A stretch of DNA of 64,000 nucleotides. It comes from Chlorokybus atmophyticus (Eukaryota; Plantae; Mesostigma and Chlorokybus algae). The notes under the pieces were generated by a model. The model saw nothing but the letters and a program-made list of their open reading frames with translations, had not been told where the DNA came from and searched no databases. The stretch lies in the NCBI GenBank assembly GCA_009103225.1, contig RHPI01003488.1, positions 62,001-126,000 on the forward strand, read 5' to 3'. Positions 1 to 64,000 of this stretch are shown piece after piece. Made by a program: the position numbers and the translations under genes. The first letter of the stretch is position 1, and every line of letters starts with the position of its first letter.

Positions 1-84
1 GCATAGTCTCAAACATTGAGGTTTAGCTGCTATATCCTCAAACAACTCTGTTTCCATCCTGCTGGAAGGTATACTTCAGCAGTT

Positions 85-495
85 ATGCCAGCGGCAGCGG
101 TGGCGCCGGTCAAGCCTGTGCTGAGGTGCAAAGTGGTAGTTGTGGGTGAGTGTATGAAACAGTTCACCTTTCAAATGAGGAGTAGTCTGCTGAGGAAGTA
201 AATCGACTTCGGTGAATTGGTGAACCGAACAGTGATGGACTGGACGAGTGTTGTAGTGTGAACGCTGTACCATTTGTTATTATTGTTGTTGCTGCTGATT
301 TTTGTCTTTCTCATGTCGGTGATTATTATCCTTTTCTCATCGCTCCAGGAGATGCGACGGTGGGCAAGACCTGTCTGGTCAATGCCTTCCTGCACAAGGG
401 ACCCTTCAACAAGGACTACAGAATGGTGCGCGTGTGAGACATGCAGCTGTGGCACACATAAGCGCATCACCATGCAGGCACGCACGTGCACAGTG

Positions 496-528
<33 letters not shown>

Positions 529-1917
529 GTGTGTATGTGTGTGTGTGTGTGTTCGCACGCACACACACACGTAAATCCCCCNNNNNNNNNNNNNNNNNNN
601 NNNNNNNNNNNNNNNNNNNNNNNNNNNNNNNNNNNNNNNNNNNNNNNNNNNNNNNNNNNNNNNNNNNNNNNNNNNNNNNNNNNNNNNNNNNNNNNNNNNN
701 NNNNNNNNNNNNNNNNNNNNNNNNNNNNNNNNNNNNNNNNNNNNNNNNNNNNNNNNNNNNNNNNNNNNNNNNNNNNNNNNNNNNNNNNNNNNNNNNNNNN
801 NNNNNNNNNNNNNNNNNNNNNNNNNNNNNNNNNNNNNNNNNNNNNNNNNNNNNNNNNNNNNNNNNNNNNNNNNNNNNNNNNNNNNNNNNNNNNNNNNNNN
901 NNNNNNNNNNNNNNNNNNNNNNNNNNNNNNNNNNNNNNNNNNNNNNNNNNNNNNNNNNNNNNNNNNNNNNNNNNNNNNNNNNNNNNNNNNNNNNCCCCCC
1001 CCCCCCCCTCAAACACACACAACATCCATGATGCGTTCCATAGACAGGCAGTGTGGAGCTGAGCGTTCAGAGCATCAGCCTGGCGTCATGTGTGGCCGAG
1101 CTCGCGATCCACGACATCGGCGGGCACGATGTCTTCTTCACTGACACCACACCCAAACACGTACGCACATATGTGTTACATACTCTCCTTGTCAGTGACA
1201 CATGCGTGCATGTATGTGTGTTCACTGTGGCTTTTGCGACAGTGTGAAAGTGCTGCAGCGGCTGTTTTCGTGTACGATTGCACCAACAAACGCTCTCTTG
1301 AAAGCTGTGGTAAGTAATAATTGTATGCACGTTGTGTCGTACAATGCTACATTGGAATCCAACACCGCAAAGTGCTGACAATCATGCAGATCCATGATTG
1401 CTGTGCTTCTGTAAACAGACAAGTGGCTGCGAGTGTTGAAAACTGCGCGAGCAGGCGACCGCCCAATGCCAAGCAAGTGCCGCACGCGCACGCGCACACA
1501 CATATGATAACGCACACACCCGCATTCGCACTTGCACCCACCTGCACCCCCACACACATGCGCACGCAATGCACCCCAACGTGAAAGCACTTGTGCGCCC
1601 AGTTGCGTTGGTGGGTATGAAGTCCGACCTCCTGCGCGAGCGGTCGATCAGCGGTACGACGGTGAGTCCCGCGCAGGGGACGGAGCTGGCGCACGCGCAA
1701 GGCATGCGATTCTTCCAATGCTCCGCTGTAAGGATGAGAGACCACCCCACATTTTCCAAGTTGCGTGTTGTTGAAAGGAGAGCGTGTTTGTGACTGTTGT
1801 TGTGGTCTTGTGTGGTAGATGGCGATGGACTCTACGCAGGCGCCGTTCCATTGGATAGCGGAGCAGTTCGGTCAGAGCTACGAGGACAAACTGGACAAGA
1901 TAGCCTTACACACTTGA
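85..1917 (+). CDS. IFT27: Intraflagellar transport protein 27 (RABL4-like small GTPase), 7 exons, 199 aa
   Basis: Exons 85-145, 349-425, 1044-1160, 1243-1309, 1419-1472, 1603-1727, 1819-1917 total 600 nt and splice in frame: LRCKVVVVGDATVGKT...KDYRMTGSVEL...DIGG...VYDCT...KWLRVLKTAR...LVGMKSD...FFQCSA...APFHWIAEQFGQSYEDKLDKI. No C-terminal prenylation motif and no switch-II Gln, as expected for IFT27. Confidence 0.9.
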
Positions 1918-2355
1918 TGCGCATGGTATTGGCTACAACACTCTGCATGCGTCTGTGTGTAAGCCAAGGATGCACATGTACACACGCGTATGCACACACG
2001 CGCATAGGCACACTTGCAGACATGCATATGCAGGCACGCACACACGCACACACACGCACGCGCGCACGCACGCATGGTGATGAAGCACAACCAGGTCAGC
2101 GGCCTCAGTCACAGTGCGCGACAAGTGGTCTACGTGCACCGCATCAGTACCAGATACATCCAGGATTGGCTGATGCTATTCAATTTGCTCTCATCTAGTT
2201 GACTCACATGTCAACATGCACTGTTCCGTTCACCATGCGCGTACCAGAAACACTGCACTACTGATTCTGTGTTCCATCAGGCAACTGTAGCTCTCAATGC
2301 TGCACATTTGGTCAACACAACGCAAGTCAATTTTCCATAACACGCGCGCATACAA

Positions 2356-4792
2356 TCACCAGTGCAGTTTATAGCTACCAAGCTGCATGAGAGGATGTAC
2401 AAAGTACGCGCCTAGGCTGAATATAACGATACCCAAGTAAGGTACCCGCAAGAACTCCTTGTAATAATCTTTTGGAAGCTGTTGCCGTCCCTGCATATAA
2501 GCACACATGACACATGATTGACGCGGAAGGGAACAGCTGGGACAGAACGAAACCAGAGCTTTCTTACAACTTTCTTACATCCAGAATGGCCGCGAATGGC
2601 ACGATGCTTGTGCGAGCTTTTACCGCCTGAAATGCATCACCGTACTTTGCCTGCAGAGGGTCATGACTGTCATAAACCCACAGATACACCACAATAGCAA
2701 TTGACGGTGTATCTTGATGCAATGGTGTCCACCGATGTGCTAATTGATACCCATGCAGAACAAAGGTGAGCTACGAGCTGCTGCGGCTCACCTCAACACG
2801 GCGGTCTCCGTGCCAAACACCAAACACATGGTGCGCCAGCAGCCCCGCAGAGGTGGTCAACATAAACGAATTTCCGATCCAAAGAGTATGTGCTAAGCAC
2901 CATATCAACTGCCCGAACATCTGCAAAACCATGAGGAGTTACTACCCTGTTCATTCAACCCATTATGACAGCAGATACTGAAATAGGGACCAAACATCAT
3001 ATCAACATTAGCGAACCTGAGGGTGCCTAGTGATGCGCATAACACCAGTCTCCCACATGTGCAGCTTTGGCTTGTCCACTGCAGCAACCTACGCCAGATT
3101 GGTATGTTAGTTCAACCCCAGGTACACCTTCTTGATCAGACAAAACGGCAAGGCAGGTCACAGTACCTCCAGCAGGTTGAAAGTGGATGGATACAAGAAG
3201 AAGAATGAAATGAATGATGCAATCCATACGCCAGCGTGGATAGCGGCTGACTCCCGCACAGACCAGAGCTGAACTCCGTCATAGCGATGGTTGATGAAAA
3301 ACGCTACTGCAGCTATAGCCAATGGCAAACTAACCACCCTGTAAGAGCACACGAATCAGCATGGTGAAAAGATCAGACTGCCTACAGTATGTCAACACCG
3401 CTGCAATGTATCACCTCTCACCCGAATAGCACTCGGTATGCGCGGGCGCCAATCAGCTTCTCGCCTGAAGCTCGCAGACCAGCCAGGCCACTATGTGCTA
3501 TTGCAAAGACGATAAGAATCAACAACATTGCCACCTGCACAGCACTTGATCAATAAACATGAAGGCCTATCACGAACAAAGGAGACTCAACACCTTCTTA
3601 GTAGCGGCATAGCGTCCACACAGTATGCTGTGCGCACCTCACTGTTGTCGTTTGCCAATGACTCCATTGAGCGTATGAACGGCGTCCCGAGACCATGTTG
3701 CGGTTCAAGCCAAAGGAACCATGTGGCAGCTGTGACAGTGCCCAGTACACCAAAGAAGTACAGCCAAGCCCTGTGATCGAGCACGCGAGTTGTCGCGACA
3801 TGGCAGTCAAGACGCCCAAGACACAAGTTGAGACTTGATTGCTTACGACACACAACAACCTACACACAACAAACCCATGAAGCCAGTGAGGCGGCGTGAC
3901 ATGCAACATGGCGGTTGGTCTATAAAGTGCTACCACTAATCAACACCCCAGGTCAGGGTCTTGTCGCCATTGTGGGTTGTGTCTAGCACGCCAGGCAAAA
4001 ACATCAGTGACTGGAAAGGTAGTAAAAACCTGACCTCAAGCAGCCATTGCGTTTACTCACATAGTTACAGTCATGACTAGTGTACACGGCATGCAGTTCA
4101 TGTAGCGGTCGCCCTGCCACTCGGCTAGCCTCGCACGAGGCGACCGCTACATAATGCAGCAACAGTTTATCTTATTGGAGGCCGTGCATCAACAGCACAA
4201 GAGCAGAAACACAACTGTTAAGCACAGCTTATTCAAAAAGGACCATATGCAAAATCTGTGCGCGTTGCATTCAAATCATTTAAACACATAGGGTGGTTTA
4301 AGTCAAGCGGTAACTGAGCTTTCTGGCAAAAAAGCTGCCATGACGCGAGTTGGTAAACTTCAACTGATGCATGACAACTAGCTTGTTGTGACAACTGTGT
4401 AATAATAGCAATGTGCGTAACACTCGGCTTAACCTTGCATGCACACATGCAGTGGCAATGGTTGTGTTACAGCAAGAAGGTGTATGACACCCACACCTGC
4501 CAGACTGAGCTTCTGTCGAGAACACAGCCGCATCCTCGCCCACCAGCAAATCCTTCTTCACATCCGCGTCCACAACCTCTCGCCCACTCACCGAGCACAC
4601 AGTCGGCAAGCGCCTTGACCCTGAACACCCCCTAACCCTAGCAGGAGATGCCAGCACCAGCGGCACACGTGCCGGCCGAGCACAGCTCAGAGCGTCATGA
4701 CGTCTCTGAGGCCTATGTTCCACAACGACCTTACTCCTTGTCAGAACGGCACATGCCGGCAACGCAGCCGTCCCCAGCGCCGCCGCCGGCAT
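2356..4792 (-). CDS. Z-ISO: 15-cis-zeta-carotene isomerase (NnrU-type), plastid-targeted, multi-exon
   Basis: Transit-peptide-like N-terminus, then [71 protein letters not shown], and C-terminus [18 protein letters not shown]...[13 protein letters not shown] (TGA at 2356-2358). An alternative in-frame ATG is at 4819. Confidence 0.92.
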
Positions 4793-4922
4793 CCTCGCCG
4801 CCCCTGTGCTCAGCCACATCACCACTGAGCACAGCAGACAACCCTAATTCTGCTTTCGATCCGGGTAGCAGAATGCCACCCGACCGGAACAGGTTCGAAA
4901 AACCCCGTTTGAGGTTGTTTGC

Positions 4923-4988
4923 GCGGGAAAAACGGGCAAAAAACTGCGCCAAACTCGCGGCAGCATTTGTAATATACAAATTTGGCGG
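4923..4988. promoter_or_regulatory. Cluster of three E2F-consensus sites in the Z-ISO/MET1 divergent promoter
   Basis: GCGGGAAA 4923-4930 (rc TTTCCCGC), GCGCCAAA 4946-4953 (rc TTTGGCGC) and TTTGGCGG 4981-4988, 126-191 bp upstream of the MET1 ATG. Confidence 0.6.
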
Positions 4989-5113
4989 TAAGCTACAGAG
5001 CTCAGAGGCGAGTGCATGCAGGCGGCGGCGGCGGCGTAGTTGGCAGTGTGTTTGAGGTCGGGGGCGAGGTGGGTGGAGTGAGCGGGGCTAGGGGGCTGGT
5101 GTCTGCTCCACCC

Positions 5114-8100
5114 ATGCCTGGGCTGACGAGTGACGCCTGGGCCGACTGGACCACCTCCGGCGGACGGGTGGAGGAGAAGAGGCGCCCCAACTCCAACAAT
5201 GTGGACCGCAAGTTTGTTGCCAGCACAGGTTAGGGTTCAGATCATGCGAGGACCAGGTCATCATCATCATCACCACCTAACAGTCTCTAGTACGCAGTCA
5301 GCCTGGTAGCGTGCATGCATGCTGGGCCTTGACCAACTTGCAGCCTCGCTTGGCCGCACGAGCAATACGGCCTACCTACGAGAGAATTGCAAGCAGATGT
5401 TACCTAAAATTGATTGCGTAATGCTTTTTTTGTTTTTTTGTTTTTTTTNNNNNNNNNNNNNNNNNNNNNNNNNNNNNNNNNNNNNNNNNNNNNNNNNNNN
5501 NNNNNNNNNNNNNNNNNNNNNNNNNNNNNNNNNNNNNNNNNNNNNNNNNNNNNNNNNNNNNNNNNNNNNNNNNNNNNNNNNNNNNNNGAAGGGGGGGGGG
5601 GGCAGCGTATATAGCCTGGAACAGTTGACATGCAAAGCACAGAAGCATGCCAGTTGTTGGAAAAACGCTCTGGCAGTTGTTTGTTGTGCAGCTGGCAACG
5701 ATTCATTTGCTCATGTAATCTATTATAGGCATCACCAAACGATTATGGTATTACAATTGTCGCTTAACAAGCGACAATTGTATCAAGCGCTTGTCAAATA
5801 TCAAGCTGTCATCTTAATGCTTTGAAGTCAAACTGCTTTCTTGTGGCATTGCAGGCGAGGTGTTTCGCAGCTGGAAGGAGTGCCAGCGGTTTCTGGAGAC
5901 AGGCAATAAACGAGAACTCAAAGAGCAGCTGCCTGACAAGAAGGAGGACAGCCTGGCACAGGTGAACACAGACACAAGCGAATATCCGGTGAAACAGCCC
6001 ACTGAGAAACAGAATGGTTCAGTGGCTCAGCTGCAGCCTGCCAGCAACCTTAAGAGACATGCGCGCGACAAAAGCAGAAGTAATGCACCAAGTGCCGACA
6101 AGAAGGTATTCAGTGCAATGCCCTTGTTATGCTCATGGTTCTATGCGTGTAGTTCATGTTGAAAGCGTGCATTGATGTAGACCAATCCTGTGTAATAACA
6201 GGTGAAGCTGGAGTCGTCACGCGCGCAGCGTGCACCAGCCACAGTGTATGCTGAAGAGGATGATACAGAGGAAGCATATGATGAGGATTTCATCACTGTC
6301 ATCAAGACCCGCACAGCTGAAAGCGAAGAGATGGCCCTCACCATGACAACCAGTGGGGCGCCTGCAAGCAAAGTGCAGCACAGAAATGTCGTTGACTTGA
6401 CGCTCCATGATGACAATGGCCGCGTGCAGCCTCCGGAAGCAATTACTGACATGGCCTTGTTCCTGTCTGGTAAGTGTGTTAACATGTTGTGTTGACTCTG
6501 ACCCTGTAGACAAGGGACAGAGTGCCGCACGACAACATTATTGCGATTCACTCATGCCAAATAACCCTCTGCTACTGGCGTTTTCTCTCTTGTGCATGTG
6601 CAGCAATAATTCTTCCAGAAGATAGCTTGAACAAGTCAAAGGGTGCATGGTGCAATGGCTTCGGTCCAGTTGAAGGCTGGTACGTGGACAATTACCTAAT
6701 GAGCAGCAGGCTTTGTGCGCAATGCTCTGAGCAAGAGTTCTAACCGTTACCCACAGGTATATTGACGGCTACGATGAAGCCGAGCCTCGCATAGTGTTCA
6801 CAACAACCTCAGCTGAGTACACAGCACAGAAACCTTCAGCGCGATTCCGCAAGATACTCACCAGATTAAAGGCCGGAGCTTCTGTTTGCCATGCGGTGTA
6901 CAAGCTCCTCTCACCATCGGCTTTGCCTAAGGGTGATCCAGACCTCAGCATAGACGACCTCTTAGTAAAGCTTGCCAGAGGCTCTGGTAAGCTTGACGTG
7001 CAACACACAATGCTCTGTCTTTGAGTGATTACCACATAGCAGAGCTGGGCCAAGGCTGATTACTATTGACTGTCCAATCTTGTGCACAGCAACAAAAGCC
7101 AAGCTGTCGAGGGAAACAGTGCTCGAGCATGGCAGGTTTCTATTGCAGCAGCTGCGTGACTTAGACCAGTCCGATGACGGGCAGGAGGAAGTGCAACTCG
7201 CATCACTGCCAGCCGTGTCAGCACTGGAAGCTATGTTGGTTGCGCGCGAAGCTGACCAAAGTGCTATCCATGTTTACAAGAAGCCTGGCGCTCTTGTCAT
7301 CAAGGATAAAAAAGACGGCACAAATGCGAGCACCAGCAGTGAAGAAGAGGACGATGACCTCAAGCTGGCCCGCAAGTTGCAGGTGTGCTCGTGTGGTGGT
7401 ACTGCTTCCTCTAGTGAATGCTGCACTTGTTTGTCACTTGCACAGTGCACGAGCCATTCACAGGCAGCAGAACTGTAATAAATGAGCGCTGGGCAGGGCT
7501 TATTGAATCCTTGCGCAGGCACAAGAAGAAGCGAAACTGGCAGGGCAAGCCAAGAAGTATACAAAACAGCTTGCATCATACAATAAGTCCAAGGCAGGCA
7601 CCTATATCAAGATGAACGAAAGCGAGCTGGCGGATGACTACCCGCCCCCAGCATACTACATGAAGACAGATGAGGAAGCGGATGAGTACATGCTTTTTGA
7701 GGACTACGCTGAAGAACTCCTGCCAGAGGAGCTGCCCAGGCACCAGCTAGACGACTTTGCCTTCTACAACATGGATGGTCAGCGCGTAGATGCGTGTGCA
7801 TGTGTACATGTGGTGAGTTGTGTCATTGCAGGTCTAATCTAGCTTGACCCTTCCAGGTCGCATGGTGTCACTAGAGCTGCTGCCTATGTGGAGTGGCGTT
7901 GACCCAGACATTGAGTTGTACGGGTCCGGCAACATGACGCTAGGACGAGGGGAAGATGATTGGAGCGGTGGAGAGGAGGTTGAACCAGCTTCGGCAACCA
8001 CTGCAACAGGTGAACCCAGGCAGCAATCCTTTACACAAACTAGAGTTGGGTTGCGCATGTGCTTGGCCACTGCATGCACACTGATGCAAGCGTGGCACAG

Positions 8101-11100
8101 TTGTTCTTCCTCTGTCGATGGCTAACCTCGGTTAACCACCACTCTTGTGTTTGTAGGCGTGTCAACAACAATAGCAACAGAAGCGGTTGGATCCAGCAGT
8201 GGTTGTTCTACAGACGCAGGTAGCTGCGTGATCAACAGTGTGAGTTCTGGTGTGCAACTCGCACTCATCATTTCATAGCACTTGGCTTGACATTGTGTTC
8301 TGTAGCACCGCAAGCAGCGGAAGGTCATGCGGGCATGCGTGTCTTCCTGAGCGCAATCAAGGAGTGGGTTGTAGAGTTTGGTGCCGGCATGGTGTTCGTG
8401 ACGGTATGTAACACTGCGACACACTTGTCTGCAATGCACAATGGCTACATGGCACAATCTGAAGCGTCTACAAGGTTGCATTAGCGACTGACTGGAACAC
8501 TTATCACCTTTGTACTGCGTAGGTGCGCACGGATGGAGCATGGTACCGCCTTGGCAAATCTTCTCCTCAGTACCAAGGCTGGTATGCCCCGGTGATCAAG
8601 ACAGCGAGAGTGGCAGTGCAGTGCATCACTGCCTTAAAAGACGAGGCGCGCGTTGCACGCCTGAGCTTCGGGCAAATGGCCCAGCATCTGTCCAAGATGG
8701 ACTCAACCGCAGCTGCATTCATCTCCAACAAGGTATGCCTCAACCAGAAGGCGCAGACTCACTGCTAGATACGTGACACTTCACGTTGACCCCTTCTCTC
8801 CCCTCCACAGGTGGCAGAGGTGGAACGTCTGCTGATTGTGCATGGCCAAATCATCCTTAACGTATTCAGGACCTTTCCCGACCAGACAGTCCAACGCTGC
8901 CAGTTTGTGACAACGCTGCAAGAACGCATGCTGCAGCGCAGCCACACAAAGCTTACGCAAACAAAGAAACAGGTGAATAAAAATAATGCTGTCTTCACTA
9001 AGCGCATGCGTGTTATTGCTGGCTGAAGGATTGGAATTCACAAAGAGTGGTAGCTGCTCAATGTGTCCACCACGCTGTTGTATTTGCAACACTCGTCATT
9101 CAGGTGGTTGTGAGGCGTACGCGCAATGCGAACCCGCTGGCCGGCAAGGCTCCCGATGCCTACAAGCGCAAGCCCATGCGTGCCACCATGACTCCACTTG
9201 TGCACAGAGTATTTGCAAATTATTTTGCCCAAGGCAAAGTTGATGAGACGGTAAGCCCACTCCACTGCCGCATTGCAGAAAAGTTATGCCCTGTTAGAAC
9301 CAATGCGATGATTATTGTGGAGACTGGCCGTTGTGATTGACAACTTTTGCATCAGGCACCTGTCGCGGCAGACGCTGTCGAGGAAGAAGAAGCTCTGGAC
9401 GACAAAGGCGACGATGATGCTGAGGATGAGGACAGCGTTGCTGCACCACCCACAGCCCCATCACCAGCCAGGAACAAGGGTAAAAAGCGCAAGGTAGGAT
9501 AAGCTTGTGCATGCGTTAAGGCTCTCACGTACGCTCCATCTGGGGAAGAAAGGATGTTGTGCATGTATTCATGCACAGCCGGTCACAGGTGCAGGCACAA
9601 GACGCGCAGCTGCTAGGCAAACCAACTGGGGATGAGAAGCTGTACACACGTGCGAGTGTTCATGGGGTAGAGATTGCAGCCGGCGATGCAGTTCACTTGC
9701 CAATGGATGATGAGGATGGTGCAATGCAAAGATACGGCGTGGTGCAGTACTTCGTCCTTGATGAGGTATGTTCATCCGCGGACAACCCTGCTATCTGAAT
9801 TCAGAGGTTGATGATGGATGCGTATTTACGTTGCGTCGGATGCAAAACCATCCACCACATACACAGGAGCGAACTCCCACAGCTGCTGTGAAACGGTTGG
9901 CTTTTGGTCATGAAACAGTTCTGAGCGAGGCTGCAGATGAAAGGGAACTGTTCTTGACAGAGGCGACGGCCGATTATGACCTTGCAGACATCACGGCGTG
10001 TAACAATGTCAAGCGCCGGTATCGCCCTTGGGGGCTGGATTACCTCAAGTCCAACGCTGCGTTGGACGAGAAGGTTAAGGAAGAGGCGGAACAAAGGGGT
10101 GCTGGCGAAGAGCTGAGTTATTACTACCAATTTGCATATTATGCGCATCGAGGTGGCTTCTTCACGCTGCCGAGCATGAGTGATGTCATTGAGAACTACC
10201 AACTGAGGCAAGAAGAGGAGAAGTTTGGCTCTGCGCAGCGCATTGCTGTCAAAGCTGACGAGTTCACAATAAAGGGGCACACATACACCATTGGTGACTT
10301 TGTCTTCATTGCTGCGGATACGTTCCAAGATATGAAGAAAGCGAGCAAAGGGGGTGATAATGCAAAGGACTGCAGCAAGGGCAGGTGGAACATTGGCTCG
10401 CAAGCGTATCCTATCGTTGAGATCTTGCATCTTATCATGCCGGCTAAGGGAGTGGCATCTGCAAGCAAGCTGAAAGTGCGAAGGTATTTCCGCGGCGAGG
10501 ACATAAGTGACGCGCGTGCTTACACCGGTGACATCCGCGAGGTACAGTCACGAATGGTGTGAGACTTCAATTGGCTTTGATGGCGGTGGTTGTTACTCCT
10601 GACGGCATGTTATTTTCCTGAACAAGCACTGTTGCAATGCAGGTGTACTTTACGGAGATGACAGCAGACGTTGGCATTGACGCTGTTGAAGGTCCATGCG
10701 TAGTTCAGCGAAAAGAAGCTGTCTTCGACTTGGATGTAAGTGCTTTGTCGGGTCTAATGCTTCTTGTTGCACACCACCTCTGCTGCTGCTCATCATATGG
10801 CTCTTGACCCTGCAGGCTTTCCTAGAAGAACACAACACGTTTCACTGCAGCTACAAGTTCAACCCAGCTGATGAATCCATTCACAAGGTGCATCCACAGC
10901 CACTGCATCAAGTTGGCATCATAACAGCCACAAACTACACTGGAATTAGCTGCATGCACACGTTGACAGCAACTGTGTCACACGTCCAGCTTTTAACATC
11001 CATCCTGTTGTGTTCTGCTTGCATGCGATTATGATTGTAGTTGTTGACACATCCTGCCACAGTTGGACATCACGCACACATTTGCTAAGAGTGCAAGCAA

Positions 11101-13622
11101 CCCGGCTGGTGCTGGCAAGGGCAAAGCGCTGGCCAGGAGCATCAGCAACAAGGGCAAGGCTGTTGTGACTGACGAGGACAACGACCGGCACCGGCTTGCC
11201 ACCATGGACATCTTTGCCGGGTGTGGTGGACTGTCTGAGGGACTGCAGCAATCAGGTGGTTGTTATGATTAGGATGTATTAGAGGGACACACAAAACTGC
11301 ATGCTCATGCATGCACACACACGCACATAGCCTGATTTCTTCATCTCTGTTGTTTGCTGTATGTCAGTTGACCCTGACATTGGTCTCTTCAGGGGTTACA
11401 CGCACCAAGTGGGCTGTAGAGTACGACTCGGCAGCAGCAGACGCATTCCGCTTGAACAATCCGGATGCAGCAATGTTTTGCGAGAACTGCAACGTCGTGC
11501 TTAGGTAAGTTTAACAGGTCCATTTAAGATGCTGGGTCGAAAAGCACCAAACGACTGGCATTCACCTAAGGTCTGATTCGCAGGCGACTGATGGAAAAGG
11601 GCGGTGCATCTGACTCTTGCATGTCAACACCAGAAGCAGATGCAGGTACACATTGCTAAGCCGGCAAGTCGACGACGTGTGCGGTATCAGGCATTGACAT
11701 CACCTGAACACCTGTGGCATCTTCTGTGCAGGTGCTGCAGCCATGTCCGAAGCAGATGCAGCGAGGCTCCCGTCTCCTGGTGAGGTAGATTTCATAAATG
11801 GTGGACCACCATGCCAGGTAAGCCAAGCAAGCGAACTGTTCCAAAGTATCACCTGCACTTGTCCGACGAGACATAACCGTGGCAGGGGTATTAGACTTGC
11901 TGCGCTCCTTGTGTTGATTTGTGGTTCCACTTGTGTTAGCAATCTCATCATGCGCTGCACAGGGCTTTTCTGGCATGAACCGCTTCAATTCGGGCACTTG
12001 GAGCAGAGTGCAGTGCGAGATGGTTCTGGCGTTCTTGTCGTTCGCCGACTACCTGCGGCCTCGCTTCTTTCTACTGGAGAATGTCCGCAACTTCGTTACG
12101 CACAACAAGTCTCAAATCTTCCGCCTCACGCTGCGCGCTCTCCTGGAGATGGGCTACCAGGTGAGTGTGACAGAGTTGCATGTGTGCTGTTGTTGAAGGA
12201 TGTTTATAGCACAGTGTCGCTCATTGACGTCGCTGCCAGGTGCGCTTTGCAATCTTGCAAGCTGGACACTATGGCGTGGCCCAGAGCAGGAAAAGAACCA
12301 TCATCTGGGCGGCTGCGCCAGATGAGACCCTCCCAGAGTGGCCCGAGCCGATGCACGTCTTCCACAGCACGCAACTATCAGTGCCACTGAGTGAAGGACA
12401 AAGGTAAAGGGATTCTTGCAACCATCCAGGCATTCAAGTGTTATGTCGTGTCATTGCCAACGACAAGCCTTGCGATGTAATGCAGGTACAGTGCAGTGCG
12501 CGAGTCCGCACGCGGGGCGCCGCTTCGAGCTGTCACTGTGAAAGATGCTATTGCTGATTTGCCGCCCGTTGGAAATGGAGCCGACAAGGAAGTACTTGAG
12601 GTGACGCGCTGATCATAGTGTGTTGCTTAAGTGTGGACTTTGTCGATTGCCAAAGCGACTGACGCACTTACTTTGTGTGCAGTATCAAGGAGAGCCAGTA
12701 TCGTTCTTTCAAAAAAGGATACGCAACGGTGAAACAGTGCTTCGAGACCACATAGCCAAGGCGATGAATGAGCTGAACTACCTGCGCTGCCAGAATGTCC
12801 CTGTGCGCCCGCAACCAACGCCGTGCTTCTACGATTGGAGAGACCTGCAGGAGCTACCTGATGACAGACGGATGGTAAACACAACTGTCTTGTGGCCAAG
12901 ATCTTGCAGTCTGCTCGGCATGTATGTGTGTCTGTGCGCGCGTGCGGGCATGAGTGTGGGTGAGCGTGTGATCTTGCGCGTGCGTGTATGGCCGCACAAT
13001 CTGGTTGCCGGGTACAAGTAGCCAACACAACAACCGTGTCGCGTACTCTCAGGTGACATTGTCTGACGGGAAGAAGGTGGACCTTGTGCCTTGGTGTCTC
13101 CCCAACACGGCAGCGAAGCACAACCAGTGGAAGGGACTGTTCGGGCGTCTGGACTGGGATGGCAACTTCCCCACGGCCATCACCGACCCGCAGCCCATGG
13201 GCAAGGTCGGCATGTGCTTCCACCCAGATCAGCACCGCATCGTCACCGTGCGCGAGTGCGCCCGGGCACAGGTGGGTGATGATTGTTGAGATGTTGTTGT
13301 GTTGGGGTTTTGTGGTTTGTGCGTCAAGTCAATTCAGCCGTGAAGTTGCTCCTTCTTGCCTATAGAGACTTGCCTTTTCATCTGACCTACATTGATTGAT
13401 GTAGTGGAGCAGACTGCCAACGTCGTGCAGTAAAACTTGCGCATTGATAGTCAGCAGCAGTGTTGCTAAGTACGTCTTTCATAAACTCGGCAGGGCTTTC
13501 CTGATTCTTTCAAGTTCTCCGGCACCATTCAGAACAAGCACAGGCAGATTGGCAACGCCGTTCCGCCCCCGCTCGCGTACGCACTGGGCAAAATGCTGAA
13601 GAAGGTGGTGAGCCAGATATAA
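5114..13622 (+). CDS. MET1: DNA (cytosine-5)-methyltransferase 1, plant MET1 type: N-terminal MBD-like domain, 2 RFTS, 2 BAH, C5-MTase
   Basis: RFTS1 ([11 protein letters not shown]...LFLS|AIILP...GFGPVEGW|YIDGYD), [11 protein letters not shown]...[19 protein letters not shown] linker, RFTS2, BAH (RELFL; [10 protein letters not shown]), motif [13 protein letters not shown], motif [43 protein letters not shown]...[12 protein letters not shown]; stop TAA at 13620-13622. Intron 1 contains an N gap (5449-5587). Confidence 0.95.
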
Positions 13623-13753
13623 GGTCCTGGCACTCGCTAGCGTGTCGCTTTGTACAGTACGATAAACATAGACTATTTCTATCACCGTAATAAGTGCTGG
13701 TTTGGTTGTGTACGATTGTTTACAACTCGCTAACAACTCCACCATGAACTCAC

Positions 13754-13821
13754 CATGAACTCACCATTGGTTTCACGCTAACTCCACTGGTTGTTAGCGT
13801 GAAGCCAATGGTGAGTTCATG
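13754..13821. repeat. 29-bp inverted repeat with 10-nt loop downstream of MET1
   Basis: CATGAACTCACCATTGGTTTCACGCTAAC (13754-13782) pairs with GTTAGCGTGAAGCCAATGGTGAGTTCATG (13793-13821); the single mismatch would be a G-U pair in + strand RNA. Confidence 0.9.
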
Positions 13822-14177
13822 TCAGCAGCAAAATCAGCGCTTTGCCAGCATATAGCGGATCTGGTAGAAAAGTATACCGTTGTCAACTGGACTCTTGATG
13901 GACTCTTAATACAAAGATGGGTGGTCGTGACTCAATCAAAAGCAGTCCAGCCAGTAGACAAGATATTTTTAACAAGGTTCACACGAGAAGTTTATTATCA
14001 CACAGTAGGTTTACCAACAGGGTTCTTGTGGTGATCGATCGATCAACCACCTCAAGAACTCGCAACTTGCGAACTCAACAGCGTCACAGCGTCACCACCT
14101 CTACATGCGGTCGCACACAACTAACTTAATCACGTATCAATCTGAGTCTCTTCGCAGCAGCTCACATGTAGCTCAAC

Positions 14178-15491
14178 TCAATTCGTGTTTATTGAGCTGA
14201 CAATCTCAATGTCATCGAACACCGCAAGAGTAATCGCCCTTGAGGCGCCCGCAGATGCCGACAAGCCCGCTAAGAGTTGCGACCTGATGAACAACAAGAC
14301 AAGGTGATTACACACACACGCGCACGCGCACGCACAGGCACACGCACACGCACACGCACGCGCACACGCACACGCACACATACCCTATATGGAATGGTGC
14401 GAAGATCATCGCTAGGTCAAGCCACCCCACGCCATCCTCCGAGTACGACGCCGTGAACGTGTTGGCGCTCTCGTCTGCTCTCAGCCTCAGCCACACGGGG
14501 AAGCCCACGACGACATTCCCAACCAACGTGATCACCTGCACGAATGAACGAATATATCACACGGGTGCCAACGGGCTGTGATGGGCTGTGTTGCGGTTTC
14601 CAACACTGCGCAGCAACAATCACCTGCATAGTGTTGCCGTCGCTGCTGTCGCCCCCTGCCCGCGTCGTCACGCCGAGCGTGCCTCTGCTTGTTATGAAGG
14701 CGTGGGCGTTGGCCTCGGTGCCGCCTGTGCCGGGAGAGACACGGAGCATCACGCCGGCGGCGGAGGGGATGTTGGAGGAAGGGGAGGCGGCAGATACGCT
14801 GTAGGAGACAGTCAGGTTAGCACAAGGAAGCTGTGTGTAGTGCGTCTCCTTCTCTGCGCGTGCGTGCGTGCGCGCGTGCATGCGCATGTGTGCACGAGCG
14901 CACGTGTACTCAGTCTGTGTAAATGTGTCCCTGTGGACACCTGTGTCTGTGTGCCCGCATGCAAGTAGACTCATGTGTGCATGTGTACACATGTGTGTTC
15001 GTCACGCATACCTCACGATTTTGGCGCTCACTTCAGCCACCACAACTCCATCCCCCAGTTGCTCATACACATAATGAAACTGATCTTGATACCCCGCCAC
15101 TCCTGACCCACCCGACGTCACGTACACAAGTCCATCGCTTCCCAACGCGGCTCCACCGGGATAGTTATTGAAATAAGACGCCACTTCTGCTGAGATTAAA
15201 GAGGAGGGGAGGGCTGTTTCTATCGCTGTGTAATAAGCAGTGTACGTGTAGCCGGTGGCGCGTGATAATGCGACACTATGCTCGCGGGTACCGCCGTCAC
15301 TCCAACCCACCCACGTGTAGCGCACGTTGGAAGGTGAGTCGGTTTGGCTTGCGGGTGCACCGACGTTGTAGGCGGAGTTTAAGGATCCGGTCAAATCCAA
15401 CCTACCACTCGCACTGTACACATGTGTAAGTGAGTAAGCTGATTGTGCCATCACAACAATATCGTAAATGTGTGCTTGTGTGTACACACAA

Positions 15492-15537
<46 letters not shown>

Positions 15538-18500
15538 TCCATACCCTGCCGTGAAGCCTTGTGAGTACACAGGTGCGGGTATAGGCAGCGAGAGCACCAC
15601 GTAAGGCACTGTCGACGCATCAGGAGGAGGAGGAGGAGGTGATAGTGTGGGTGGAGGAGGAGGAGAAGGTGAGGGTGGGGGAGGTGAGGGTGGAGGGGGT
15701 GAAGGAGAAGGTGGAGGGGGTGAAGGTGGAGGGGGTGAAGGAGAAGGGGGAGGAGGGGGAGGAGGGGGAGAGCGTGGAGGTGGAGGAGGGGGAGAGCGAG
15801 GGGGTGGAGGTGGAGGTGGAGAAGGCGATGATGTTGTTGTTGTCGTGATGGCCAAGTTGCCGAAACTCGCTTGCGTGACGGTATTCACCAACCCGGCCGC
15901 CACACCCGCTCCCGCAACACACGCACCCGTCTCACACTTCAACGCAACAGCCGTGGGAGCCGCATTACTCCCCCAACCCACCCACGTGTTGCCACCATCA
16001 ACACTGTACCTCGCCGCAACGCTTCCCGCAGTATATCTCAACCCCACCCACACGGGGAGTGACACAGTTGTTGTTGTGGATGTGGCGGTGGTGGACCCGC
16101 CGACAACACGTCTGTAACCGAACACGAGCTTGCGTGTGGAGGAGGAGTAGAACAACGTGGCGGCGATGGACGTGGGGGAGAGGGGGGAGGAACCGGAACG
16201 GATGGAGATGAGGGCGGAGGATTGGGAGCCGAGGGTGGAGGAGATGGAGGAGAGGACGTCAACCACGCCGGAGGTGGAGACGTCCCTGAGGGTAAAGCTT
16301 ATCGGTATGCAGCTGTACGCAACGCACGCATGTGTGCGTTTCCATGTAAATGCACGTGTGTCTAGGCACGTGCATGCGCAAGCGCATAGGCAAAATTGTG
16401 CGTGCGCGTGCATCTGCGTAGCGTGCAGGTCTGCGCGCTTACGCGTGCACGTATGTGGATGCGCATGTGCGCAAGTGTATGTGCTCGCGAGTGCGTGCCT
16501 CCTACATGTGCAATGCTTCCGTTGCAGCAACATGCCATATATCGTATCAACACGCCATCCCTTACTTGTAAACCAGATACATCGAGTCCGCGGTCCCCCC
16601 CGCTCCCATCCCCGTCCCCGTGACCGTATGCGTATCGGTCCTCTTATCCCACCACGCCCCTCCTTGCGCACCAAACCCACCATACGGCGTGCCAACATAC
16701 GCCGCGTTCAGAGTGGATGCGAGTGTCCCGTTGCCAGACGAGGGCGTGTCGATGGCGTACATCGCGGTATAAGTTGTGCGTTGGGTGGGCGTGGGAGTGT
16801 CGGGAACGATCACCTCGTGGGATTGGGGGAGGGCGTCGGACCAACCGGCGAAAAGGTAGGGGATGCCGGCGTTGACGGTCTGGAGAAAGACAGGGTGGGT
16901 GTGTATGAGTGCGTGGGTGTGGGTGGGTGGGTGTGCATGTGCGTGCATATCGCTCTCTGTGCATGCGTGCGTGCCGTATGTGCCCACGCTCACGTGCCCA
17001 TGTACGTGTATGATATGTTGGCGCGCGTGCATGTGTACCTGTGTGCGCACTTGTACACTTGTGCGCATGCACACCCATGCACGTGCATGCGTGCATGCGT
17101 GCGTGCGCGCGCGAGCACGCATGCAAACGTTCATTCCCTCCCAGAGACCAACCCAACATGCACTCATACTACGACCCCCACCCACCCACCCACCCACCCA
17201 CATACCCACACACTCACCGTGGCGCTCGCAGAAATATAAAAGCTGCTCCCAATCACCGCCTGTCTCGGTATGCTCCCGCCGCTCGTCGGCGTCCTGCTAA
17301 ACAGGTTCGCGACGCTGGCCCCGACGGGCCCGCTGGTGACCGAGACCGTGGACAGACGGGGGAGGAGCGTGCGCGTGACGGAGCGGGAGAAGAGGGCGGA
17401 GGTGGTGACGGTGAGCTCGAGGACGAGAGCCGGGTAGAAGTCGTGGTCGGGGGCGAGGAGGGTGAAGGAAGAGACGTTGGAGGCTTGCTGGGGGGGAGAG
17501 GAGAGAGGGGAAGTGCTGTTAGACGTGTTTGTGTGCATGTGTGCGTGCGAGCGCACGTGCACACACACGCACACGCGCATGCGCGCGGGTGTGCATGCAC
17601 AGGTGCGGGTTACAAACTCAGTCTACGGACTGTTCTGTCCAGGAGTACAATACGAGCTTTGCGCGAGACCAGCGTGTGTGCATGCAGGTGAGAGCGTGTT
17701 TGTGCTCGCTTGCGTGCTTGAGTACGTGTGCATCAATGCATGCCTGTACGTGCGCTTGTGCATGCATGTGCCATCTATTGGTACCAACGCTGATTAGATT
17801 TGAAACAACCGGACAGTTGACTTCGCCATGAAATGGATAGCCAAAGGCATCAGTCATGCATCTCCAAGTCCTTACCAAATAGTCGTGCGAGTGGCACGTG
17901 TCGAGCGCGGGACTCGCGCAATGCAGCACGGTGACGTCCCAGGACAATACGTCCGTGTTGGGGTGTGATCCCACGCCCGCTAAAGACAGCGCCTGACCCA
18001 CCACCCACGTCGTACCGTCGGCCGGAGAGGTGATCGCGGGGGAGGGGAGGTCGGCCGTAGACGCGGCAACCTGAGGAGAGAGAGGGAAGGAGTGATGTCG
18101 AGCACATATGTGCACATGGGCACGAACATGCGCAGGGACGCACGTGTGCATGAGTGCGCAAGTGCGTATGAACATCCCAAGCGTGCATTTGTACACACTT
18201 GTAAACGCGTGCATGTGCATACGTGCATAGGTGCGTGCGCTCGCACTCGTACGCATAGACCTACGAGTGTGTTGACATACATACACATCCGCGTGGGCGA
18301 ACGCACGCTCTTGCACTTGTGTGCGCATGTTTGTACATGTGTACTCGTAGATAGCACTGCATGACAACACCAACAACCCCTGACCTGTATGAGTTTGGTA
18401 TCCGTCCGTTTCTGCCCCCCCGGTCCCGTGATAGTGAGCGTCGCCGTAAATGTCCCTGGCTGGGCATATGTGTTGAAGGTGGCGACATTGGTGGAGTCCG

Positions 18501-21500
18501 CTTTGTTCCTATTGCTTGCATCAAAGTCCCACGCCCTTGTCACGACCACCCCGGGCGACACAAACGATGCCGAGGAATCGAAATTGACGTTGAGGGGCGC
18601 CACGCCTTGGACGCCGCCATCATCTGTAATGACAGCGCCCTGGTGTAGAAAACATTGCTTTGGCCAACTAGGCCACGGTAGCTAAAGTCGCTATCATGGG
18701 AGGTCGTGTAACGCTTGTTAACGACCGAGAAAACCTTGAGGGCTGAGTTACCTGGTCGCTGGAGTTAGCAGCTATGCGGGCGTCAAAGTACTGTTCCCCA
18801 GAGTGAAGCAAGCGGTAAATCGCCCCCGGCAACGCATTCCCGTACTCGATGACGTACACTCCCGCGCCGTCGGACTTGACGTCGACGACCCCGATGTCGT
18901 CCAGGAGGGTGAAGGCGAGGGTGGGGTCGGGGAGACCCGTAGAGGAGGAGAGGGGGAGGAGCCAGAGGCAACGGACGCTAGGGGGGAGAGGGGGAGGGTG
19001 GGTGGGGTGAGGGGTGAGGGAGTGAGAGTGAGAGTGAGAGTGCAAATGAAGGCCGAGTGCGAGTGAGTGGGTGAGTAGGAGTGTGAGTGTGAGTGTGCGC
19101 ACGCATACTCGAACACATACACACTTTCCCACACATAAGCGTGCGTAGGCGTGCGTTGATGTGTGCGGGGTATATGGTCAATGGCTGCACTCATCAGCGA
19201 TGATCAAGTGTACCTGTAGTCACCCATGAGCAGAGCGCCTTGGTACTGCGTGAACACGACAACAGGTCAGAGTGGTGATGGGCGTATGCCTATGCCTATG
19301 CATGCATGCATGCGGAGGGGAGCTGATGGAGGATGCAACCCCAACTAGCAAAAGGAAGGAAGCTTACTTGGCTGGGCCAAGAGGATACGTTGACAAAATG
19401 CAGAGCGGTGATCGATCCCGCACTCTGCACCTTGCCCTGACTCGCCCTCGTGCAACCCGTCCTACACACACACACGCACCAAGAGTCAGTTCACTGTGTG
19501 TGTCTCCCAATCTACAAACTGCGCTCTCTCTCTCGTGTTAGCGTGCCTGAAGTTTGCTGGCAGGTTGCCGTGCTGGTACTGGAAGAACGGCGGCAGCGCG
19601 AGGACGCCGTTGCGCTTGGCGGTGATGTCGTTGCAGAGGGTCGTGTTGAGGGACTGGTACTGGGACTGGGCGGACTTGCCCTCAAAGCACGGCCAGCCTA
19701 CAAGTGAATGAGTGAGTGGTTGTGAGGATGAGTGAGCGCGCACGCGCAAAGAGAAAGAGTGAGTGATTGGAGAATGGCGTGCGCGTGTGGGTGTGGGTGT
19801 GTGGGCTGGTCTACGCACGCATGCCTTTGTGTGCACGTGCGCCTGTGTCTCTGTGTGCGCGCATGAGCGTGGGTGTGCATGCGTGTCACGCGCAGCATAA
19901 GTTGAGGGGATGCAATTGAGTAGCGATCAGACACGTGCGCAACACACGTACCAAAGTTGGGTGCGCCGCCGAGCGTGGCTCTGTTCGCCGTCGGGTACGT
20001 CAACCTGATCCACTACAATCGGTCAAACCCCCACCCCAACAACAACACCAACAACCCCCACCCTCCCACCTCCCCCCACCTGTTGATCTCCTCCCACGTG
20101 TTCCACCCGACGTCCCCTATCCACACCTCGACGCTCCCGTCGTTCTTGGGGTTCATCCTCCAGGTGGTGGCGAAGGGGTTGCGGAGCCCGTAGGCCACGA
20201 CCGCGCGCTTGTCGGTGGACCAGGAGGGGCCGCCGGGGAGGGAGGGGGAGGACTTGTAGTCCGGGTTGCCGGGGTGGGGACTGTGGGTGGGACATTGGTC
20301 AATCTCACAAAGTGGGTGGAACCATGACATACCATGACTAGCGGTGTTGTTGAACACATGCGCGTGTGTGCGTGCATGAGAGTGTGCATGCGCGTTCATG
20401 GCAGTGACACTTGCACGCAGTGTCGCACACATTGTGGGTAGGATGCGCGTGTTCAATGTGTATGCATGACACATGTTGTGTATGCGACACAAGCACACAC
20501 ACATTGCAACACTGACCCTACTACCACAACAACGCGTACTTTCCGTTGAGGTCGAGGCGCACGAGCGTCCCCCCAAACTGTCCTTTCCACGGCCCCTGCA
20601 CACGTACGAGACATTAAGCAAGCGCATCACTCCTCTCAACCCACTGTTACAGTCTCAAAACTGAGCACACAAACACGCACCGGGTCCCGCGTCATGTAAT
20701 GGAGTGACCTGAACGACCCCCCCTCGGCCGTGTTGGGACTAAGGTTGTCGCCCGACACGCCCGGGTAGTCGCCGCACGCGTTGCCGCGGTTGCCGTAGTC
20801 GACGGAATTCGGATCAGCACCTGAGTGTGTGCAAGTGGGTGTGCGTGCGTGCGTGGGTGTCTGCGTGAAAGTCTGCGAATATGCTTGTGTGCGCGCATGT
20901 TCACTTGGTTGTGTATGTGTCACACATAATGTGACACATAGAGCACGCGCGCGCGAGTGCTCGTGTATGCGCTCATACATGCATGTGCAAGCACGTATGT
21001 GAGATCTCGCGTGCGTGCGTGCGTCCGTGCGTGCGTGCGTCCGTGCGTGCGTGCGTGCGTCTACGAGCGTGTGTCTCATACACATCCCACTCGTACCATC
21101 CCCCGCCGTCAGATACAGCGCTCCCGATGTTGGATCATAGAACACGTTCCCGGTCTGATGCGTGCTGGACTCGAAGCACGCCCCCATGTTCAGCACGACG
21201 GTCTGTTCCACAACTGTGTTCTTGCGATCCACCCGCGCCCGTACCACGCGCCGGTTCGCCAAGCAACCCGACGACAGGCACGTCGCGTTGCCGACCACAT
21301 AGGGAGTCGTGTACTGGAGGAAGACGTAGAGGTCGGTAGAGGAAGGGACGGGGGTGACTGCGAGAGAGAGAGAGATGTGGGTGTGAGGGTGTGTGGGTGT
21401 GGGTGTGTCATGATGTGTGTGTATGACACTTAGTTGTGACACTGCAGCCAGGACAAGCACTACTGTTGCTAGGGGGAATGCATGAGTGTACTGGTACTGT

Positions 21501-22001
21501 ACCACTATTGGTGGTGCAGTTTAGATGAGCCAGGACTTGGTATCAGTAGGACTACCTTGTGCATCAGTCACGGTGTCTAATCACGATATGCGACATATGG
21601 AAACAAAGAAAACAGTGCCCATGTACGCTATGCAGGCGATATACACACGCACTCTCGCATCACCTACCCGCCATGCCGAGCAGTCCCCTATCTCCGATGC
21701 TATTGATATCCTGGAACAAGTCCAGCAGCACCGTCTCGCTCTCCGGCGCATAGATGCTATCAAACACCAGCAACCTGCCCAGCTTCTCCACCACGAACGC
21801 TCTCGTGTCTGTCGTCGGGTTGGGCGCGAAGGCCAGCCTGGTGGGCCTGGCCAGGTCGCGGACCATAGGGGCGAGGAGGAAGTCGGAGGAGGAGGAGGTG
21901 GGGGAGGCGGAGGTGGTGAAGAAGAAAGAGGAGAGGAGGAGGAGGGGGAGGAGGAGGGAGAGGAGGGGGGGGAAGAAGGGCGGGGAGGGAGAGCGGGACA
22001 T
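14178..22001 (-). CDS. Large secreted multidomain protein: signal peptide, glucose/sorbosone (PQQ-type) dehydrogenase beta-propeller, PKD, Ig-like repeats, two ConA/DUF1349-like beta-sandwiches, Ser-Pro linker
   Basis: ATG at 22001 gives MSRSPSPPFFPPLLSLLLPLLLLSS; propeller motifs PTRLAF, VVEKLG, GDRGLLGMA, HQTGNVFY...LYLTAGDG, AYGLRNP, IGDVGWNTWEEIN, NFG|WPCFEG; PKD APLNVNFDSSAS...WDF...YAQPGTFTATLTIT; two copies of the (F/W)xGWSD...H...YTAxY module; PVWVGLRY/PVWLRLR...SYSxDG; SPPPP tract at 15620-15840; stop at 14178. Confidence 0.8.
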
Positions 22002-24871
22002 GGTGGCGGTGGGATCTGTGGGAGGGAGTGGTGTTGGGTCGAAAGCAAACACGTCTGTGGCTTGGTGGTGGTGGTGGTGGTGGTGGTGGTGTTGAGCGAA
22101 CTGATTTATACTCCGTGGTGACGTGACGTAGGAGTTTTGGTTGTTCAGTCAGTATGTGGTACACACCAACGGTTGGTGTGTACCACGCGGCAGCAACCAT
22201 CATCCGATGTGCACATCGGATGATGGTTGCTGTCAGTCTTTTTCGGCAACGCTTAGGAAAAGCATCCTCATTGAAACATATGACCTGATTCAATTTGCTC
22301 CTGTTCACGACGCAACGCCTTTCGCGCTAAGGGTCAAAGGTACTATGTACTATGTACTTTACCTTGCATGGCAGAGCAGTCAACGCTACAAGTTCAGCAT
22401 GTCCAACCCCACAACCACAGCAAGCACAGCACCCACCAGTCAAAGACGCTTGAGTGTGACAGCAGCCAAGTTTTATGCCAACGCCGCCGCCTTCCGCCAC
22501 GCGGAGTAGACAAGGCCTAGTCTAGCCTGGTCACGCCAGGTCGCACATTGCGGCGGCGACGACTGGATGTCCCAAGGCTCAGCACCATCCGCCGCCACCA
22601 ACGCCAACACCACCCATTCCTAGTCACCCGTCGCGACGTCCCCGTGCCTCTCCGCCTTGTCCTTCTCGTCCTGCCTATCCTCGTCCTCCTCCGCCTGCTA
22701 CACCACAGCCGCCGCACCCAAGCTTGAACCGTGGCCCTGACCGACCATGCCACACACGCGCATGCGCGCACCACCTTTTCTTGCTTAGGCACCGTACCGG
22801 CACGCACGAAACGGTACCGCAACTTTGTACCACCGACCGGTCAGAGACGCCTTCAGTCCGGTAGCAATTGAGCGGAGCTTGCTACCACACATGAGGTCAT
22901 ATCCGGTAACATTCAATGTCACAAGGTGCAATGACCGGTAAAGATACGCCTCGCCGTTTCATGCGTTGGATACGTTACGCGGGCATGGTCATGCAGTCAA
23001 TGATGGTGGTATGACGTTGAATCAACGACTTGGCTTTTGGCAAGCCTAGCTGGCTTGCGTAAGCCTATGCACGTGAGGCGCGTAGTCCGCCTCGGTAGGT
23101 AGCGCGCCTTTTGTGCTGCATTGCGCGCTTTTGAAGCTAGATGTGCTGATGCGCGCCAAGTGACCTGTTGGCCACCGACATCATGGCGCGGATGGAGTTC
23201 CACAATGATGATGCCTTCGGCTGCTTGAAGCGGTGGCAAAGAGGCAGCCAGCAGAGTGTAGGGCCTAGCCTCAGCCTCAGGCCCTACACCTAAGGTGGCT
23301 AAGGCTAGGCCGCACCTAACGTGTAGGGCCTGAGCCTGAGTCTAGGCTTCACACGTAATTGGCATCCTATAAGGGTGTAGATTGATTGTAGCATTAGCTA
23401 TAATGTGGAGGCAGCATACATGAAGAATGCAAGTGTCTGATGTATCTAGTAAAAGGAATGTATTATTTTGCTCACCCACCTAATGCTTTACGACAATTAC
23501 AGAAAAGGGGCCTGGCCCCTTTGGTGTAATTGTCCCGGCGGACTGCGGCTATTGGGACCCGTTATTCGCCATGCAATGCACGACAAGCAGGAGCATTAAT
23601 AGGCATTGACTACCTTTCTAAGATGTGTCACCTAAAAAGGTGCAATTGACGCCATTCATCTTATCTTATTTCAGGCTTTTAGGGGCGATGCAAAAAACAT
23701 GCTACACACGTGCACTTTTCTCCTCTAGATGCACCTCTAGACGCACATTGGAACACAATTTGTTTCTCTACAGCAAAAAAGAGCAGATTCGTGAGCAATA
23801 AAGGTTTCAGCTGCAGCAGATATAACAAAACGTATAGCTGACAATGACCGTGCGTCTACCCATAGCCTTCAGCACTATTGTTTAAACAAGATCGAATGCC
23901 ATCAATGATTATCTGTTTCATCTCACGCGTATATGTACCAGATATACGGCATCGTATTACCTTAACCATATACATAAGCTATCAAAGATGATGCATGAGT
24001 CTTGGTCATAACAAACAGCATGAAAGGCACCAACAAACAACTATACACTAACTTCAAAGTAGTACTTTATCGTATAGAACATAGTTGCAGCGTACGCATT
24101 TAAAGTCCATTGCATACGCGTACATATGCGTATTGTATTAACAGTAATGCATATTTATAGCATGCGCCAATCTGCTGTTGCACCGCCAGAATCATGCCCG
24201 TCCTCCGGTTGGCATGCTATTTTGCACCGTGCGTCATCAAGTTGCGAATTGCTGGTGGCAAGCGGTCCGCAATGGCCCTAAACTCGGGGCATTATTCTGG
24301 CGATGGAGCACTGCAAAACGGGTGGATTACTACTAGGTTAACAACGGTATGCACGTATTATTACCGTACGCATCGGCGGCCTGTAATTCATACCCGTATA
24401 TACCCGTATACATGAACTTGCACTGCATACCCGTATGCCGTATGGTGCAATTGTGATTTAAGATATTAATACTTCAACCACTAAAACAATCAGCCTCTCC
24501 AAGATTATGGGGTTGATTGCTATGTGCAGCCATGTGCAAAGCATGCGTAGGGGTGATACAAACTAGCAGGCAGCGCCTATGCATATCAGCATCGGCAGGG
24601 CATCCACCAAAGCGTTAAACCATACCTCATTGCAGTGTAAGTAGCACACATTCTTTATTAATGCAAGTTTGCACAATAATGGCATAAACTTAACAATCAT
24701 CAGATGGTTAAGTGACACCACAAGTAGTGTTTATTAGGGGCTATCTTAGAAGATATGCGATTACACATACGCCCGCGTCAAAGGCACTCAACAATATTGG
24801 TGCGTCAATCACTGCGCGTGTAACAGTCAAGGCCGAATTTCGTGATTTTCATGGCCATTTTTGGCCTTAGT

Positions 24872-26361
24872 TGTGAGGTATCATGTTTTCCATGACTTGT
24901 GGCGGATATCGGCAAGCTGCGAGTTTGCCGCAGATATCGACCGGCCCAGGGCCAGTCTGGAAGACGCCAGAAAACGGAGGGCCAGTCGAGAAGGGCTAGA
25001 CCAGATTTCTGGAAGGGCCTGGCGCCAAGTAGTATAACTTGACCATATAAGCAGCGAATGAGGAGATCTTTGGTGCGTCGGCAAGGTCTAGAAGTGTGCT
25101 ACAAGATTCTGCAAGAATATCTTAGCTTCTAATTCCGTCTAGCGCTAGAATCGTCTAGACAGTAGCATGTGCAGACTGGTAGGTATAAAAGTGACATTCT
25201 ACAATTTGCAATACAACCTCTAGCTCCCTAGTTTCTTGTGTGCAAGCCTGGTGGTGGTTAGCAGGGGTTGCTAGCGTGTGTCCACTAGTGTGTGCTTGCT
25301 TGTGTGACGATCCAAGGCGCTACACAAGTCGGTGTGTAGCTTCGAGCGCAGGCGCGTGCGTACGCGAGTGGCGGGGCGCGCGTGTGTACTTGGCAGAGGG
25401 GGCAAGGTTCCGATGTGAATACCGTGTCTTGGTGAGAGGCTTGTTAATTGGAGCAACTCACAGGTGACAAGGCACGAGCACCGTCACACTGATATCGGAG
25501 CACGGTTTATGAAGGTGAGAGAGGAAGTGTGTGGGCGTTTACGCTTTTCATTCAAAAGCGGAATTTAGTGTGTTAGTGGAGATGGAGGATGCTCGCATGG
25601 AAGAGCTTCAAGCTGCCATCTTAGCATTGAGGGAAGAGCTTCATCACACTCAAGCGGCGGCACAAGCACAACGCGAGGCGTATGAGCATGCGATGGCGCG
25701 TGTACAAGTTTCCATGGCATCAAGCTCACGCGTGCATGTGAAGGTGCCAAAGCCCAAGTCATTCAAGGGTCAACGTGATGGAGATACAGTATAATGGATT
25801 TTCCAAGTATGGTCTTAGTTGAAGCTCACGAAGGTGCCCACGCATCTGCACGTGGAGGTTGCAGCGACACTGCTTGAAGGTGCAGCACTTGTATGGTGGA
25901 GACATCGATGTACGCGTGTTGCAAGTGGGTTGGCGCTACCATTGACCACCATGGAAGAGTTGGCACTGGAGGTCAGGCATCAATCTGTTCCCGTTGAGAG
26001 CGTGAAGGCCGCACGCGACAAGCTTGCAGACCTTGTGCAAATGGGGTCGATAATGGCGTACACGGCTGCGTTTCAGCGATTGGTGATGTCCATACCCAAT
26101 ATGACCGAGGAGGAGCGGCTGGACAGGTATGCACGTGGTTTAGACCCTTTGGGCGGTAAAGAAGTGGAGCTACGGGACCCGAAGACACTCGCGGAGGCTA
26201 TACGCATCGCGGAGCGTCTCGACACGTTGTACTTCAAGTCCACCACAAGAAACACTGATTGGAGGCAAAGGCATGGTGATCAGCCTCGGGGAGGCTTTCA
26301 ACATGTGTGGAGACGAGGAGAACCAAGTTTAGCGCTTGCCAACAGCGCGATACGCGGGTGA
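24872..26361 (+). mobile_element. Truncated Ty3/gypsy LTR retrotransposon: putative 5' LTR 24872-25488, PBS 25490-25501, pseudogenised gag 25582-26361
   Basis: TGTGA...TCACA termini; PBS-like TGATATCGGAGC (cf. tRNAiMet TGGTATCAGAGC); gag-type motifs KVPKPKSFKG, LLEGAALVWW, LVQMGSIMAYTAAFQRL, RYARGL, PKTLAEAIRIAERLD with in-frame stops. No pol or 3' LTR is seen, and the LTR start is tentative. Confidence 0.8.
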
Positions 26362-26800
26362 GATGTTTGTCCAACATATATATCGGTGGATGCAATATAC
26401 AACTGGTTATTTGAGTACCAAGGAGTTATTAAACTTACGAGCAACAACTTTTACGCATTCAAGCAGGGAGTGTATTGCACCGCGTAACGCAACTCTAAGC
26501 TATTTGAGCAACAACCCACTTTAAAGTATAATTGCACATGTATAAAGAATGCGTTGTTGTGACATGCATGTCATGTCGTGCATATGCACGACACATGCAT
26601 GCAGCAATGGGTGAAGGAAAATGGGGAGGTGTGGTAGAGTAATGCAAACCAACAGGAGAGGGCAAGTAAGTTGTGCTCCTGGGCCGGTAGAGTGGTAATG
26701 TTGTGATGGGCAATGGCGTGGTGCGCGCTGTGCTGAACCTTTTCTCCCAATTGTTGCCCCCCATAGCCACCACCCGTCCTTATGGCCATATGACGCCACA

Positions 26801-29800
26801 TGTATGAGCTTTCGAAGTGATGTAAGTCGCACTCACGTACAACAACACGGACAAACAGCCAGGACACCAGCACGCGCTATCTAATCAAGGCAGGGGCATA
26901 GCTAAGCGCAGTGCACTAGCTAAGTGTGTGTGGGGTGATGATGGAAGGATTTGGGTTGAGGGCGTGGGGCAAAGCAGCAGGGTACCACCTGTGGTCACGC
27001 AAATACAGGCATTAGGCCGTGGCTTCAACCAGACAGCAGCGAGACAACGGCAACATGGCGGGCGGTGTCGGTGGGAGTGGGAGTGGGAGTGGGAGTGGGA
27101 GTGGGAGTGGGGGTGTGGTTGTGCTGTGCTGTGCTGTGAGGTGCAAACGCCACAACAGCCGCCATAGCAGTGCTTGCGCAATTGTAAGACCCATATTAAG
27201 ACCCTTGGTGAATGCCTGCAGGCATTCTTCAATGGCCAGATCCAACGTGACAAGGCATAAGTCAATTGGTACAGCTAGAACGTTGCCAGCGGCAGTCACA
27301 GCGGTCACAGTTAGTCACCAAGCAAGCATCATCCACAGACTAATTAAGAGCATGCAAGCATTTAATATACGGGCAGAACGCTGCTCCCCATACTTCTATC
27401 CCACCACCAAACTTACCTCACATACCTATGATGTTGTAGAACATTTAATGGCTACCAGCATGTAGAGTCGCTGCTACGTTAACCAATACAATGTTCATGT
27501 CAGTCGCTGCTATGTCAACCAATACAATGTTCATGTCAACCTGTACATCCTTCCACGCAACTTGTTTAGCGGCACATGCATAACATATCCATGTGCTTGC
27601 ATATCATGCAGCAACTGCACCATCTTGGACACAAAGTGGTGCCTAAACGTGCATATGCACGTTTGTGATGTTTGAGCGCAATAACCTCACAAATTGTGAA
27701 ATTACTACGCCCAGTTTCGCTTATTGCGAGATGTGACTCTCTGAGTGCGGGGCTTTGGTTTTCGGCACAAACCTAAAAGGGGCAGTGTTGAGTTTGTTGT
27801 ACACTTCAATACACAAACCTGCGGATCTTCAAAGAGCAGTAGGTCCAAGATTGGGATGCCGACACCATGTGCTGTCTCTGACAATGTTAGCATGGCCTGC
27901 GGGTAGATACCACCCCCGGGTACAGGTAAGTTCAGTTCATACATGCAACATGCAAACTCAGGCAACGCTACCCCTAAAAAATCATCAACAAAGCGTAGCA
28001 CTTGTCGCGCAAACCTCAATGTCAAAGGTCTTTGCTCAAAATCCACCAACCTGGTGACAAAGTCGAGTTCATAAGTAAACAAGTTATAGTTTGCCAAGTA
28101 TACTCCAGCACTGTTGCCCATTGGGACGCTTACTAGGCATCTCACACGGGATCGGTTGTACCAACAGATCAGTGACCTATTAGTACAATTGAACCTGAGC
28201 GGGATGCACATACAAATTATTGATGAGGAACGCAGCATGGACGCAATGAACACACGGGTGACACCCTCGTGCACCACCGTAGTGTCGCTCGCCCAGGTTG
28301 TGGTAACCTCACTTGCCTGAATGTTGACATGCAGTTGGGTAATTCCATCACGGCGCAACACACGATCAAAAACCTTGTCCACAAAGACTTGCATGCGTTG
28401 TAGCAAGTCATTGTGAGCAAGGTTAGTATACGGTGTGGTAAAGTCAAACATTTGCAAGCAGACATGCTCACGCTTCCAATGTGGGCTACGGCTGTTGTTG
28501 TAAGAGTTGCGCATGAAGCCCTTGGAGTTTTTCAATATCCAACTGTGCAACTCCTCCCAAAAGGCCTCACTGCTTAGCACGTCCACCATATCAGACATAC
28601 CTTTGTAGCAACATGTTAACTACACAGCAGCGTCAAACAGGGTTGTAGCATATGCCGCTGCTATAAAGCGTGGCTTGGGGGGTTCCTTACGTAGCTTGAC
28701 TGTTACATACAAGTGAGGCAATCGTGCTGGCACTCCGTGTTTGACCATGGCAAAGCCGTGCTGCGTGTTGTATGCTTAATGGTTCTGCACGATGTCCTGC
28801 GCTGCCACCTCTGAAAGCTGGTAGGTGTCTATAGCTAGCCTCGTTCTGAGGCACTGCAAGTAATAGGCTTTACACACAACTGCCAGAGTACGACCACACT
28901 TATCCACCTGTGTAACCATCATATTGGCCTGCAAGTCCTTCAGTCGGTGACGGTCACCTTCTGTCATAGCAAGGTATGAAGGCAAATCGGGCATGTCTGC
29001 AGGCGGTGTGTGTGCTTGTGCATCAACCTCTGCCAACACAGCTTGCACCTATGGTTGCATAAAACCTGGCTGATGCTTACTTCGCTCCACAACATCAGCA
29101 AACTTGCGCACCCCCCGCCTGACTGACTGCAAGGTGATCTGCAAAGTTGCAACTGCAAGAGCACGAAATTAGCTCCAACCTTAGCAATTCAGTCAAGCGT
29201 CCTGACCCTGAAACTCCGTAGTCAAAAGTCAAAACATGTTGTCAGCATGCGCATATGCATTGTATGGCTCAACATCACAACCACACAACCACATCATCAT
29301 GGTGTTTGCAACTGCACCGTAGTTTTTGTAACCAGTGATGTCCCGTTGACAATGGCATCTTCTAGAGTTGGGCTGTACTTCCAGGTTGTGATGGGGTCTA
29401 ACCAGCGTGCTTGCATCTGCTGCGGCACTGCCACTCTGGCTGATTCCCTAGCCAAGCACGCCTGCAAGTTCAAAGTGTCTTTGAATTGGCCTTTGAAAGC
29501 ACATGTTACCAACAGGCGCGAGCGTGGTGGAGGTGTCCGGACTGAGTAGGAACAACAGGGCTTGTTTGATATTGGCCACAATTGCAATGGCCTTTATTGG
29601 GTCCAACTGCACAATTGGGAAGGCCACTCCATTTTGCGGATAGCAAGCGGCGACCATAATCTCTGGTTGCAAACAATCTCACAACATAAGCATACTGATG
29701 CGCAGTCCCATGCGGCACAGCACGTGCTGTTACAGCAATTTGGAATCTGCTGTATGCTGTGCGTGTGCGCTTTGCCTGGAGTGTTTCCTATTTCAAACCA

Positions 29801-31509
29801 CGTTGCGCATACGATTATGTTATGTAACAGTGGGCTCCGACCATTAGGCTATGGTAGCAAAAGATGAGGCCATAAGGTTTGTCACAATTTATCTCAAATT
29901 GTAACATTCCTCCCCAAGTTAACCCACGGGTTCCTCTTTATCTAATGAAGCACCTACTAGCCCACGTCGCCGTGGCCACGGTCGTACCATAACCGGTCCG
30001 CCCGCAGCCTTTGGAATCGGCCTACGAATGGTCATAACCGATCGAGCTGCAGCGACCATTCTCGCCGCGCGACCTGCCATCGCGGCGCGACCGCTCACGC
30101 GGCCATAGGTCAAACTGGCTCGGTGCGCAGATAGTGAACCTGCGCTCAGCCTAGGGCAAGCCGCCCCCAATTGATTTTTGCCCTTGGATCTGCCTCAGTT
30201 CCCTACGGGAATTGAACTTGCGACGTCATGCTCCGTTATCATTGTAACGAGTGGGCTCCGACCACTAGGCTATGGTAGCAAAAGACGCTGCCATGAGTGA
30301 GATTAGTCACAATTTATCCCACATCGTGACACATTATGCCAATCTAATCCTTCTCCCTGAGCCTGGCGACTTTGTGCCATGCAGCGTCGTCGATGTAAGG
30401 CACGCAAGGGACATGCTCCAACGGGGACACGCCCCACGTATGCAGTCCATCGCGAAGCATCCTAAACTCCACAAGCGTTGCATTTGGTCCAAACGCAGCC
30501 TGGGAGTGCTCCTTGAAACGCTCAAAGGCAGTGCCATACACTAAGCCCACGTACACAACCATACTACCAATTAGGGAGTACATAGCATAGATGACATGCG
30601 TTTCGTGAACAGGGCTGAGGGGTGCAGCAAGCGCATTGAAACTGTGCACCTTCACACGGACTTTGCATATGACTAGAAGTTGTAGCTGGTAGTGTGCGCG
30701 TAAGACTTGTCTTTTTACAGGTGCCCAGTCGGTCTGCGACATGTTGTCCTAGCAGGCTGAAACAGGAGCATGCACATGCAGTACCTAAGAGCGTGCAACC
30801 TATGCTGCCCCCGCAATCCAACAAGCAGCCGAACCAACCAGTCAGCAAGACCCAAATACCACGAACCGCGCACCCACGCACGACAGAGAAGGCACGTAGG
30901 GCTGCATGCAGACCCAGGGCGGCCGATGGCGATGAGAGTAGGGCTTATACAGCACCCAAACTGCAACCAGGACTCACTGGCGTAGTGTATGAGCTTGTCA
31001 AGTGATGCAATTCGCACTCGCATACAACACGGACAAACAGCCAGGACATCAGCACGCGCAATCAAATTAAGGCAGGGGCATAGCTAAGCGCAGTGCACTA
31101 GCTAAGTGCGTGCAAGGGTTGGGGGTGAGGGCGTGGGGCAAGGCAGAGCATGCAAGGCAGCAGGGCACCACCTATGGCCATGCAGATACAGGCATTAGGC
31201 CGGTGGCTTTGGGCAGGCAGCAGCGAGACAACAGCAGCAGGGCGGGTGTCGATGGGAGTGGGGGTCATGTACTGTGCTGTAAGGTGCAGATGCCACCACA
31301 GCCGCCATAGCAGTGCTTGCGCATTGTAAGACCCATATTGAGACCCTTAGTGAATGCCTGCAGGCATTCTCCAACGGCCAGATCCAACGCGACAAAGCAT
31401 AAGTCGATTAGTACAGTAGGAACGCTGCCAGTTGCAGTCACAGCAGTCACGGTTAGTTACAGTTAGTCACCAAGCAAGCAGCACCCACAGACTGACCAAG
31501 AGCATGCAA
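26801..31509 (-). mobile_element. Decayed Penelope-like retroelement with N-terminal GIY-YIG endonuclease (Naiad/Chlamys-type), flanked by ~520-560 bp direct repeats
   Basis: Direct repeats 26801-27357 and 30986-31509; GIY-YIG VIYAMYSLIGSMVVYVGL...ERFKEH (30344-30742); RT motifs VDKCG...VCKAYY, LPHLYVTVKLRKEPPKPRFIA, PMGNSAGVYLANYNLFTYELDF, RFVDDFL (27705-29050). Stops and frameshifts throughout. Confidence 0.85.
29823..30331 (-). mobile_element. TRIM (miniature non-autonomous LTR retrotransposon) inserted in the Penelope-like ORF
   Basis: Direct repeats 29823-29906 and 30243-30331 (TGTAAC...GT(A/G)ACA); on the minus strand a PBS-like TGATAACGGAGC (30230-30241) and a PPT-like TTGGGGAGGAA abut the opposite LTRs; no convincing coding capacity. 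Confidence 0.8.
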
Positions 31510-31669
31510 ACACATCTGAAGGAGGAAGGGAGAGGGGAAGGGAACTCATGGGCTGCCTGCTGACTGCATTGCCACTGCTGCACCGCTACATCTGCTGACT
31601 ACCGTTGTTAACGCTGCCCTGGTCATGTTGTACAGGTAATTACACGTGCATGCATGTGTGTTGCACGAA

Positions 31670-32452
31670 GTATGGGCAGTAGTGAAGGTAGATCAGTAGT
31701 GAACTTGGACATCCCGGTGGTGAATATAAGAGTGCGATGGTGTAGTGTGCTGACTGCATGCATGTTTGCTACATTCTCATGCATGCCACAATCCTTGCAT
31801 ACTATATTATACATCATGTATAGGGTATGCATCGTAGTCATTCCAGATCTCAGACATGTATGTTCTGTGCGCTTGGTAAGCAGCAACAGCAAGAATAGCA
31901 CTTCAACTATCACCACAACCACGACAACAACCCTCCTCCTACCCGCCCTACCTATACAGCGTGTCTATTGGCATGAATCGCGCATGGTGGTGGGGGCCAA
32001 GCAGCTGTCCTGTGCGTCGTCGTCGTGCTTGCTGATGCTCGCACTCCCAGAGTAACCTCTACCTCTGCGTGCCTGCTCTCTGCACGTCATCCCTACCCAT
32101 GTCATCTTCATGCGTGCTGCTTCTCACACCGGTACCACTTGAGGGTCTTCAACGATAGGCTCGAACTTGATTCTAATATGTCGCGTAGCGCTTAACTCTT
32201 CGTTGGCCCCCATTTAACTCTATGCTTGTCCACCTAGCTCTCTTGCTGTTGCTGCACTTGCACTGTTACTTGTCTTGGTATCTACATTCATGCACTCTTT
32301 GTGTAGTATAATAAATAGAGTGCAAGGATTGTGGCATGCATGAGAGTGTGACACACACATGCATGAGCAGTCGACTCACAACACCATGAAGCACTCTAAT
32401 CAACCACCGGGCTGCCAACCTAGCTGCTACCTACCTTCTCTACTGCCCATAC
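31670..32452. repeat. Diverged foldback/MITE-like element with ~140-bp inverted arms
   Basis: The left arm (about 31670-31812) matches the reverse complement of about 32305-32452, including the exact core CTCATGCATGCCACAATCCTTGCA and GTATGGGCAGTAG(T/A)GAAGGTAG. Confidence 0.7.
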
Positions 32453-32688
32453 CCATTAGACATGCAGGCATGCGTATGTAGTATGTCATGCACAATATGT
32501 GAAGCATGCTGGGCGTGCCATGCACACATACCCATCTAACTACACATAGCTATTGATTGACTTGATTCGCTTTACCGGTTATGATGTCATGTGCGCCATT
32601 TGGAATAATGAAACGTTCCTCAAGCGCTGCGGAAACAACATTTGCCTAGCATGTATTGTACAAATTGATCAGCATCGACATGGATCAC

Positions 32689-35600
32689 CTAAAAACTTTT
32701 CTTGGTGTACGAGTGCATGTCATGTACTCCGCCTTCTTTTTGTGCTGCACCTGTTCGCACCTGCAATAACACACCAGTAGTTAGCAAACCGACACCAGAG
32801 AGAAGCCACGTTCACTACCATCAACCCCAAGAGCGTTGATGCAACACTCACCTCAAACCGCAATATGCCATTGTACAGCTTGGTGCGCGCATCTGGGATG
32901 CTTATACAACCAAAGTCTTGGAAGCCCTGCTTGGCTGCCTGGATCAGATAAGGCACAAGCCTGCGTATGCTGCCCTTATCTACGACGGCACCAGACACTC
33001 CTTGCGCTATCTGCACACATATGAGCACAGGTTGAGTCAGGCCAAAGCATGACTTAACCGCCAGCCGTAACTAATGTATTGCAGGCATGCATATTTGACC
33101 TTAAGTCGAGTGGTGTCCGACAGGTAACGCGAGTCACTGCCCTTAGCCATGGCCTCTAGCGAGCCCATACCACGATATGCTTTCAAACGAACACCATCCT
33201 GAAAAAGACGCAAGTTTTGTGAAGCCCTCAACTGGCACAATTAACGCAACAAACAGTTCACACCTTGTAAAAGTAGTCCCCTGGTGCCTCCTCTGTTCCT
33301 GCCAGCACACTGCCCATCATTGCACAGGAGCCACCAAGCGCAAGTGCCTGCAGGAAGAGAGCAATTTGCATATGGAAGTGGTCACCGGTAATAGCTGAGT
33401 GTCCTTGCTTGATTCACATACCATTTCACACCTACACATAACAGCATAACACACCTTCACAATGTGTCCAGAGTTTTGGATGCCACCGTCTGCAATGATA
33501 GGCACATCTTTCGCGTTGGCATAGCTGGCCACCTTGTACACAGCTGTTGCCTGACAAGCAAGGTCAGTCTAGATCAATAAACACCCGGCATTTTGAGTGA
33601 CGACCTGCACTGACACACTTCAAGGGCGTACCTGTCCACGTCCAACTGCGCATACTTCCTGCGTTGTGCAGATTGAACCAGAGCCTGAAGCAACATCAAC
33701 AGACGTTGAGAACTATGCAATCATGCAATCACAGGGTAGGCATGTACCCACCCATGCCTACGCGCAGGCCATCAACGCCAGCATCTATCAGGCGTCGTGC
33801 TTGTGCAATGGTGACCACATTCCTGCGCCGTCCCATGTATCAGCCCATGGAACACCAGCATCGCTCAGTGACCAAGTCAAGAGCTTCCAGCATGCTGATG
33901 CTGCAATGAAACATGCATACCCTCCAATGACGTCTAAACTCGGATGCACCCGCTTGATGTGCGAGACCATTTGCATCTGGAAAGTAGAATCGCCTTGCGA
34001 TGAGTCAAGCACCAGGACGTCAACCCCTGCTTGAACAAGAGCATCCAGCCGCTTCTTGTCATCTTCTCGCGTGCCAATTGCTGCGCCAACCAGCAGCCTG
34101 CAGTCATCAGCACTTATTTTTTGGCTCACGACAATCAGCTGGCACAAGTAAGAGACCCGATTGCTGTGGTAGGGCGTGTCCACCTGCACATGACAACCAT
34201 TAGACAGCATGAGCATTACCTGCCCTGAGAGTCTCTTGAGGGTGTGCCTGCAGCAGGATAGCCCATACTTTTTTTCATTTCAGCACGAGTAACAACTCCA
34301 ACTAGCTCTCCACTCTTGCCCAGGATTGGTACCGCTTGCTGGTGTGATTCTGCCAAAAGTAGCCTGACCTGTGGCAGAACAGTGAGCAGAAAGCCCACAA
34401 CGAAAACAGAAGGAGAATTGTGCAAGATCTGAGTTTTGCGCGTAAACAACCCTTGTGACATGCTGCCAGTTCAGTACTCCACCCACTAGTATGAACCCAC
34501 AATGGCGTGCACGATGGCATCCTGCGCTGCAAAAAGCAAGAAAGCTACTTACATCCTCTGCAGTTGAATCCTCTGTAGCACGTGCGAGCTCCGCAGCGGG
34601 TGTCATGACCTCTGCAACTGAGGTACTCGCGCGGCCAGCAACCAAGTCCGCATCCACCTCACTGACAATCCCAAGAAGTCTACCGCCAGCGCGACCCTCT
34701 TCCACCACAGCAACGGCTAATGAACCCGTTGTTTCCCGCACTCGATCAAAGTCCTGTCACAAGAACCCTGAACATCTTCACCTATGCAATGTCAATTGCT
34801 TGGACAGAAAAACAACAAACCATGGAGCCAGAATGCATATCATGACATGCATGCTGGGCAATGCATACCGCAATGGTGTGTGTCGGTGCAAGCAGGACAG
34901 GTTCCATAGCAGCAAGGCCGTGTACAGTGCCGCCACCTTTAGCAAGCGCAACGTGGCGGGCCTGTGTCTCAATGGTGTTATTGTAATGGATAAATCCCAG
35001 CGCACCCAGAGTGGCCATCGTAGCAGCCATGCGCGCTTCTGTCACGGTGTCCATGGGGCTTGACAAAAGTGGTGTGCGTAAAGCAACATTGCGGCTGCAG
35101 CGCGACGACAGGTCAACCTGCATATGCGAGAAAGTGTTTTTCCATAGCCAGACCAGTGCTTGACATGCATTGCTGCCTGTGAACTTGACTGCAGCATGTT
35201 TGGCAGCATTATGAGCAAACCGAATAAGATGTCAACTGTGAAAGTATGCACGGAAATTGCAAAGGTGCTCGCTGTTATCACAGGACAAACCTACAGCACT
35301 GAAGTTCATACAACTACAAGGTCTCTAAGTACACGTCAGCTCGCAGGTAGTGTACGCTATAAGTAACAACATATAAAAGATTGCCCTACGGTTGAGAAAA
35401 GAGTTCCGTCAAGAATGGCTTGTACATATTCTGTATTGGCAGCACACAATTGTCGATAGTAGCGTAGTGTCATGACGTAGTGTCATGACCGAAAACCAAG
35501 ATCATGGAACGTAACGTTGAAAAGAATAAAAATGACTTTGGGGTTGATACAAATGGTAGAGATATCAGCATTGTGGGCTGCCATGATGTGCCTCACCTCA

Positions 35601-35743
35601 TCCACACTGAAGCTGATATGCCCCGGGTGCATGATAACGTCATCGTAGGTATAGCTCATCCCCTGGCCAAATAGCTTGGCAGCGGGGAACCCATCGTCCT
35701 CGTCGCTCCATTGCGCAACAACACCGTTGCTCACCGCCGCCAT
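32689..35743 (-). CDS. IMPDH: Inosine-5'-monophosphate dehydrogenase with CBS pair, multi-exon
   Basis: [101 protein letters not shown], and C-terminus [23 protein letters not shown] (TAG at 32689-32691). Confidence 0.95.
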
Positions 35744-37609
35744 GCCTGCCCCTTCGCCCGCCACCACCACGACCACCACTGCCGCCGCTCAATTAGGGTT
35801 AGCACATGCAACTCTCCAACTCGGAAGGGAAGCACTTGTCAATTTCTTCCGTGCTGACAGCACGGAAGAAAGAGCAGATGTTCATCGGCTTGATTCGGAA
35901 GTTCCACGAGGGCCGCGCCGTACAGATCTTTTATTGCCAGCAGATTCGACGGTTCGCTGCATTGATCGGAGGCAGCAGCGGTGGAAGAAAGATCAGCAGT
36001 GATCAGAAAGCAACAGCACTGGAAACATCAATGCAACCATCAAACGAACGAATAACGAAAAGCAGGATAACTCCTGCTTCGACATGCTGATGGTGAAGCT
36101 CAGCTTGTGCCGCCTTGCGTGGCGTGTGCACAGGCTGCTTGCTGCTGAAGGCTAGCCTGGTCGGCTTGGAGTTGTGTGAAGCAGGGTGTGTGTAGCAACT
36201 CGTTGTGAAGCAGCAATCTGGTTAGGCTTATCTGCAGCTGGTAGTGAACCTGAGCCCCTTCAGCCAGCTACACTCACAGCTGGCTGAAGCCTTGTGGTCT
36301 AGTTGCTGCATCCTGGGAACCGCCGCCGGGTTATCCCCCGTGGCTGGGACGGTGTGCGGAGGTGGAGGTGGCATAGCTGAACCAGGCTTATTGCTTTAGT
36401 GAGCTGAACAGCAGCTGAGATTGTTGCTTTGGGGTTGAGTGGACAAGGGAGAGTGCCATGCGCTGTGATCTTGCGCTGTTTCAAGCAAGAGCAGCCTGCT
36501 CAGGCTAGCTGGTCGTTGTGGTCGTACTAAGGCCTACCTTTATCATGGTGAGAGCCCCGCCTAGTCTGATGCTGCTGTGCTTGCAGCTTTCTTGCACCAG
36601 AGTTCCTTGCATGCTCAACTCCTGGTATATGCAAAGCAACGCAGTTGTACGGGGTGTTGCACCTTAAGACGTAGCGCAGTGCACCCAATACATGTACATG
36701 TTGAAGACCAGCCATCTTGCTATCATCATGCATAAGCAGCCCGCCCCNNNNNNNNNNNNNNNNNNNNNNNNNNNNNNNNNNNNNNNNNNNNNNNNNNNNN
36801 NNNNNNNNNNNNNNNNNNNNNNNNNNNNNNNNNNNNNNNNNNNNNNNNNNNNNNNNNNNNNNNNNNNNNNNNNNNNNNNNNNNNNNNNNNNNNNNNNNNN
36901 NNNNNNNNNNNNNNNNNNNNNNNNNNNNNNNNNNNNNNNNNNNNNNNNNNNNNNNNNNNNNNNNNNNNNNNNNNNNNNNNNNNNNNNNNNNNNNNNNNNN
37001 NNNNNNNNNNNNNNNNNNNNNNNNNNNNNNNNNNNNNNNNNNNNNNNNNNNNNNNNNNNNNNNNNTCTCCCCCCCGCACAACTGCATGTGTGGTCATGTG
37101 TCTTAGTGAAGGTACATGCACCTGAAGCAAGACACTTTTGCTATCCACTCTCAACGCACGAACTGCTCGCCGCCAACACACATCATCATCACCACCACCA
37201 CCAACCACAACACTAACTGCATGAGTGGGCATGCGAGGTACGGGTACATGCACCTGCCGACACAAGCAGTTGAAGTGCACACTCAAGGGACATGTAGCAC
37301 TGTGAGTTGCACATGTGTGCACAATACGTCTTACTGTGCACACATGTGCAAAATAAGACGTATCTTTGCAACATCTTTGCTGCAGCCTCGTTGCAGTAGT
37401 CATACTACAGCAGGTGCACACCTATTCCATTACTATTTCAACTCTGCAAGCTGTATATCGCTAGCTACGTGACAGCTGTTATTGCTGATGAGTTTGCCTT
37501 GCTATATATAGACTTTCTTATGACGTATTGGTACAGGAGGTTAACACCATGCTGCAGTAGCATCAGGCACTTGCGCTGCGTGTATAGTTATACAACGGAA
37601 TCAACACAA

Positions 37610-39938
37610 ATGGTTCAAACAGCTGGTGAAGGGAGCGGTCAGGCCGAGCCAGTGCTTCCAGTATGTGTTCTTTCTGGATACAGTATTGCAGCATGTGATG
37701 ATGATCGTGAACCCGAAACAGCATCCGCTGCACCTTCATTCCTACCCGCAATCAGCCTTGTCTTAACCCTCACTCTGCACTTCGCCGCAATATTTGTCGC
37801 ACTGCCCGCTACCCCTGATGTGTTGGCCCGAGAGTTGTGCGGCCACGTTGCAGCATCTTGCCCAATCGCTCTGTACTACTCCGCTATCTCTCTTGCTGTG
37901 AGTGCAGTAAGGACTGGTAGATGTGTGGCTTTGAGGTGTTTTGAGCACTTGGGCTTGGCAGCAGTCAAAATGACACGCTCTCCTCATCACAGGTTGGCGC
38001 CTTGTTGACGGCAACGACTGCACCGTTGCTTGGTGCCCTGTCGGATTCAAAGTTTGGCCGCAAGCGCACCATCGCAGTGGCTCTTTGTTGCCACTTCGCA
38101 CCATTTGCCATGTTTGCGGTAAGTTGAAGCTTGACAATCATGCTACTTAAGGGAATGCTGTTGGCACTTAACAAGCTGGTCCTGACTGTCAGATAGGGAC
38201 TAGTAAGCCGTTTGTATGGGCGTACCTCTCTGTGCGCACGGTGTTTGGCGCATTCAACCTCACCTTACTCGGCCTCGCTCTCACATATGTGGTAAGCACA
38301 TGCACAGACACACACGCACAGGGCTATGCCCTGACCATACAAACGAAGTACTATGTGCAGACCTATGCATGCGTGTGCACTTGCACACACGCGTGCACAC
38401 ACCCTCAGTTGTTTGAGGTGTATCACGATGATTAACACCTTGAGTGTTGTTACTGAGTTGTTGGGTGATTGAATGTCCATTTGCTGCAGGCCGATCTTGT
38501 TCCTTCTGCTTCATCCACGTCATCCTGTCCTTGCTTGCGCACGTATTGGATGGGCTTGGCGGCTCTCTTGCCTCCGTCCATAGGTAACTTACTCGGGACC
38601 GCGCTCTCACGTTCTTCATTTATTCCTGAGATTGCGGGCATGCTCGGTGGCGCCGCCAAAATCCATGGCCTGGGAGAAGCGACGCCAACAATACACCGTG
38701 ATGAGCTTGCGTTGTTCAGAGCCGCAGCTGTCATGAGCGCCACTGCCGCCATTGGCGTGCTCGTGCTTGTGCCAGAAAGAAGGTGCGCATCTTCTCGTGA
38801 TTAGCTGATGGCTTACAACGCAGCTTCGTATGCGCGGTTATACGTTCACACACACGCGTAGCAACACACATGAACGCAATGCTGCCTTACAGGTCTCCTT
38901 CAAATTCACAAAAGCAGGAAAAGCCCAGCTCCCATTCAGTGGTAAGCAGATTTGTGCTCTCCTGCCACTCTTTCATCTGACCACAGCCTTATACGAGAAG
39001 CCTGACATTGTTGTAAACAGCGGCGACAATCATGGCTGTACATTCTATGCGTGATAGTGTTCCTCTCTGCCCTGGCCGAGCGCGGTGACAGAGAGGCCCG
39101 GCTGTTTTTCTTGAAGTCCAGGTTTGGGTTCGCCAGAGCGCAGCTCTCAAGAGTTTTGCAGTTGCATGGAGCCACTGTACTTGGCTTGCAGGTTAGTAAA
39201 CGACGTGACAACACGCTTGTGCATATACATGGCTGCTGCTGTGCACGTAACATAATGGTAACATGTGGGCAGGCAGTTGTGGCGCCATTGGTGACACGCG
39301 CGCTTGGTGTCACGGGCATGCTGGCTGGCTCTGCGCTTCTCAACTCCGCGCACGGGGTTTTGCTTGGTCTAGCCTCCACACCAACAAGTAACTACTGTGA
39401 TTGTCTCACCCAACATGCTGGTGTTGCTGTAAGTTTTGATGACATATACGACATAGGGAATGTGCTGAGTGATACAATGCATCATTGTGTGCAGTGGCAT
39501 ATGTCGCTGTAAGCATAGGTGCAGCTGGTGTGCTGGCTTGGCCGGCAGCCGCATCTCTTGTGGCAGCTGCCGCACCTCCTCATCAACAGGTGAACACACA
39601 TGCCCGCCTTCATGCTATTGATGAATGCTTTACGTACGTACACTAACCTTACATGCATCCCACACACACAGGGTGTCTACCAGTCTTCGCTAGTGTCAGC
39701 GCGCTCTCTGGCAGACGTCATTGGTCCGGCCCTGTTTGACGCTCTTACTGGGGTGTTCATGTCCTCATGGAGACCGTTTGACTGCCCGGGCATTGCGTTC
39801 CTGTTGGGTGGGCTTGTAGCAGCGGGGGGGTTCGTGTTGACATTCCCCTTGGCAAGGTGCATGAGCAAAACAAAGTTTGGTGCAGAGACTGATGAGGAGG
39901 CCTTGACCAGACCGCTGCTGCTGGATGAAGAGGCATAG
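37610..39938 (+). CDS. Major facilitator superfamily transporter (tetracycline-resistance/HIAT-like), multi-exon
   Basis: Hydrophobic exons with MFS motif A (LGALSDSKFGRK), QGVYQSSLVSARSLADVIGPALF, PGIAFLLGG, and an acidic dileucine-like tail DEEALTRPLLLDEEA*. The start codon is inferred. Confidence 0.8.
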
Positions 39939-40043
39939 CGGCTGAGTTGTTGACGCTGAAACCAGTCTTGAGAGTGTAGATAAGCCTTATAACTTATACC
40001 TTGTTCATTTACCGCACATTATATAGTATTCTACACATCAGTA

Positions 40044-41060
40044 TGTGACTAGAACAAGTGAAACCAAAGTCTTTCCATGCCAGGACATGTGACTGTTGTA
40101 AGACAGGTTGTTATGAGCTCAGCGCTGCCAGCAAGTGTGAACAACTACACGCATGCACCTCCTGTTGGGCAATGCATCCGCTCCCGCCTCCCCTCCTCCC
40201 CGAGCCACCTGGCTATTGAGGGCAACCGCAGTGCACATGTTGCAGTGTCTTGTGTACAAAGGATGCAAGGGGCGTTGTCCTTGCACGGCGTGGTGGATGC
40301 GGCATCAGTGGATGCATAGCTGGTCAGTCACTGGATGCAAGAGCCATTGAGCGAGAACTGTGCGGGCACCCGCCAGTGGGCACCAACTGTGCAGGCACTG
40401 TCTATCATTACAAACCTTCGTTGGCACTAGTTCTCGTTGCAGCCTTCAAGAAGGCGCAGTCAGCAACTTGCCTGTCTCCAGTGGCTGGACGGCGGCAGAG
40501 TGACGCAAATGGACATCGCGTGTGACTAGAACAAGTGAAACCAACCAGTGGCTGGACCGCGGCAGAGTGACGCAAATGGACATCGCGTGTGACTAGCACA
40601 AGTGAAACCAAAGTCTTTCCATGCCAGGACATGTGACTGTTGTAAGACAGGTTGTTATAAGCTCAGCGCTGCCAGCAAGTGTGAACAACTACACGCATGC
40701 ACCTCCTGTTGGGCAATGCATCCGCTCCCGCCTCCCCTCCTCCCCGAGCCACCTGGCTATTGAGGGCAACCGCAGTGCACATGTTGCAGTGTCTTGTGTA
40801 CAAAGAATGCAAGGGGCATTGTCCTTGAACAGCGTGACGGACGCGACATCAGTGGATGCATAGCTGGTCAGTCACTGGATGCAAGAGCCATTGAGCGAGG
40901 ACTGTGCAGGCACCCGCCAGCGGGCACCAACTGTGCAGGCACTGTCTATCATTACAAACCTTCATTGGCACTAGTTCTCGTTGCAGCCTTCAAGACGGCG
41001 CAGTCAGCAACTTGCCTGTCTCCAGTGGCTGGACAGTGGCAGAGTGACGCAAATGAACAT
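40044..41060. repeat. Recent 544-bp tandem duplication with a nested 67-bp duplication at the junction
   Basis: TGTGACTAG(A/C)ACAAGTGAAACCAAAGTCTTTCCATGCCAGG starts at 40044 and 40588; a partial third copy of the start is at 40521. Confidence 0.9.
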
Positions 41061-41526
41061 CGCAACCAGCAACCATGACAGGCAACTTGGGACAGTCGCT
41101 GATATGTACTGCCCACCCCAAGTGTGGCTGACCCTGATGTCACTGACACGCAGTAATCGCCCAGTAACAACACCACTGTATTGCAGTACCAGCAAAATCC
41201 AACGGCGTACATATCGTGCACAAGATCAGAAGGTCTGATGGCAAGCTGCTGCACACGCTAGCATGTGCAGCTGCCTACCCAGTACACATGGTGTTCCCTG
41301 CATGAACATGCCTGTTATTGCCCGCAGTGAATGCTGCGTCTAGTGTTATGTCAGTATGGCGCGCGTTCAAGTCAGGGCTAATAATACGCTATCCTACGAA
41401 GAGCAGCTGTACAGGGGACTAGCGACTCAGGGGAGGAGCCTAAGGTTACAAGCTATGGACAGGGGGAGCGCACACTGGTCCAATCGCAGGCTCTCTCTTG
41501 CAATAATTCAGACCTACACTATCACT

Positions 41527-43100
41527 CTACCAGGAAGCTGAGTTCACTCTTCGCAGCTTTCTTGGCTCTTCTTTCCCCCTCGATGCTGCCGCCGCTGCAG
41601 TTGCTGCCGCAAACGCTTTTTCTATACCATTTACCTGACAAATAGAGAGTTCAACATTTCGTGCCAAATGCAACAACACAAACTAGCATGAGTTCACCCT
41701 CGCTCTGGGCCATTCGACCGCTGTTGTACAACACTACAGTGCGGATGCGGCACAAGCAGCAATGCACCCGTATCACCACTACCTTTTCTGTTCGAAGACG
41801 CTTGTTATCTTCTTTTAAGGCTGTAACTTCTGCCTCAAGCTCCTGGGTGTACGCCTGCATGGGTATTCAGTTGGTGAAAACGACATCACAAAGCAAGCAG
41901 CTCACTGGTTAACAACTCATATATGCCAGTACAACACACCCACCTGCTTTCGTGCTCTAGACCTAGCCGCAGACTCCCTGTTCTTAATCATTCTCTTTGC
42001 CTTCCTGTCACTTTTCTGACCCAGATGTTCGCCCGACCGTTTCTGTCCTGCAGACGGCGCAGTCGAGTCCGTATCGTCATCATCACCCCGGTCTGATGTC
42101 GCGGTTTGCTGCCTTGTAGGTGTCACAGGCTGAGCGGCTCGCGTCGGGCTCACAACAACAACAGGTGCCGGCAGTACTCGTGGCAAAGCTGACGCATGTT
42201 GCCTCTTGAGACCCAACGGCACTCCTTGATGGACCGCTTGATGAACTGCTTGATGCACCATGGGGCGCACACCCTGTGGGATTGCGACACTGTGGTGCAA
42301 AACCGGCCGCGGCTGTAAGGTAGGACTGAAGCTTCTGAACCCTGTGGCTGGCATGTCTGGCTTTCCCCTACCTACGGCACTGGCGATCTGTGGGCTCAGG
42401 TCTTGTACGCCAGCAAACTTGAAGAAGTCTCCGACAGTCATTGCTGACTTTGCAGGGGTTGTCGCCTCACCAGCGCTTGCAGCTGGTGGTGGAGAGATTG
42501 AACTGGATATGGACCGCCACACCTGTTGCATGGTTGCCACGCATTTCAGCAACACCGCCGTCAATGCCCATAGATGCTGTCAACGTGATCCACCAGCACA
42601 CAAGTGGTGCATGCCAGCAAGCTCAATGTGTCTCGACAGCAACTATACTGTAGAATCCCACAGCCTTGCAATGCACAGCACAACGAGCCTAGACCAGACT
42701 ATACACGCAATGCAGCCCACCTCTTCCACCGTCTTCCCGCCAATCCCTTGCGGCAGTGCCAGGGAGTTCTGTCGAGAAAGGGTGGGGCTGCGCAGAGCAG
42801 GTGTGGAGAGGCTTATGTCCGTAGCTTGCATAGCGCTCTCTTCAACGTTCCAAATGTTTTGCACAAAATCGGACATGTTGATGCTCCCAAGCGTCTTCCC
42901 GTGCGAGTCCGGGTTGGAACTCAGCGCCTTTTCAACCTCTTCGAGCGTCATGTGGTAGACGGAGCCGGCTCTAACCAGTCCATCTGACAGCGTCGGTGAC
43001 CTGTTTAGACATGCAGTTAGTAAAAGTTGGCTCACCTCACAAGCAACACAGCACGGCAGGGGGTGTGCTGCTGTGGAGGACGAATGCATAATTACACAGT

Positions 43101-43133
<33 letters not shown>

Positions 43134-43403
43134 CCCCAAGACTTGGTTAGCCAATGAACCAGAAGAATTGCGGCACAAAGGCACTCTTCTTCTGTGTAGN
43201 CTAAGGCTTGTCATGCTCTGTGCGTTTTGCATTGCGACACACGGTGCGCTAATTTTCTTCAACCAGGCAATACAACTTACAATGACAAGTACAAACCTGA
43301 AAAGGCCATAAGCGGGTGCTGGAGACGATGGGTTGGACGACGGTGCAGGGGGCATGCTCAACATGGGTCGCCCAGGCGCATACCCTGCCGCCGCCACCTC
43401 CAT
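41527..43403 (-). CDS. Group A bZIP transcription factor (AREB/ABF/ABI5-like)
   Basis: C1 RAGSVYHMTLEEVE...GSINMSDFVQNIW; C2 RQNSLALPQGIGGKTVEEV; C3 MTVGDFFKFAGV; basic region KRMIKNRESAARSRARKQ|AYTQELEAEV; C4 KLRRVNSASW* (TAG at 41527-41529). Exon 1 (43403-43297) joins exon 2 (from 43000) in phase. Confidence 0.9.
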
Positions 43404-44169
43404 GAAGACAATACTATCAGCAGAAACAACCTTTCAGTTCTTGTGTCCAGTCACAAGAACAACTCCAAGAACACTTGCAGCAACACCCCAAACGCCAGCC
43501 ACCAGGTCCTCCGCTTCAGCGCCAGCCTCCAGCCATGAGGCCTCCCCGTTTCGCCCCTCTGATTACGGAGCGGCGTCACACGCGCCCTGGCAGCACGGCG
43601 GCATCCCCAGCACTCGCAAGCATCAGCCAGCCCCCCCCACGCCGCCGCCCCCGCCGCCGCCCACACTGCCTGCACCGCCGCCGCCCCCGCCGCCGCCGCC
43701 ACGTGCCACCATCTAACGCTTGCCACATGGACGGCTATCAAAGAGTCCTTGAGAGCGGACGGCAATCGTCCGATTCGACTTCAGTGCGCGATCCAACGGC
43801 TTGGCGTCATTTCCATAACAGGCAATGCAGCTAGTCGTCACGCTCAGTATGCGCGTGACGGCTGACGCGTGTCAACGCGTGCGTGCGTGGCAACGGGCCT
43901 GACTGGATCCGAGTTGAACAGAACCACTTCAGACCTTGCGTGCAAACAATCTGGATTGCACCTGGCTGAGGTTGTTGGCGGTGTGGGCGGCGACAGAGGC
44001 GACGTTCGTGGTAAGGGCGTACGGCGTCTGTTGCTGCTGTCAATGCGTGGTGGCTTGTTGTTGCTGGCGATTTGGTAACAGCAACAAGAACGAGAGCTCG
44101 TAGAAGAGCTGCTGCATTTGAGTGGAGGAGTAGGGCTGCTGGGAGCTCCCTGCCTGTGCCCGGGCATTC

Positions 44170-46412
44170 ATGGTCGTCTGCAAGTGCCGCAAGGTAACAT
44201 CACTGGTCAATTTTACTAGCATGCGTTTGTAGCAAATCAGCATTATGTGGCGAACCAGCACGGATAATTCCCATTTCTCGATCGTATATTGCTGCAAGCA
44301 GTTTGCTTGACTGTTGTGTCATGCTTTCCAAGCTTGGACCGTTCAAGTGTTGCTGGTAACAGTCAATGCCCAGAGCTGGTTGCTTAGTTGACGTGTTTGC
44401 ATTCTCCTTACAATTACCAGCATGTCCATAAACTATTTTGTACTGCGTCTTTCAAGTTTTGGAGGCTGGTGATTGTTCCGTTGTACAACAATTTGCACCT
44501 TGCAGTTCATTGTCCACACTCCGGTACACATCTCTGCCGCAATGTTGCCACAGATACTTGTGCTAAATCACTGAGGTTTAGCATGCAGTTTGAAGATCAC
44601 AACAGATTATTACTACTAGAGTGACCGGCACGGGCTTACGTGTCTCATGCATGGCTTTGATGACTGCAGGCCACCAAGTGGTATTGCTTTGTGCACAAGA
44701 CACCAGTTTGCGGCGACTGTGTCTGTACACCTCTGCACACTATCTGCGTGGTGAGCGCTTTGCCGTACATTATGCTTCCTTTTCTGTTTTGGATTGTGTG
44801 TGTTCAACCCATGCCGCGGTGGGTGTTGGGAGGGAGGGGAGGGGGAGGAGTATGTCGCTTGGGCTATCAAGAGTGTCTGACAGTCTTTGTGAGTAACTCT
44901 CGTGCAGTCTGTGCATGCATGAATTTGGCCGTGACTGCGTGCAGGTCAGAACTTATTCAGAGTGGGTTATTGATGGTGATTATGACTGGCCACCAAAGTG
45001 TGCGAGCTGCAGTGAAGTGTTGACTGAAGAAGGCCTGACGACCGTGCGCTTAGCATGTTTACGTACGTTCAATGGCTCACAACACTGCGCATTGCCCTGG
45101 GCGCTAGTTGCCTGCCTTGTGCGCAGTTCAACAAAGGCATTGCTGTGAGGAACGAGTTGTTACTTTTGTATACTCTTCAGGTCTGTCATGTGCGTTGACC
45201 CTTGTCCGCATGCAGATGTGACACATGAAGACTGTTTGCAGAAGCATGTACAGAGCTTCCCGTCCATCACTGCACCTGCAGGCTATGTTTGTCCTGCATG
45301 CCCAGCAGCGGTAAGCCACGCCTTGAGCTCGTCAGGACGTTGTTTAGCATGTACATGTTGTGATGATGATGTTGGATGCTTGTGTCAGTTGTGGCCGCCG
45401 CGTGAGAGTCGGGAAGCCAATAGTGCTTTGGGCACCAACCTGAAAGCTGTAATATTGAAGGTCAGGCGAATGCGTAGGAACTCTTGGATGGTGGTGGATG
45501 CCACGCCAATGCTAGGGATGTACAAGCCTTGAAACATGGTGTCAATGTTGAGTTCATGCATTTGCAGACAGCAGCCGCAGATGTGCTTCTTTCCAACAAT
45601 GCCGATTCCAAAACATCAACTTCACATGGCGGTCAACCACCCGCAGGGCCGCCGTTCTCATATAGCCCCACGTCAGCCACCCCTCCCGTACCCTCTGCAG
45701 CCACTCTACCCATCAGTATACCCATGAACGGCACGTCTCCAAACGGCCCTGTTGCCGATGGTCAGGGATCACCACCTAGCCAGGCGATGGTAACAACGCT
45801 TGTTGTGGTTGTTGGAATGGGTGTGATGGCAAACCTTGAGCTAATCAATGCCTTGAACTGCACCACAGCACCATATCTCAAGAAAAGGATCAGCACGATT
45901 GCCACCGGGTTCAACTGCTGTGATAATTGCACAGCATGAACACCACTACAATGACAACGACGCCATGGACCGCAAGTATGCCAGAAGAGGTATGCTTCGC
46001 TGCTAATGGAAAGCCACCCACCTTTGTTTGTTTTTGACTGCGTGCTTTGTTTGAAAGTGTCAATTGCAGGGAATTGGTACACACGGTTGTTGCAGCAGAT
46101 ACCTGGCCTTGCATCGCAGTCAGGACCGTCACATGCACGCGAAGCTGCAGCTGCAGATGAGCTCATTGGCTCGGACATGTTGCCACCAGCAAGACGGCGG
46201 CGAAAACGTAGTCGCCTCGACCCGCAGAAGCTGCTCATTGCATTTGCGCTGTTGTAAGTGCTGTGTCATGTTCGTCTGCCTCGGTCTGCCTTGCTTACAA
46301 TTGTCTCTGTAGCAACTGCAGCATTATGCGCACACAATACCAACCATTCGCTGTTTCTGCCAGGTCATCGCTGGCTACCATGGTGCTGCTTTACGTGCGG
46401 TTGTCAATCTGA
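44170..46412 (+). CDS. ZFPL1: Zinc finger protein-like 1 homolog (Golgi RING/zinc protein with C-terminal TM)
   Basis: MVVCKCRK|ATKWYCFVHKTPVCGDC...H..CV|VRTYSEWVIDGDYDWPPKC...RLACL|...APAGYVCPAC...|LWPP, and C-terminal TM LLIAFALLSSLATMVLLYVRLSI*. Confidence 0.88.
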
Positions 46413-49261
46413 ACCTTGCAACTACTACTCTGGATGCTGGGCTCAATACATGCAGTGAGATGCGCATGCTGATTGGAATGCTAAATGTCTCAGACCTGCT
46501 TGACGGAATTGCTGTAGATATCATCCTCCGAGGCTGACACCTTTGCCGGAAGTCAGTGACATGTATGGATTGTTGTAGCAACGCCATCTTGGGGGATTTT
46601 GCTCTGCCTGTCTTGCAACCTGCAGTCGCACAGAGCTGCGATTGTACGTTACAGTTACGTTACCATTGGTCACCATACTGCGATTTGTGTAAATTGGCCA
46701 AAGTGGTTGGTGCAATGAGCTTGGTAGTTTATGCAGGTTAAACCAGGTTGTACACAAAAGCATTGGTCGATAGGGACAGGGTGTACAAATGATGCGACAT
46801 GCATAGCGTGCGTGCAATTCAAGCAACATGCACATGGTAGCTAAGGCAGCGCATACCCAACTCAATTCTGTGTTTGTCATCACTGCTTGTCTTCAGATAC
46901 CGAGACGGCATTGATGGCCTGGCCAGCCATCTTGACAGCTGTTCTTTAGTGATATGGCAGCTTGATGTGTGCAAGTTGTGCTGCACTTGAGTGCGGGGTG
47001 GCTGCAGTGTAGCATGTGCCACGCTGGGAGCCATTGTGTACAGAAAATGCGCAACACGTATGCACATGCACGACACATGCAATGGACCTAGCATCATGTC
47101 CTAGCTTGGCTACATCTAAGTTGGACGCTGCCTTGGCTTTTGCGCTCAGTGCTTGCATGCTTTGCTTGCTTCAACTGCGACGGTTGCAGTTTGCAGCTGG
47201 TTTTGAGATAATGTAGGTGTTCATGCGAGTAGGTATGGTCATCGGAACCAAGTGGGAACTTGCTGGTGGGGTTGTCTATCTGAGGGAGCTGAGGTTGGTG
47301 GCGGACTTGTTGCCACTGGTGTCACGTCATTCCTTTCCCCCGTTTTTGGCATTGGCGCGCGCCCCCGGTAGACGAATATCACACGCGTACCACTTGGCAG
47401 TTGTGGGTGTAGTTTGCAATGTCCTTAAGAGCTACATGTTGTGTATCGTGCATGCGCAAGGAGGGGCAGGCACTGCAACTGTAGCCGACGCCATCACGGT
47501 GGTGCAACAGGACTCGAGCGACAAACCGAAATGTATGCTGATGACAGCGTACACGCAAGGGGTGTTGACTAAGGAGTGCAAATGTCCTTTTGTGATACGT
47601 GGCAATACCGTCTGCCTCAATCTAAGCACATCGTTGGTTACCAACCAGTTTGTGCTTACAGCGAGGTATGACACCTTCGAACTAGACATATTGTGACTGC
47701 TGCAAGTTTACCTTGTTTTGAGCACATCTTCTGCTCAGATTGAGGGAATCCGCTACATGACTATACACATATCTGTATATCTGTATATAAACATATGCAC
47801 ACATGTATATATGTGTCTCTACACACATAGCAAAGCCATGTCTTGCCTCTGCCCCTGTTGCTGTACCTTGCACTTGTTTAATTGACCTGCAACTGTGGCT
47901 TGCATCTACTACTCAGATCAGTCTATATATGTTTATAAGTGTTCACATATGTATATGAATCTATCATGACGAGACATACACATAATGGATGCTATTATAT
48001 ATATACACATATATATATATATTTATTATACATGCACATTAATGTATATCTGTTTATGTCCGTATATATGGTGTGGCTTAAGTGTTTGCTACATTTGTAA
48101 GGCTTACGTACACGTGTATCATATATGTATGTACGTATATGCGTATATATGTATGCATGTTCAGCAAGTTGTCGTCGCAGTCGTCAGCGTCGTCACCCTG
48201 ATGTGCCCAAGCCCGGCCTGATTCCCGCGCCTCTGCCGTGCAGGTTGTGCTTCAAACCTTCCTACCTGCATGCTTCTTGCCTGCCTGTTTGAAGGTCCGG
48301 TCTAAGTCTAAGTGTAGGCTGGAGTAGTGTCTTGGCTTGGGTAGCTTGATGTTGAAAAGCTTTAGCTGGCCCTCTGTCTAATTGAGTGTGCTTGTGGGTG
48401 TTTGCTGCTGTGTGCTTCCTGGTTGTGTTCACATGCATTCAACTTTTTAAAAAAGTGTGCTTTGCGCAACTCTTGAATATGTTATGTGTACGGAAGTATG
48501 TATATATTTGCACATGGTTGTTTATGCATATAGCCCGTATGTCGTACATTCGTGTACCTGATGTATATTTGTATACAAGAATACACGTATAAACAATGCA
48601 TTTTAACTTTGTTGCCCTCTTTGTAATCACCAAAGGTATCTGTGAAGGGTGCTTACATTGAGTATGATAGTGTTTGAACATGGGAGTGATTTGCCTCGTG
48701 CACATTGGTTCTCGAAAAAGATGTGCTTAGATCGAGGTTGTGCTTGGAACGAGTGTGACTACAAGGAGGTTGGACTATACTATTGCAAGTATAATTGCAC
48801 AATGCGGCAAATCTCTGGTAACTTGTGACGATACCACTCACTTACTTGCGGCGGCTTGGCAAACTTATGCACAAGCACAAGGACTTACTACTGGAAGCCC
48901 TACCGGCGTCACTGGTGCGGTACTTTGCAGAGGAAGTCACAGCACCGCACCAAGGAAGGAGAGGATGACACCAACCTCTCTACTCAGCTCCCACACACTC
49001 ATACACTCAAGCACACCTCACACACATGTGCAAAGCTGCCACGGACATCACACCCCACATGGGATGAGAGGGAGAGCCCCTTGAACAACTAAACTAGGCA
49101 CCCCACACACAAGAGTCGAGTATGCACATGCTGAGCTGCCTCAACACATGTTGAGGCCGTTCATATACCCTCTCTTTGCTGCTCTCCGACCTAGAACATT
49201 TAAGTCCAAGTACTACATGCCTTGTCATGGCTGCGTTGACCACAACTCATGTCTAGGGCTG

Positions 49262-49420
49262 CCACATCAGCCCTTGGACCTCTTTCAACGCCCAAGACTG
49301 ATCACACATCAGCCTCGGACATTGTAAACGTCCCTAGGCTGGTCACATCAGCCTAGGACATCACACACATCATCCTTGGACGTTGTGAACGTCCTTGGCT
49401 GGTCACATCAGCCTAGGACA
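49262..49420. repeat. Degenerate tandem repeat built on CACATCAGCC(T)...GGAC
   Basis: About five copies of CACATCAGCC/CACATCATCC followed by (T/C)(A/T/C)GGAC; GGCTGGTCACATCAGCCTAGGACATCA occurs twice. Confidence 0.7.
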
Positions 49421-51049
49421 TCATACTCATGCATACATATGCGTGCATATGCACACATATGCGCATGCATGCATATACATGCATACATCTAGTACATACC
49501 TCTCATGCACGCATATGCACTCATATGCGTACATGTGCACGCATATGCAAACACATGCAGACACATGCAGACATATGCACACATATGTCTCTGTACATCA
49601 CATGATGTCTCATCGGCTATGATCAGCCCTGTGCTTGCCATCATGCCTTGTGTAGTTCATCATGCTCAAGGCCGCACAGGCTCTAGAGCAGACCTACATG
49701 AGAGCACACCCACAAGCACTACACACGCTTGCGTAGTGTGGGTCCCCACTTGGTCTCATCTTACTTACCACATAAGTAAGGGACAGAGAATGACTTTTGT
49801 CTGCCCCGTGGGCGTGACATAAGACACTCAAGCAGACCACAATAAATGCTATTAAGTTAACTGCGCACGTGGCAACGTGTGACAACAGCAAAGCACATTG
49901 ACCACGTAGGCTGCGGTCTTAGCGTGTGGCCTGCATATTAGCGTGAATACATATAAGTGGTTGCTACGTGTTGGCATGGGCCAAGTAACATCAATGATAT
50001 AGTGATGTGGATGGCTTGTGTTGGATGCTATGTGTATATCGCTATGGGCTTCAATGAGCCATGCATTACCGGTACAGTACAGATGACCCGAGCTTGCGAA
50101 GGCATTTGACACTACGTGGGCGTGACAAATGTGACGTAGTTCTTAGTATGGGAACGGTAGCGGACTTTGCTGGGTGGTATATTTTCCATGATTGTGAAGG
50201 TAGTATTCACCAAGTCATACGAGTTTTTACACTGTGGTTTGCTTGCACATCTCCTTGTACTCTATTGCTACACACACCACACCATTTGCAGTTTGACCTT
50301 GGCTTGCCCCTCCCCACCTCCCTTGCTTCGCTAAGTCCTGCCTCTCGGTGTTGCGGCAGCGAGCTACTGACACTTGGCAGGCCTTTTGTGTATGTCCTTG
50401 TGTATGTCTCGCAGCGCATGACTTGCAACTGTTGGCTATCGTGTGCTTCAAGTGTGGACAACAGCACTGTGTACTTCTGCTGCACTAAACACACATTGTA
50501 AAGCTTAACAAAACAAGTTTGGCAACATTAGTTGGCAATCTAGTCAACGGCGTTCCTGATAGAAACCTACAACCTACAACCCAAGGTGACAACTGCTGAG
50601 CGCCGTCACACTCCACTGGCTGGCAGCGTACAGTTGTGTCCCTTCAACACCAGCGATGTGCGCTTGTGATGAACATACAATACTCCAGCTAGTCAAATGC
50701 TAACCCTAGTCTACAGGAAGGAATGCGCCTAATGGAAATGGCAGGTCTGCTGTACGGCAGGTCTGCATAAAGCTACAACACCAAAATTGGGGTGGGATGC
50801 AACAGCTGGAGCTGCAGGAACAGGCAGGCTGCTGCTCTGCATGACGGAACGCCGCAATGGTCAGAATGTGCCATATGCTCGTGAGGTCCACAAGCCTCAT
50901 GCCTATGCATACCTTATGGTAACACTGGCTCCAAGACATGCAGCTCAGGCAGCGACACTCAATCGTCGCAAGCGCAGGGTCCTGCGAGGGTTGGGCTGGA
51001 TGTCAATCGCAGCCAACCACCATCATCGTAAAAGCCGCAGCTGCCATTG

Positions 51050-52349
51050 CAGCAACTCACCCGTATGCTGCACGTGTTGGGTTTGCAAGCTCTAAATCTG
51101 AGAGGTTGCCATCATCACTCACTGCCTGTGAGGTCGCTGTATCATAGTCAGCATCAACTGTTGCAAGAGAAACCAGTATAAGCGTTGCAGCACTTGCAAA
51201 GCGTAAACATGCTTGAAAACATGCTTAGATCAATGCTCACCTTTTTCGTGGCTTTATCTGAACGCTCCATTGTATCTGAGCTGAGCAGCTGTGTATGATC
51301 GTGCACCTTGGCAGCCTTCTCCTTGCTCAACTTCTGGAATGTCCTCTTAATCCAGCCACCTGTGCACATGCCATTGGTCACTCAGCGTTACCAGTGGACT
51401 GCAGGCACCACATCATAGACGACTGTAGCTTTTGCAGTGGCTCTGTCTTACCTTTTTTGGTCTCGTTGAGTGTAAGGATGATGGCCTGCGGTTGTAGGAC
51501 AGGTGCCTCCTCGGGCACTGCTGTGATTTGTGCGTAGTCTCGAGAAGTGTCACGCCACCATGTGTCAGCAGCAGCCGCTGAAGCATTGGTTGTAATTTGG
51601 GGTTGCGCTGGAGGGCGGCGAGGCGTGGGAAGCTCATACTGCTCATCGACCTCTTGGATTGGGTCAAGCTCAATCATGTCACATCCAGCGTACTTGCTCA
51701 GAAAGAATGTGTCCACAATCTCACGCTCCTTCATCAGGCGTGCGTGCTCGCGCGCAATGGCGGCACGACATAGAAACAAGTCTGAAGCGGTGCGCGTCAT
51801 ACTCCGAAAGACCTGGAGGAATGGATCCCTTGTTCACAAGAGCTCTCAGGATGCAAAGCAACGCTTGTATGTACTCAGGGTCATTTGCAAAGTTGAGTGA
51901 TCATTAGCCACCTGCATTAACCAACTGAAGGGAGACACTGTCCGCTTGCGCAACGCGTTGTCCGAAGAGCTTCTTTGCAAATTCTTCTTGGGTGCAGGCT
52001 GTGCAGGCTTCATTTGGGCCTGCTGCTGCCCTTGCGCTGCTGTTTGTTGCGGTTGTGGTTGTGATGCCGGCTGCTGTAACTGCTCGCTCACTGCAACAGA
52101 CAACTTGTTCCGCTTTGCTTGACCGCGGCTTTTCCGTGCCTTCTTCAACTCTGCCTTCACACGTGCCTGTCCAAGAGATTGTTATCGACAATGTAGCATC
52201 AACATTGCAAACCTGTCTCGTGAGTCTCTAGTGGTATGTACCTGACCGCCGCGTAGCTTGCGTTTTCGCACAACACGTGCTTGCTGAACAGCATCGCAGG
52301 CAGCCACTTGTGCTTGGAGTTTTTGCACCGACGCAGTGGTGCTAGGCAT
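51050..52349 (-). CDS. Putative multi-exon protein of unknown function (basic, Gln/Pro-rich); 3' end unresolved
   Basis: Phase-compatible exons 52349-52242, 52166-51912, 51812-about 51450, and from about 51360 with canonical GT-AG sites. No family recognised, and later exons could not be joined in frame. Confidence 0.45.
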
Positions 52350-53681
52350 CCCCACTATCGCCAGGCACTCTGCGCCTGGTTGACAACGCAGGCTAGCAGT
52401 CTGCTTTGACCTCTTTATAAGCTACACTTTCACCCCAAACCTGCACACAAACCGCCAGCAATGGTCAACACAGTTGTTCCAAAAAAGGACTATGCCTTGT
52501 ACAGGTGGACGGCATAGACTGCCATCAACATATGCTAACAATCTGAGACTATAAACGCGCGCTGCGTTGCGTTAAACACGCTCCATCGATTCAGATACCT
52601 ACGCCAAAGTTGTTCACGACAATCAGCAGCACAACTGTGACCCCCCGCATTGTAACATCCTGTAACCTCACATTGGCTAGTATTATGACCTGAAAGCAAC
52701 TACATAAAGCAAGCTAAAAACACCTGCAGTGTTGACCACCACGCACATTCCTCTTCGTCCAGACTCCAGCGCACTGCACACTAGCTAGCCTCAGACCAGA
52801 CGACCAGTACCTTGCGCGGTGTGCCACAGGCAGCAACGAACGCCACCACCAACACCACGATCCTGCTAATCCACAAGCACAGACCCCTCCACGCTGTCCT
52901 CCGCCTCCTCCTTCCCCGCACCCGCCGCCACCCGCGTGGCGGGAGAGCGCACACTACACCACACCACAGCACAGGCTGCAATGCAAGACTGTGGCACAAT
53001 CAAGCAGCTTATGCCTCAATATTCAAACCTAGGGCTCAAGACCTAAACCCTAATCGTCCTATCCGACGGCTGTCAGTTGCTTGATAGCAGTAGGCCGCGC
53101 CACTCACCGTCAGATGAGCTGTAGATCCGACGTCAAGGTCTGTTTTGGCTTCCTCTGCTGTAACGGCACAGGCGTGCGCGGGGGTTTGAACGCTGGTCCA
53201 CGCGCCAAGAAAGCGAGAACGGAGGAAGCCAGATTGTGCCTCAGGTCTTGAGACGCAAAGTCGCTGCTAACATGGCGTGCGTGACGCTGGGCAGCAGGCG
53301 TCAGAAGCGCGTCAGCCAGAACGGTTGTCGCTGTCTTTTCGTTGCTTGCCGCGATGCCCCTGCGGGAATCCACGCGGCACTGACGGAACGCGCGACTCCG
53401 TTGTTGCCGGTTCACGCACGTGCAGCGCAAAGCGTGTCTCGAGCGTGCCGTGGGCGAAGCCCTTGAACGTTACCAAGCGTGTCTGACCGTGAGTTAGGGC
53501 ATCAAGATCGCTCTAGGATTGTGGATCGCCACGCGCCGACTCTCGGCGCGTCAGCATTCATACGTATCACGTCACGTGACGTGACACTTCCTCTTGACAT
53601 GTTGGCCATGACTGGCTGACGACATGGCCAACGTGGTGTAATGGCCCACTGGTAGCGCTGGGACGTTACAGATACGGTGTA

Positions 53682-57325
<3,644 letters not shown>

Positions 57326-57395
57326 TATTAAGCTTACGTAATTAAGTGCTTAACTCACACGGTAATTAAGGTCCCACGGCTTTGAAGGCTTAAAA

Positions 57396-60300
57396 TTACA
57401 CAAATGATTTACACTCTAAGTACGGTTGCATTCTCAGAAGTCCCCGCTTTTGTGGGGGTGTTTCTTGACCGCACAACGTGTGCGCAGACTGTTTCCCAAG
57501 CTCGCACATGCTCTGTGCGGCTGATGCTTGAGTGATGTTGCGGCTGAGCGCGTATCGCGTTGTATTAGGCGTCAAATTAACGTCCATGGGCACAAGACAA
57601 CACGGTTCAGCGTTTTCAGCAACTTGTTGCCATGGCTGTCGTTGTCCACTGAGTCTGTGACCACCATATGCAATGGTGAATACGCTAACTTGCTCATAGC
57701 GTACACCGCTGTGTGCAACAGGAACACCGTCTTGTTGCGCAGCACTGCGAGAGTCCGAGCATGACGAGGTCCCGGCACCTTGACTCTCCCCAGTGCAGCG
57801 AGTCCTGTTAATGCCCCAAACACCTGGCGCAATTCATCTTCACAGGACTCCCACTCTGCTAGCCAGTCGACACACCTCAGGTCATGGTCCATCTTGTTGC
57901 GCTCAACCATGCGCAACCTCTCCAGTCCATGAGGACACCGAGCAGACGCAACACACCATCATCAACTCGATCTGCATTCTGTGCCGCTGTTCCTGGACGC
58001 CGCATCTGTGCGCTGGCAGGCACTTCAGTCACATTCATACCATGCCTCAACAGACATGCCAGCGGATCAGCCCAAGCTGCAATTAAGAGGGTGCCTTGGT
58101 TGCGTGCACGAGTCACCACCACAACGGCACCTTGCAAGCGGGCTTGCACAGCTCGCAACACCACGCGTGCTTGTATAATATTGTACTTAGCCGCAACAGC
58201 CATCAGAAATACCACCGCGTCCCGCTGCAGTAGTTGAGAGGCCACCTCTCGCACAGTTTCTGCAACCGCATCCTGTGCCTGCTCAGACGCTGTCGCTCTG
58301 ACCTCATCCTCGAACATTTGGCGCAGCTCCTCCGACACACGCGCTTCGTGATTATACTGCGACGCGTTCCTGCTCGCGCGCATTGTCTCGCGCAGCCCAG
58401 CAATTACATCTTCCAACTCTACCGACTTGCCACGGTAACCATCGCATTCACGCTGTGCTTCTTGCCGCAGGCGCCTCTCCCTGATGCTCTGCGTGGTTTC
58501 GTCTAGCGAACGGGACTCCAGCACCTGACAACAATAGCAGTCACAAGCAGGTCAGGCATTATGACCACTCACGTGACACTGTCGCATTGTCAGCAACTTC
58601 ACCTCCACGTGTTGTTGCAGGTTATCCAATTCCTCCCGGAGCTCTTCCTGAGCACGCGCAGTTGCGGCGCGCTGCTGGGCATCCTCAACAGATTTGCGTG
58701 CCAACTGCTCTTTCACAATCTGAAACACGGCACCCAATAGCAACCTGATATTCTATTGCAGGTTAGACGGAAAGACAGAGCTACCTCATCACTACCTTAG
58801 GCGAGCTATTGACTCACCTCATGCTGGTTGCGCCAATGCTAACAATCCTGCTCTGCCTTCCTTAAGTCTTCAGCTGCACACCTGTCGACCTCCATATCTC
58901 TCAGAGCAGCTCTCACGCCAACGAGTTCCTGCATCAGGGTTGCCCGTTCCCCTATCACAGCATCGCGTTGGAGCGTCAACCCATGTACTTCACGCCGCAA
59001 GAACTGCGCATAACGTAGGAGAGCTGGCTAAGAACTACACAACTAGTGGCTGTTGTCAGCGCATACACGAACATGGCATCAAACAATGCTGATAATTTAC
59101 ATGCAAACGGCTCACATTCAGATGCACAGCTTTACATGCTATCAGTCGCAGTCACACTGTCATCTCACGCATACGACCTCAGACGTTGTCGGGTGTCCTG
59201 TCACTCCATATCACATACGCGCGGCATGGCATGCACTGTACCCATATGCACATGACATTTGCTCCCCAATACCTGCAACTGAGCGTACACTGTAGTATGG
59301 CTGTACATGTCCCCTACATTCATGGTAGTAGTCTTCGCGTGATCTGCATATATTCACGTCGTTCACATTATATAATGCATGCGTACACATGGGGTTGCAA
59401 AGATGTGAACTTCGTCGCAAATTTTACACGGTGACTGACTAAGGAGTGAGGGACTGACTGGTGACTGAGCTTGCCTGAGCCTGCCAGTCGCTGCCTGAAA
59501 TATTACTTTTGGACTGTTGGGTTTGCCGTTGGTTTAAGTGGACTGACGCAGACGGCCGCGGGCCGAAAGTGGTTGTCAGTGGCACTAACCGGCCGAGAGT
59601 TGTCAACCAGTTACCCTTTGGTTGATGTGCACAGACGGCCGTTAGCCGGTAGTTACGGACAGCTGACAGCAATAGCCGGCAGTTTCTTTGCCGTTACACT
59701 GCTGTTAATATGTGACCCTTCCCATTTGACAAAAGTTGGCAATTCTTACCGTAAGCCAACACTAACATGCCATGCAGCTTGTACAAACCTTGGACTGATC
59801 GTTTAGTCTTGCACCTATAAGCCCACAATATATACAATGTAGCGGCAGTGGTGAGAGTATGTCCACTTGCAACTGAGCAGCCGACTTGCGCATGAAACTA
59901 CCCTATGACATTGAATCTAGCTGTCGAACTCATGCGCAGCTTGTCAACTCGTGGTGCCTGCCTCAGAACTCCTCCTCAAACCCCCTCCTCATGTTCCTCC
60001 TCCGACGAGTCTTCTGCTTCAACGCCGGAGTCATCTTCATCCGTCGCCTCGCTCGCTGACAGTACAGCGGCTACTTTGTCCTTCAGCTTGAATGTCAGCG
60101 CCTCGCCGTGCACGCGCATGCGCTTGATGGTCGCTTTGAGAGTGACCACCTGCATTTGGTAATGCTGTAAGAGTGGCGTGCTGCCAGAGGACTAGCCCAT
60201 CAGCATACACACGCTTACCTCGTCTTCCGCTTTGTTGCACTCCGCCAGGCAGACAGTCAGCCTGCCGCGCTGCTCTCAGTTCACTCTGACCAACATGGCA

Positions 60301-60543
60301 ATCTGCAAGCATACTGCTTAATTACCGCTGAAAACATTATACTACGTAATGGATTACCCGTTCGTGGTACTCCGCAGCTTCTCTTTTGCGACTTGTGAGC
60401 TCTCGCAAGTAGAAGTAGGCTGTGCATTTGCGAGATTGGTCATGCTGTTCATGTGCATGACACTGGAGGTTGTGCATGAGGGTGTGCATGTGGTATTGAC
60501 AGTGTATGTCAAGTGCAAGATACTTGAGGCTGTTCATGTGCAA
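57396..60543 (-). pseudogene. Decayed multi-exon coiled-coil/acidic gene of unknown family
   Basis: Coding-like segments 59905-60160 (acidic, with stop), 58800-59030, 58552-58743, 57877-58524 and 57572-57916 (frameshifted relative to the previous one), rich in E/R/Q/A heptad-like sequence, with splice-like boundaries. Confidence 0.45.
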
Positions 60544-61688
60544 GATAAAAGAACCCTAGCATGTGGCATTGACAGTGCATCGTAACCCACCTTGGTTATG
60601 CCAGTCTTGTTTGGTCCCTTCAATCATGTCACCGTGGACGCAGCTGCTGGTGGGTCGTATTTTCTTAGAGGCAGTATTGTGGTGTGCCTTTGCCCACTCG
60701 GAGGGGGAGCCCTGTAAGATATCGCCCGAGTCACTGTTGTCATTGGATGTGCCCTTGGTAGTCTTGGTGGGGTTTGACACCGAGGACACCCCTTCGGCAC
60801 CCTGCCCGCCCTGTGCGAACATGGAATTCATCCCGGACCTCGATTACAATGCCCACTACGCCCCTGGCAGCGCCGCCAACGATCCTCCAAACGCCACATA
60901 CCCTTGGCATCACGCCCCTGTAAGGGCATAGCTTGGCGGAGCTATCAATAGTGTTTTCATGCGCAGGGGGACTGACATTGCCAGAGTTGTCAATGGTACG
61001 AACTGCCATTGCCATTGTACAAAGGTACCATTTCAATGGTGCCTTTGTACAATGCCTATACCTTTTGGCAAAGGCATCTTCGTACCATTGAAACGGTTCA
61101 ATCAGAATATATATGTATATATATATATATNNNNNNNNNNNNNNNNNNNNNNNNNNNNNNNNNNNNNNNNNNNNNNNNNNNNNNNNNNNNNNNNNNNNNN
61201 NNNNNNNNNNNNNNNNNNNNNNNNNNNNNNNNNNNNNNNNNNNNNNNNNNNNNNNNNNNNNNNNNNNNNNNNNNNNNNNNNNNNNNNNNNNNNNNNNNNN
61301 NNNNNNNNNNNNNNNNNNNNNNNNNNNNNNNNNNNNNNNNNNNNNNNNNNNNNNNNNNNNNNNNNNNNNNNNNNNNNNNNNNNNNNNNNNNNNNNNNNNN
61401 NNNNNNNNNNNNNNNNNNNNNNNNNNNNNNNNNNNNNNNNNNNNNNNNNNNNNNNNNNNNNNNNNNNNNNNNNNNNNNNNNNNNNNNNNNNNNNNNNNNN
61501 NNNNNNNNNNNNNNNNNNNNNNNNNNNNNNNNNNNNNNNNNNNNNNNNNNNNNNNNNNNNNNNNNNNNNNNNNNNNNNNNNNNNNNNNNNNNNNNNNNNN
61601 NNNNGGCGGCGGCGGCGGCGGGTGTGCGTGTTGCTGGATATGATGCAGGTTACATTGGCAACACCTGTGTCGACGTTAGTAGTGAGAT

Positions 61689-64000
61689 ATGGGAGTCCTT
61701 TGTCCGTATTGCCACATGCGCTTCGCCACACGCAGCTCGGTCTACATGCACATTATTAGCAGCAGGGTGTGCAAGCAGCTCAAGCTGTATGTCGGCCAGC
61801 GTTCATTACAGTACGATGCGGGTCATGTTGAACCGGGGCGTTCGATTCAGGATGCTCACATGCTTGATGCTGAAAGATTCCTCCAGGAGACACACGCACA
61901 GCAGCAACAGGAGGAGGAGGAAGTGAACGAGGGCTTTCGATGTGTGCGTGTGCCTGAGAAACCTGTGGCACGCCAACATGGAAGTGGAGGCGTCCCTTCA
62001 CACGCGTCGGAATCCAGGTGGTATGGCTCGAAGCATGCTCTTGCAGTGGCATTCGTGCAGTGCAACAACGGCCAAGGCCTGTCGGCCTCCGACATGGGGC
62101 GGATCATCAAGTGCATCCGAAATGCACACTTCCTGACGGAAGAGCTCCAGTGGGAGACCGGTGTGCATGTGGCCAGCTACCTCCGGACCACGATTGCTTT
62201 CTCTCAGTCTGAGGTGTGTTCACGGTGTGCGGTGCATGTGCTTAACCATCAGAGCCATGTCACATATGCACATGCGAGTGTGCTGCCGTATCAGAACTAC
62301 GTGACGGCTGACCTGCGCAAGCCTTGAGACCCTGAGGATCAAGACATCTGCGTCACATATATGCCGGCCAAGGTCTGTGAAATGCAGTACCAAGGTCTGT
62401 GAAATGCAGTACCTAATGCAGTATCGATGCAGTATCTATTCTGAGGCCAGCATAGTAAGTAATGCTCTTGGTCGGAGCAGGCATGGCTCGCGCGGTTGTA
62501 TGGCAATCCACATGCCGCCAATGGCTTCAATCTCCAGTACACTAATAACAAGCATAGCTTTGGTGTTTGTTACGGCCTAGCTACTATAGCTGGTCATGTA
62601 CAGTGTATATATAAGTTTAATTAGCGAGAAACAAAAGTTTAAGAAACCTTGGTTGGATTATCTGGGTTTGTTATGCAAGCTTTGAATGCGTGTGTTTGTG
62701 TTTGAGCTTTAACACGAGTGCAATGCATCGCTAATTATAAGCTTGGCTGGTTAGAGCATTTACATGCATCTAATTAGAAGTGGTTGACCAGGAATTACCC
62801 TATTCATGTATGTATGGGCGTCTTGAGTAGGAAGATAAAAGCACATGGCTTTAGTATAATGATTTATTAACGCGATGTGGGCTTATGGGGCCAATCGCAT
62901 AAAACATCATAGGAAAAAGCATGTGTAATTATAAGGTTCATTTAGGCCAATCCAAGGCGGCTTATTTGGATCAATTGACTAGAGCGAAGTAGCCTACCTA
63001 GGGTGAACAAAAAGGACTTTGCGAAATGAGTTCGCGAAGGGGTTGATTCACCTGCGAAGTGAATCAACATAGTGAACTAAAGTAGTTCACTAGGGGTTCG
63101 TAAGTGAACTAAGTAAATCACCCTAATATGAGAGGACTAATAGAAGAGAGAGCCAAAAGTGAATCACTGGTGAACTAAATTAGTTCACTAGTAGAGTGAT
63201 TCATAATGCCGACAAGGTAGTGAACTAAAGTTGATTCACTGGTGAATCAACTATTAGATCACTTCGCGACGCGACGTCGCGACAGAAAATCGGCTAAGGC
63301 ATTGGCTCCCTCCCGCGTGTGCCAATACGCAGCGCCTGGCAGCGCCGCCTGCCATGGCCGCAAGCACAAAAATCGCGGATTCGCATTATTGGTCACTTTG
63401 CAGAATGCCAGTGAACCACTGCCGGTTGAACTAAACTAATCACTTGGGTGAGTGAATGGGGATCTGGTAGAGGGCTTTGGACCAAGTAGGTCTTAGCCAA
63501 GATAGTTCCTAGTAAAGCTCAAGGCGATGGATTTCGCCATAAAAAAGGAGCCAGTCGCGGGTGGAGGGTAGCCGCCGCACGACTTGAGCTCCGGGCTTTT
63601 GGGGCTAAGTTAGGGGTACCTAGGCTAGGTGACCATAACCCTTAAGTTACCAAGTAATTGTTCATACAATGAAAGGTGATTAAGGGAGTGTACAGTCACA
63701 ACATGTAATAGTGTGTGATCACTGTGCATAGTTTTTAGTGTGATTTCCCCTCCGCGCGGCGTAACATTTAGCCATCCTTCCACGAGCGATTGGTGGAAGG
63801 ATGTGGAGGTGGATTTGAGGAGAGAGGTGGGGGAAGCGTCCTACTTAGAGCCTGCCATTCTGTACAGTGACAAGACCACGCTGGACAGCGCGGGCAAGCG
63901 CTCTGGCTACCCTCGGATGGCATCGCTTGCCAACTACAGTTGGGACATGTATGCTAGCAACATGGGGGTTGTTGTGATAGTGCTTCTGCCGGTGGTTCAC
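61689..64000 (+). mobile_element. Plavaka-like transposase gene (interrupted, runs off window)
   Basis: N-terminal Zn finger CPYCHMRF...YMHIISSRVC; LSASDMGRIIKCIRNAHFLTEELQW; an open frame from about 63722 to the window end reads HPSTSDWWKDVE...EPAILYSDKTTLDSAGKRSGYP...SLAN, resembling the Plavaka core W.GDWW...P.IL.SDKT...AYP...GN. There is a stop near 62325 and ~1.3 kb of non-coding interruption. Confidence 0.7.
63042..63251. repeat. Array of short perfect hairpins built on GTGAA(TC/CT)AA motifs
   Basis: Stems 63042-51/63059-68, 63070-79/63083-92, 63170-78/63180-88 and 63230-39/63242-51. Confidence 0.85.

Follow-up and report, generated by a model that had tools for sequence, protein, structure and literature searches.

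The inheritance of CG methylation depends centrally on MET1/DNMT1, whose domain plan is commonly regarded as settled: RFTS, BAH and MTase domains, with the addition of CXXC in animals. In animal DNMT1, the CXXC is a CpG-reading DNA-binding domain that lies within the maintenance enzyme itself, on the N-terminal side of the BAH domains. It has a zinc-finger fold unrelated to that of methyl-CpG-binding domains (MBDs), reads unmethylated CpG and is autoinhibitory; the opposite methylation preference would be expected of an MBD. Fusions that place an MBD/TAM fold in cis with an enzyme acting on chromatin or DNA include MBD4 (glycosylase), SETDB1/2 (H3K9 methyltransferase) and the TAM of BAZ2A/B, and to our knowledge none of these is a DNA methyltransferase. 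Arabidopsis MBD5 and MBD6 are small stand-alone readers. A literature search did not find an MBD fused to DNMT1/MET1 described, which is not proof of absence; eukaryotic methylation systems are reportedly treated by Iyer, Abhiman and Aravind (2011).

We analyzed a window of 64,000 nt of DNA from Chlorokybus atmophyticus that holds a MET1/DNMT1 gene. A first-pass annotation had proposed that the gene opens with an intron-split MBD-like domain continuous with the rest of MET1, and Pfam, phmmer, ESM and AlphaFold/Foldseek all point to an MBD there. It is highly probable, in our judgement, that residues ~10–58 form a divergent MBD-fold domain lying in one polypeptide with an RFTS-RFTS-BAH-BAH-MTase array. 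Angiosperm and moss MET1 (for example Arabidopsis-type MET1 and Physcomitrium MET1A) share the array but lack the N-terminal module. The best sequence and fold matches to the Chlorokybus domain are Arabidopsis MBD5/MBD6 (PDB 7fef, 7d8k, 7feo), with which it shares the upstream Trp, the R.VE strand, the Arg-Asp-Arg set and the G..FRS hairpin. Unlike them, it is part of a writer enzyme; neither the GW Trp nor the Tyr is present in it, and its loop L1 is shortened. Structures of MBD4, SETDB1/2 and the BAZ2A/B TAM are also among the fold matches of its model.

Gene model and the exon 1–exon 2 join

The gene occupies positions 5114–13622 of the + strand, as do all features named below, and comprises ~30 exons encoding 1649 aa from the ATG to a TAA stop. 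Residues 1–1649 of the public protein map to 5114–13619 (tblastn against the window), with the stop at 13620–13622; the public model (Chrsp32S00378; EukProt/JGI Chlat1 4955), of 1649 aa, has an identical N-terminus and exon 1/2 join. RFTS, tandem BAH and a C-terminal C5 cytosine methylase, the set that defines DNMT1/MET1 membership, are found together in this protein (Pfam: DNMT1-RFD, 4.6e-42, two stretches; BAH, 5.7e-19, two stretches; DNA_methylase, 9.5e-50), and the catalytic region is 65–70% identical to that of land-plant MET1. A word search with the whole protein retrieved a single distant relative, a result explained by the divergence of the N-terminal 500 residues.

Exon 1 (5114–5228) opens with Met1, whose ATG is the first in frame downstream of a stop at 4970, and closes with the first base of the Gly39 codon. 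Of the MBD-like domain it supplies the N-terminal helix, strands 1–2 and the region of the first Arg finger and the Asp. Intron 1 (5229–5854; GT..AG, phase 1) splits the Gly39 codon as G|GC, with the donor G|GTTAGG after 5228 and the acceptor ttgcag|GC before 5855. Exon 2 (5855–6105, its end being 6105 and not 6107) extends from the rest of Gly39 to Lys122. It accounts for the domain's hairpin, FRS Arg finger and helix, behind which comes a low-complexity linker of basic and acidic residues. Intron 2 (6106–6201; 96 nt, GT..AG) has its joint, 6105>6202, in an RNA contig, and exon 3 (6202–6469) leads from the linker into the first RFTS region. The first part of the domain (5141–5228, residues ~10–39) carries the invariant W12, G16, G17, V19, N26, R32 and A36 together with R24 and D31 of Chlorokybus, and the second part (5855–5913, residues 39–58) carries G39, E40, F42, R43 and the family-specific helix start W45-K46-x-C48.

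An assembly gap (N run 5449–5587, with poly-T and poly-G flanks) begins 220 nt past the donor and ends 267 nt ahead of the acceptor. Since it lies inside intron 1, its length cannot alter the reading frame. Nor does it appear to conceal an exon: the stretch F34–C48, bridging the join, gives an ungapped alignment with the MET1 N-termini of ferns and gymnosperms, among them uninterrupted fern mRNA ORFs. The exon 1 frame meets a stop immediately past the donor; the exon 2 frame meets one 13 codons upstream of the acceptor, and its first in-frame Met comes only in exon 3. The joined translation equals exactly the peptide proposed earlier for an in-phase G|GC join, and the public model agrees. Spliced RNA contigs cover five introns downstream of intron 1, and no RNA contig bridges the exon 1–exon 2 junction. 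The sole contig on exon 1 (5106–5258, depth 2.5) shows that the region is transcribed; it crosses the donor without splicing and covers 30 nt of intron 1. Of the proposed transcript link between exons 1, 2 and 3, the exon 2/3 joint is seen in RNA and the exon 1/2 joint is absent from the contigs; the latter join is a prediction resting on homology.

Evidence for an MBD-like domain

In a Pfam scan of the joined peptide, PF01429 (MBD) was the sole match (E about 0.04–0.046, 13.8–13.9 bits; protein residues 18–57 against profile positions 16–58 of 77). The Chlorokybus score of 13.8 bits is below the curated cutoff of 21 bits. A phmmer search of 177,635 PDB sequences placed Arabidopsis MBD6 at the top (E 0.03, residues 11–58), and MBDs headed the list and made up 46 of the 100 nearest clusters in an ESM feature search (top score 0.85, 185 shared features). 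With a profile built from six MET1 N-termini, 12 of the 14 PDB matches were MBDs. All six N-termini match PF01429; scanned alone, those of Ginkgo (24.7 bits) and Cryptomeria (23.0 bits) exceed the cutoff, and the ferns reach 18 bits. No dsrm family was found in any Pfam scan. Within the full-length protein the PF01429 score sinks below the cutoff, so that standard annotation misses the module, and Pfam-based surveys of DNMT architecture will have missed it as well.

The predicted structure points the same way. The AlphaFold (AF2) model, computed from an alignment of MET1 N-termini only and no MBD sequences, has a pLDDT of 80–85 over residues 11–50 and a strand-strand-hairpin-helix layout (E18–23, E30–35, E41–42, H45–63), i.e. 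a predicted three- to four-stranded twisted sheet on a C-terminal helix, as in the MBD fold. Foldseek against the PDB returned MBD/TAM structures for all of the top 34 matches (rmsd ~2 Å over 40–44 columns), and AtMBD6 superposes on the model at 2.1 Å over 42 columns with 38% identity. Structure prediction of the N-terminus, which had been proposed as a check, agrees with the assignment. VIA-align Z scores to MBDs are only 3–4.6 (maximum 4.6) and those to dsRBD-like folds are comparable, this measure being non-discriminating for so small a domain. AlphaFold of residues 1–130 run with no alignment gave a pLDDT of 58.7, too low for a fold search. Overall, the MBD likeness exceeds chance: four independent methods agree on it, and orthologues retain the module at an equivalent position.

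Orthologues and age of the fusion

Land-plant MET1 had been presumed to carry no MBD. This premise is wrong for ferns and gymnosperms: we recognized a previously unannotated MBD-type module at the head of MET1 from the fern Adiantum nelumboides (L7F22_016941), Ginkgo (Gb_24436) and Cryptomeria japonica (XP_057863874.2, DNA (cytosine-5)-methyltransferase 1B). blastp with residues 1–70 retrieved fern and Cryptomeria MET1 N-termini at 39–40% identity (E about 1e-6), and the Adiantum and Ginkgo copies were found by region search. As in Chlorokybus, the module spans ~45 residues at the extreme N-terminus and has the WK.C helix start; the orthologue alignment has 13 invariant columns, with the signature W..GG.V...N..R...A..GE.F..WK.C. 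Full-length fern mRNA contigs from two runs encode it in a single ORF of 1670 aa, whose ATG is preceded by a stop 3 codons upstream.

Among the best 120 land-plant MET1 matches, PF01429 was found in none and the module HMM had no match outside ferns, Ginkgo and Cryptomeria. The module was absent from the sampled moss, lycophyte, Closterium and angiosperm MET1s. A metagenome scan with the module alignment gave 141 pattern matches, none of which was confirmed, and an AlphaFold DB cluster search returned MBD proteins and no additional DNMTs. Given its presence in fern and gymnosperm MET1, the module is an old streptophyte feature and not an algal novelty. The fusion most likely predates the split of Chlorokybus from the remaining streptophytes, and the module is probably an ancient feature of plant-lineage MET1 that flowering plants have lost. 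It would alter the inferred ancestral architecture of plant MET1, for it is shared by an alga from among the first streptophyte branches and by ferns and gymnosperms, and is missing in model plants; studies of Arabidopsis, rice and Physcomitrium had no means of revealing it.

Contact residues and possible function

The first-pass annotation read both Arg and the Asp as retained and the GW Trp and Tyr as substituted, and the alignment confirms each of these residues. R24, D31 and R43 of Chlorokybus align with R111, D121 and R133 of MeCP2, and the D-to-R spacing is 12, as in MBD2/MeCP2. The GW Trp position is Gly17, and the position of the Tyr two residues past the Asp (Y123 of MeCP2) is Lys33. 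Loop L1 (R24 to D31) has 7 residues versus 10 in MBD2/MeCP2, i.e. it is 3 shorter than full length. Among the MET1 N-termini aligned, only Chlorokybus has the full Arg-Asp-Arg triad, which the fern and gymnosperm orthologues lack, and its copy comes nearest to the contact residues of a canonical MBD. The fern, Ginkgo and Cryptomeria copies, unlike that of Chlorokybus, have the first Arg finger replaced by Ala and the Asp by Arg, and their loop is one residue shorter still. At the second Arg, ferns and Ginkgo keep this one residue; Cryptomeria has Tyr there and so keeps neither. Because ferns and gymnosperms replaced the first Arg and the Asp, and Cryptomeria the second Arg, the set of residues kept by selection differs from the canonical mCG contacts. 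As far as residues can tell, this argues that canonical mCG reading is not a conserved function of the family.

For Chlorokybus itself methyl reading is plausible from the residues, and we hold it at slightly short of even odds. We suggest that its domain, with R24, D31 and R43, probably binds DNA that contains CG, somewhat preferring the methylated form, and may hold MET1 on already-methylated chromatin, as a reader-writer tether in cis. Such a tether would work beside, and not instead of, the RFTS/UHRF1-type route. To the explanation as a whole, an old MBD–MET1 fusion with a methyl-CG tether in Chlorokybus, we assign a probability of about 0.5. A further-reaching scenario is doubtful: the ancestral streptophyte MET1 would have been self-reading, its own MBD on mCG giving positive feedback, a state persisting in Chlorokybus. 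The domain would then have decayed in ferns and gymnosperms and disappeared from mosses, lycophytes and angiosperms, where recruitment of the VIM/UHRF1 type replaced it.

A serious competitor, to which we give appreciable but clearly less than even weight, is that the domain has an MBD fold but does not read methylation. Its retention would then be due to DNA binding that is independent of methylation, or to docking with a protein partner or another MET1 domain, and the Chlorokybus Arg-Asp-Arg set would be an ancestral leftover. MBD folds without methyl reading are known from MBD3, the SETDB1/2 MBDs and some plant MBDs. The residues invariant across the family (W12, GG, N26, R32, E40 and W45-K46-x-C48) are not mCG contacts, and the replacements described above in ferns and gymnosperms, like the Tyr-to-Lys change and shortened L1 of Chlorokybus itself, fit such a role, as does the net basic charge of the domain cores (+2 to +5), which suits generic DNA binding. 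However, Chlorokybus retains the three charged contacts at canonical D-to-R spacing, its top solved match is AtMBD6, a known mCG binder, and the domain's fusion partner is the very enzyme that makes mCG.

Two other readings were rejected. Exon 1 could be foreign to the MET1 transcript, through an erroneous gene prediction or a wrong scaffold join across the gap, with the MBD likeness due to chance. The assembly gap between exons 1 and 2, the lack of an RNA contig joining them and the unspliced, shallow contig on exon 1 would all fit. This reading is nevertheless close to refuted and very improbable: the joined peptide aligns gapless across the junction with fern, Ginkgo and conifer MET1 N-termini at an equal distance from the start Met, fern mRNAs hold the module in one ORF, and the exon 2 frame is open yet has no Met of its own. 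Equally slight is the chance that the module is a dsRBD-like alpha-beta-beta-beta-alpha domain binding RNA. When the N-terminal helix is kept in the VIA-align comparison, the dsRBDs of ADAR2, PKR and DCL4 reach Z 4.0–4.3, equalling MBDs, but these superpositions have 2–12% identity and 3–5 Å rmsd versus 21–36% and 1.6–2.9 Å for MBDs; moreover, Pfam finds MBD in all six members and dsrm in none, and MBD/TAM structures fill the top 34 Foldseek places.

The module opens a direct test of the old question whether a maintenance methyltransferase can be targeted by its own mark without an SRA-domain adaptor. A comparison series is at hand, from the Arg-Asp-Arg set of Chlorokybus through one Arg in ferns and Ginkgo and none in Cryptomeria to angiosperms with no domain.

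Base composition gives context in favor of the proposed explanation: the window has a CpG observed/expected ratio of 0.6–0.8 and an excess of TpG/CpA, which is consistent with active CG methylation.

Exon structure and transcripts of the MET1 gene

Queried with its large BAH exon, the database returned a public Chlorokybus protein model of 1649 aa, P0001 (EukProt EP00898 Chlorokybus atmophyticus, JGI Chlat1 4955 / Chrsp32S00378), which maps exon by exon to 5114-13619 and is followed by a TAA stop at 13620-13622. Its Pfam domains are DNMT1-RFD and BAH, each in two stretches, and the C5 methylase; over the catalytic region it shares 65-70% identity with land-plant MET1. The gene is the MET1 orthologue. 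On the + strand, the ATG at 5114 is the first in-frame ATG past a stop at 4970. Exon 1 (5114-5228) ends at the donor G|GTTAGG, intron 1 (5229-5854) closes with the acceptor ttgcag|GC, and exon 2 (5855-6105) is separated by intron 2 (6106-6201) from exon 3, which starts at 6202, where the first-pass annotation had placed it. The 5228-5855 join falls within a Gly codon (G|GC), and its translation is exactly the peptide read in that annotation; P0001 begins with the identical join. A stop lies directly past the donor in the frame of exon 1, the frame of exon 2 meets a stop 13 codons upstream of the acceptor, and exon 2 lacks Met, the next one being in exon 3.

An assembly gap (N run, 5449-5587), bordered by a T-rich tract on one side and a G tract on the other, lies within intron 1, 220 nt away from the donor and 267 nt away from the acceptor. 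Since it is wholly intronic, its true length does not affect the reading frame. No reads bridging it were found among the runs placed on the window. Whether it conceals an exon or marks a mis-join is answered by sequence comparison: residues F34 to C48, which span the exon 1-2 junction, align ungapped to fern, Ginkgo and conifer MET1 N-termini, and fern mRNA contigs carry the counterpart of these residues without a break.

Sequencing run X1, labelled as possibly RNA, holds spliced contigs with GT..AG joints at 6105>6202, 6985>7089, 7378>7515, 9249>9355 and 9491>9587; Chlorokybus MET1 is therefore expressed and spliced. Coverage of the gene in X1 is thin (depth 1-6), and run X2, which covers introns, looks like DNA. 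The sole exon 1 contig (153 nt, 5106-5258, depth 2.5) reads 30 nt unspliced into intron 1. Because none of the RNA contigs placed on the window joins exons 1 and 2, this junction is backed by the gene model and homology, not by RNA. Just upstream of MET1, a very strongly expressed transcript ends at 4700-4797 (depth 472 in X1 and 195 in run X3, compared with 1-6 for MET1); X3 differs at 3 of 62 letters and may derive from another Chlorokybus strain or species.

A predicted MBD-fold domain at the start of MET1

Four independent methods agree in pointing to an MBD for the N-terminal module of P0001, as the first-pass annotation had proposed from residue patterns. A Pfam scan of the joined 68 residues returned PF01429 (MBD) as its sole match, covering protein residues 18-57 and profile positions 16-58 of 77, with a score (13.8 bits, E 0.046) that falls short of the cutoff of 21. 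Among 177,635 PDB sequences, the top two matches were Arabidopsis MBD6 (E 0.03, residues 11-58), and a profile built from six MET1 N-termini matched MBDs in 12 of 14 cases. The individual E-values are weak, as expected for a 45-residue domain. By ESM Atlas features, MBD families made up 46 of the 100 nearest clusters (best score 0.85, 185 shared features); according to the tool, 9 of 10 matches in this range are true family members, a calibration that excludes parts of proteins. An AlphaFold model, computed only from the alignment of the six N-termini and with no templates, has pLDDT 80-85 at residues 11-50, with strands at 18-23, 30-35 and 41-42 and a helix at 45-63. In a Foldseek search of 350,542 PDB chains, the first 34 matches were without exception MBD or TAM domains, led by AtMBD6 (2.1 A over 42 columns, 38% identity, probability 1.0). 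The VIA-align Z of the module is only 3-4.6, and dsRBD-like folds score comparably when the N-terminal helix is included. We rejected a dsRBD, as those matches have 2-12% identity at 3-5 A rmsd and the dsrm profile appeared in no scan. MET1 begins, in phase, with this domain of predicted MBD fold.

Conservation and distribution of the module

The annotation had also held that land-plant MET1 carries no MBD, which proved wrong for ferns and gymnosperms. Local blastp with residues 1-70 against the fetched MET1 proteins (E ~1e-6, a value that refers to this small database) matched the extreme N-termini of Cryptomeria japonica MET1 1B (P0093, residues 9-53, 39% identity) and of the transcript-derived protein P0128 (residues 11-54, 40% identity). 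P0128 is a fern protein, since it is 92% identical to Adiantum over the module region. A region search with its residues 1-60 added Adiantum nelumboides MET1 (P0215), transcript-derived P0214 and Ginkgo Gb_24436 (P0216). Thirteen columns are invariant in the six N-termini (W12, G16, G17, V19, N26, R32, A36, G39, E40, F42, W45, K46 and C48). Several of them, notably the WK.C helix start, lie outside the MBD consensus; the six therefore belong to a single family that arose once, not by repeated capture. Each of the six matches PF01429; scanned alone, the Ginkgo and Cryptomeria N-termini exceed the cutoff (24.7 and 23.0 bits). In the full-length proteins (residues ~22-58) they drop to 19.1 and 17.9 bits and miss it, hence the omission of the domain from database and automatic annotation. 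Two fern mRNA contigs from separate runs encode the entire 1670-aa protein in a single ORF whose ATG is preceded, three codons upstream, by a stop in the same frame, so the fern fusion is shown at the transcript level. By these alignments, the module is ancient and conserved.

Across 216 fetched proteins, a module HMM matched only the Chlorokybus, fern, Ginkgo and Cryptomeria MET1s and near-identical cluster members. No match was found in ~100 angiosperm MET1s (Amborella and Nymphaea included), two mosses, two lycophytes, three Closterium models or several metagenome-derived, probably chlorophyte, DNMT1s; some of these absences may reflect truncated first exons. The HMM also did not match the second Ginkgo biloba EukProt model, Gb_34186 (P0106), which begins MGRKKSK; either this model is truncated or it represents a paralogue from which the module was lost. 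The simplest reading of this distribution would be a single fusion that predates the split of Chlorokybophyceae from the remaining streptophytes and was later lost several times. Such a fusion would change the ancestral domain plan assumed for an enzyme central to epigenetics. Its parts, MET1 and the MBD fold, are known; their combination appears undescribed. The full-text papers searched on DNMT and MBD architectures mention no MBD in DNMT1/MET1; as they include subscription papers only in part, this is absence of evidence only.

The metagenome and Closterium DNMT1 models P0063, P0012 and P0073 show unexpected N-terminal Pfam matches (EF1_GNE, HisKA and Response_reg), probably because gene models were merged and not through genuine fusion. 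Directly upstream of the first RFTS, every aligned land-plant MET1 N-terminus carries a basic motif, (R/K)(R/M)PKRAA(A/T/S). By eye, a 10-residue stretch in Chlorokybus exon 3 (6202-6260, P0001 residues ~123-140) resembles it, and this could represent a further short motif under conservation.

Contact residues and possible methyl-CpG reading

Residue equivalences to MeCP2 were taken from HMMER alignments to AtMBD6 and MBD2. As first read, the Chlorokybus module keeps both arginine fingers (R24 for MeCP2 R111, R43 for R133) and the Asp (D31 for D121), with K33 in place of Y123 and Gly17 in place of the Trp of the GW motif. At the positions of R111, D121, Y123 and R133, ferns have A, R, T and R, Ginkgo A, R, A and R, and Cryptomeria A, R, T and Y. 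The Asp-to-Arg spacing of 12 in Chlorokybus is that of MBD2 and MeCP2; its Arg-to-Asp loop has 7 residues rather than 10. Of the copies compared, that of Chlorokybus therefore comes closest to a functional methyl-CpG reader.

The Chlorokybus module would bind DNA at CG sites, probably favouring methylated ones to some degree, and such a preference would retain MET1 on methylated chromatin, joining reader and writer in a single chain. We put methyl reading at slightly below even odds (about 0.45). Only a little less probable is the main rival: a module that, as in MBD3 or SETDB1/2, binds DNA or protein irrespective of methylation. Across the family, the aligned sequences place the constraint elsewhere than at the mCG-contact residues, and the module cores are all net basic (+2 to +5). 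The module orthologues offer a ready natural-variant series for testing the reader-writer model. Methyl reading by MET1 would follow a logic like that of the CMT3 chromodomain or of DNMT1 with its RFTS/ubiquitin route. In mammals, DNMT1 reportedly associates with MeCP2 and MBD2/3; by analogy, the fusion would be a single-chain form of that contact.

Most 4-kb bins of the window have a CpG o/e of 0.60-0.88, with TpG and CpA in excess at ~1.5. This indirect signal fits a genome with CG methylation and local exceptions, such as 16-20 kb (CpG o/e 1.0), a GC-rich gene with abundant TG/CA microsatellites. Between 14300 and 21500, on both strands, many (TG/CA)n-type microsatellites appear as CVCVCV-type ORFs, alongside a stretch rich in Pro and Ser (PPPPSPPPP). 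Two neighbouring + strand ORFs at 25531-26361 (87 and 180 aa) resemble, by eye, the Gag-type region of a retrotransposon.
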